Source of the DNA: a virus
Taxonomy: Duplodnaviria > Heunggongvirae > Uroviricota > Caudoviricetes
Reading direction: 5' to 3' (one strand)
Length of the DNA stretch: 13,407 nucleotides
Virus record (IMG/VR): IMGVR_UViG_2537562172_000003
Span: 1-13,407 of that record
Below are positions 1 to 13,407 of the stretch, in pieces (positions within the stretch are counted from its first letter, which is position 1; every line of letters begins with the position of its first letter). The position numbers and the translations under genes are program-made. A model generated the notes under the pieces. It had not been told where the DNA came from. It did not search any database and worked only from the letters and a program-made list of their open reading frames with translations.

Positions 1-1284
1 TTACTTCTTCGCCTCTGCAACCACTTTACTACCCACGCCGCGGTTATTGTATTCCCACATGCGGTTGTAGTTAGTGTCATTCAGATTGCGCTGTATTTCG
101 TCGTTATCATCTACGCTGCCGGTATTACCCGCAAACGGACGATTAGAGATCACCGCATCGGCCCACGGTTTAGCCGTGTTAAAACCTTCGTTGATGGCGC
201 TATCACGGATCACCACCTGACCGTTGGTATTGGCATCAACATCCAGCGAGCGGCCCAGTTGCGCCACACCATCACCGAAAGCATTGAAACGGCTGTTTAC
301 GGCGAGGAAACCGTAGTAAATGTTGGACAGCGTAGCCGGTGCAAACACATACGCTTCTTGCTGAGTACGTGAGTTCACCACGCGGAATTCGGTGTTATCG
401 AACACCACTGCGCCGCGACCAGAAACGATATCCACATCCCCTTCAATGTAGCTGTTGGTCACCAGCGTACGCGGCTGACGATTTGTTTCCAGACGGTTCT
501 GCACACCGCTGTTGGTGACAAAGAAGGTGTTCTGACGACCGAGAATGTTAACGTTGTTAATCTGTACCTGGTCACCATCAGTACGCAGTGCCACCGCCGG
601 ATGGTTACCTGCATCTACGCTATCGCCCAGCGTGTTTTCGATGGTCAGATTTTGCAGTTGCAGGCCATTGTTTTGTGACCAGAAGACCGCAGAGCAGAGA
701 ACACCGATACTGTCGCTGCGTTTGCTCTGGCAGCTATCGTACATATACCACGCTGGTTTACCTGGCATATATTTGCCGCGCGGGTTGACGTCGTGACGCC
801 AGTCGGCAGGGCTCATGCCACCATCAAGGGAAAGCCCAATCTTCACATCAATCGGTTTTTCACCTGTACCGTACAGAGTAATTCCACCCGGAGCGGCAGG
901 GACATATACCGTTCCCTGATACTCACCAGGCATCACGGCAATATACTGGCGCTTGTTGGTACGCTTGATAATTGCCGCATCTACCGCCGCCTGAATCGTG
1001 GTATGCGTTACACCTTGAGTGCCCGCCGGGCCGACAACAAAGTCAGGTTGCGCAGGCAGGGTAATCGGGGAAGGATTCCACGCTGCAGCACCTGGTGTCA
1101 GGGATGCAAAATAGTGTTGAGCATCGAAATTCTGCGCTTCTTTTGCCGACAGAATCGGGCGAGAAGAGGTACCAGGCGCGGTTTGATCAGAAGGACGTTG
1201 ATCGGGCGGGGTTGAGCTACAGGCGGTCAGCGTCACGCCAAAAGCCAATGCCAGCGCCAGACGGGAAACTGAAAATGTGTTCAC
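1..1284 (-). CDS. ybhC: YbhC-type lipoprotein (pectinesterase-like fold; annotated in E. coli as putative acyl-CoA thioesterase); host gene flanking att-lambda
   Basis: Complete 427-aa ORF, TAA stop at 1-3, GTG start at 1282-1284 preceded by GGAG. N-terminus MNTFSVSRLALALAFGVTLTACSS is a lipoprotein signal with lipobox LTAC. Sequence recognised from memory as E. coli YbhC, whose gene neighbours attB-lambda. Confidence 0.85.
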   Translation of the reverse strand: MNTFSVSRLALALAFGVTLTACSSTPPDQRPSDQTAPGTSSRPILSAKEAQNFDAQHYFASLTPGAAAWNPSPITLPAQPDFVVGPAGTQGVTHTTIQAAVDAAIIKRTNKRQYIAVMPGEYQGTVYVPAAPGGITLYGTGEKPIDVKIGLSLDGGMSPADWRHDVNPRGKYMPGKPAWYMYDSCQSKRSDSIGVLCSAVFWSQNNGLQLQNLTIENTLGDSVDAGNHPAVALRTDGDQVQINNVNILGRQNTFFVTNSGVQNRLETNRQPRTLVTNSYIEGDVDIVSGRGAVVFDNTEFRVVNSRTQQEAYVFAPATLSNIYYGFLAVNSRFNAFGDGVAQLGRSLDVDANTNGQVVIRDSAINEGFNTAKPWADAVISNRPFAGNTGSVDDNDEIQRNLNDTNYNRMWEYNNRGVGSKVVAEAKK

Positions 1285-1330
1285 AGGTTGCTCCGGGCTA
1301 TGAAATAGAAAAATGAATCCGTTGAAGCCT

Positions 1331-1422
1331 GCTTTTTTATACTAAGTTGGCATTATAAAAAAGCATTGCTTATCAATTTGTTGCAACGAACAGGTCACTA
1401 TCAGTCAAAATAAAATCATTAT
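1331..1422. other. attL: Lambda-type attL (B-O-P'): 15-bp core plus P' arm
   Basis: Exact lambda core GCTTTTTTATACTAA at 1331-1345. P' arm follows: IHF H'-like TATCAATTTGTTG at 1371-1383, Int arm-type sites AGGTCACTAT (1393-1402), CAGTCAAAAT (1402-1411), AAAATCATTAT (1412-1422) overlapping the int stop codon. Bacterial flank TGAAGCCT precedes the core. Confidence 0.88.
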
Positions 1423-2489
1423 TTGATTTCAATTTTGTCCCACTCCCTGCCTCTGTCATCACGATACTGTGATGCCATGGTGTCCGACTTATGCCCGAGA
1501 AGATGTTGAGCAAACTTATCGCTTATCTGCTTCTCATAGAGTCTTGCAGACAAACTGCGCAACTCGTGAAAGGTAGGCGGATCCCCTTCGAAGGAAAGAC
1601 CTGATGCTTTTCGTGCGCGCATAAAATACCTTGATACTGTGCCGGATGAAAGCGGTTCACGACGAGTAGATGCAATTATGGTTTCTCCGCCAAGAATCTC
1701 TTTGCATTTATCAAGTGTTTCCTTCATTGATATCCCGAGAGCATCAACATGCAATGTTGTTGGGATGGCAATTTTTACGCCTGTTTTGCTTTGCTCGACA
1801 TAAAGATATCCATCTACGATATCAGACCACTTCATTTCGCATAAATCACCAACTCGTTGCCCGGTAACAACAGCCAGTTCCATTGCAAGTCTGAGCCAAC
1901 ATGGTGATGATTCTGCTGCTTGATAAATTTTCAGGTATTCGTCAGCCGTAAGTCTTGATCTCCTTACCTCTGATTTTGCTGCGCGAGTGGCAGCGACAGG
2001 GTTTGTTGTTATATGGCCTTCAGCTATTGCCTCTCGGAATGCATCGCTCAGTGTTGATCTGATTAACTTGGCTGACGCCGCCTTGCCCTCGTCTATGTAT
2101 CCATTGAGCATTGCCGCAATTTCTTTTGTGGTGATGTCTTCAAGTGGAGCATCAGGCAGACCCCTCCTTATTGCTTTAATTTTGCTCATGTAATTTATGA
2201 GTGTCTTCTGCTTGATTCCTCTGCTGGCCAGGATTTTTTCGTAGCGATCAAGCCATGAATGTAACGTAACGGAATTATCACTGTTGATTCTCGCTGTCAG
2301 AGGCTTGTGTTTGTGTCCTGAAAATAACTCAATGTTGGCCTGTATGGCTTCAGTGATTGCGATTCGCCTGTCTCTGCCTAATCCAAACTCTTTACCCGTC
2401 CTTGGGTCCCTGTAGCAGTAATATCCATTGTTTCTTATATAAAGGTTAGGGGGTAAATCCCGGCGCTCATGACTTCGCCTTCTTCCCAT
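1419..2489 (-). CDS. int: Lambda integrase (tyrosine recombinase), 356 aa
   Basis: ORF translation matches lambda Int essentially along its whole length as remembered (MGRRRSHERRDLPPNLYIRNNGYY ... DDRGREWDKIEIK); overlaps xis 3' end as in lambda; adjacent to the P' arm. Confidence 0.96.
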   Translation of the reverse strand: MGRRRSHERRDLPPNLYIRNNGYYCYRDPRTGKEFGLGRDRRIAITEAIQANIELFSGHKHKPLTARINSDNSVTLHSWLDRYEKILASRGIKQKTLINYMSKIKAIRRGLPDAPLEDITTKEIAAMLNGYIDEGKAASAKLIRSTLSDAFREAIAEGHITTNPVAATRAAKSEVRRSRLTADEYLKIYQAAESSPCWLRLAMELAVVTGQRVGDLCEMKWSDIVDGYLYVEQSKTGVKIAIPTTLHVDALGISMKETLDKCKEILGGETIIASTRREPLSSGTVSRYFMRARKASGLSFEGDPPTFHELRSLSARLYEKQISDKFAQHLLGHKSDTMASQYRDDRGREWDKIEIK

Positions 2490-2685
2490 TTCTGATCCTC
2501 TTCAAAAGGCTACCTGTTACTGGTCGATTTAAGTCAACCTTTACCGCTGATTCGTGGAACAGATACTCTCTTCCATCCTTAACCGGAGGAGGGAATATCC
2601 TGCACTCGCGTACCCATCGACGAACTGTTTCAAGGCTTCTTGGGCGTCGCTGGCGTGCGTTCCACTCCTGAAGTGTCAAGTACAT
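2467..2685 (-). CDS. xis: Lambda excisionase, 72 aa
   Basis: Translation MYLTLQEWNARQRRPRSLETVRRWVRECRIFPPPVKDGREYLFHESAVKVDLNRPVTGSLLKRIRNGKKAKS matches lambda Xis; 23-nt overlap with int. Confidence 0.96.
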   Translation of the reverse strand: MYLTLQEWNARQRRPRSLETVRRWVRECRIFPPPVKDGREYLFHESAVKVDLNRPVTGSLLKRIRNGKKAKS

Positions 2686-2711
2686 CGCAAAGTCTCCGCA
2701 ATTACACGCAA

Positions 2712-2733
2712 GAAAAAACCGCCATCAGGCGGC
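2712..2733 (-). terminator. Putative intrinsic terminator between the 55-aa ORF and xis
   Basis: Minus-strand hairpin CCGCC-TGAT-GGCGG (plus coordinates 2719-2732) followed by a T6 run (A-run 2713-2718 on the plus strand). Confidence 0.4.
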
Positions 2734-2892
2734 TTGGTGTTCTTTCAGTTCTTCAATTCGAATATTGGTTACGTCTGCATGTGCTATCTGCGCCCACAGC
2801 ATCCAGTGGTCATAGCAGTCGCTGATGTTCTCGGCTTCGATAACTCTGTTGAATGGTTCTCCATTCCATTCACCTGTGACTCGGAAGTGCAT
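2725..2892 (-). CDS. Small 55-aa hypothetical protein upstream of xis (probably the lambda orf55 equivalent)
   Basis: Not in the ORF track (under 60 aa). Minus-strand ATG at 2890-2892 preceded by GGAG; translation MHFRVTGEWNGEPFNRVIEAENISDCYDHWMLWAQIAHADVTNIRIEELKEHQAA; stop at 2725-2727. The 39-nt gap to xis matches what I recall for a 55-aa ORF in lambda, from memory only. Confidence 0.5.
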   Translation of the reverse strand: MHFRVTGEWNGEPFNRVIEAENISDCYDHWMLWAQIAHADVTNIRIEELKEHQAA

Positions 2893-2904
2893 TTATCATC
2901 TCCA

Positions 2905-2929
2905 TAAAAAAAACTCGCCGTAGCGAGTT
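2905..2929 (-). terminator. Putative intrinsic terminator
   Basis: Minus-strand hairpin AACTCGC-TACG-GCGAGTT (plus 2912-2929) followed by a T7-8 run. Confidence 0.4.
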
Positions 2930-3088
2930 CAGATAAAAGAAATCCCCGCGAGTGCGAGGATAGTTATTCATTGTCGATATTTACATTTATTTCGAATATC
3001 TTTACTGGGTAATCGCCAAAGTCATATATTTTTTATTCTGTTTTATAAGCACTACCAAGTACTGCTTATTACAAATAAGAAAAGGCTG

Positions 3089-3118
3089 AAAAAAATATTT
3101 AAGGCCACAACTGTGGCC
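3089..3118 (-). terminator. Putative intrinsic terminator downstream of the DUF1311-like gene
   Basis: Perfect 6-bp stem GGCCAC/GTGGCC with 4-nt loop (3103-3118) just after the stop at 3129, followed on the minus strand by a T-rich run (plus-strand A-run 3089-3097). Confidence 0.45.
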
Positions 3119-3128
3119 CTAAATTTAC

Positions 3129-3827
3129 TTACGGCACTGCGTTAATCAGATTACAAATACCTCTTTTGGCAGGGTCTGAATTCAACTTCTGAAAATTGGC
3201 GTTCAACATAGCCGTGTGTAAGTGATTCTCAACCTCAAAGAATAGGTCGATTTTGCCCTCTTTGGCTGCCTGTTTCTTCCAAATATTCACTTGGTCATCA
3301 GCAATACGACTAGCGCAAGTGAACAAGAACGAACTGCCTCTAGGAATGGATGTCGTGCTGTAATACTCACCATCTACTTCTACATATTTAGCTCGGAATG
3401 ACTCTAAGGTTAGCTTATTGCCGTTCTTGACCGACTTAGCTTCTGCCTTACTTGTATCTTCCTGCTCTTTAGAATGTTTCTGCGCCGACGTGGGTATGTC
3501 ATTGGCCGCTGTTACGCTGACTGAACTCCCCAAACCTTTGAGGCCATTAATTTGGATAAGATAAGCCAGCTCCAGAGCCTTATTATCAGTGAGTTTTCCA
3601 CGCATATTTACCCACTGACGTTGAACCATTTTTAGGGTGTCTGCGTTCTCTGGGTTTCCTTTGAGGGCACTAGAATAGGCAGAGCTAAGCTGTTCGTCTA
3701 ATTTTGACAGACGTTCGTTCTCGCAGATTTTATGTTCGATTGCTGTCGAAGCCTTTTGGCAGTCAAAGCTGGCTGCAAATGCACCCGGCGATGCCACTAA
3801 CAATGATGCCAGTAGGATATTTTTCAT
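3129..3827 (-). CDS. Secreted protein with an N-terminal DUF1311 (LprI-like lysozyme-inhibitor) type domain, 232 aa; non-lambda cargo
   Basis: ORF 3129-3854; preferred start is ATG at 3825-3827 (MKNILLASLLVASPGAFA, signal peptide with AFA-A cleavage motif) preceded by GGAG. Mature N-terminus SFDCQKASTAIEHKICENERLSKLDEQLSSAYSSAL resembles the conserved Cys-containing DUF1311 motif, assigned from memory. Not a lambda gene. Confidence 0.7.
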   Translation of the reverse strand: MKNILLASLLVASPGAFAASFDCQKASTAIEHKICENERLSKLDEQLSSAYSSALKGNPENADTLKMVQRQWVNMRGKLTDNKALELAYLIQINGLKGLGSSVSVTAANDIPTSAQKHSKEQEDTSKAEAKSVKNGNKLTLESFRAKYVEVDGEYYSTTSIPRGSSFLFTCASRIADDQVNIWKKQAAKEGKIDLFFEVENHLHTAMLNANFQKLNSDPAKRGICNLINAVP

Positions 3828-3957
3828 ATTCACTCCATAAATACAAAAGCGCATTACTATAGCACTTAACCGATCGCTTATCTCGCCCGTTCGTCATTCT
3901 TATCTAACCAGAACATGCGACTGCCACAGCACATGTCGAGGATTGCTGCATGTCCAG

Positions 3958-4371
3958 TCACTGGTTGCCTCCTTTGCGAAGCTGGGCGGCTAACTCATCA
4001 CATATGTGCGTCAAAGAGCAAAGTTTGATTGATGGATGTTCGCGCATCATCTCCACCCCCTGCGCCCGTACTTCAGCCAGGAAAGCATCGGTGGCTGGCA
4101 TATTTCCTGTTGCCTTCATGGCCTCCAAAATAACCAGAACACCATCTCTCCCAATCTCCTCGCAGATAACCTCGGTGCTGTCGCCAACAACATCGCAGAA
4201 TTCCTGAACTGCTTTACGAGCCAGCTCATTCTCCGCCGCCAGCGCCGAAAACTTCTCGTGTGCCAACTTAACAGCTGCATCAGCCTGCTTAATTGACTCA
4301 GTCGCTTTCTGGTGGTCTTCGGCCAGCCCTGCTAAATCAGCCTCCAGTTCGGCTACGGGACCAGCCATCAA
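3958..4371 (-). CDS. Hypothetical 137-aa protein (coiled-coil-rich N-terminus), possibly a remnant or fusion at the substitution junction
   Basis: Longest ORF in this segment and in the same orientation as the operon. Its first codons lie inside the bet remnant in another frame, so the true start is uncertain. No motif recognised. Confidence 0.35.
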   Translation of the reverse strand: MMAGPVAELEADLAGLAEDHQKATESIKQADAAVKLAHEKFSALAAENELARKAVQEFCDVVGDSTEVICEEIGRDGVLVILEAMKATGNMPATDAFLAEVRAQGVEMMREHPSIKLCSLTHICDELAAQLRKGGNQ

Positions 4372-4606
4372 CGCCCACCACCGGAACGATGCCGTTCTGC
4401 TTATCAGGGAAGGCGTAAATTTCTTTCGTCCACGGATTAAGGCCGTACTGGTTGGCGACGATCAACAATGCGATGAACTGCGCATCGCTGGCATCACCTT
4501 TAAATGCCGTCTGGCGAAGAGTGGTGATCAGTTCCTGTGGGTCGACAGAATCCATGCCGACACGTTCAGCCAGCTTCCCAGCCAGCGTTGCGAGTGCTGT
4601 ACTCAT
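4337..4606 (-). pseudogene. bet: Truncated lambda bet (Red-beta): first ~84 codons, then 5 unrelated codons and a stop
   Basis: Translation MSTALATLAGKLAERVGMDSVDPQELITTLRQTAFKGDASDAQFIALLIVANQYGLNPWTKEIYAFPDKQNGIVPVVGVDGWSR matches the lambda Bet N-terminus, then diverges (SRTGG-stop); lambda Bet is 261 aa. exo is absent. Confidence 0.88.
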
Positions 4607-4611
4607 CCGTT

Positions 4612-5028
4612 TTATACCTCTGAATCAATATCAACCTGATGGTGAGCAATGGTTTCAACCATGTACCGGATGTGTTCTGCCATGCGCTCCTGAAACTCAA
4701 CATCGTCATCAAACGCACGGGTAATGGCTTTTTTGCTGGCCCCGTGGCGTTGCAAATGATCGATGCATAGCGATTCAAACAGGTGCTGGGGCAGGCCTTT
4801 TTCCATGTCGTCTGCCAGTTCTGCCTCTTTCTCTTCACGGGCGATCTGCTGGTAGTGACGCGCCCAGCTCTGAGCCTCAAGACGATCCTGAATGTAATAA
4901 GCGTTCATGGCTGAACTCCTGAAATAGCTGTGAAAATATCGTCCGCGAAATGCCGGGCTGATTAGAAAAACAGGGAAGGGGGGTAGTGAATGCTTTTGCT
5001 TGATCTCAGTTTCAGTATTAATATCCAT
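4612..5028 (-). CDS. gam: Lambda Gam (RecBCD inhibitor), 138 aa
   Basis: Translation matches lambda Gam ([15 protein letters not shown]...[10 protein letters not shown]) with a few substitutions relative to my recollection (e.g. SLPPFPV here vs SLTPFPV). Confidence 0.95.
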
Positions 5029-5126
5029 TTTTTATAAGCGTCGACGGCCTCACGAAACATCTTTTCATCGCCAATAAAAGTGGCGATAGTGAATTTAGTC
5101 TGGATAGCCATAAGTGTTTGATCCAT
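4962..5126 (-). CDS. kil: Lambda Kil (FtsZ-inhibiting host-killing protein), here 54 aa (about 47 aa in lambda as I recall)
   Basis: Start [47 protein letters not shown] at 5124-5126, overlapping the cIII 3' end and the gam 5' end as in lambda. The ORF runs 7 codons further (YPPSLFF) than the remembered lambda stop. Confidence 0.7.
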
Positions 5127-5259
5127 TTTTTGGGACTCCTGGCTGATTAAGTATGTCGATAAGGCGTTTCCATCCGTCACGTAATTTACGGGTGATTCGT
5201 TCAAGTAAAGATTCGGAAGGGCAGCCAGCAACAGGCCACCCTGCAATGGCATATTGCAT
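5095..5259 (-). CDS. cIII: Lambda CIII (FtsH/HflB inhibitor), 54 aa
   Basis: Not in the ORF track (under 60 aa). Minus-strand translation from ATG 5257-5259: [54 protein letters not shown], matching lambda CIII; preceded by TAAGGAG. Confidence 0.92.
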   Translation of the reverse strand: MQYAIAGWPVAGCPSESLLERITRKLRDGWKRLIDILNQPGVPKNGSNTYGYPD

Positions 5260-5331
5260 GGTGTGCTCCTTATTTATACATAACGAAAAACGCCTCGAGT
5301 GAAGCGTTATTGGTATGCGGTAACGCCGCGC

Positions 5332-5700
5332 TCAGGCGGCTTTGATAGTCATATCATCTGGATCAAATATTCCTGATGTATCGATATCGGTAATTCTTAT
5401 TCCTTCGCTACCATCCATTGGAGGCCATCCTTCCTGACCATTTCCATCATTCCAGTCGAACTCACACACAACACCATATGCATTTAAGTCGCTTGAAATT
5501 GCTATAAGCAGAGCATGTTGCGCCAGCATGATTAATACAGCATTTAATACAGAGCCGTGTTTATTGAGTCGGTATTCAGAGTCTGACCAGAAATTATTAA
5601 TCTGGTAAAGTTTTTCCTCTGTCATTACGTCATGGTCGATTTCAATTTCTATTGATGCTTTCCAGTCGTAATCAATGATGTATTTTTTGATGTTTGACAT
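5332..5700 (-). CDS. ea10: Lambda Ea10-like early protein, 122 aa
   Basis: 122-aa ORF 72 nt upstream of cIII, the same size and spacing as lambda ea10 as I remember it; SD GAGGA upstream of the ATG. Acidic C-terminus. Confidence 0.7.
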   Translation of the reverse strand: MSNIKKYIIDYDWKASIEIEIDHDVMTEEKLYQINNFWSDSEYRLNKHGSVLNAVLIMLAQHALLIAISSDLNAYGVVCEFDWNDGNGQEGWPPMDGSEGIRITDIDTSGIFDPDDMTIKAA

Positions 5701-5719
5701 CTATTCATATCCTCACAGA

Positions 5720-5746
5720 TAAAAAATCGCCCTCATACTGGAGGGC
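5720..5746 (-). terminator. Putative hairpin/terminator upstream of ea10
   Basis: Minus-strand stem GCCCTC-CAGTAT-GAGGGC (plus 5729-5746) followed by GATTTTTT. Confidence 0.35.
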
Positions 5747-5861
5747 AAAGAAGATTTCCAATAATCAGAACAAGTCGACTCCTGTTTAGTTACGAGCGAC
5801 ATTGCTCCGTGTATTCACTCGTTGGAATGAATACACAGTGCAGTGTTTATTCTGTTGTTTG

Positions 5862-5889
5862 CGTGAAAATGAAACCCGCCTGAGCGGGT
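5862..5889 (-). terminator. Putative intrinsic terminator downstream of the orphan 289-aa gene
   Basis: Minus-strand stem ACCCGC-TCAG-GCGGGT (plus 5874-5889) followed by TTTCATTTT; overlaps the stop codon at 5889-5891. Confidence 0.45.
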
Positions 5890-6758
5890 TATGACCACTT
5901 TTTGTTTGGATTTCGTTGGTGAGCGTGGTTTACAGGATTATTTGATATACCCCATAACTCTGACTCGCTTATCTCTACACGAGAGAAAGACCTGCTTTCT
6001 TTCAGTTCTTTTATAAACCTAGAACCTACGATGACATCTATTGTCCCAGAAAGTTCTTGTAAAAGATCTTTGTTTTTTCTGAGGAAGAAAACATCTTCTT
6101 TATATTTAATTTTTACATAGAATTTATTCTGTATTTTTAATATATCAAAGCATGGCAGATATCTATATCCCTCATGCTTTCGCCACTGCTTAACAATTAT
6201 AACATCTCTTTCATTTACTGCATTAATCAGCCCAAGACCAAGTATAGGTATGAATATTCTATTGTCTGCCGAAAGCGTACAATTATTACCACCAGGCAAA
6301 TATGTATAAATCATGTCGGAATTTTTATACGCATCAACGAATGCACGTAAGAATCGTACATATTTTTGCCATCCGTTTATACCAAATTTACCATATAAGT
6401 ATTCTTTATTTGTTAGAAGAAAACTATTTGTATCAGGAGCCTTATCTACAGACCTGTCGATAAGATCTCCAACTACGTTTACAAAGTCAAAGACAGAGTT
6501 TAATAAGAACAATTGTCTTTCAGTCGGGCGAATTTCAATTATGTAGCCTGGATGAAGACGATATTGCATCTGCTTACGAAGTATGCTGAACGCTTGGGTC
6601 CGGGCATCTGAAAGCAACTTCCTGTCGCCATCGCCGTGAGCATTGTTTCTAATAAAACTGATATAATTTGCTAATTTTTCAGCCTCTTTTTTGTGTTTTT
6701 TTCGCTCTGATGCTGAGTCTATTGGTTTTGGTATGGACTTGTAATCAATTTTCTTCAT
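5889..6758 (-). CDS. Orphan AT-rich protein of unknown function (289 aa from ATG 6758; 293 aa from ATG 6770), in the ral-sieB slot; candidate superinfection-exclusion or abortive-infection factor
   Basis: Uninterrupted 294-codon ORF; visibly AT-rich compared with flanking lambda genes. First ATG (6768-6770) overlaps the N stop codon (ATGA); second ATG (6756-6758) has a well-spaced GAGG SD. Lys-rich N-terminus; no Walker, HTH or catalytic motif recognised. Not a lambda gene. Confidence 0.75.
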   Translation of the reverse strand: MKKIDYKSIPKPIDSASERKKHKKEAEKLANYISFIRNNAHGDGDRKLLSDARTQAFSILRKQMQYRLHPGYIIEIRPTERQLFLLNSVFDFVNVVGDLIDRSVDKAPDTNSFLLTNKEYLYGKFGINGWQKYVRFLRAFVDAYKNSDMIYTYLPGGNNCTLSADNRIFIPILGLGLINAVNERDVIIVKQWRKHEGYRYLPCFDILKIQNKFYVKIKYKEDVFFLRKNKDLLQELSGTIDVIVGSRFIKELKESRSFSRVEISESELWGISNNPVNHAHQRNPNKKWS

Positions 6759-6766
6759 TACGTACC

Positions 6767-7090
6767 TCATGCCAATGGAATGGATTTCCCTTTAACCTTT
6801 TGTCTTCCTTGACAAGTTATACCGAACTCACTTGGCTTGCTATACCAAACTCGATGATTCTTGCGCTCAATACGTTGCAGGTTGCTTTCAATCTGTTCGT
6901 GGTATTCAGCCAGCACCGTAAGGTCTATCGGATTCAGTGCGCTTTCTACTCGTGATTTCGGTTTGCGATTCAGCGAGAGAATAGGGCGGTTAACTGGTTT
7001 TGCGCTTACCCCAACCAACAGGGGATTTGCTGCTTTCCATTGAGCCTGTTTCTCTGCGCGACGTTCGCGGCGGCGTGTTTGTGCATCCAT
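6767..7090 (-). CDS. N: Lambda N antiterminator, 107 aa
   Basis: Translation from MDAQTRRRERRAEKQAQWKAANPLLVGVSAKPVNRPILSLNRKPKSRVESALNPIDLTVLAEYH... matches lambda N (arginine-rich motif at the N-terminus). The track ORF extends 26 codons upstream into the leader. Confidence 0.93.
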   Translation of the reverse strand: MDAQTRRRERRAEKQAQWKAANPLLVGVSAKPVNRPILSLNRKPKSRVESALNPIDLTVLAEYHEQIESNLQRIERKNHRVWYSKPSEFGITCQGRQKVKGKSIPLA

Positions 7091-7248
7091 CTGGATTCTC
7101 TTGTCAGTTAGCTTTGGTGGTGTGTGTGAGTCGTAGTCCTGAACGAAAACACCCCACGATTGGCTCATTTGCAGCTAATCCGGATTCGCACTTCCGGCCA
7201 ATGCTTCGTTTCGTATCACACACCCCAAAGCCTTCTGCTTTGAATGCT

Positions 7249-7280
7249 GCCCTTCTTCAGGGCTTAATTTTTAAGAGCAT
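7249..7280 (-). promoter_or_regulatory. nutL: nutL (boxB hairpin and boxA)
   Basis: Minus-strand reading TGCTCTTAAAAATTAAGCCCTGAAGAAGGGCAGCA: boxB GCCCTGAAGAAGGGC (plus 7249-7263) and boxA-like TGCTCTTA (plus 7271-7278), about 160 nt upstream of the N start as in lambda. Confidence 0.88.
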
Positions 7281-7312
7281 CACCTTCAATGGTGGTCAGT
7301 GCGTCCTGCTGA

Positions 7313-7393
7313 TGGCTTAAAATTACAAGAAAGATTGTATGTTGTAAACAAGAAATATTGTAAAAAAGGGGCATGAAAAACAAACTCCATTGT
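7313..7393 (-). promoter_or_regulatory. pL promoter with phage-434 OL operators
   Basis: Three 14-bp 434-type operators ACAAGAAAGATTGT (7325-7338), ACAAGAAATATTGT (7348-7361), ACAAACTCCATTGT (7380-7393). Minus-strand -35 TTTACA (plus 7343-7348) and -10 TAATTT (plus 7320-7325) with 17-bp spacer; start near 7313 (ATCAGCAGGACG, lambda-like). Confidence 0.75.
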
Positions 7394-7443
7394 TTTTAAA
7401 CGGAAAATAGTTTGTTTTTTGGTTATCGAGATTGAGGTGGGGA

Positions 7444-8799
<1,356 letters not shown>

Positions 8800-8807
8800 G
8801 ACATTCC

Positions 8808-8839
8808 CGCTCTTACACATCCCAGCCCTGAAAAAGGGC
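8808..8839 (+). promoter_or_regulatory. nutR: nutR (boxA and boxB)
   Basis: boxA CGCTCTTA at 8808-8815; boxB hairpin GCCCTGAAAAAGGGC at 8825-8839; followed by the lambda-like cro-cII leader. Confidence 0.88.
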
Positions 8840-8918
8840 ATCAAATTAAACCACACCTATGGTGTATGCATTTATTTGCATACATTCAATCAATTGTTAT
8901 CTAAGGAAATACTTACAT

Positions 8919-9350
8919 ATGGTTCGTGCAAACAAACGCAACGAGGCTCTACGAATCGAGAGTGCGTTGCTTAACAAAATCGCAATGCTTGGAACTGAGA
9001 AGACAGCGGAAGCTGTGGGCGTTGATAAGTCGCAGATCAGCAGGTGGAACCCTGAGACGGTCGCAAGATGGCTTGATGCGATGGCAAACCTTGAGCGACG
9101 AAACGCGCAGTTTAATGAGTTTAAAGCCGAGTGGATGAGCGCGAATGGCAATCCAGGACAATCGCGTAATGGCGGTCAGATATTGGGGTTGGATGTTAAA
9201 AAAGGTGAATCATTGGGGAGTGCCGTTAAGCGGTATATGTCAATGAATACTGACGCAGCGCCAGCACAAGATTCGACACCTTCAGGAGAACCACGGTATC
9301 AGGTTGGATCATATACCTCAAAATCAGGCATTCAATTTACGGTGGAATGA
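8919..9350 (+). pseudogene. cII: Truncated cII: codons 1-43 fused in frame to ~100 codons from the 3' end of a late (gp20-like ejection protein?) gene
   Basis: MVRANKRNEALRIESALLNKIAMLGTEKTAEAVGVDKSQISRW matches lambda CII residues 1-43; after about 9047 the sequence is unrelated to CII (lambda CII is 97 aa). The stop overlaps the start of the gp16-like gene, which suggests the tail of the upstream gene in a P22-like late operon. Confidence 0.75.
8928..8941 (-). promoter_or_regulatory. CII-binding site of pRE (TTGC-N6-TTGC)
   Basis: Minus-strand TTGCGTTTGTTTGC inside the first codons of cII, as in lambda pRE. Confidence 0.5.
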
Positions 9351-11191
9351 TGAAAGTAACTGCAAACGGTAAGACATTTACCTTCCCTGATGGTACGAGC
9401 ACGGAAGATATTGGCACCGCCATTGATGAGTATTTTGCTGGTCAGGCTGTTCAGCAACAAACAGTTAATCAGGCCAATAATGCACCAACACGGGAAGAAC
9501 CATCATTAATGCAACAAGCTGGCGATTGGCTCACTGGTGGTCAAAGTGCAGGGCAAATTGCAGAACAGGCTGGTCGTGGTCTGGTAAACATACCATTTGA
9601 CGTATTGCAGGGTGGCGCAAGTCTGATTAATGCAATCAGTCAGGGGCTTGGTGGGCCAAAAGTATTGGATGATGTCTATCGTCCAGTCGATCGACCGACA
9701 GACCCTTATGCGCAAGCTGGAGAAACAATTGGCGGGTATTTAGTTCCAGGAGTTGGAACGGCAGGAAGCATGGCTATTGGATCACTGGCAGAGGCCGCAA
9801 ATCAGAAAGGCGATTTCGCACAAAATGCAGCTAAAAATGCCGGAGTTAACCTTGTCGCTCAGGGTGTTCTTTCCGCAGCAGCAAAGGGAATAGGGCGTGG
9901 AATAACGGCTATAAAAGGTGATATTGCGCCAGAAGTGGCGAAGAAAATTGCCACATCAGAATCGATGGGCGTGACACCAATGACATCTGATGTTATCCCG
10001 CCGAAAAATGCTTTCACTCGCGGCCTTACTCAGGATTCCGAGGGGGCTTTGCTCGGGACAGGCTCAAAGCGAGCGGAGCAATATGCAACGCGTAGTAAGC
10101 TGGTAAGTAATTATTTTGACCGTTTTGGTGAGTACAACCCGGATGATGTGGTGAAATCTCTGACCACCACGTTAAGGGGGCGGAAGGATGCCGCTGGCGC
10201 TGTTATCAATGACGTCACCAATAAAATGGGTAATGCCGCAGTTGATACCACAAATACCATGAATGCTCTGAATACAGCGATCGCAAGACAGGAACGGCTT
10301 GGGACGTCTGCTAATCAAAGCCTGCTTACATCCTTGCGTAACCTACGTGAAGAATTAGCAAACCCTGCAACTGATTTGGATGTTACGTTTGATCTCTTGC
10401 GTCAGCATAGAACGGCATTTAGATCTAATGTTCAGGGAGATGCTATGGTCTTCCCCAACCAGGCAAAAGCAGCTACCAATATGGTAGAGAATGCAATGTC
10501 AAAAGACCTTCGTAACGCAGTTGCTAAAAACCTCGGTGCTTCAGACGCAGCAAAATACCTTAAAGCAAATTCCGATTATGCAAACGTTTATAATAAGGTG
10601 CTTAATAAAAACATTGCTAACAAGCTCAACAAGGCAAGCAGTGAAGCCAGTCCTGAACTTATAAATACCGTTGTATTAAGCAGAAAACCATCTGACGTGA
10701 AACGAATTTGGAGCGCATTGGATGATAAAGGGAAAGATGCTATGCGTGCAGCTTACGTCAGCAAAATAGCGGAAAAGGCCGGTGACTCTCCAGCCAAGTT
10801 CATCACTGAAGTTAATAAGCTGAAATCTCAGTCAGGTGGTGAAATTTACAACACTATTTTTTCTGGAAAGCACATGAAAGAGCTTGATGCTCTTCATGAA
10901 GTTCTACAGCAAACAGCAAGGTCAGACACCGCAAATGTAGTAACTCAGACGGGGCAATCGCAAGCCAACAGGATAAGGACGATTGGCGCAACTGCGACTC
11001 TTGGCGTATCAATGGGGATTGAGGCTGGTTTCGGTGCAATGATGCGCTTGTATGAGTCCAAAGTAGCAAGGAATGCTCTCTTACGTCTGGCAAACACTAA
11101 AGCTGGAACGCCGGCTTATGAAAGAGCGCTAAATAATGCTGCAAATGCGATACGCCCTATACTTGCAAGCCAGATTACAGCAGAACAATAG
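9347..11191 (+). CDS. P22 gp16-like ejection (DNA-transfer) protein, 614 aa
   Basis: Large Ala/Gly/Gln-rich protein; size and position (immediately before the tailspike) fit gp16-type injection proteins; start ATGATG overlaps the upstream stop (alternative start 9350). Confidence 0.65.
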
Positions 11192-11242
11192 ATAAATAAT
11201 TAATTAAGCACATAACTACTGACAGATAACCAACGCAACGAC

Positions 11243-11264
11243 CCAGCTCCGGCTGGTTTTTTTA
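11243..11264 (+). terminator. Putative intrinsic terminator after the ejection-protein gene
   Basis: Hairpin CCAGC-TCCG-GCTGG (11243-11256) followed by T7 (11257-11263). Confidence 0.5.
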
Positions 11265-11321
11265 TTCCAAAAATTCACCGTAGCCACGCTGCGGCGATTC
11301 CTTGCATCTGGAGCAAATTAA

Positions 11322-13407
11322 ATGACAGACATTACAGCCAATGTGATCGTATCGATGCCTTCGCAACTCTTCACTATGGCGCGTTCTTTTAAAGCCGTAG
11401 CCAATGGCAAAATTTATATCGGTAAAATTGACACTGACCCGGTAAATCCTGAAAACCAGATTCAGGTTTATGTAGAAAACGAAGATGGTTCTCATGTTCC
11501 TGTTTCGCAACCAATCATCATTAACGCTGCTGGATATCCGGTATACAACGGACAGATTGTCAAATTCGTTACTATACAGGGCCATTCTATGGCTGTTTAT
11601 GATGCGTACGGTTCTCAGCAGTTCTATTTTCCTAATGTCCTGAAGTATGACCCTGACCAATTAAGGCAAGAATTAGCTTCTGACAGAGGAGCAACATTAT
11701 CATTAAGTCAGATAGCTACTTCTTACGGTCTTGATTTCTCGTTAGGCGGTGTATGGCAGGAGGGGGCGTTATCTTATGTTGATAACTGGTGGTGGTATAA
11801 TAATAAAATCTACACCGGTGGTAGCGGAAATCTGCCATCTATCCCATCAGCACCGTGGTATCCAATTCGCCCGGGATACAATTTTAAACTTAACAGACTT
11901 TATTACCTCCAAGGGTGTGAGCGATATTCTTGACGTAGTGGACTGGCAATGGGCTTTTGATAGCGCAAAATTAAACGCCAAAAACACAACAGTTATAGAT
12001 ATGGACGGTCGTGAATACGCGGTTACCGGAGGCGGTTACGTTATGCATCAGGGAGTTAGTCTGAGAGGTGCTCGCGATGCTATGCAAAACCCTTCTGTCG
12101 ATGGTTTGAGTATTGTTTATATTAACAAGACACCTTCAGCCTCTGATGTCATTTTTATTCTACGCGGCGGAAACTTGCTTGAAGACTTTGGCGTCTACTA
12201 TGCTCAACAAACATATGCGGCGCTATCTGCCATGGTTGACGTCGGAATTCTGTTTAAAAAGCTACCAGGAACTGGTGGGACAGATGCTATAAATACAAAA
12301 GGCTGCATAGTTAAAGGGGTAAGCGCCTGCGGTGTGAGTAAGTTTTACTCCGGTTCTTATGCAGATAACGCGCCTGGTGAGTACGACGATGTTAGTCGAG
12401 TCGCTGTTACACCTACACCTTATGGGCCATCGTTTAGGCTTGGAATTAGCACAGACTTACTTCGATACCAAACTATTCATATAAACGCCAATGTCGTCAG
12501 TGCGTACAGAGCAAAGTACGGTGTTGACATTTCACCTCGTGCGCTACCATCAAGCTATACATCTTGCGTGGGATTTCTTGTTGAACGCGCGGATGGATGT
12601 ACGATTCACGACATTCTTACTTATGGTGTCCCGTATCCTGTCGTACTGGGCGCTGTTGGCGCTACCGGAGGGACTCATGGGTGCAGTGTCAATTTATCTC
12701 AATGCGCATTCGATGCAACGCAAACACCTGTCTACATAAACTGCCCGACAGGTGCGTTTGGTGTTCAACTTTCAAACTGTCAGGTTGTATTCGACGAGAA
12801 ATTCGGAGATTCTAACGGGCAATTAATATACTTAGGATCCGCGGCAAGCAATCATCAAGTCTCGCTTTCTAATATTAAAGTGCAAATGACAGCCAATTTT
12901 AGCTACCGACCTGTTCGCGCTGTTTCTGAGAGTAAACAAAACAGGATAATGTTTAGTGATTGCGCGTTAACAGGTAGCGCTAATAACCTTGATGAAGGAA
13001 CTGGCAACCGTATAAGTTTAATCCAAAGTACAAGGAATTTAGGTAACCTAAACTTAATGACCAATCTAACGCCGGAGAGTTCGTTGGTTTCAAGTATGGG
13101 GGAGCTCAATACTATTGTTAGACATTCAGTTAGTGTCACTGTTCAACAAGGAGCAACATTTGCGAACATCTCAGTTACATACCCTTACTCAGGATTTATA
13201 TCGGCACCTAATGTCAAGACAGAAATAACATCGGTTAGTATTTCTGGTCAAAGTGATGACACGATGTACACATCAAGGGCGTATGGCAGAAGTCAATCAG
13301 GGTGCGTCATCAGAGTGAACTTGTCGAAGGCTGCAGTGGCAACTGGTGCACTGACAGTAGATCTATACCTGATTGGAACAGTAAGGGGGGAACTAACATC
13401 TGTGTAG
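11322..13407 (+). CDS. P22/HK620-type tailspike: conserved N-terminal head-binding domain plus divergent receptor-binding domain; reading frame shifts +1 in the 11749-11933 overlap
   Basis: N-terminus [113 protein letters not shown] matches tailspike head-binding domains; SD GGAG upstream. The 11322-11933 ORF stops and the protein continues in the +1 frame (11749-13407, TAG at 13405-13407). Confidence 0.75.

Follow-up and report, generated by a model that had tools for sequence, protein, structure and literature searches.

How a segment with no resemblance to lambda came to lie next to a truncated bet gene, in a prophage arm that otherwise follows lambda closely, is the question raised by this locus. 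The window, i.e., the whole stretch of 13,407 nucleotides that was analysed, is 100% identical to the chromosome of E. coli ETEC4073. An earlier note, made from the letters alone, took the segment for about 1.4 kb of foreign DNA that had replaced the exo-ea22-ea8.5 region in one step. Our analysis points instead, with high confidence, to a decayed lambda/434-type prophage at att-lambda (ybhC/ybhB) in pig ETEC, in which an older alternative gene module was followed by a simple 2312-bp deletion.

Comparison with lambda (NC_001416) by BLASTN gave two blocks of homology. Window positions 1331-2967 correspond to lambda 27724-29361 (98.6%) and include the att core, int, xis, the 55-aa orf and the intergenic hairpins, and positions 4356-5860 correspond to lambda 32560-34064 (98.3%). 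Lambda identity begins at the attL core (1331), and BLASTN found no lambda match within the 1388 bp from 2968 to 4355. Both junctions are thereby mapped, at 2967/2968 and 4355/4356. The BLASTN block ends, a three-way alignment and the translation of bet all place the second one inside bet, as the earlier note had claimed; its estimate that lambda identity in Bet ends at about codon 84, near 4352, is borne out and can be sharpened to 4355/4356. The loss of Exo and the shortening of Bet, which it attributed to a recombination scar, are likewise real, as the prophage contains no exo and 84 of 261 Bet residues are left, and a recombination or deletion scar is supported as the cause. The features of this arm are as follows.

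1331-1345, plus strand: attL core GCTTTTTTATACTAA, an exact match to locus L002 13331-13345, at the left end of a 19.2-kb remnant.
1419-2489, minus strand: int, lambda-type, annotated as integrase in the source record.
2467-2685, minus strand: xis, lambda-type, annotated as excisionase in the source record.
2725-2892, minus strand: 55-aa orf, a full-length match to PHROG 676, annotated as hypothetical protein in the source record.
3958-4355, minus strand: 3' 73% of an ea22-like gene, codons 51-182 and stop, with the first 50 codons deleted and 0 nucleotide mismatches to the APEC O2-211 prophage (L003).
3958-4368, minus strand: chimeric 136-aa ORF, annotated WP_000918569.1, made of four out-of-frame bet-DNA codons (MAGP), one junction codon and 131 ea22-like codons.
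4354-4355: deletion junction, a TA microhomology common to both parental flanks, placed by three-way register alignment and BLASTN block ends.
4337-4606, minus strand: bet pseudogene, in which Bet residues 1-84 are followed by SRTGG and a stop.
4612-5272, minus strand: gam, kil, cIII and the cIII thermoregulator, intact by annotation, 98.3% identical to lambda.

The segment is not restricted to this element. Known lambdoid phages and prophages carry it: over 2968-4355 the att-lambda prophage of APEC O2-211 (NZ_CP006834.2) has 0 mismatches to the window, and phage ev099 (NC_049953) is 99.9% identical and gives the same deletion pattern. Window 2-4355 aligns with L003 1001-5354 (99.3%) and window 4354-9049 with L003 7667-12360 (99.94%). 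Between these two blocks, 2312 bp of the intact relative (L003 5355-7666) are absent here, spanning from ea22-like codon 51 to bet codon 84. The genes lost are the 5' end of the ea22-like gene, orf73 (TraR/DksA-like), orf61, orf63, orf60a, all of exo and bet codons 85-261. The segment is thus contiguous, unaltered phage DNA, which contradicts a one-step replacement, although intact exo and bet are found only in the relatives and not in this element.

The difference from lambda on the left side belongs to another event. In the intact relatives, a 1494-bp module (L003 3967-5460) replaces lambda 29362-30351, which is ea8.5 and ea22 from about codon 15. The first ~15 codons of the relatives' ea22-like gene are DNA common to lambda ea22, and the encoded protein shares 53% identity with lambda Ea22 over the first 45 aa, while the remainder is unrelated. 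Of 5426 complete E. coli genomes, 124 carry the alternative module at a coverage of at least 80%. Since an intact relative carries it and so many genomes have it, the module is older than the deletion. The locus is therefore two independent events superimposed, an old mosaic module and a later deletion.

The earlier note advised looking for microhomology at 4350-4356, and a 2-bp TA is present at 4354-4355 but nothing longer; the three-way alignment revealed no longer homology around either breakpoint. A 2-bp overlap is close to chance expectation and is thus hardly informative on how the ends were joined. Direct observation covers the junction, the nature of its two flanks, the missing content and the frames, as well as the distribution described below, whereas the breakage and joining are inferred. 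We infer from present-day relatives that the ancestor was probably a lambdoid phage of the ev099 or APEC O2-211 type, with the alternative module between xis/orf55 and exo. Later, in the prophage state, a single illegitimate and essentially homology-independent deletion of 2312 bp would have joined ea22-like codon 51 to bet codon 84 at TA. Gam, Kil and cIII remain intact, while exo is gone and Bet is cut. The reading frames are not fused: bet' stops 5 codons past the junction, and ea22' is readable only from a fortuitous out-of-frame ATG.

The consequence for the Red module can be read from Bet itself. Residues 1-84 of the bet ORF are identical to lambda Bet and are followed by 5 out-of-frame codons and a stop instead of the full 261 aa; PGAP labels the product "recombinase RecT, incomplete, missing C-terminus", and the Pfam RecT match covers residues 24-84, corresponding to model positions 5-67 of 198. 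In the solved structures 7UJL, 8TFU and 6M9K, Bet is divided into two separate domains, residues 1-178 and residues 182-261, and the 84 residues left here are therefore only a piece of the first one. Bet' thus holds less than half of the annealase N-terminal domain and no C-terminal domain. No exo lies between bet' and ea22', while Gam is intact (4612-4908/5028, minus strand), annotated as a host-nuclease inhibitor of the Gam family with about 98% DNA identity to lambda. Red recombination from this element is probably abolished, because Exo is missing and Bet' lacks most of the annealase domain. The gam-kil-cIII genes are the kept portion of the early-left operon upstream of the scar.

On the other side of the junction, the 137-aa ORF that had been read as a separate foreign gene does exist (TTG start, 3958-4371; or 136 aa from the ATG at 4368), but it equals residues 51-182 of an Ead/Ea22-family protein (WP_001289879.1), with 131 of 132 residues identical. 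Hence ea22 was truncated by the deletion rather than replaced. The intact 182-aa relative matches the Pfam family Ead_Ea22 (PF13935, 38 bits with a cut-off of 27) over residues 25-96, whereas the 136-aa ORF matches no Pfam family, PF13935 included. Given this lack of a match together with the near-identity to residues 51-182, the ORF is best read as a fragment of an Ead/Ea22 member and not as an intact member. Its matches to PHROGs 492, 368 and 614 are to Ea22-type families of unknown function, and within the exo-xis region it occupies the place that Ea22 has in lambda and ev099, after exo and before xis. The conserved N-terminus and variable C-terminal domain of the relatives fit the Ea22 diversity described previously (PMC7093339). 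A PDB search returned no solved structure related to the Ea22-like protein. An in-frame Bet-Ea22 fusion was considered and rejected, as the frames of bet and ea22' differ.

The main alternative is that a single recombination placed about 1.4 kb of foreign, non-phage DNA in a lambda prophage, with crossovers inside bet and near orf55. Against lambda alone this is what the locus looks like, a 1388-bp non-homologous block between two lambda-identical blocks. However, intact phages and prophages carry the block joined without a break to its left flank, at 99.9-100% identity, and in them it continues rightward into ea22-like codons 1-50, orf73, orf61, orf63, orf60a, exo and bet. Its right end falls in the middle of an ORF of the ea22 family, and its left boundary at 2967/2968 is common to the 124 genomes, in which the Red genes are mostly intact, making a foreign insert highly improbable. 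An assembly or sequencing artefact, in which a collapsed or chimeric contig joins two prophage regions, is barely credible. Prophage repeats often misassemble, yet nothing specific speaks for this here, and the same junction is seen in three complete RefSeq genomes that were assembled independently, in one more complete GenBank chromosome and in many drafts. Moreover, a 160-bp junction probe (80 bp of it bet) matches ETEC4073 at a single site, so there is no second lambda-type bet copy in that chromosome to collapse with.

The junction might also have made a functional new gene, either a Bet-Ea22 fusion or a truncated Ea22-like protein from the ATG at 4368, perhaps selected, e.g., as a dominant lysis-lysogeny modulator. 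The 136-aa ORF is open and annotated as a protein, it retains the whole variable C-terminal domain, which is thought to be the functional, phage-specific part of Ea22 (PMC7093339), and the scar is fixed in a clone. The differing frames nevertheless exclude a fusion protein, the ORF has lost part of the coiled-coil/Ead_Ea22 region so that Pfam misses the family, and only a weak GGUGG-type Shine-Dalgarno match is read before the ATG. All copies are identical, so selection is not assessable, and clonal descent accounts for fixation equally well. We consider a selected new gene improbable and retain the simple deletion in an older mosaic prophage as the explanation.

The distribution of the scar is narrow. 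Among 5426 complete E. coli genomes in RefSeq, 3 have it, all of them pig ETEC from Belgium; reading 32 index blocks added at least 24 public contigs. It always has the same neighbours and lies in the same 19-kb att-bounded remnant. A 60-mer spanning the junction is identical in six loci (L002 and L007-L011). The scar is a lineage marker for pig ETEC, and the junction at 4354-4355 is a clean clonal marker. No genome with the bet/ea22 deletion but without the rearrangement at cII, or the reverse, was seen among the 5426 complete genomes and the contigs read.

That second rearrangement lies at 9049, where the window switches at cII to P22-like late genes. The gene order runs from ybhC through int, xis, orf55, LprI, the hypothetical 136-aa ORF, the RecT pseudogene, gam, kil, cIII and DUF2528 to a 289-aa hypothetical protein, N, a hypothetical protein, a LexA-family repressor, an HTH protein and the cII pseudogene, followed by P22-type gp16, a tailspike and, further on, IntS, IS100 and an acyltransferase before ybhB. 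We take the immunity region to be 434-type and not lambda-type, from recognised 434 cI/cro sequences and the 434 match of a neighbouring gene. The second att core (L002 32525-32539) adjoins ybhB, 19.2 kb from the first. This att-bounded remnant lacks replication, lysis and morphogenesis modules, as expected of a defective prophage: its annotation includes no O/P, Q, lysis, head or tail-shaft genes and lists cII and bet as pseudogenes. The cIII thermoregulator (RF01804, 5214-5272, 88.5 bits) is the sole Rfam match in the window, with none in 2930-4355, and PADLOC defence models did not match LprI, ea22', the 289-aa ORF or a 103-aa ORF.

Within the module itself, the DNA between the 55-aa orf and the ea22-like remainder consists of the following features.

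2930-2911 and 2961-2942, minus strand: two terminator-like hairpins in lambda's own ea8.5-orf55 intergenic DNA, inside the lambda-identical block ending at 2967.
2968-3096: AT-rich spacer (GC 0.27), whose left end is the mosaic boundary with lambda at 2967/2968.
3097-3124, minus strand: intrinsic terminator of the LprI cassette, a 12-bp stem followed by a U-run.
3129-3827, minus strand: LprI/DUF1311-family protein, 232 aa, annotated WP_000789831.1 "lysozyme inhibitor LprI family protein".
3828-3896, minus strand: cassette leader, with a GGAG RBS placed 7 nt upstream of the ATG, and TGCTATAGT at 3864-3856 as a candidate extended -10.
3878-3961, minus strand: methyltransferase relic, the 5' end of a SAM-dependent methyltransferase gene, 27 codons and a stop.

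The two hairpins that the earlier note saw as flanking the foreign DNA are real (2961-2942, -12.1 kcal/mol, z -5.1; 2930-2911, -11.9, z -3.7), but the pair at 2911-2961 sits in lambda-identical DNA and not in the segment. The AT-rich spacer, previously given as 2930-3088, is corrected to 2968-3096. It accompanies the LprI gene in E. coli lambdoid prophages and is not homologous in the phage-plasmid SSU5. The region holds 7 terminator-like sites versus 1.7 +/- 1.4 in shuffles. The LprI terminator directly follows the ORF and is strong (-17.6 kcal/mol, z -4.57, 0 of 200 shuffles as stable), and SSU5 has the stem as well in conserved form; no hairpin of significance lies between the LprI gene and the stop of the ea22-like gene (z -0.38).

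Taken together, the LprI gene appears to be a self-contained moron-type cassette with a candidate extended -10, an RBS, an ORF and a strong terminator. The concept of morons, autonomous promoter-ORF-terminator cassettes between phage genes, reportedly stems from the HK97/HK022 comparison of Juhala and colleagues in 2000. Here, homology to the unrelated genome of SSU5 is confined to the cassette (83%, ~3090-3896; flanks unrelated), ending near 3896 with divergent DNA further upstream. The extended -10 is conserved there as TGATATAGT, the TGnTATAGT and the entire leader included, and is a candidate promoter as read from the sequence; a consensus promoter scan upstream of LprI gave no sigma-70 site, with -35 matches of only 3/6. 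The methyltransferase relic extends over the stop codon of the ea22-like gene and breaks off at the beginning of the LprI cassette. In hundreds of E. coli prophages the first part of the methyltransferase gene is ~94% identical to window 3873-3957, and the relic translation is VTGHAAILDMCCGSRMFWLDKNDERAR* compared with VTGHAAILDMCCGSRMFWFDKNDDRA... in O157.

The DUF1311-like secreted protein proposed earlier is confirmed as a family member, and its secretion is a reading of the N-terminus, where MKNILLASLLVASPGAFA|AS resembles a signal peptide (hydrophobic, AFA|AS). The 232-aa protein matches Pfam PF07007 LprI with 26.7 bits (cut-off 22, E 7.7e-6), over model positions 1-70 of 106 only, and PHROG 4675 with E 7.8e-94. 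Its three-helix DUF1311 part at the N-terminus is connected by a variable linker (~101-137) to a C-terminal domain of unknown fold. Of the cysteines C23, C35, C171 and C225, C35 and C171 are invariant in a distant alignment (A3), and C23 and C225 are found in most members. A word-indexed homolog search found only close relatives (65% identity or more), and an exhaustive HMMER search added distant two-domain relatives at 25-37% identity, with 5021 representative proteins matching at E<=0.001, nearly all via residues ~5-110. Most homologs are located on contigs of ~110 kb from Salmonella, Citrobacter, Enterobacter and Klebsiella. Purifying selection acts on the gene: compared with SSU5, dN/dS is 0.17 for the whole gene, 0.10 and 0.066 for its two domains and 1.1 for the linker. 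From a 16-sequence alignment AlphaFold2 produced a poor model (mean pLDDT 51.5, pTM 0.35), and a Foldseek search of it against the PDB gave nothing below E = 2, such matches being meaningless. When the PDB was searched by sequence and by profile, using the protein and a divergent alignment of 9 members, matches were at chance level only (E 0.39).

What the protein does is best approached through its family, which has been linked to cell-wall enzymes (PMC7933661; PMC12981562; PMC9796082). Experimental support for lysozyme inhibition by the LprI domain itself is lacking, and ScwA, which consists of an LprI domain only, leaves lysozyme resistance unaffected (PMC7933661). No MliC domain (PF09864) was found in the 232-aa protein by Pfam, and the name "lysozyme inhibitor LprI family" is unbacked by evidence for proteins without that domain. 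DUF1311 proteins are documented as T6SS immunity proteins (PMC12981562; PMC9796082). It is conceivable, if rather unlikely, that the cassette is a lysogenic-conversion gene, carried by phages and phage-plasmids, that encodes an orphan periplasmic immunity protein against peptidoglycan-degrading attackers, with its own promoter in a repressed, decaying prophage. Purifying selection on both domains, the autonomous anatomy and movement between unrelated mobile elements fit such a role. Candidate attackers are Etse4-type T6SS cell-wall effectors, host lysozyme and lysins of superinfecting phages.

The scar is an example of lambdoid prophage decay, in which a homology-independent deletion strips away Red functions together with the genes between exo and xis, but spares int/xis, gam, kil, the moron and the immunity region. 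It also illustrates that "foreign" DNA is over-called in mosaic lambdoid genomes when lambda is the sole comparison. All elements here were already annotated, and the event is an ordinary deletion beside a common alternative gene module. Its value is mostly bookkeeping, and the biological interest centres on the role of the phage-borne DUF1311 protein.

Compared with known systems, lambda has int, xis, orf55, bet (codons 1-84), gam, kil, cIII and ea10 in the same order and with ~98% identical DNA, whereas here ea8.5 and the body of ea22 are swapped for another module, and the deletion has taken exo and the small exo-xis ORFs and shortened bet. Phage ev099 and the APEC O2-211 prophage share the int-xis-orf55-LprI-ea22-like module at 99.6-100% nucleotide identity and have the same bet-gam-kil DNA, and the 434-type region of APEC O2-211 is 99.94% identical up to cII. 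Unlike the window, both keep the missing 2312 bp, from ea22-like codons 1-50 through bet codons 85-261, and encode between the breakpoints the 182-aa ead/Ea22-like protein, TraR/DksA, a hypothetical protein, DUF1382, DUF1317, the exonuclease and full bet. They run past cII into replication genes, in contrast to the P22-like late genes from 9049 here, and ev099 measures 47 kb against 19.2 kb for the remnant.

Like lambdoid morons, the LprI cassette has its own terminator and a plausible promoter of its own, is flanked by phage genes on both sides, overlies a gene relic and recurs in the unrelated SSU5. It is oriented with the pL operon, and read-through under N antitermination is therefore also expected. 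Like M. tuberculosis LprI, Salmonella ScwA and T6SS immunity proteins such as Etsi4 of EHEC, its product combines a PF07007 domain with conserved cysteines and predicted periplasmic export. M. tuberculosis LprI, however, has the MliC domain shown to be sufficient for lysozyme resistance (PMC7933661), which is absent here. Compared with the DUF1311/LprI periplasmic proteins in general, the 232-aa protein has no lipobox and carries another C-terminal domain, for which no solved or confidently predicted fold was found, and its gene is phage-borne with no adjoining effector gene.

Against phage lambda (NC_001416, BLASTN), window 1331-2967 corresponds to lambda 27724-29361 at 98.6% identity and window 4356-5860 to lambda 32560-34064 at 98.3%, with no lambda match for window 2968-4355. 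The bet ORF equals lambda Bet over residues 1-84 and continues with SRTGG and a stop at 4337, as anticipated in the earlier note, which placed the loss of Bet identity after about codon 84. That note read 2930-4355 as a foreign substitution for exo-ea22-ea8.5, a reading we replace by a known lambdoid module and a plain 2.3-kb deletion. The non-lambda DNA is not exotic: Escherichia phage ev099 shows 99.9% identity over window 2400-4355, and a prophage at att-lambda in E. coli APEC O2-211 matches windows 2-4355 and 4354-9049 with 99.3% and 99.94% identity, with 0 mismatches over 2968-4355. In both relatives the segment is contiguous and exo and bet are intact, whereas the window itself lacks exo. 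The same two blocks are parted by 2312 extra bases in ev099 and APEC O2-211 alike; therefore, the window is an intact known phage type minus one simple deletion. In the intact relatives, the 2312 bp contain:

Codons 1-50 of a 182-aa ead/Ea22-like protein
TraR/DksA-type zinc-finger protein (orf73)
Hypothetical protein
DUF1382 (orf63)
DUF1317 (orf60a)
Lambda exonuclease
bet codons 85-261

In a three-way register alignment the junction falls at window 4354-4355, in a TA dinucleotide common to both parental flanks, and no longer homology is detected near the breakpoints. The earlier note had proposed looking for microhomology at 4350-4356. The deletion is essentially homology-independent, and illegitimate joining of a slippage or end-joining type probably made it; the joining pathway is not readable from a 2-bp overlap.

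The 137-aa ORF assigned to the foreign insert is present, but it is the ea22 homolog itself. Residues 5-136 of this 136-aa chimeric ORF agree at 131/132 positions with residues 51-182 of the Ea22-like protein in the relatives, while codons 1-4 (MAGP) are bet DNA out of frame, with the start ATG within GTTGATGGCTGG. Truncated bet and the ea22 remainder lie in different reading frames, which precludes a fusion protein. The intact Ea22-like protein belongs to Pfam Ead_Ea22, a family in which the chimeric ORF no longer scores. Only the first ~45 residues of the intact protein are common to lambda Ea22, which fits the published pattern, in which the N-terminal and coiled-coil parts of Ea22 proteins are conserved and the C-terminal domains are phage-specific (PMC7093339).

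The minus-strand terminator-like hairpins at 3124-3097, 2961-2942 and 2930-2911 are all real and far stabler than shuffles (z -3.7 to -5.1), but the pair at 2911-2961 belongs to the intergenic DNA of lambda itself. An AT-rich spacer also exists (GC 0.27), with limits of 2968-3096 instead of 2930-3088. Near it, the sole consensus sigma-70-like site (TTTACT-18-TATATT, window 3001-3030, plus strand, 9/12 matches) is directed rightward, antisense to the LprI gene; such sites occur in the region at chance level.

The chromosome of ETEC4073 (E. coli, pig faeces, Belgium) is 100% identical to the 13.4-kb window, and the sister strains ETEC1706 and ETEC4090 show 99.9-100% identity. The window starts inside ybhC and enters a prophage at att-lambda, annotated in this order:

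Host left and early genes: ybhC, int, xis, 55-aa orf, 'lysozyme inhibitor LprI family protein', 136-aa hypothetical
Continued: 'recombinase RecT, incomplete, missing C-terminus', gam, kil, cIII, DUF2528 (ea10), 289-aa hypothetical, N
Continued: hypothetical, LexA-family repressor, HTH protein, 'CII, incomplete'
Right end: P22-type genes, IntS, IS100, acyltransferase, then ybhB-bioA

The lambda att core GCTTTTTTATACTAA lies at window 1331-1345, and a second copy 19.2 kb onward adjoins ybhB; what remains of a ~47-kb phage is therefore a 19-kb element bounded by att sites.

The view that a recombination scar removed Exo and disabled Bet was borne out. The Exo gene is gone, and truncated bet retains 84 residues of the N-terminal domain (1-178 in the solved structure), with the C-terminal domain wholly missing; we infer that the remnant provides no Red recombination. 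A junction probe, 80 bp of it bet, has a single match in the ETEC4073 chromosome, hence this strain has no second lambda-type bet at that similarity level. Gam, Kil and cIII are intact, as is the cIII thermoregulator RNA upstream of cIII (window 5214-5272, minus strand; Rfam RF01804, 88.5 bits), and the pro-lytic exo-xis ORFs orf60a, orf63, orf61 and orf73 are all lost.

A second, larger rearrangement lies inside cII, where identity to lambda and the APEC prophage ends at 9049 (~codon 44):

8918-9094: truncated cII
9347-11191 and 11321-13407: P22/Sf101-type late genes, namely a gp16-type DNA transfer protein (614 aa, PHROG 770) and a tailspike with P22 head-binding domain

Past the window follow IntS, IS100, an acyltransferase and attR. 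As a lambda/434-type left part is joined to P22-type genes, the remnant is a lambda/434-P22-like hybrid, without replication, lysis or head genes. Window 7845-8799 encodes a repressor (210 aa) and a Cro-like protein, whose sequences we take to be those of cI and Cro from phage 434 (imm434), in keeping with the similarity of a neighbouring 289-aa gene to 434.

The latter ORF (5889-6758, minus strand; low GC, 0.32-0.39) lies directly downstream of N, where lambda has ral/sieB. Phage 434 has a gene 96.9% identical to it, which carries the annotation 'Nun C-terminal peptide-containing protein'. The final 20 residues of the ORF (...VNHAHQRNPNKKWS) match the C-terminal end of HK022 Nun-like termination factors (phrog_5632, E 4e-5), and its basic N-terminal stretch SERKKHKKEAEKLANY looks ARM-like. 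Downstream of the repressor, a 103-aa ORF (7444-7755, minus strand) replaces lambda rexAB, matches PHROG 2651 (an unknown-function family) and has a hydrophobic N-terminus resembling a lipoprotein or export signal. Neither ORF has a Pfam or PADLOC match.

The exact deletion junction occurs in 3/5426 complete E. coli genomes of RefSeq, each of them a pig ETEC from Belgium; among contigs read from 32 index blocks, at least 24 encode the chimeric protein. Wherever the contig reaches, its neighbours are the same on both sides, including the junction of truncated cII with P22 gp16, and the junction 60-mer is identical across all loci fetched. The scar is thus real; it does not stem from misassembly, and it marks a single clone. 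Among the 5426 genomes and the contigs read, no intermediates carry only the bet/ea22 deletion or only the cII rearrangement. In the related strain PSS-08-2 (positions 3501-4425 of its locus), which has the same att-lambda prophage type, an IS1A lies at the LprI-gene 3' end, ~55 bp past the point where sequence shared with the window stops (3139 is the final common base, 11 bp inside the gene's 3' end). Beyond it lies the nin region (NinX', rusA, quuD), so PSS-08-2 lost the LprI-to-nin stretch by an IS1-associated deletion. This loss by a different route shows repeated, independent decay of the prophage type.

The non-lambda module is older than the deletion. In APEC O2-211 it spans 1494 bp (3967-5460 of the prophage locus) in place of lambda 29362-30351, i.e., ea8.5 and ea22 from ~codon 15, and it is found in 124/5426 complete E. 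coli genomes (at least 80% coverage of window 2968-3957). The module itself is composite. Window 3878-3961 (minus strand) holds 27 codons, VTGHAAILDMCCGSRMFWLDKNDERAR*, with the motif ILDMCCGS, overlapping the ea22-like stop codon; the first 24/27 match the 5' end of a SAM-dependent methyltransferase gene found after ea22-type genes in hundreds of O157 and other prophages. This relic, cut where the LprI cassette starts, marks displacement of that gene by the cassette.

All elements are already annotated in public records, and mosaicism, morons and prophage decay are textbook; the function of the phage-borne DUF1311 protein is the only loose end deserving experiment. A DUF1311-like secreted protein had been predicted here, and the ORF indeed scores above the Pfam gathering score and has a signal-peptide-like N-terminus:

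3129-3827, minus strand: 232-aa LprI-like protein, Pfam PF07007 (LprI, formerly DUF1311)
Parts: putative signal peptide; DUF1311 three-helix part, ~19-100; variable linker, ~101-137; C-terminal domain, ~138-232

In alignments, C35 and C171 are invariant and C23 and C225 widely conserved. An exhaustive search matched the N-terminal domain to 5021 representative proteins, while the full two-domain architecture occurs in only a handful (25-37% identity). Against the copy in the Salmonella phage-plasmid SSU5, dN/dS is 0.17 overall (N domain 0.10, C domain 0.066, linker 1.1), and the protein is thus maintained. Its predicted structure is poor (pLDDT 51.5), and fold and PDB searches gave no relatives. 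The 'lysozyme inhibitor' name goes back to M. tuberculosis LprI, in which a separate MliC domain is sufficient to give lysozyme resistance, and the periplasmic Salmonella ScwA, with an LprI domain only, leaves lysozyme resistance unaffected (PMC7933661). Unlike M. tuberculosis LprI, the window's protein has no MliC domain in Pfam. For T6SS effectors that target the cell wall, DUF1311 proteins also serve, or are placed, as immunity proteins (PMC12981562, PMC9796082). Our best guess, a doubtful one, is that the protein might bind or inhibit a peptidoglycan hydrolase in the periplasm and so protect the lysogen to some degree.

The LprI cassette (window ~3090-3896) is the sole part common to SSU5, at 83% identity, and is also carried on many ~110-kb contigs of Salmonella, Citrobacter, Enterobacter and Klebsiella; outside its limits, SSU5 and the module are unrelated. 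The shared stretch comprises:

3864-3856: candidate extended -10, TGnTATAGT, conserved, read from sequence
Leader, identical in both, with GGAG 7 nt upstream of the ATG
ORF and terminator stem (computed -17.6 kcal/mol, z -4.6)

A consensus scan reported no sigma-70 promoter upstream of the LprI gene, and the extended -10 is a candidate for the cassette's own promoter. Juhala and colleagues are said to have described the anatomy of morons in 2000. The LprI cassette has this same anatomy, with a candidate promoter, leader, ORF and terminator between unrelated flanks.

What the first reader, a model, noticed from the sequence alone, without database searches (positions are those of the whole stretch)
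3129..3827. Prophage-encoded secreted DUF1311-like (lysozyme-inhibitor-type) protein with an unknown C-terminal domain
The mature N-terminus carries the Cys-containing DUF1311/LprI-like motif as I remember it, and the C-terminal ~120 residues are unassigned. A secreted cargo gene with its own terminator and an SD-linked start in a prophage early region is a typical lysogenic-conversion gene (envelope protection or exclusion).
Basis: partly seen in the sequence, partly recalled or inferred. Interest (0 to 1): 0.5.

Follow-up and report, generated by a model that had tools for sequence, protein, structure and literature searches.

The report
Phage cassette encoding exported two-domain DUF1311 protein
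A small self-contained gene cassette in a decayed lambda-like prophage of E. coli encodes an exported protein with a DUF1311 ("LprI") head and a previously undescribed tail domain. The same protein family occurs in lytic T4-like phages, and its database name "lysozyme inhibitor" is not backed by evidence.

Summary
Window 3129..3827 (minus strand) is a real 232-aa gene with a GGAG ribosome-binding site, a Sec-type signal peptide (AFA|AS), a Pfam LprI/DUF1311 hit above the curated cut-off, and a strong intrinsic terminator just after the stop.

It is a portable cassette. Window 3089..3896 is shared with Salmonella phage-plasmid SSU5, and the gene sits in lambdoid and P22-like prophages at three attachment sites, in 125 of 5426 complete E. 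coli genomes. RefSeq already calls it "lysozyme inhibitor LprI family protein".

New here:
- The DUF1311 head is a 2-cysteine variant.
- After a fast-evolving linker comes a conserved ~95-aa C-domain with its own invariant cysteine pair. It has no Pfam, PDB-sequence or fold relative and is very rare.
- The whole two-domain protein also occurs in virulent T4-like Aeromonas and Klebsiella phages, among early genes.

The "lysozyme inhibitor" reading is weak. The MliC domain credited with LprI's activity is absent, and the only DUF1311-only protein tested (ScwA) gave no lysozyme protection.

My best guess (about 0.3) is a periplasmic immunity or exclusion factor that binds an incoming envelope-acting protein, probably a cell-wall hydrolase. 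The gene is ordinary in kind, uncharacterised in detail and of moderate interest.

The parts
3089..3896 (-). Portable cassette: the only segment shared with Salmonella phage-plasmid SSU5 (83% nt identity). It runs from about 70 nt upstream of the ATG to just past the terminator.
   Evidence: the same unit is found in 125 of 5426 complete E. coli genomes
3856..3864 (-). Candidate extended -10 promoter, TGcTATAGT (TG at 3864..3863, hexamer at 3861..3856). The -35 is weak. Untested.
   Evidence: Read. Conserved as TGaTATAGT in SSU5. Not called by the consensus scan, which requires a -35.
3833..3836 (-). Shine-Dalgarno GGAG, 5 nt before the ATG
   Evidence: identical in SSU5
3129..3827 (-). Coding sequence, 232 aa plus stop (WP_000789831.1 in an identical E. 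coli locus)
   Evidence: PHROG 4675 over the full length, E = 7.8e-94
3774..3827 (-). Sec signal peptide, aa 1-18, with predicted cleavage at AFA|AS
   Evidence: the Aeromonas phage 31 homologue is annotated 'contains predicted signal peptide'
3537..3773 (-). N-domain, aa 19-97: a DUF1311/LprI-type helical domain in a 2-Cys variant (C23, C35). It lacks the second Cys pair found in related DUF1311 heads.
   Evidence: dN/dS 0.12
3417..3536 (-). Variable, low-complexity Ser/Thr/Lys/Glu-rich linker, aa 98-137, predicted disordered
   Evidence: dN/dS 0.71
3132..3416 (-). C-domain, aa 138-232: an unassigned domain predicted as a short helix, a beta-hairpin (invariant G153 at the turn) and three helices, with invariant C171 and near-invariant C225 (lost only in a truncated member)
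   Evidence: (pLDDT 81-90); dN/dS 0.07
3087..3124 (-). Intrinsic terminator: a 12-bp stem with a 4-nt loop (3124..3097) followed by AUUUUUUU
   Evidence: the hairpin is conserved in SSU5

Best explanation
**Anatomy (shown).** The gene is an autonomous accessory cassette: a candidate extended -10 promoter, an SD, the ORF and a terminator. It lies in the int-proximal variable region of a defective lambdoid prophage. The product is exported through Sec, and the signal peptide is removed after AFA. The mature ~23.6-kDa protein lives in the periplasm.

It has three parts:
- a helical DUF1311-type head (probable C23-C35 disulfide);
- a flexible ~40-aa tether;
- a compact, previously undescribed ~95-aa C-domain (probable C171-C225 disulfide).

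**Mechanism (inferred).** The protein is an immunity or superinfection-exclusion factor. It binds and neutralises a protein that acts in the periplasm from outside. The most likely target is a peptidoglycan-cleaving enzyme, such as the tail-tip lysozyme or transglycosylase of a competing phage, or a T6SS muralytic effector.

The C-domain would supply target specificity. The DUF1311 head would serve as a scaffold or localisation module, much as a lipid anchor replaces it in some relatives. This role would benefit a prophage or phage-plasmid in the lysogen and a virulent phage early in infection.
For: **Shown**
- Export signals and two conserved Cys pairs.
- DUF1311 membership.
- Strong purifying selection on both domains but not on the linker.
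- Cassette structure and mobility: the unit is shared with SSU5 and sits in prophages at ybhC, at tRNA-Thr/proA and at mdtA.
- The gene is still intact in a prophage that has lost exo, most of bet, and its replication, lysis and head genes.
- Every genomic context examined is a mobile element: lambdoid and P22-like prophages, SSU5-like phage-plasmids, T4-like Aeromonas and Klebsiella phages, an AlpA-type island and a serine-recombinase island in Serratia.
- In T4-like phages it lies among early genes (between primase 61/denV and dCTPase 56). In phage Marfa the periplasmic gp5-lysozyme inhibitor gene spackle lies in the same early-gene cluster, on the other side of primase 61.
- In P0060 and P0067 a lipobox (LTGC) and a Pro-rich tether carry the same C-domain without the ASFDC-type DUF1311 head motif and its Cys pair. 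This points to the C-domain as the working end.

**From the literature**
- DUF1311/LprI-domain periplasmic proteins are encoded next to lysozyme-like T6SS effectors as predicted immunity proteins (PMC9796082; PMC12135965).
- The DUF1311 protein Etsi4 rescues toxicity of the periplasm-acting effector Etse4 (PMC12981562).
- ScwA, a DUF1311 protein, controls levels of the lytic transglycosylase MltD (PMC7933661).
Against: - No target is known and no partner gene is conserved next to it. There is no adjacent effector or hydrolase in any phage context.
- No PADLOC defence model matches.
- The DUF1311 domain itself has never been shown to inhibit an enzyme. ScwA gave no lysozyme protection.
- The C-domain resembles no known inhibitor fold.
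- Marfa-like phages carry both spackle and this gene, so it is not a simple replacement for spackle.
- The promoter is only a sequence candidate, so expression in lysogens is unproven.
Confidence: 0.3

Rival explanations
1. It modulates the host's own peptidoglycan-remodelling enzymes, as ScwA does. The periplasmic protein would bind or stabilise an endogenous lytic transglycosylase or endopeptidase and so tune wall turnover. This could help phage DNA entry or exit, lysis timing, or lysogen fitness.
For: ScwA is the only DUF1311-only enterobacterial protein studied. It is periplasmic, disulfide-bonded and raises MltD levels (PMC7933661). A Pseudomonas DUF1311 gene (PA3021) scored in a beta-lactam resistome screen alongside PG enzymes (PMC7038268). 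Presence in virulent phages fits a lytic-cycle helper.
Against: ScwA carries its DUF1311 domain at the C-terminus of a different architecture. There is no sequence relation outside that domain. The conserved, rare C-domain is not explained. A moron with its own terminator in a dead prophage suggests benefit to the lysogen rather than to lysis.
Confidence: 0.2
2. It excludes superinfecting phage without involving a muralytic enzyme. The protein would mask a receptor from the periplasmic side, or block the DNA-injection channel of incoming phages, in the manner of Cor/Llp lipoproteins or T4 Imm.
For: It is found in mobile elements, in an early-gene position and in a moron layout. Lipoprotein variants of the C-domain (P0060, P0067) recall Llp/Cor-type exclusion lipoproteins (own knowledge).
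Against: There is no similarity to any known Sie protein. It is a soluble periplasmic protein rather than a membrane one. Hosts as different as Aeromonas, Klebsiella, Serratia and E. coli would need a common target.
Confidence: 0.18
3. It is a true inhibitor of animal c-type or g-type lysozyme and protects the lysogen from host innate immunity, making it a lysogenic-conversion virulence factor.
For: The Pfam and RefSeq name says so. M. tuberculosis LprI inhibits lysozyme (Sethi 2016, as cited). Many carrier strains come from poultry, pigs or patients.
Against: There is no MliC/PliC, Ivy or PliI/G domain or fold. LprI's activity is assigned to MliC, and ScwA is negative. Virulent phages of the aquatic genus Aeromonas carry the family, and for them resistance to animal lysozyme has no obvious value.
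Confidence: 0.08
4. It has no role of its own in the lysogen. It is simply a delayed-early pL-operon passenger, read through by N-antiterminated polymerase, whose product acts only during lytic growth, for example in lysis timing or inhibition.
For: It is co-oriented with the pL operon between the red genes and xis/int. Only a weak promoter candidate is present. Virulent phages carry homologues.
Against: It is kept intact under strong purifying selection in a prophage that can no longer grow lytically. The TGnTATAGT element and the terminator travel with the gene into SSU5.
Confidence: 0.12

Closest known systems
LprI (Rv1541c) of Mycobacterium tuberculosis, namesake of Pfam PF07007
   Same: Both are exported envelope proteins with an N-terminal DUF1311 domain followed by a second domain (for LprI's architecture; for this protein).
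   Different: LprI is a lipoprotein whose second domain is MliC, the part credited with lysozyme inhibition. Here there is no lipobox and no MliC, and the second domain is unrelated and undescribed.
ScwA (SL1344_0490) of Salmonella Typhimurium
   Same: Both are soluble periplasmic, disulfide-bonded DUF1311 proteins without MliC, and both were horizontally acquired.
   Different: In ScwA the DUF1311 domain is C-terminal in a 275-aa helical protein. ScwA has four Cys in a different arrangement and is chromosomal, not phage-borne. Its known effect is on MltD levels. It shares no similarity with the C-domain here.
DUF1311-type T6SS immunity proteins (EHEC Etsi4; Pantoea orphan immunity genes)
   Same: Both are signal-peptide-bearing DUF1311 proteins carried on variable or mobile DNA. 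Etsi4 neutralises a periplasm-acting effector.
   Different: Those genes lie next to an effector gene in T6SS islands. This one has no effector neighbour in any context examined and carries an extra C-domain.
T4 Spackle (Sp, gp61.3)
   Same: Both are small, Sec-exported periplasmic proteins of T4-like phages encoded in the early-gene cluster around primase gene 61. Spackle is a superinfection-exclusion protein that inhibits the gp5 tail lysozyme (own knowledge; Marfa annotation).
   Different: There is no sequence or profile similarity (hhalign probability 0.8%) and no fold match. Marfa encodes both proteins.
Lambdoid morons such as bor, lom and cor
   Same: It is a self-contained unit (promoter candidate, gene, terminator) inserted between conserved phage genes. 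It is variably present and encodes an envelope protein (the moron concept is from own knowledge).
   Different: It lies in the int-proximal ea/b region rather than the late operon. The product is soluble and periplasmic, not an outer-membrane protein or lipoprotein. The family is also present in virulent phages.

Membership tests
DUF1311 / LprI N-terminal domain (Pfam PF07007) | Match to the Pfam HMM above the gathering score | tested here: met
   The score is 26.7 bits against 22, E = 7.7e-6, but only profile positions 1-70 of 106 are matched. Nine of 18 family members hit at E <= 0.01. The Serratia homologue does not hit, so the family sits at the edge of PF07007.
DUF1311 / LprI N-terminal domain (Pfam PF07007) | N-terminal Cys-x11-Cys motif right after the signal peptide, then LSxLDxxL...Y and QRxW...R helices | tested here: met
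   ASFDC23-x11-C35, LSKLDEQL, Y51 and QRQW...R76 align column for column with other DUF1311 heads.
DUF1311 / LprI N-terminal domain (Pfam PF07007) | Second conserved Cys pair between helices 2 and 3 (the family's 'conserved cysteines') | tested here: not met
   Four of the five outside DUF1311 heads in alignment A11 have the C...C pair after the QRxW...R motif. This family (and P0070) has Leu, Thr or Ala at those positions.
DUF1311 / LprI N-terminal domain (Pfam PF07007) | All-helical bundle fold | tested here: inconclusive
   Three helices are predicted for residues 33-100, but only at pLDDT 64-77 in model 1 and 44-58 in model 2. No fold search on this domain was possible.
Bona fide lysozyme inhibitors (MliC/PliC, Ivy, PliI, PliG) | Presence of one of the inhibitor domains | tested here: not met
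Bona fide lysozyme inhibitors (MliC/PliC, Ivy, PliI, PliG) | Inhibition of lysozyme activity in vitro or protection in vivo | not testable with these tools
   This needs purified protein. The only DUF1311-only precedent, ScwA, was negative (PMC7933661).
T4 Spackle family | Sequence or profile similarity to Sp | tested here: not met
   hhalign of the C-domain profile against Marfa Sp gives probability 0.8%. Sp homologues were found in 203 phage records, with no Aeromonas phage among the ten most frequent organism names.
T6SS immunity protein (DUF1311 type) | Encoded immediately next to its cognate effector in a T6SS or effector island | tested here: not met
   Neighbours are phage or mobile-element genes in all contexts.
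Phage moron (autonomous accessory transcription unit) | Own terminator directly after the gene | tested here: met
   The hairpin at 3124..3097 folds at -17.6 kcal/mol, z = -4.0, and is followed by a U-run. It is conserved in SSU5.
Phage moron (autonomous accessory transcription unit) | Own promoter active in the lysogen | tested here: inconclusive
   An extended -10 element, TGcTATAGT at 3864..3856, is conserved in SSU5. It has no good -35 and was not called by the consensus scan. No expression data are available.
Phage moron (autonomous accessory transcription unit) | Variable presence between conserved phage genes, and exchange between unrelated phages | tested here: met
   Homology to SSU5 is confined to 3089..3896. 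The cassette occurs in prophages at three att sites with different flanks. It is present in 125 of 5426 genomes.
Sec-exported periplasmic protein | Cleavable type-I signal peptide and no lipobox | tested here: met
   This rests on sequence features only: K2, a hydrophobic core of KD 2.59, and AFA|AS. These features are conserved across nearly all full-length members of the family. No dedicated predictor or experiment was available.

The most novel reading that the evidence does not exclude
The ~95-aa C-domain is a new class of periplasmic inhibitor module, functionally like Spackle but structurally unrelated. It would be tethered by a DUF1311 head or by a lipid anchor. It would block the cell-wall-piercing enzyme or the injection step of competing phages. 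Temperate phages, phage-plasmids, satellite-like islands and virulent T4-like phages of several gamma-proteobacterial genera would trade it among themselves.
Probability: 0.2. Interest if true: 0.6.

Novelty: new variant of a known kind. Interest (0 to 1): 0.35.

Why it matters
**If the exclusion/immunity reading is right,** this would be a new superinfection-exclusion or envelope-immunity protein. It would be shared by temperate and virulent phages. It would also give DUF1311, a very large family of unknown function, a defined role as a carrier for periplasmic binding domains.

**Practical points**
- The RefSeq name "lysozyme inhibitor LprI family protein" is being propagated to proteins that lack the domain credited with that activity.
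- Virulence inferences drawn from that name are unsafe, for example in avian or porcine pathogenic E. coli, where the cassette appears in many of the listed carrier strains.

**If the gene turns out to have no phenotype,** it is simply one more uncharacterised phage accessory gene.

Tried and rejected
**Annotation and defence libraries**
- NCBIfam gave only insignificant hits: CpoB, the A1S_1983 family and mevalonate kinase, all far below their cut-offs.
- PADLOC gave nothing.

**Structure and sequence searches**
- PDB sequence and profile searches of the full protein, the C-domain and the N-domain gave only chance hits such as ORC6, QCR6 and a designed protein.
- The first AlphaFold run used 17 close homologues and was poor, with mean pLDDT 46. 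The second added Aeromonas-phage and lipoprotein relatives and gave a usable C-domain only.
- The Spackle comparison was negative.

**Homologue collection**
- The second and third word-indexed homologue searches with alignments added only a handful of useful new sequences, six (P0063-P0067 and P0060, found there for the first time by this tool) and none.
- P0059 and P0062 from the representative search are repetitive proteins and were judged spurious.
A narrower one found only three Serratia loci.

**Literature**
- Sethi 2016 is not held.
- A search hit for 'LprI' in PMC10288061 could not be located in the text or supplements.
- No paper on this gene or on PHROG 4675 was found.

**Other checks**
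- GC content does not mark the cassette as foreign relative to int/xis.
- The small ORFs next to the Aeromonas homologues are acidic cytoplasmic-looking peptides and are not informative.
- I considered the alternative start at 3854 and rejected it.

Full report
**1. What is at the coordinates**

The minus strand of 3129..3827 carries a 232-aa ORF. The ATG at 3827 is preceded by GGAG at 3836..3833. The in-frame ATG at 3854 is not conserved: SSU5 has AGG there, while the next 45 nt are identical. PGAP also starts at 3827.

The window is identical to a locus of E. coli ETEC4073 that lies next to ybhC, the lambda attachment site. The gene order is int, xis, a 55-aa ORF, this gene, a chimeric 137-aa ORF, a bet remnant, gam, kil, cIII, DUF2528, a 293-aa ORF, N, a 103-aa ORF, cI, cro and a cII remnant. 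After that come unrelated ORFs and a tail-spike-like gene.

Comparison with phage Lambda_ev099 (99.8% identical over 2001..4355) shows a 2.3-kb deletion at window position 4354/4355. It removed exo and most of bet. The prophage is therefore defective, yet this gene is intact.

**2. The protein**

- **Signal peptide.** Residues 1-18 (MKNILLASLLVASPGAFA) have Lys2, a hydrophobic core of mean hydropathy 2.59 and an A-x-A cleavage site. There is no lipobox.
- **DUF1311 hit.** Pfam PF07007 matches residues 23-78 at 26.7 bits against a cut-off of 22.
- **N-domain extent.** Aligned with other DUF1311 heads recovered in the searches, the domain runs through residue ~97. It has the first Cys pair (C23, C35) and the LSxLD, Y and QRxW..R motifs. 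It lacks the second Cys pair that four of five comparators have.
- **Linker.** Residues 98-137 are a Ser/Thr/Lys/Glu-rich segment that varies in length and sequence.
- **C-domain.** Residues 138-232 form a conserved domain with invariant G153 and C171 and near-invariant C225, lost only in a truncated member.
- **Selection.** Against the SSU5 allele, dN/dS is 0.12 for the N-domain, 0.71 for the linker and 0.07 for the C-domain. This is a real, selected, two-domain gene.
- **Structure model.** AlphaFold with a diversified alignment models the C-domain at pLDDT 81-90. It predicts a short helix, a beta-hairpin with G153 at the turn, and three helices. The linker is disordered and the head is poorly modelled.

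**3. What the C-domain is not**

- It has no Pfam, NCBIfam or PADLOC hit.
- It has no PDB sequence or profile hit.
- BFVD returns only family members from Aeromonas and Klebsiella phages, plus an 86-aa phiAS4 protein that looks like a free-standing C-domain.
- It is unrelated to T4-type Spackle.
- An exhaustive phmmer search of 1.84 billion representative proteins found 12 hits. Five are genuine distant relatives and two are spurious repeat proteins. The domain is rare.

**4. Distribution**

- **E. coli.** The cassette 3089..3896 is in 125 of 5426 complete genomes. There are 109 chromosomal places, of which all but one short partial match are 98-100% identical, and 17 plasmid places at about 83% identity.
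- **Chromosomal contexts.** The copies examined lie in prophages at ybhC, at tRNA-Thr/proA (a P22-like prophage with Abc and Erf-type genes) and at mdtA. In each case the gene is in the variable region next to int/xis.
- **Plasmid contexts.** These copies are on ~100-120 kb replicons that match SSU5-like phage-plasmids of Enterobacter, Citrobacter, Salmonella and Klebsiella. Homology to SSU5 stops at 3089 and 3896, which brackets the promoter candidate, SD, ORF and terminator.
- **Virulent phages.** tblastn finds 25-31% identical full-length homologues in T4-like Aeromonas phages (31, 25, Aes012, Asfd_1, ZHF, AhFM11, CC2) and in Klebsiella Marfa-like phages, and a 72%-coverage homologue in Aeromonas phage D6 (Ludhianavirus). 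RB49-like phages share only the head.
- **Position in T4-like phages.** In the Biquartavirus and Tulanevirus Aeromonas phages the gene lies between denV (or dam) and gene 56, next to 61 and 41, among early genes. Marfa has the homologue (gp026) and also a spackle gene (gp032).
- **Lipoprotein variants.** P0060 and P0067 replace the signal-peptide/ASFDC head motif with a lipobox and a Pro-rich tether. P0067 lies in an AlpA-type island next to an integrase.
- **Serratia.** The homologues lie in an island bounded by a resolvase and a large serine recombinase. The island carries a DNA methyltransferase in one of the three Serratia loci (L015).

Every context examined is a mobile element.

**5. Regulatory signals**

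The terminator hairpin (3124..3097, then AUUUUUUU) folds at -17.6 kcal/mol with z = -4.0. It is conserved in SSU5 with a changed loop.

Upstream, TGcTATAGT (3864..3856) is a candidate extended -10 promoter. It is conserved as TGaTATAGT in SSU5. It lacks a good -35 and was not called by the consensus scan, so it remains a candidate only.

**6. What the family name is worth**

RefSeq names the protein 'lysozyme inhibitor LprI family protein'. PMC7933661 makes three relevant points:
- LprI also has an MliC domain, which is the part shown to be sufficient for lysozyme resistance.
- PF07007 itself has no experimental support for that role.
- ScwA, a periplasmic DUF1311-only protein, gave no lysozyme protection but did raise MltD levels.

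Other papers link DUF1311 proteins to immunity against periplasm-acting, cell-wall-targeting T6SS effectors. The link is by gene neighbourhood in PMC9796082 and PMC12135965. It is by rescue of Etse4 toxicity by Etsi4 in PMC12981562.

The recurring theme is an interaction with peptidoglycan-cleaving enzymes, not inhibition of animal lysozyme as such.

**7. Interpretation**

*Shown:* this is an exported, disulfide-containing, two-domain protein encoded by a portable cassette. It is under purifying selection and is shared by temperate and virulent phages and other mobile elements.

*Inferred:* a function useful to both lifestyles, located in the periplasm, is most simply superinfection exclusion or envelope immunity. 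Given the DUF1311 associations, the most likely target is an incoming muralytic enzyme.

The lipoprotein variants suggest that the C-domain is the working end and that the head or the lipid anchor merely positions it. I put this at about 0.3.

The rivals are:
- modulation of host wall enzymes, as with ScwA (0.2);
- exclusion by receptor or injection blocking (0.18);
- a lytic-cycle-only passenger (0.12);
- inhibition of animal lysozyme (0.08).

**8. Verdict**

The gene is already annotated and belongs to PHROG 4675 of unknown function. Three things are new here:
- recognition of the 2-Cys head variant;
- the rare, unassigned C-domain;
- the family's spread across temperate and virulent phages.

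I class it as a new variant of a known kind, with moderate interest (0.35).

Noticed in passing
window 7444..7755 (-): A 103-aa ORF ([20 protein letters not shown]...) has a signal-peptide-like N-terminus and lies just downstream of cI, in the slot that rexAB occupies in lambda. It has no Pfam or PADLOC hit. It may be a second exported protein co-transcribed with the repressor in lysogens.
   Followed up: partly
window 5889..6770 (-): A 293-aa ORF sits in the most AT-rich part of the window (GC 0.34-0.36), between N and DUF2528/cIII, the slot that ral/sieB occupies in lambda. It has no Pfam or PADLOC hit. It is a candidate exclusion or defence gene.
   Followed up: partly
window 3958..4606 (-), junction at 4354/4355: Relative to phage Lambda_ev099, a 2.3-kb deletion fuses a bet N-terminal remnant to the C-terminal part of an Ea22-like gene. 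This creates the 137-aa chimeric ORF 3958..4371, and exo is lost.
   Followed up: yes
window 8859..13407 (+): After a truncated cII, the prophage jumps to a 614-aa ORF with no family hit and then a tail-spike-like ORF (annotated 'head-binding domain' in ETEC4073). Replication, lysis and head genes are absent from the window.
   Followed up: partly
L006 (Klebsiella phage Marfa) 1644..1925 and 4001..4759: Marfa encodes both a spackle homologue (gp032) and the two-domain DUF1311 homologue (gp026), about 2 kb apart in the same early cluster. Among the 203 spackle tblastn matches, no Aeromonas phage is in the ten most frequent organism names. The Aeromonas phages that carry the DUF1311 family may therefore lack spackle.
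   Followed up: partly
L012 8001..8999; L015 4726..6309: In non-phage islands the C-domain protein is flanked by small envelope proteins. An AlpA island has a TM2-domain protein directly downstream. In Serratia a 164-aa secreted protein and a 78-aa single-TM protein lie directly upstream. These could be partners.
   Followed up: no
L007 (phage RB49) 4001..4759; P0070-P0074: The same 'A-x-A|ASFDC...' DUF1311 head is fused to several unrelated C-terminal domains, in RB49p262 and in bacterial proteins of 225-358 aa. This suggests the head is a general N-terminal carrier module for periplasmic domains.
   Followed up: partly
window 2893..3128: The 236-bp AT-rich spacer downstream of the gene holds two more terminator-like hairpins on the minus strand (2961..2942 and 2930..2911). 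In prophage L013 an extra 801-bp gene is inserted at about this position (window 2930-2945).
   Followed up: partly

What the first reader, a model, noticed from the sequence alone, without database searches (positions are those of the whole stretch)
5889..6770. AT-rich orphan gene in the ral-sieB slot, translationally coupled to N
Between N and ea10, where lambda carries ral and sieB, this prophage has a single uninterrupted 289-293-aa ORF. Its base composition is much more AT-rich than the flanking lambda genes, and both flanks look preserved (ATGA overlap with the N stop; terminator at 5862-5889). The slot normally holds exclusion and restriction-alleviation genes, so a cassette swap here is a strong candidate for an undescribed single-gene anti-phage or exclusion function. 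I recognise no motif in the protein.
Basis: partly seen in the sequence, partly recalled or inferred. Interest (0 to 1): 0.8.

Follow-up and report, generated by a model that had tools for sequence, protein, structure and literature searches.

The report
Phage 434 gene with Nun tail
The gene is real and is not an orphan: it is a phage 434 early gene whose last 14 residues are identical to the peptide that phage HK022 Nun uses to jam E. coli RNA polymerase, attached to a predicted TnpB/Cas12-like nucleic-acid-binding domain that has no nuclease part.

Summary
The ORF at 5889-6758(-) is real (289 aa; 293 aa from the ATGA-overlap ATG). It has 35% GC and lies in a 916-bp block (5861-6776) that replaces lambda ral-orf28-sieB. 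It is not an orphan. It is 97.6% identical in DNA to phage 434 gene CPT_434_48, which GenBank annotates as "Nun C-terminal peptide-containing protein". It occurs in 80 of 5426 complete E. coli genomes and in at least 25 IMG/VR contigs.

The last 14 residues, VNHAHQRNPNKKWS, equal HK022 Nun 96-109. The Nun residues N97, H98, H100, R102, K106, K107 and W108 are invariant in homologues only 37-49% identical.

Remote homologues keep the core but carry a different tail, GGLPSLGKRR. They lie between brxC and pglX in BREX operons and on plasmids.

Best reading: a Nun-type RNA-polymerase arrest factor with a new targeting domain, probably an exclusion function. No function was tested here.

The parts
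5889..6758 (-). CDS of the 289-aa protein (called X here), stop codon included. An alternative upstream ATG at 6770 gives 293 aa.
   Evidence: RefSeq WP_001383906.1 and phage 434 UMO75312.1 use the 289-aa start. PHROG 12139 matches full length at E 2.9e-203.
5892..5933 (-). Codons for residues 276-289, VNHAHQRNPNKKWS. This is the Nun-type RNAP translocation-arrest peptide.
   Evidence: Identical to Nun 96-109 of PDB 6ALG chain N. PHROG 5632 'Nun-like' matches at E 4e-5. V, N, H, A, H, R, K, K and W are invariant across family members of 37-68% identity. DNA is 90% identical to a genuine nun gene of an Stx1 phage over window 5883-5934. The region is disordered in the model.
6099..6548 (-). Residues 71-220, the predicted TnpB/Cas12-like WED-REC-WED core. 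Strand 71-77 is followed by helices 80-145 and then the strands and helix of 152-218.
5982..6092 (-). Residues 223-259, a long helix that ends in the motif SFSRVEIS. It occupies the position where TnpB has its RuvC domain.
   Evidence: The helix and the SRV(D/E) motif are shared with remote homologues.
6645..6719 (-). Residues 14-38, a basic N-terminal helix (DSASERKKHKKEAEKLANYISF). It may be an arginine-rich-motif (ARM)-like RNA-binding element.
   Evidence: Helix 16-38 in the model. Resemblance to N and Nun ARMs is only suggestive: hhalign probability 12.8%, and no signal specific to the N gene of the same phage.
6765..6770 (-). Junction with N: ATGA overlap (ATG 6770-6768, TGA 6769-6767) and the GAGG Shine-Dalgarno motif (6768-6765) for the ATG at 6758.
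   Evidence: Divergent homologues also start 1-12 nt after an N-like gene.
5863..5890 (-). Terminator-like hairpin with an interrupted U-run, directly after the stop codon.
   Evidence: dG -15.1 kcal/mol, z -3.8.
5861..6776 (.). Mosaic block that replaces lambda 34065-35046 (ral, orf28, sieB).
   Evidence: blastn against lambda.
6767..7090 (-). Lambda-type N gene immediately upstream. The lambda-type nutL boxB lies at 7249-7263.

Best explanation
X is a three-part transcription-elongation blocker. (1) Its disordered C-terminal peptide is the inner part of Nun's RNAP-binding segment. [quoted passage not shown] (2) Nun delivers this peptide through a short arginine-rich peptide that binds boxB RNA. 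X has instead a folded domain of about 200 aa with the WED-REC architecture of TnpB/Cas12, but no RuvC nuclease or zinc finger, plus a basic N-terminal helix. This part is inferred to choose which elongation complexes are hit, by binding a nucleic-acid feature such as nascent RNA, upstream DNA or the R-loop-like fork. (3) X is transcribed from pL as the second immediate-early gene, or as the first in prophages that lack N. A hairpin follows its stop codon. The most likely biological role is exclusion of competing phages by arresting transcription on their genomes, as HK022 Nun does to lambda. What is shown: sequence identity and conservation of the tail, the predicted fold, and the synteny. 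What is inferred: RNAP binding, arrest, target choice, and the exclusion phenotype.
For: - Tail identity: 14 of 14 residues match Nun 96-109.
- Published function of those residues: Kang et al. 2017 (PMC5386594) report that residues 87-109 hold all known arrest determinants. N97, H98 and H100 contact the RNA, template DNA and rudder; R102 pairs with the C-terminal carboxylate; K106, K107 and W108 sit in the beta-prime D329 pocket; N103 is dispensable.
- Conservation: exactly those residues are invariant in X homologues of 37-49% identity, while the N103 position varies.
- Model: pLDDT 81.6 with a disordered tail.
- Synteny: X directly follows N-like genes in five divergent lambdoid loci. In L005 and L132 it is the first gene after the repressor, which from my own knowledge is the slot HK022 gives to nun.
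- Remote homologues are embedded in BREX operons.
- High Nun levels arrest RNAP without nut RNA and are toxic, according to the introduction of PMC5386594.
Against: - No experiment exists on this protein, and no paper was found.
- Nun H93 and R94, which contact the upstream DNA and contribute to binding, are not conserved in X.
- pL is repressed in a lysogen and no independent promoter was found upstream of the start. The only promoter-like site, 6775-6748, would start transcription downstream of the ATG.
- Phage 434 has lambda-type nut sites, so a boxB-directed arrest factor would hit its own transcripts.
- The ARM resemblance is not significant.
- The TnpB link rests on a predicted structure. 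Sequence-level support is weak: Pfam gives nothing and hhalign gives P 0.011.
- Some core homologues lie in plasmid regions with no defence genes.
Confidence: 0.5

Rival explanations
1. X is a lytic-phase factor rather than a lysogen-expressed exclusion protein. Made together with N as an immediate-early product, it arrests pause-prone host RNA polymerase while N-modified, pause-resistant complexes on the phage genome escape. This would shut down host transcription, or tune the phage's own pL and pR transcription.
For: - X abuts N and lies in the pL operon in five divergent loci.
- The hairpin after X makes N-X the unit expected before antitermination takes effect.
- No lysogenic promoter was found.
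- Nun acts on paused complexes and competes with N (PMC5386594).
Against: - In L005 and L132 there is no N gene, so the proposed protection by N cannot be general.
- From my own knowledge, HK022 nun sits in the same position and is nevertheless expressed in lysogens; that point rests on memory and was not checked here.
- Host shut-off by phage 434 is not documented in the papers searched.
Confidence: 0.2
2. X is an establishment or anti-defence protein of mobile elements, like Ral in the same lambda slot. The WED-REC core binds nucleic acid or a host or defence component. The short C-terminal peptides (Nun-type here, GGLPSLGKRR elsewhere) are interchangeable plugs for different host machines.
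For: - The lambda slot holds the anti-restriction gene ral.
- Core homologues occur among small hypothetical genes on Burkholderia conjugative plasmids and beside plasmid ParB and TrfA genes.
- The tail differs between subfamilies while the core and the SRV(D/E) motif are kept.
Against: - The tail here is the specific RNAP-arrest peptide, and the only known use of that peptide is exclusion.
- Four remote homologues (P0031, P0033, P0035, P0036) lie inside BREX operons rather than opposite them.
Confidence: 0.12
3. X is a functionless chimera: a decayed tnpB-like remnant fused by recombination to the 3' end of a nun gene.
For: The 3' end shares 90% DNA identity with nun over 52 nt, so exchange with nun genes has occurred. 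The prophage in the window is itself defective.
Against: - The full-length ORF is kept in phage 434, in 80 complete E. coli genomes, and in homologues down to 37% identity from other hosts such as Pantoea. Tail, core and length (288-290 aa) are all conserved.
- The model is confident.
- Similarity to TnpB is far too remote for a recent remnant.
Confidence: 0.03

Closest known systems
HK022 Nun transcription termination/arrest factor (PDB 6ALG chain N; PHROG 5632)
   Same: The C-terminal 14 residues are identical and include every residue shown to matter inside the RNAP cleft except H93 and R94. The tail is disordered. The gene is promoter-proximal in the leftward early operon of a lambdoid phage, and in some relatives it lies exactly in the nun/N slot.
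   Different: X is 289 aa against 109 aa. A folded domain of about 200 aa lies between the basic N-terminus and the tail. No significant ARM was detected. Nun 87-95, including H93 and R94, is not conserved. In phage 434 X coexists with N. Its target and phenotype are unknown.
TnpB / Cas12 RNA-guided nucleases (ISDra2 TnpB 8H1J/8EXA, RdCas12n 9UDI, Cas12f, Fanzor)
   Same: The predicted fold and topology of the N-terminal half match: WED strand, then REC helices, then WED barrel. The sequence patterns are collinear: IEIRPTERQ..L against VRLYPNAAQ..L, IFIPILGLG against LKLPKLGWV, and NKFYVKIKY against EGHYEASVL.
   Different: X has no RuvC domain, no zinc-finger/TNB domain and no catalytic residues. 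No omega-RNA or transposon ends were detected. Pfam gives no match. X is about 220 residues shorter than a full TnpB.
TldR (TnpB-like nuclease-dead repressors), cited from my own knowledge and not checked here
   Same: Both would be exaptations of TnpB-type nucleic-acid recognition for controlling transcription without DNA cleavage.
   Different: As I recall, TldR proteins keep an inactivated RuvC fold and a guide RNA and block promoters. X lacks RuvC entirely and carries an RNAP-arrest peptide. No guide RNA is known for X.
Lambda SieB and Ral (the usual occupants of the slot)
   Same: Same position between N and ea10. These are accessory exclusion and anti-restriction functions.
   Different: There is no sequence similarity. 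X is one gene replacing three ORFs.

Membership tests
HK022 Nun family | C-terminal RNAP-arrest segment with N97, H98, H100, R102, K106, K107, W108 and a free C-terminus one residue after the W | tested here: met
   14 of 14 residues match Nun 96-109. The residues are invariant in the family. Their roles come from PMC5386594.
HK022 Nun family | Outer part of the arrest segment (Nun 87-95, with H93 stacking on the upstream DNA and R94) | tested here: not met
   X has ELWGISNNP where Nun has KYEDVMHRV. Most small Nun-type proteins keep an M-[HN]-[RK]-V-like pattern here, while the X family does not.
HK022 Nun family | N-terminal arginine-rich motif that binds boxB RNA | tested here: inconclusive
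   A basic helix 16-38 is present. The string RKKHKKEAEKLANY lines up without gaps with the N and Nun ARMs. However, hhalign probability is 12.8%, there is no signal specific to the cognate N, and the motif is poorly kept in the 68%-identical homologue P0003.
HK022 Nun family | Small protein of about 110 aa, largely unstructured | tested here: not met
   X is 289 aa with a confidently folded core.
HK022 Nun family | Arrest of E. coli RNAP and exclusion of a heterologous phage; expression in the lysogen | not testable with these tools
   Requires biochemistry, genetics and RNA-seq.
TnpB/Cas12 (OrfB_IS605) | WED-REC bilobed N-terminal half | tested here: met
TnpB/Cas12 (OrfB_IS605) | RuvC nuclease domain with a D-E-D triad, and a zinc-finger/TNB domain | tested here: not met
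   After residue 220 there is only one helix (223-259) and a disordered tail. The global alignment ends where TnpB's RuvC motif I begins.
TnpB/Cas12 (OrfB_IS605) | Significant sequence match to PF12323, PF01385 or PF07282 | tested here: not met
   Pfam gave no hit for X or for any of 33 family members at E up to 10. hhalign against a TnpB profile gave P 0.011.
TnpB/Cas12 (OrfB_IS605) | Associated guide RNA (omega-RNA) and transposon ends | tested here: inconclusive
   Rfam found nothing near X. Only 28 bp of the block lie downstream of the stop. In BREX loci the flanking gaps are 22 and 34 bp. An RNA encoded within the ORF or elsewhere is not excluded.
Known anti-phage defence proteins (PADLOC-DB 2.0) | Match to a defence-system model | tested here: not met
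   No hit for X or for five remote homologues.
Lambda SieB / Ral | Sequence similarity to sieB or ral | tested here: not met
   There is no DNA homology across 5861-6776. Pfam and PHROG give neither family.

The most novel reading that the evidence does not exclude
X and its relatives form an unrecognised class of mobile-element proteins. In this reading, a RuvC-less domain derived from TnpB reads a specific nucleic acid, possibly with a guide RNA or by recognising the R-loop-like fork of a transcription complex. It then delivers a short C-terminal 'plug' peptide into a host machine. Here the plug is Nun's RNAP-arrest peptide, so X would be a programmable or sequence-directed transcription roadblock. 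In the BREX-embedded relatives the plug is the unexplained GGLPSLGKRR tail, which might point to a missing effector step of that BREX variant.
Probability: 0.15. Interest if true: 0.9.

Novelty: new variant of a known kind. Interest (0 to 1): 0.7.

Why it matters
Nun is the textbook case of a phage protein that stops a rival by freezing RNA polymerase, and its targeting has been attributed to a short RNA-binding peptide. This work suggests the same arrest peptide is reused as a module. It appears on many small proteins with different arginine-rich motifs. In this family it appears on a folded domain with the architecture that TnpB and Cas12 use to recognise nucleic acids.

If the domain directs the arrest peptide, it would be a new way of targeting transcription elongation. 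It would also be a new fate for TnpB-type domains, and a handle on the related proteins found inside BREX operons, whose mechanism is still unclear.

The gene belongs to phage 434, a classical model phage. It is absent from the laboratory hybrid lambda imm434, which may explain why it has gone unstudied. The experiments are simple because Nun-resistant rpoC alleles and an in vitro arrest assay already exist.

Tried and rejected
- Pfam and PADLOC gave no hit for X, and PHROGs gave only an unknown-function family plus the tail match.
- A sequence search of the PDB found only the Nun tail. The D-Ala-D-Ala ligase hits (E about 0.08) were judged to be noise.
- The first AlphaFold run, with 5 sequences, was unusable (pLDDT 50.5). 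It was replaced by a 33-sequence run.
- A profile search of the PDB with the wide alignment found nothing.
- Foldseek against the PDB and BFVD gave TnpB/Cas12 and 'transposase' proteins as top hits, but none below E 1e-3. The afdb50 library was unavailable.
- Pfam scans of all 33 family members found no OrfB or TnpB family.
- The idea that the N-terminus is a boxB-binding ARM gave hhalign probability 12.8%. There was also no preference for the N gene of the same phage. I left it as a lead only.
- Searches for an associated structured RNA found only the known cIII thermoregulator and one tRNA (Rfam).
- No promoter-like site lies suitably upstream of the start, so no lysogenic promoter was identified.
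It was replaced by a degenerate DNA scan of IMG/VR.
- Seven literature searches found nothing on this gene.
- The pseudogene or chimera reading was rejected on conservation grounds.

Full report
**1. The observation**

The minus-strand ORF 5889..6770 exists (293 aa). Its first ATG overlaps the stop codon of N as ATGA (6770-6767). A second ATG at 6758 is preceded by GAGG with a 6-nt spacer. Both RefSeq and the curated phage 434 record use this start, giving 289 aa.

The gene has 35.1% GC, against 48.1% for N, 38.5% for ea10 and 45.3% for the window. Shuffles of the block never gave an open run longer than 232 codons; the mean was 73.

Against lambda, homology stops at window 5860 and resumes at 6777. 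So 916 bp replace the 982 bp that carry ral, orf28 and sieB.

A hairpin follows the stop codon directly (stem 5890-5873, dG -15.1 kcal/mol, z -3.8), with an interrupted U-run after it. The physical observation is therefore correct.

**2. It is not an orphan**

The window is a defective prophage with 434 immunity at the lambda attachment site next to ybhC. It matches E. coli ETEC4073 at 100%.

The 1.7-kb region is 97.6% identical to phage 434. There the gene is CPT_434_48, annotated "Nun C-terminal peptide-containing protein". The laboratory hybrid lambda imm434 carries lambda's sieB and ral instead.

Eighty of 5426 complete E. coli genomes hold a place covering at least 80% of the 1.7-kb query. 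The 90%-identity protein cluster has 1042 members, all named hypothetical. Homologues of 37-68% identity exist, one of them in a cluster that includes Pantoea. I found no paper on the gene.

**3. The tail**

A phmmer search of PDB sequences gave one significant hit, HK022 Nun (6ALG chain N). Residues 276-289 of X, VNHAHQRNPNKKWS, are identical to Nun 96-109. PHROG 5632, "Nun-like transcription termination factor", matches the same stretch.

Kang et al. 2017 (PMC5386594) report the following:
- Only Nun 87-109 is ordered in the elongation complex, and it contains all known arrest determinants.
- N97, H98 and H100 contact the RNA, the template strand and the beta-prime rudder.
- R102 pairs with the C-terminal carboxylate.
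- K106, K107 and W108 sit in a pocket that includes beta-prime D329.
- N103 is dispensable.

In X homologues only 37-49% identical overall, V, N, H, A, H, R, K, K and W are invariant, and the N103 position varies. The tail is therefore under selection and is not a recombination scar. A 52-nt stretch 90% identical to a true nun gene of an Stx1 phage shows that exchange with nun has also happened. Nun H93 and R94 have no counterpart in X.

**4. The tail as a module**

Translating the 120 matches showed one chance hit (L053) and only two architectures that end with the tail:
- Small proteins of 67-123 aa with diverse N-terminal arginine-rich motifs. These include Nun itself and 88-aa proteins with an N-like ARM.
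- The 289-293-aa X family, in about 25 loci.

**5. The core**

A 5-sequence alignment gave a poor model (pLDDT 50.5). A search of 1.84 billion representative proteins added remote homologues that cover residues 72-226.

With 33 sequences the model reached pLDDT 81.6 and pTM 0.76, and residues 260-289 were disordered. Its elements in order are:
- two N-terminal helices (16-38, 43-65);
- a strand (71-77);
- a helical block (80-145);
- a beta-rich block with one helix (152-218);
- a long helix (223-259).

At the sequence level Pfam is silent. A profile of 94 TnpB N-terminal halves aligned best to X 71-98 against TnpB 6-33, with P 0.011 compared with 0.3 for a reversed control. The global alignment is collinear through the LPKLG-like and hairpin motifs.

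The strand-helices-barrel order matches WED-REC-WED as I recall it from the published TnpB structures. Nothing corresponds to RuvC or the zinc finger. The core is therefore TnpB-like in fold, but X is not a member of the TnpB family.

**6. Context**

X follows an N-like gene by 1-12 nt in the window and in the divergent loci L004, L107, L059 and L041. In L005 and L132 there is no N, and X is the first gene after the repressor. From my own knowledge, that is the slot HK022 gives to nun. L004 also has a separate small Nun-type gene just downstream of X.

Remote homologues of 16-26% identity keep the core, the long helix and an SRV(D/E) motif but end in GGLPSLGKRR. Their contexts are:
- P0031, P0033, P0035 and P0036 lie between brxC and pglX in BREX operons.
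- P0032 lies beside ParB, a NYN/OST-HTH protein, a RelA_SpoT protein and a PLD-type protein.
- P0021 stands alone near a CheX gene.
- Homologues on three Burkholderia plasmids (two predicted conjugative) lie, in the one examined, among small hypothetical genes.

**7. Mechanism**

The best-supported reading is a Nun-type arrest factor. The disordered tail enters the RNAP cleft and blocks translocation. The folded WED-REC domain, with the basic N-terminal helix, supplies the recruitment that Nun obtains from its ARM and from H93 and R94. The arrest step is inferred from identity with a peptide whose structure and mutational effects are published. The targeting step is inferred from the fold alone.

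Exclusion of rival phages is the most likely role, and I put the overall reading at 0.5. A lytic-phase role in host shut-off or self-regulation (0.2) and an establishment or anti-defence role (0.12) remain open, because expression in the lysogen is unproven and the wider family is associated with mobile elements in general. A dead chimera is very unlikely (0.03).

**8. Novelty**

The Nun-like C-terminus is already noted in GenBank. As far as the tools and library show, three points are new: the TnpB/Cas12-like RuvC-less core, the finding that the tail ends only two kinds of protein, and the BREX-embedded relatives with a different tail. I classify X as a new variant of a known kind, a Nun-type arrest factor with a new targeting domain. 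Interest is 0.7.

Noticed in passing
window 1-13407: The prophage is a heavily deleted 434-immunity remnant at the lambda attachment site beside ybhC. recT and cII are truncated. The truncated cII is followed directly by a 614-aa ORF (9347-11191) with no Pfam match, and then by a gene RefSeq annotates as 'phage head-binding domain-containing protein'.
   Followed up: partly
window 3129-3854 (-): An LprI-family (lysozyme inhibitor) protein is encoded in the accessory region between xis and the recombination genes.
   Followed up: no
window 5214-5272 (-): The lambda cIII thermoregulator RNA element (RF01804) is present and intact, at 88.5 bits.
   Followed up: no
L004 9037-9345 (+): A Pantoea-like lambdoid prophage carries N, the X homologue and a separate 102-aa small Nun-type protein (ARM plus Nun tail) in the same leftward operon. 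This suggests the two tailed proteins are not redundant.
   Followed up: partly
L048, L049, L099, L111, L112 (IMG/VR): These loci encode 88-aa proteins that start with a near-lambda-N ARM (MDAQARRREKRKEKQEEWK) and end with the Nun tail. They look like N/Nun hybrids. L083 has two small Nun-tailed genes in tandem.
   Followed up: no
L008-L012, L018 (gene at 6001-6867 or equivalent); L140 11971-12915: Remote homologues of the core end in a strongly conserved tail, EG(K/R)xVxGGLPSLGKRR, of unknown function. In several metagenomic plasmid-like contigs they form a fixed gene between brxC and pglX, in a BREX variant followed by 376-aa, 423-aa and HSP70-like genes.
   Followed up: partly
L005 2801-3110: This prophage has no N gene. 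The 310-bp leader between the repressor and the X homologue is GC-rich in part and may be structured. Rfam found nothing there.
   Followed up: partly
window 7444-7920 (-): This ORF lies downstream of the 434 cI gene and overlaps its 3' end. It corresponds to the 434 Hex region. RefSeq calls a shorter 103-aa protein here, and the 434 record notes that the published start codon was wrong.
   Followed up: no

Follow-up and report, generated by a model that had tools for sequence, protein, structure and literature searches.

A cII::gp20-type reading frame at a deletion junction in a defective prophage of porcine Escherichia coli

Gene content of the prophage

The stretch of DNA analysed here (the window; 13,407 nt, positions 1 to 13,407 of IMG/VR record IMGVR_UViG_2537562172_000003) starts at the ybhC stop codon and contains a prophage that occupies the lambda attachment site (ybhC/ybhB). 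Core matching and ORF calls place the lambda attL core (1331-1345, GCTTTTTTATACTAA), int (1419-2489; 356 aa) and xis (2467-2685; 72 aa) on the minus strand between 1331 and 2685, and both genes are full length. In E. coli ETEC4073, which is 99.96% identical to the window, the same core is found twice (L001 6533 and 25727), the second copy being attR, adjoining ybhB. The ETEC4073 prophage measures 19,194 bp (19.2 kb) from core to core and lies between ybhC and ybhB, with attachment-core repeats flanking the element at a known integration site.

The leftward genes are int, xis, an LprI-family gene, a truncated bet, gam, kil, cIII, a DUF2528 gene, an orphan of 293 aa and N. The place of the orphan (5889-6770, −), flanked by N on one side and the DUF2528/cIII genes on the other, is taken in lambda by ral and sieB; the ORF matched nothing in Pfam or PADLOC, and its codon content looks AT-rich by eye. 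Phage 434 has this region too, and its annotation there includes an overlapping "Nun C-terminal peptide-containing protein". A Pfam scan of the neighbouring orphan ORFs yielded nothing beyond LprI, DUF2528 and Acyl_transf_3.

Alignment to lambda imm434 reveals an intact phage-434 immunity region at 7845-8799, consisting of cI (7845-8477, −), the OR operators (8478-8583) and cro (8584-8799, +). CI is identical at 209 of 210 residues and Cro at all 71; the operators themselves are identical, and the operator region differs in the length of a poly-C tract only. More broadly, positions 4355-9049 are 98.4% identical to phage 434 at full coverage. The poly-C tract (8490-8497) is part of the cI leader, with the cI start codon on one side and OR3 on the other, and its length varies, with eight bases in the window and in strain S1191, seven in ETEC4073 and five in lambda imm434. 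This difference could affect cI expression or could be homopolymer sequencing noise. A promoter-like site at 8528-8556 corresponds to 434 pR.

To the right of cro, the cro-cII intergenic region leads into the chimeric ORF described below, followed by a gp16-type gene for a DNA-transfer/ejection protein (9350-11191, +; 613 aa) and a tailspike gene with a P22 head-binding domain (11322-13407, +). The gp16-type gene is intact, matches PHROG 770 over its full length (E = 8e-279), has PF26808 (Phage_P22_gp16) among its precomputed matches and is 99.7% identical to its counterpart in ETEC1716. It is full length (613-614 aa) in most contigs read, a conservation that may reflect chance or weak selection.

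Beyond the tailspike gene, ETEC4073 carries a gene for a wzy-like 446-aa protein, intS, IS100, an Acyl_transf_3 gene, the lambda attR core and ybhB. Replication, Q, lysis, terminase, portal, coat and head-completion genes were sought in the annotation of the whole 19.2-kb element, and none is annotated. The ETEC4073 annotation and the window ORF list thus describe a prophage devoid of replication, lysis and virion-assembly genes, in line with the first-pass annotation, which had called the element defective in replication and morphogenesis while retaining immunity, int and xis. That the missing replication and head genes lie just outside the window, in a rearranged order, is ruled out by what ETEC4073 has between its att cores.

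The right end of the ETEC4073 element (L001 18675-25830) has a structure of its own: a wzy-like membrane protein gene, intS, IS100, the acyltransferase gene and a fragment of a second intS. The intS gene carries one KplE1-type att core (CTGCAGGGGACACCAT, L001 21522), and a 75-nt 3′ fragment of the second intS is joined to the lambda P arm. IS100 apart, the block runs collinear with the argW region of 2018-01-1CC (L007 24352-29306), and it has the look of a segment of an argW prophage junction acquired by a phage whose present integration system is lambda int and att.

The chimeric reading frame and its junction

The first-pass annotation had described an ORF at 8919-9350 (+) that opens as lambda CII and continues as the unrelated 3′ end of a late gene, with a stop overlapping a gp16-like start. 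The coordinates are exact, and the ORF list, the translation and the parental alignments bear out this description. The ORF comprises 143 codons; its ATG at 8919 follows the ribosome-binding site native to cII, and its stop is the TGA at 9348-9350. It encodes residues 1-43 of CII followed by residues 369-468 of a gp20-type protein.

The cro-cII intergenic region and the first 43 codons of cII (8800-9047, +) are of 434/lambda type, with 99.6% identity to lambda imm434, HK633 and lambda; when the comparison with lambda imm434 DNA is extended to 9049 (again 99.6%), the single mismatch is at 8821. All 43 residues are identical to the CII of lambda imm434 (lambda/434), and the reading frame begins in the native position of cII, downstream of cro and with its own ribosome-binding site and start. 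The Pfam profile for CII (PF05269, Phage_CII) is matched at positions 1-46 of 91 only, short of a full-length domain. Unlike phage 434 and lambda imm434, the window has cII cut after codon 43 and lacks O, P and everything rightward.

The remainder of the ORF (9050-9350, +) is the 3′ end of a gp20-type ejection-protein gene, running from the third base of codon 369 to codon 468 and the stop. Residues 44-143 are identical at all 100 positions to residues 369-468 of a 468-aa "phage DNA ejection protein" of P13-6, and positions 9048-9500 show no mismatch to that region of P13-6. Positions 9050-9350 likewise match P13-6 and ETEC1716 without mismatch and are 98.2% identical to the DNA of phage N7, a Lederbergvirus whose annotated gp20 is 99% identical to the tail (tblastn). 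The PHROG 917 profile is covered at positions 378-509 of 509 by the chimeric ORF, with the tail matching at 412-509 (E = 5e-30), so that the alignment to gp20/gp7-family ejection proteins proposed in the first-pass annotation identifies the tail as gp20-type. In the full-length 468-aa homologue, the domain Inj_translocase (PF16928) lies at residues 10-225 (E = 2e-77); it is missing from the chimera, whose fragment starts at residue 369.

The C-terminal region retains its native setting directly upstream of gp16. The TGA at 9348-9350 and the ATG of the gp16-type gene share the A at 9350 (TGATG), and P13-6 and ETEC1716, in which gp20 and gp16 are both intact, have the same overlap. In its gp20 3′ end, its stop/start overlap and its gp16, the window is collinear with the gp7-gp20-gp16 cassette of the P22 family (Lederbergvirus; N7, ETEC1716, P13-6) at 98-100% identity; it differs from the cassette in lacking gp7 and the first 368 gp20 codons, PF16928 included, and from the family in lacking the sieA/mnt/arc/ant region between gp16 and tailspike. 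RefSeq flags only 8919-9095, as an incomplete "CII family" pseudogene, and does not recognise the gp20 fragment. The chimeric ORF has neither the C-terminal half of CII, the oligomerisation part, nor the Inj_translocase domain from the N-terminus of gp20, and we therefore regard it as most likely a by-product with no function.

We located the junction by aligning the window base by base to lambda imm434 and to the P13-6 gp20 gene. A 701-nt query spanning the join splits in BLAST into cII-type matches that end at 9049 and gp20-type matches that start at 9048, and the two alignments overlap by exactly 2 bases, the AA at 9048-9049 (+) common to both parents. Their E values (3e-126 and 0) show that the abutting of the two parental alignments is not due to chance. 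Base 9049 is the second codon position in either parent, which keeps the fusion in frame, an outcome with a 1-in-3 chance. The first-pass annotation had placed the fusion at codon 43; the count of 43 CII residues stands, and the junction codon proper is codon 44 (AAC, Asn), whose first two bases can be assigned to either parent.

A search for longer homology at the breakpoints returned AA only, the flanks being otherwise unrelated (5 of 13 positions match), and no IS sequence, flanking repeat or mobile element was found at the join. The breakpoint identity of 2 nt falls within the 0-10 nt that define a microhomology deletion. From this microhomology and from the absence of a repeat or IS at the join we infer illegitimate recombination, of which such a join is a typical mark.

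Distribution and ancestry of the junction

The identical junction occurs in three of 5,426 complete E. coli genomes (ETEC4073, ETEC4090 and ETEC1706), all from Belgian pig isolates, and the exact 143-aa protein is encoded on at least 24 further contigs, S1191 included. The junction 43-mer is present in all 10 loci read, and an exact 43-nt junction probe had no match among the IMG/VR viral contigs. Contig AFEA01000006.1 is 100% identical to the whole window. The corresponding assembly (AFEA00000000) is that of E. coli S1191, an O139:H1, stx2e strain from a pig with oedema disease (PMC3491183), which has been traced to Weinstein et al. 1988 (as cited in PMC3491183).

Since the same join is found in three independent complete genomes and on many contigs, it is real and inherited. 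We found nothing that speaks for an artefact of sequencing or assembly, or for residues 44-143 being the tail of a natural long CII variant, and we give these readings next to no credence. An assembly artefact is ruled out because the junction recurs in the three complete genomes as well as in numerous draft and Logan assemblies of independent origin; the long variant, which the first-pass annotation had named as a finding that would overturn its reading, is ruled out by a tail that is 100% identical to the C-terminus of the 468-aa ejection protein and lies in its native place before gp16.

An undeleted ancestor with both arms was not found in the 5,426 complete E. coli genomes or in 50,697 phage records, and the deleted content was therefore reconstructed from relatives. 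The interval equivalent to the deletion spans ~21.0 kb in vB_EcoP-720R6, an intact P22-like prophage, and ~23.2 kb in 2018-01-1CC, an IS3-family element included. These comparisons point to a loss of ~21-23 kb or more, and the "over 20 kb" of the first-pass annotation is a safe lower bound under either of the ancestries considered here.

The relatives of the two arms are of different kinds. On the left, those inspected are phage 434 (98.4% over 4.7 kb), the APEC O2-211 prophage (99.9%), which is a lambda-type siphovirus at the lambda attachment site, and AJ1, whose flanking host alleles are the same as those of the window element; all of them carry lambda-type siphovirus late genes. The P22-like phages Sf6 and Sf101 have 45-47% of the left arm in common at 98% identity. 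Relatives of the right arm are P22-like prophages with other early regions. Among them, 2018-01-1CC has an apparently intact P22-like prophage at argW with 434-type cI and cro and a right arm 98.8% identical to that of the window, and degraded P22-like prophages occupy the lambda site in ETEC1716 and P13-6, where lambda int and xis accompany the same gp20/gp16 and intS-acyltransferase right end as in the window element.

We slightly favour an ancestor that was one mosaic P22-like phage, with lambda int and xis and a 434-like early region, which lost ~21-23 kb. Such a phage is plausible because vB_EcoP-720R6 (ON470605), itself intact, combines lambda-type int and xis, a lambda cII (99.6%) and P22-like late genes in one element adjoining ybhB; it differs from the window in its early-left and immunity genes, in its gp20 and gp16 alleles and in being undeleted, with the ~21 kb still present between the equivalents of the two breakpoints. 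The case for a single mosaic phage is weakened by the left-arm relatives inspected, which have siphovirus and not P22-like late genes.

Alternatively, a 434-like siphovirus prophage may have stood in tandem with a P22-like prophage using lambda int and att, and one deletion from cII to gp20 would then have removed roughly 30-70 kb, an internal att site included. This tandem arrangement is a serious possibility, to which we give somewhat less than an even chance. It requires only entities actually observed and one deletion: the left arm is 99.9% identical to a siphovirus prophage at the lambda site (APEC O2-211) and 98.4% identical to phage 434, AJ1 has matching flanking host alleles, and P22-like prophages with lambda int and xis occupy the same site in sister pig strains. 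However, a much larger deletion is required, only two lambda cores are present with no trace of a third, and large parts of this early region do occur in P22-like phages, namely Sf6, Sf101, 720R6 and the prophage of 2018-01-1CC. The reconstructed size of a single phage also argues against a tandem. Taking 19.2 kb, less IS100 (~1.95 kb), plus the 2.3 kb of a second deletion (below) and 21-22 kb, the sum is ~40.6-41.5 kb, which fits a P22-like genome, although it separates the two ancestries weakly because any lambda-type left arm is ~10 kb. A normal P22-like genome is of this size. The functions lost are the same under single and tandem ancestry.

Decay of the remnant and its meaning

The cII::gp20 join is not the only lesion in the element. 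A second, independent deletion junction at 4354/4355, which is not part of the cII::gp20 join, was identified by comparison with APEC O2-211, relative to which 2,312 bp are missing across a 2-nt TA microhomology. Lost here are the end of an ea22-like gene, a TraR/DksA-family gene, a hypothetical gene, DUF1382, DUF1317, exo and most of bet. The ORFs affected are 3958-4371 and 4337-4606 (−); bet is cut to 89 aa, retains positions 5-67 of 198 of the RecT domain profile and is annotated in RefSeq as "recombinase RecT incomplete". This scar is present in every assembly covering the position, and as it too has a 2-nt microhomology, it points to the same decay process elsewhere in the element.

The tailspike gene is also damaged. 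In the window strain it is split into ORFs 11322-11933 and 11749-13407 by a +1 frameshift at 11882-11885 (TTTT in the window versus ATT in ETEC4073); in ETEC4073 it is a single ORF of 694 aa (PF09008, E = 6e-66). One Logan contig likewise has the gene intact. S1191 carries a frameshift in it, two assemblies have an IS3-family element inserted in it, and in three others it is fused to a truncated intS. The IS3-family element in the two assemblies (L012 and L013) is inserted exactly at the frameshift position (11884/11885), and the small lesion may be related to IS insertion or excision. The breakage of the tailspike gene by frameshift, IS insertion and deletion, independently in different strains, supports neutral decay. 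Of the single large deletion proposed in the first-pass annotation, the one cII::gp20 join holds, to which the 2.3-kb deletion and the tailspike frameshift have to be added.

Related elements show comparable structures. AJ1 has a short (783-nt) "replication protein P" gene directly after cII (L020 29337-30119) and nohD directly before a tail-assembly gene, and ETEC1716 and P13-6 have adjoining partial copies of DnaB-like and phosphatase genes and of terminase and tail genes (L002/L006 12246-12802 and 17458-17737). Deletion scars appear to be the rule at the lambda attachment locus.

We are highly confident that the cII::gp20 join is the genuine scar of one illegitimate recombination event, with the chimeric ORF as its by-product and a defective prophage as its outcome. 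Recombination of the microhomology-mediated, RecA-independent type, within a prophage at the lambda attachment site, would have joined base 2 of codon 44 of a 434/lambda-type cII to base 2 of codon 369 of a P22-family gp20-type gene. The early side would have been stripped of the remainder of cII, of the replication genes with the origin, and of nin, Q and lysis, and the late side of the terminase, portal, scaffold, coat, head-completion and needle genes, gp7 and most of gp20. The 19-kb prophage left behind would be expected to confer 434-type immunity and may still excise, and it would be unable to replicate, lyse the cell or build particles. Transcription of the chimeric ORF would be possible only once the 434-type repressor releases pR. 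The remnant is passed on vertically in a porcine oedema-disease/ETEC lineage, where its decay continues.

Could the fusion have been domesticated instead, with cII′-′gp20, gp16, tailspike and the wzy-like gene under pR/N control and functional? Either the gp20 C-terminal fragment or gp16 might interfere when superinfecting P22-like phages eject their DNA, or the O-antigen might be changed, following SOS induction, by the tailspike and the wzy-like gene. In favour of this, the join preserves both the reading frame and the native stop/start overlap with gp16, gp16 is intact in most contigs read, no strong terminator-like site was found from pR as far as the gp16 stop, the earliest good candidate being at 11243, and the scar persists from S1191 (Weinstein et al. 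1988, cited in PMC3491183) to the recent Belgian isolates. If this were true, an SOS-derepressed pR with N antitermination would drive CII′-′gp20, gp16 and, where intact, the tailspike and wzy-like genes, and the module would be retained for ejection interference or O-antigen remodelling, making the element a domesticated remnant and not neutral debris. We hold this to be very improbable. One in three random joins is in frame, the fragment lacks the conserved domains of both parents, the independent breakage of the downstream tailspike is a pattern of neutral decay, and a PADLOC scan of the neighbouring orphan ORFs for defence genes gave no matches.

As an internal-deletion remnant with att cores and some regulatory and integration genes, the element resembles the classical cryptic prophages of lambdoid type in E. 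coli K-12 (DLP12, Rac, Qin, e14 and KplE1/CPS-53); cryptic prophages are the subject of PMC3105296. KplE1, a 10.2-kb defective prophage, has no CI module (PMC2951348), whereas the repressor module is intact in the window. The locus is thus a case of ordinary prophage decay in a pig-pathogenic E. coli lineage, unusual only in that, unlike the K-12 cryptic prophages, both parents of its junction can be named to the base.

Beyond annotation the significance of the finding is small. It provides a base-exact case of a lambdoid prophage disarmed by a microhomology deletion with repressor, int and xis kept, and newly identifies a gp20 fragment at a spot that RefSeq annotates as a truncated cII only. 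The two fixed junctions constitute a lineage marker for porcine oedema-disease/ETEC strains related to S1191, and the chimera cautions against taking every in-frame chimeric ORF of a prophage for a gene.

Follow-up and report, generated by a model that had tools for sequence, protein, structure and literature searches.

Has the tailspike gene at this locus been broken by mutation, misread during sequencing or divided into two genes? In the window, i.e. the whole 13,407-nucleotide stretch of DNA that was analysed, a first open reading frame (ORF1, 203 codons at 11322-11933) ends early, and a second one (ORF2), open from 11749 to a stop codon at 13405-13407, runs on in the +1 frame relative to it, since (11749-11322) mod 3 = 1. 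The original prediction had located such a split of a tailspike frame within 11749-11933, exactly where inspection of the ORFs of the window finds it. It had offered three readings: an inactivating frameshift in a decaying prophage, a sequencing error in a homopolymer and, as the least likely, a two-gene arrangement. The features on which the answer depends are listed in Table 1.

Table 1. Features of the tailspike locus and its surroundings (window coordinates unless a contig locus is named).
Feature	Position	Strand	Remarks
cII'-fusion ORF, 143 aa, spanning the deletion junction at ~9048/9049	8919..9350	+	fusion of a lambda-like early region with the last part of a P22-like late region
P22 gp16-type DNA-transfer (ejection) protein gene	9347..11191	+	PF26808, phrog_770; only other virion gene left
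Terminator-like hairpin with T-run	11243..11266	+	between gp16 and tailspike start
Truncated 5' part of the tailspike gene	11322..11933	+	186 native codons, 17 out-of-frame codons, stop 11931-11933
Head-binding domain, codons 1-113	11322-11660	+	PF09008
Conserved neck module, ~70 aa	between head-binding domain and lesion	+	part of the native codons of ORF1
Both frames open	11749..11933	+	+1 translation 5' of 11884 is non-native protein
Lesion AATTTT	11880..11885	+	same 5 bp duplicated as AAATT around the IS2-like insertion in nearest relatives
Tailspike remainder, +1 frame, L188-V694 plus stop	11884..13407	+	orphan receptor-binding module
IS2-like insertion in a further contig locus of the nearest relatives	L014 5540-5623		window equivalent 11880-11885

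One tailspike gene interrupted by a net +1 lesion

A megablast search of the 2086-nt tailspike region against complete E. coli genomes returned four records that are 99.9% identical over the whole 2086 nt, the match being 2085 nt long in each. The annotation gives the matching 2085-nt locus one CDS for a 694-aa 'phage head-binding domain-containing protein'; ETEC4073, ETEC1706 and 2018-01-1CC all carry it in this form. Compared with the four complete-genome relatives, the window has its frame broken at codon 186/187 and lacks the continuous ORF of a P22-like tailspike. The first 186 residues of ORF1 agree with the intact protein at 185 positions (V80 is A in the single relative compared), the native sequence extending through Y186 before 17 out-of-frame residues. 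The +1 frame supplies native L188-V694, 507 aa identical to the intact protein, and K187 alone is lost. Because ORF1 and the +1 frame both match one intact 694-aa protein, the split is not a product of chance.

Alignment of both frames to related tailspikes, which the original prediction had proposed as a way of pinpointing the indel, places it at 11880-11885. There the AAATT of the relatives reads AATTTT in the window, a net gain of one nucleotide in which A is replaced by TT at 11882-11883. This is the sole difference within the overlap of the two ORFs (ACAAATTAAAC in the relatives versus ACAATTTTAAAC in the window), and the longer alignment reads GGGATACAAATTAAAC in the relatives versus GGGATACAATTTTAAAC in the window. 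The two homopolymers in which an indel had been suspected, GGGGG at 11763-11767 and CCCGGG at 11872-11877, are both unchanged in intact relatives and are thereby cleared.

The 90%-identity cluster of the intact protein comprises 64 members, and full-length or site-spanning ones among them were examined. Every examined member that spans the site reads ...PGYKLNLTDF... in a single frame. The cluster contains forms of 694/695 aa with a P22-type N-terminus and forms of 793/794 aa in which the same receptor-binding module follows a different N-terminus, which we take to be epsilon15-like. With a continuous protein encoded in every close relative, a pair of genes is not the rule here, and the suggestion of a two-gene arrangement falls. 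On the evidence of these alignments, the window copy is best classed as a pseudogene of the P22-like tailspike family.

The window is 100% identical over 2919-13407 to contig AFEA01000006.1 (GCA_000225225.2) of E. coli S1191. Against ETEC4073 it shows four differences over 13.4 kb, namely SNPs at 2769 and 12924, the length of a poly-C tract at 8490-8497, and the lesion. SNP 2769 was considered as a phylogenetic marker and proved useless, the window allele being the common lambda-type one (>21,000 index blocks).

In a collection of 15 billion proteins, the 203-aa product of ORF1 is absent, as are the 552-, 543-, 542- and 529-aa versions of ORF2, and a 192-aa product and the 496-aa version come from S1191 only. 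The 454-aa version also occurs in the NCTC-type record GCA_900450005.1 and in two Logan contigs, where it is due to an insertion sequence (IS) in GCA_900450005.1 or to contigs that start at 11928, and not to the frameshift. A 31-mer across the lesion had no match in metagenome contigs or in contigs of species-representative genomes. In these protein and contig k-mer searches, the AATTTT allele is known from one assembly only, that of S1191, and a second S1191 assembly did not turn up. The contig starts at 11928 (loci L008 and L009) were also considered as a second IS junction; this was ruled out by the absence of IS sequence there, and a k-mer branch at the shared N-terminal tailspike module of ~645 nt would explain them better.

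A relic gene in a composite prophage remnant

The RefSeq annotation of ETEC4073 runs from ybhC through a lambda-type int, xis, a truncated recT, gam, kil, cIII, N, a gene for a CI-like repressor and cro to a truncated cII. This is followed directly by the gp16-type DNA-transfer gene, the tailspike gene, a gene for a 446-aa membrane protein and a second integrase gene, intS. In the window, matches to lambda-like prophages stop at 9049 and matches to full P22-like prophages start at 9048, and the cII'-fusion ORF across this junction marks the prophage as a remnant. The tailspike gene lies downstream of the ejection-protein gene, as in a P22-like late region. In complete prophages that share this gp16 and this tailspike, the upstream side is occupied by gp7, gp20 and the remaining genes; between cII' and gp16 in the window there are no head, portal, terminase, tail-needle, tail-assembly or lysis genes. 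An element without head, portal, terminase, tail-needle and lysis genes cannot make particles, and its tailspike is therefore a relic whatever its frame. With no virion to serve, the lesion amounts to neutral decay.

The inactivating frameshift in a decaying prophage, as originally proposed, is thus borne out in the form of one tailspike gene with a net +1 lesion inside a prophage remnant. The prophage remnant that holds this tailspike pseudogene is defective and composite, and in E. coli S1191 it occupies the lambda attachment site on the ybhC side. The same fusion of lambda-like and P22-like parts is shared by at least 24 contigs in the collection.

Several further observations concern the remnant as a whole. 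The element sits between ybhC and ybhB/bioA, which is the classical lambda attachment region (window 1-2489 and 3479-5480 of L008). Its two integrase genes, the lambda-type int beside ybhC and intS towards the other end, suggest that two prophage remnants lie here, fused or in tandem. The lambda cIII thermoregulator element (Rfam RF01804) was detected at the start of the cIII gene (5214-5272, minus strand, 88.5 bits) and is consistent with a left arm of lambda type. In ETEC4090-type genomes (loci L004, L007, L019 and L023), the tailspike is cut at 12542 by a deletion that extends from 12543 into intS and leaves a 408-aa product; this allele is an independent decay of the same tailspike. The next gene beyond the tailspike, which encodes 446 aa in relatives, gives a weak match to Wzy_C and none in PHROGs.

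Modular structure of the tailspike

The claim that 11322-11933 encodes the conserved N-terminal domain agrees with the Pfam search, in which residues 1-113 of ORF1 match PF09008 (Head_binding) with E=7.1e-67. Among PDB sequences, the N-terminal domain matches 7sg7 (Sf6 gp14; E=2.5e-65 over residues 1-122) and the P22 entries 2xc1/1lkt, with E-values ranging from 1e-46 to 1e-65. The head-binding domain is the one found at the N-terminus of P22-like podovirus tailspikes such as P22 gp9, Sf6 gp14, HK620 gp9 and the endosialidase tailspike of CUS-3. At the DNA level, the first ~350 nt of the gene are 87-95% identical to HZ41, CUS-3, HK620 and Sf6. The gene order is likewise that of P22-like systems, with the tailspike placed directly after the gp16-type gene and followed by a putative serotype-conversion gene and an integrase.

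Unlike P22-like tailspikes, the window gene is frameshifted, belongs to a prophage remnant and has a receptor-binding part without similarity to solved tailspikes. This part (residues ~190-694), for which the trimeric beta-helix receptor-binding/depolymerase fold of the family would be expected, had no match in Pfam, PHROGs or PDB sequences and no tblastn match among 50,697 phage records, and single-sequence AlphaFold2 produced an unusable model with a mean pLDDT of 36. The gene is a mosaic: 11684-13407 recurs (98.4%) in strain VG48B2 behind a different N-terminus, presumably epsilon15-like, and 11322-11966 recurs (92.7%) ahead of other receptor-binding domains. The frameshift is located in the shared neck module. 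The receptor-binding module is an uncharacterised orphan; it has been seen in E. coli prophages only and has been swapped at about 11684 between N-termini of the P22 and epsilon15 types.

An IS2-like element at the lesion site in the nearest relatives

Searches seeded with the two neighbouring proteins, gp16 and the cII' fusion, led to the nearest relatives of S1191. In the NCTC-type genome GCA_900450005.1 (UGEZ01000005.1, 4.77 Mb; source of STM04815.1), the tailspike gene contains an IS3-family element of 1331 bp, at 8967-10297 of the extracted locus (L021), with the termini TGGATTTGCC... and ...GGCCAGTCTA. We take these termini to be IS2-like; the RefSeq annotation says only 'IS3 family transposase'. 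The element is placed as ...GGGATACAAATT/IS/AAATTAAAC... with a 5-bp target duplication, AAATT (with a longer right flank, ...GGGATACAAATT/IS/AAATTAAACTT...). The left junction, ...ACAAATT/TGGATTTGCC..., is present in GCA_900450005.1 and in at least 7 short-read (Logan) assemblies including ERR4899778, and the right junction, ...CCAGTCTA/AAATTAAAC, was seen in GCA_900450005.1. The closest relatives thus carry the same IS at the very nucleotide position of the lesion.

Once the IS and one copy of the duplication are removed, GCA_900450005.1 and S1191 differ over ~11 kb only at the poly-C tract and at the lesion site. The lesion is confined to the 5-bp target duplication (AATTTT in the window versus AAATT) and its flanks are identical. 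On either side of the IS the relatives have wild-type sequence, which shows that the S1191 allele was not the target of the insertion. The chance of an unrelated event falling within these 6 nt of the 2086-nt gene is ~0.3%, and the position of the lesion inside the target duplication favours a real, IS-related lesion over a chance miscall in a homopolymer.

In S1191, an 89-bp deletion shortens the product of the gene that follows the tailspike, just beyond the 3' end of the window, from 446 to 383 aa (loci L010, 5559-6710, and L020, 10557-11708). This deletion was scored against the intact 446-aa allele of GCA_001005685.1, and ETEC4073 also has an intact allele. The 383-aa truncation is shared by S1191 and GCA_900450005.1 and is both a further decay and a shared derived character. 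The C8 allele of the poly-C tract is common to S1191 and the IS-bearing ERR4899778. Both shared features are weak hints of an IS-bearing ancestry of S1191, which could instead be basal to the IS-bearing isolates.

Origin of the lesion

With IS-bearing sisters and untouched-site relatives on either side of S1191, we consider it rather probable that the lesion is the scar of an imprecise loss of the IS2-like (IS3-family) element. An IS2-like element with its AAATT duplication would have sat at exactly 11880-11885 in the immediate ancestor of S1191, and its imprecise loss would have left the +1 scar AATTTT. Possible routes of loss are error-prone end joining assisted by transposase and IEE, or replication slippage. 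The change from AAATT to AATTTT shifts the frame after codon 186, so that translation from the native start gives only the head-binding domain, the neck module and 17 out-of-frame residues. The receptor-binding part, 507 residues long, is left without a start and without the domain for attachment to the particle.

Such a history can be compared with the insertion and excision of IS3-family elements (IS2, IS629, IS600) in pathogenic E. coli. The relatives show the 1331-bp element and its 5-bp duplication at the site, and the window is without the IS and has a small lesion confined to the duplicated 5 bp. Excision of IS3-family elements is promoted by IEE together with the transposase, and IEE, an error-prone primase-polymerase capable of microhomology end joining and primer dislocation, is reported to be abundant in ETEC genomes (PMC9943667; bioRxiv 10.1101/2023.06.07.543989). 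Most published excisions promoted by IEE are precise or come with deletions in the flanks, and a +1/substitution scar like AATTTT was not found in this literature on IEE excision (PMC9943667; bioRxiv 10.1101/2023.06.07.543989). The simple products expected at the site are AAATT (precise excision), AAATTT or AAAATT (a terminal base of the IS kept) and a gain of 5 bp (both duplications kept). Derivations of AATTTT by simple retention or slippage from the duplication and the IS termini were tried, and none was exact. As AATTTT is not among the simple products, at least one extra substitution must be assumed for an IS scar.

A second explanation, a sequencing or consensus error, appears doubtful, with a probability well below that of an IS scar; the true S1191 sequence would then be AAATT, in a continuous ORF of 694 codons that would still be a functionless relic. 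E. coli S1191 (O139:H1, stx2e, from pig oedema disease) was sequenced with 454 Titanium FLX paired-end reads only and assembled with Celera 6.0 (AFEA00000000; PMC3491183). Because the source is a 454-only draft, the sequencing error considered in the original prediction stays a live alternative, though not at the homopolymers named there. The lesion resembles 454 homopolymer errors in its pyrosequencing-only source and in the altered lengths of two adjacent runs (A3 to A2 and T2 to T4), and its allele is unique to a single assembly. However, 454 consensus errors concentrate in long homopolymers and usually add or remove one unit in a single run. The S1191 runs are short (2-3 nt) and two change together, one of them by two units, so that an undercall of A and a two-unit overcall of T would both be needed. 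Nothing, moreover, would draw such an error into the target duplication that the IS has in the sister isolates (~0.3% per gene).

The quality of the draft around the lesion can be gauged from the poly-C tract, which is the only other difference over 2919-13407 and the other one of indel type. Its C8 allele is reproduced in the short-read Logan contigs ERR4899778 and SRR10947474, so C8 is not a 454 error, and the local accuracy of the 454 draft speaks against a miscall at the lesion. The tract varies between C6, C7 and C8 among otherwise identical loci. It is located immediately past the start of the gene for the CI-like repressor (7845-8477, minus strand) and upstream of a cro-like gene (~8584-8799, plus strand); in ETEC1706, which has C6, the CI-like repressor is annotated as a shorter protein.

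A real spontaneous mutation, independent of any IS, seems unlikely. It would require that an A/T-rich and locally palindromic site, CAAATTAAAC, was struck twice, by A to TT in S1191 and by IS2 in the relatives. The gene is under no selection in the remnant and has decayed otherwise in other lineages, and the wild-type flanks of the IS, which did not insert into the S1191 allele, also fit two separate events. Against this, the two events would have to fall within 6 nt of each other in lineages without any other substitution over ~11 kb.

An IS-linked assembly artefact is very improbable. All nearest relatives of S1191 have the IS at this site, and S1191 could in principle carry the element too, or be a mixed population, with the flanks misjoined in the draft. 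Overlap-layout assemblers, however, break at multicopy IS or include them and do not skip them, and the junction is not a plain concatenation of the flanks, which would give a gain of 5 bp.

The least credible reading is a functional one, by programmed +1 frameshifting or by two genes for a head-binding adaptor and a separate receptor-binding protein: the 185-nt overlap of the frames and the internal +1-frame starts (GTG at 11917, and ATG at 12043 with GGAGG 9 nt upstream) would suit it, but relatives 99.9% identical keep one frame, none of those examined is split and the element lacks virion genes with which either product could act. Inspection of the site AAT TTT AAA CTT AAC revealed no shift-prone motif (such as CUU UGA C with an upstream SD sequence, or a hungry or stop codon). 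In AAT TTT AAA CTT there is no stop and no rare codon, and transcriptional slippage would need longer runs of A and T. The split is not conserved among the homologues, in any examined relative that spans the site, and programmed frameshifting was rejected on both grounds, conservation and motif. The SD-like AGGAGGGGG (11759-11767) is equally present in unsplit relatives. Together with the +1-frame ATG at 11776, 8 nt downstream, it forms a start-like arrangement (11759-11779) that is identical in those relatives and whose 543-aa product is unrecorded; it is probably a chance match.

Conclusions

The split tailspike is an ordinary pseudogene, frameshifted and located in a prophage remnant, or, with lower probability, an error of the draft assembly. 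As one more decayed gene in such a remnant it carries little biological weight. The annotation should read 'tailspike pseudogene, frameshifted' and not two hypothetical proteins (EGX19900.1 and EGX19901.1/WP_001280111.1). The locus provides a worked case in which a frameshift in a draft genome was placed to the nucleotide and its likely cause assigned with the help of sister assemblies. The mildly interesting point is the coincidence of the lesion with an IS2 target site. If confirmed, the scar would be a natural example of imprecise excision of an IS3-family element and, should this reading be true, an instance from the field of error-prone IS excision, possibly mediated by IEE, in a porcine STEC/ETEC lineage.
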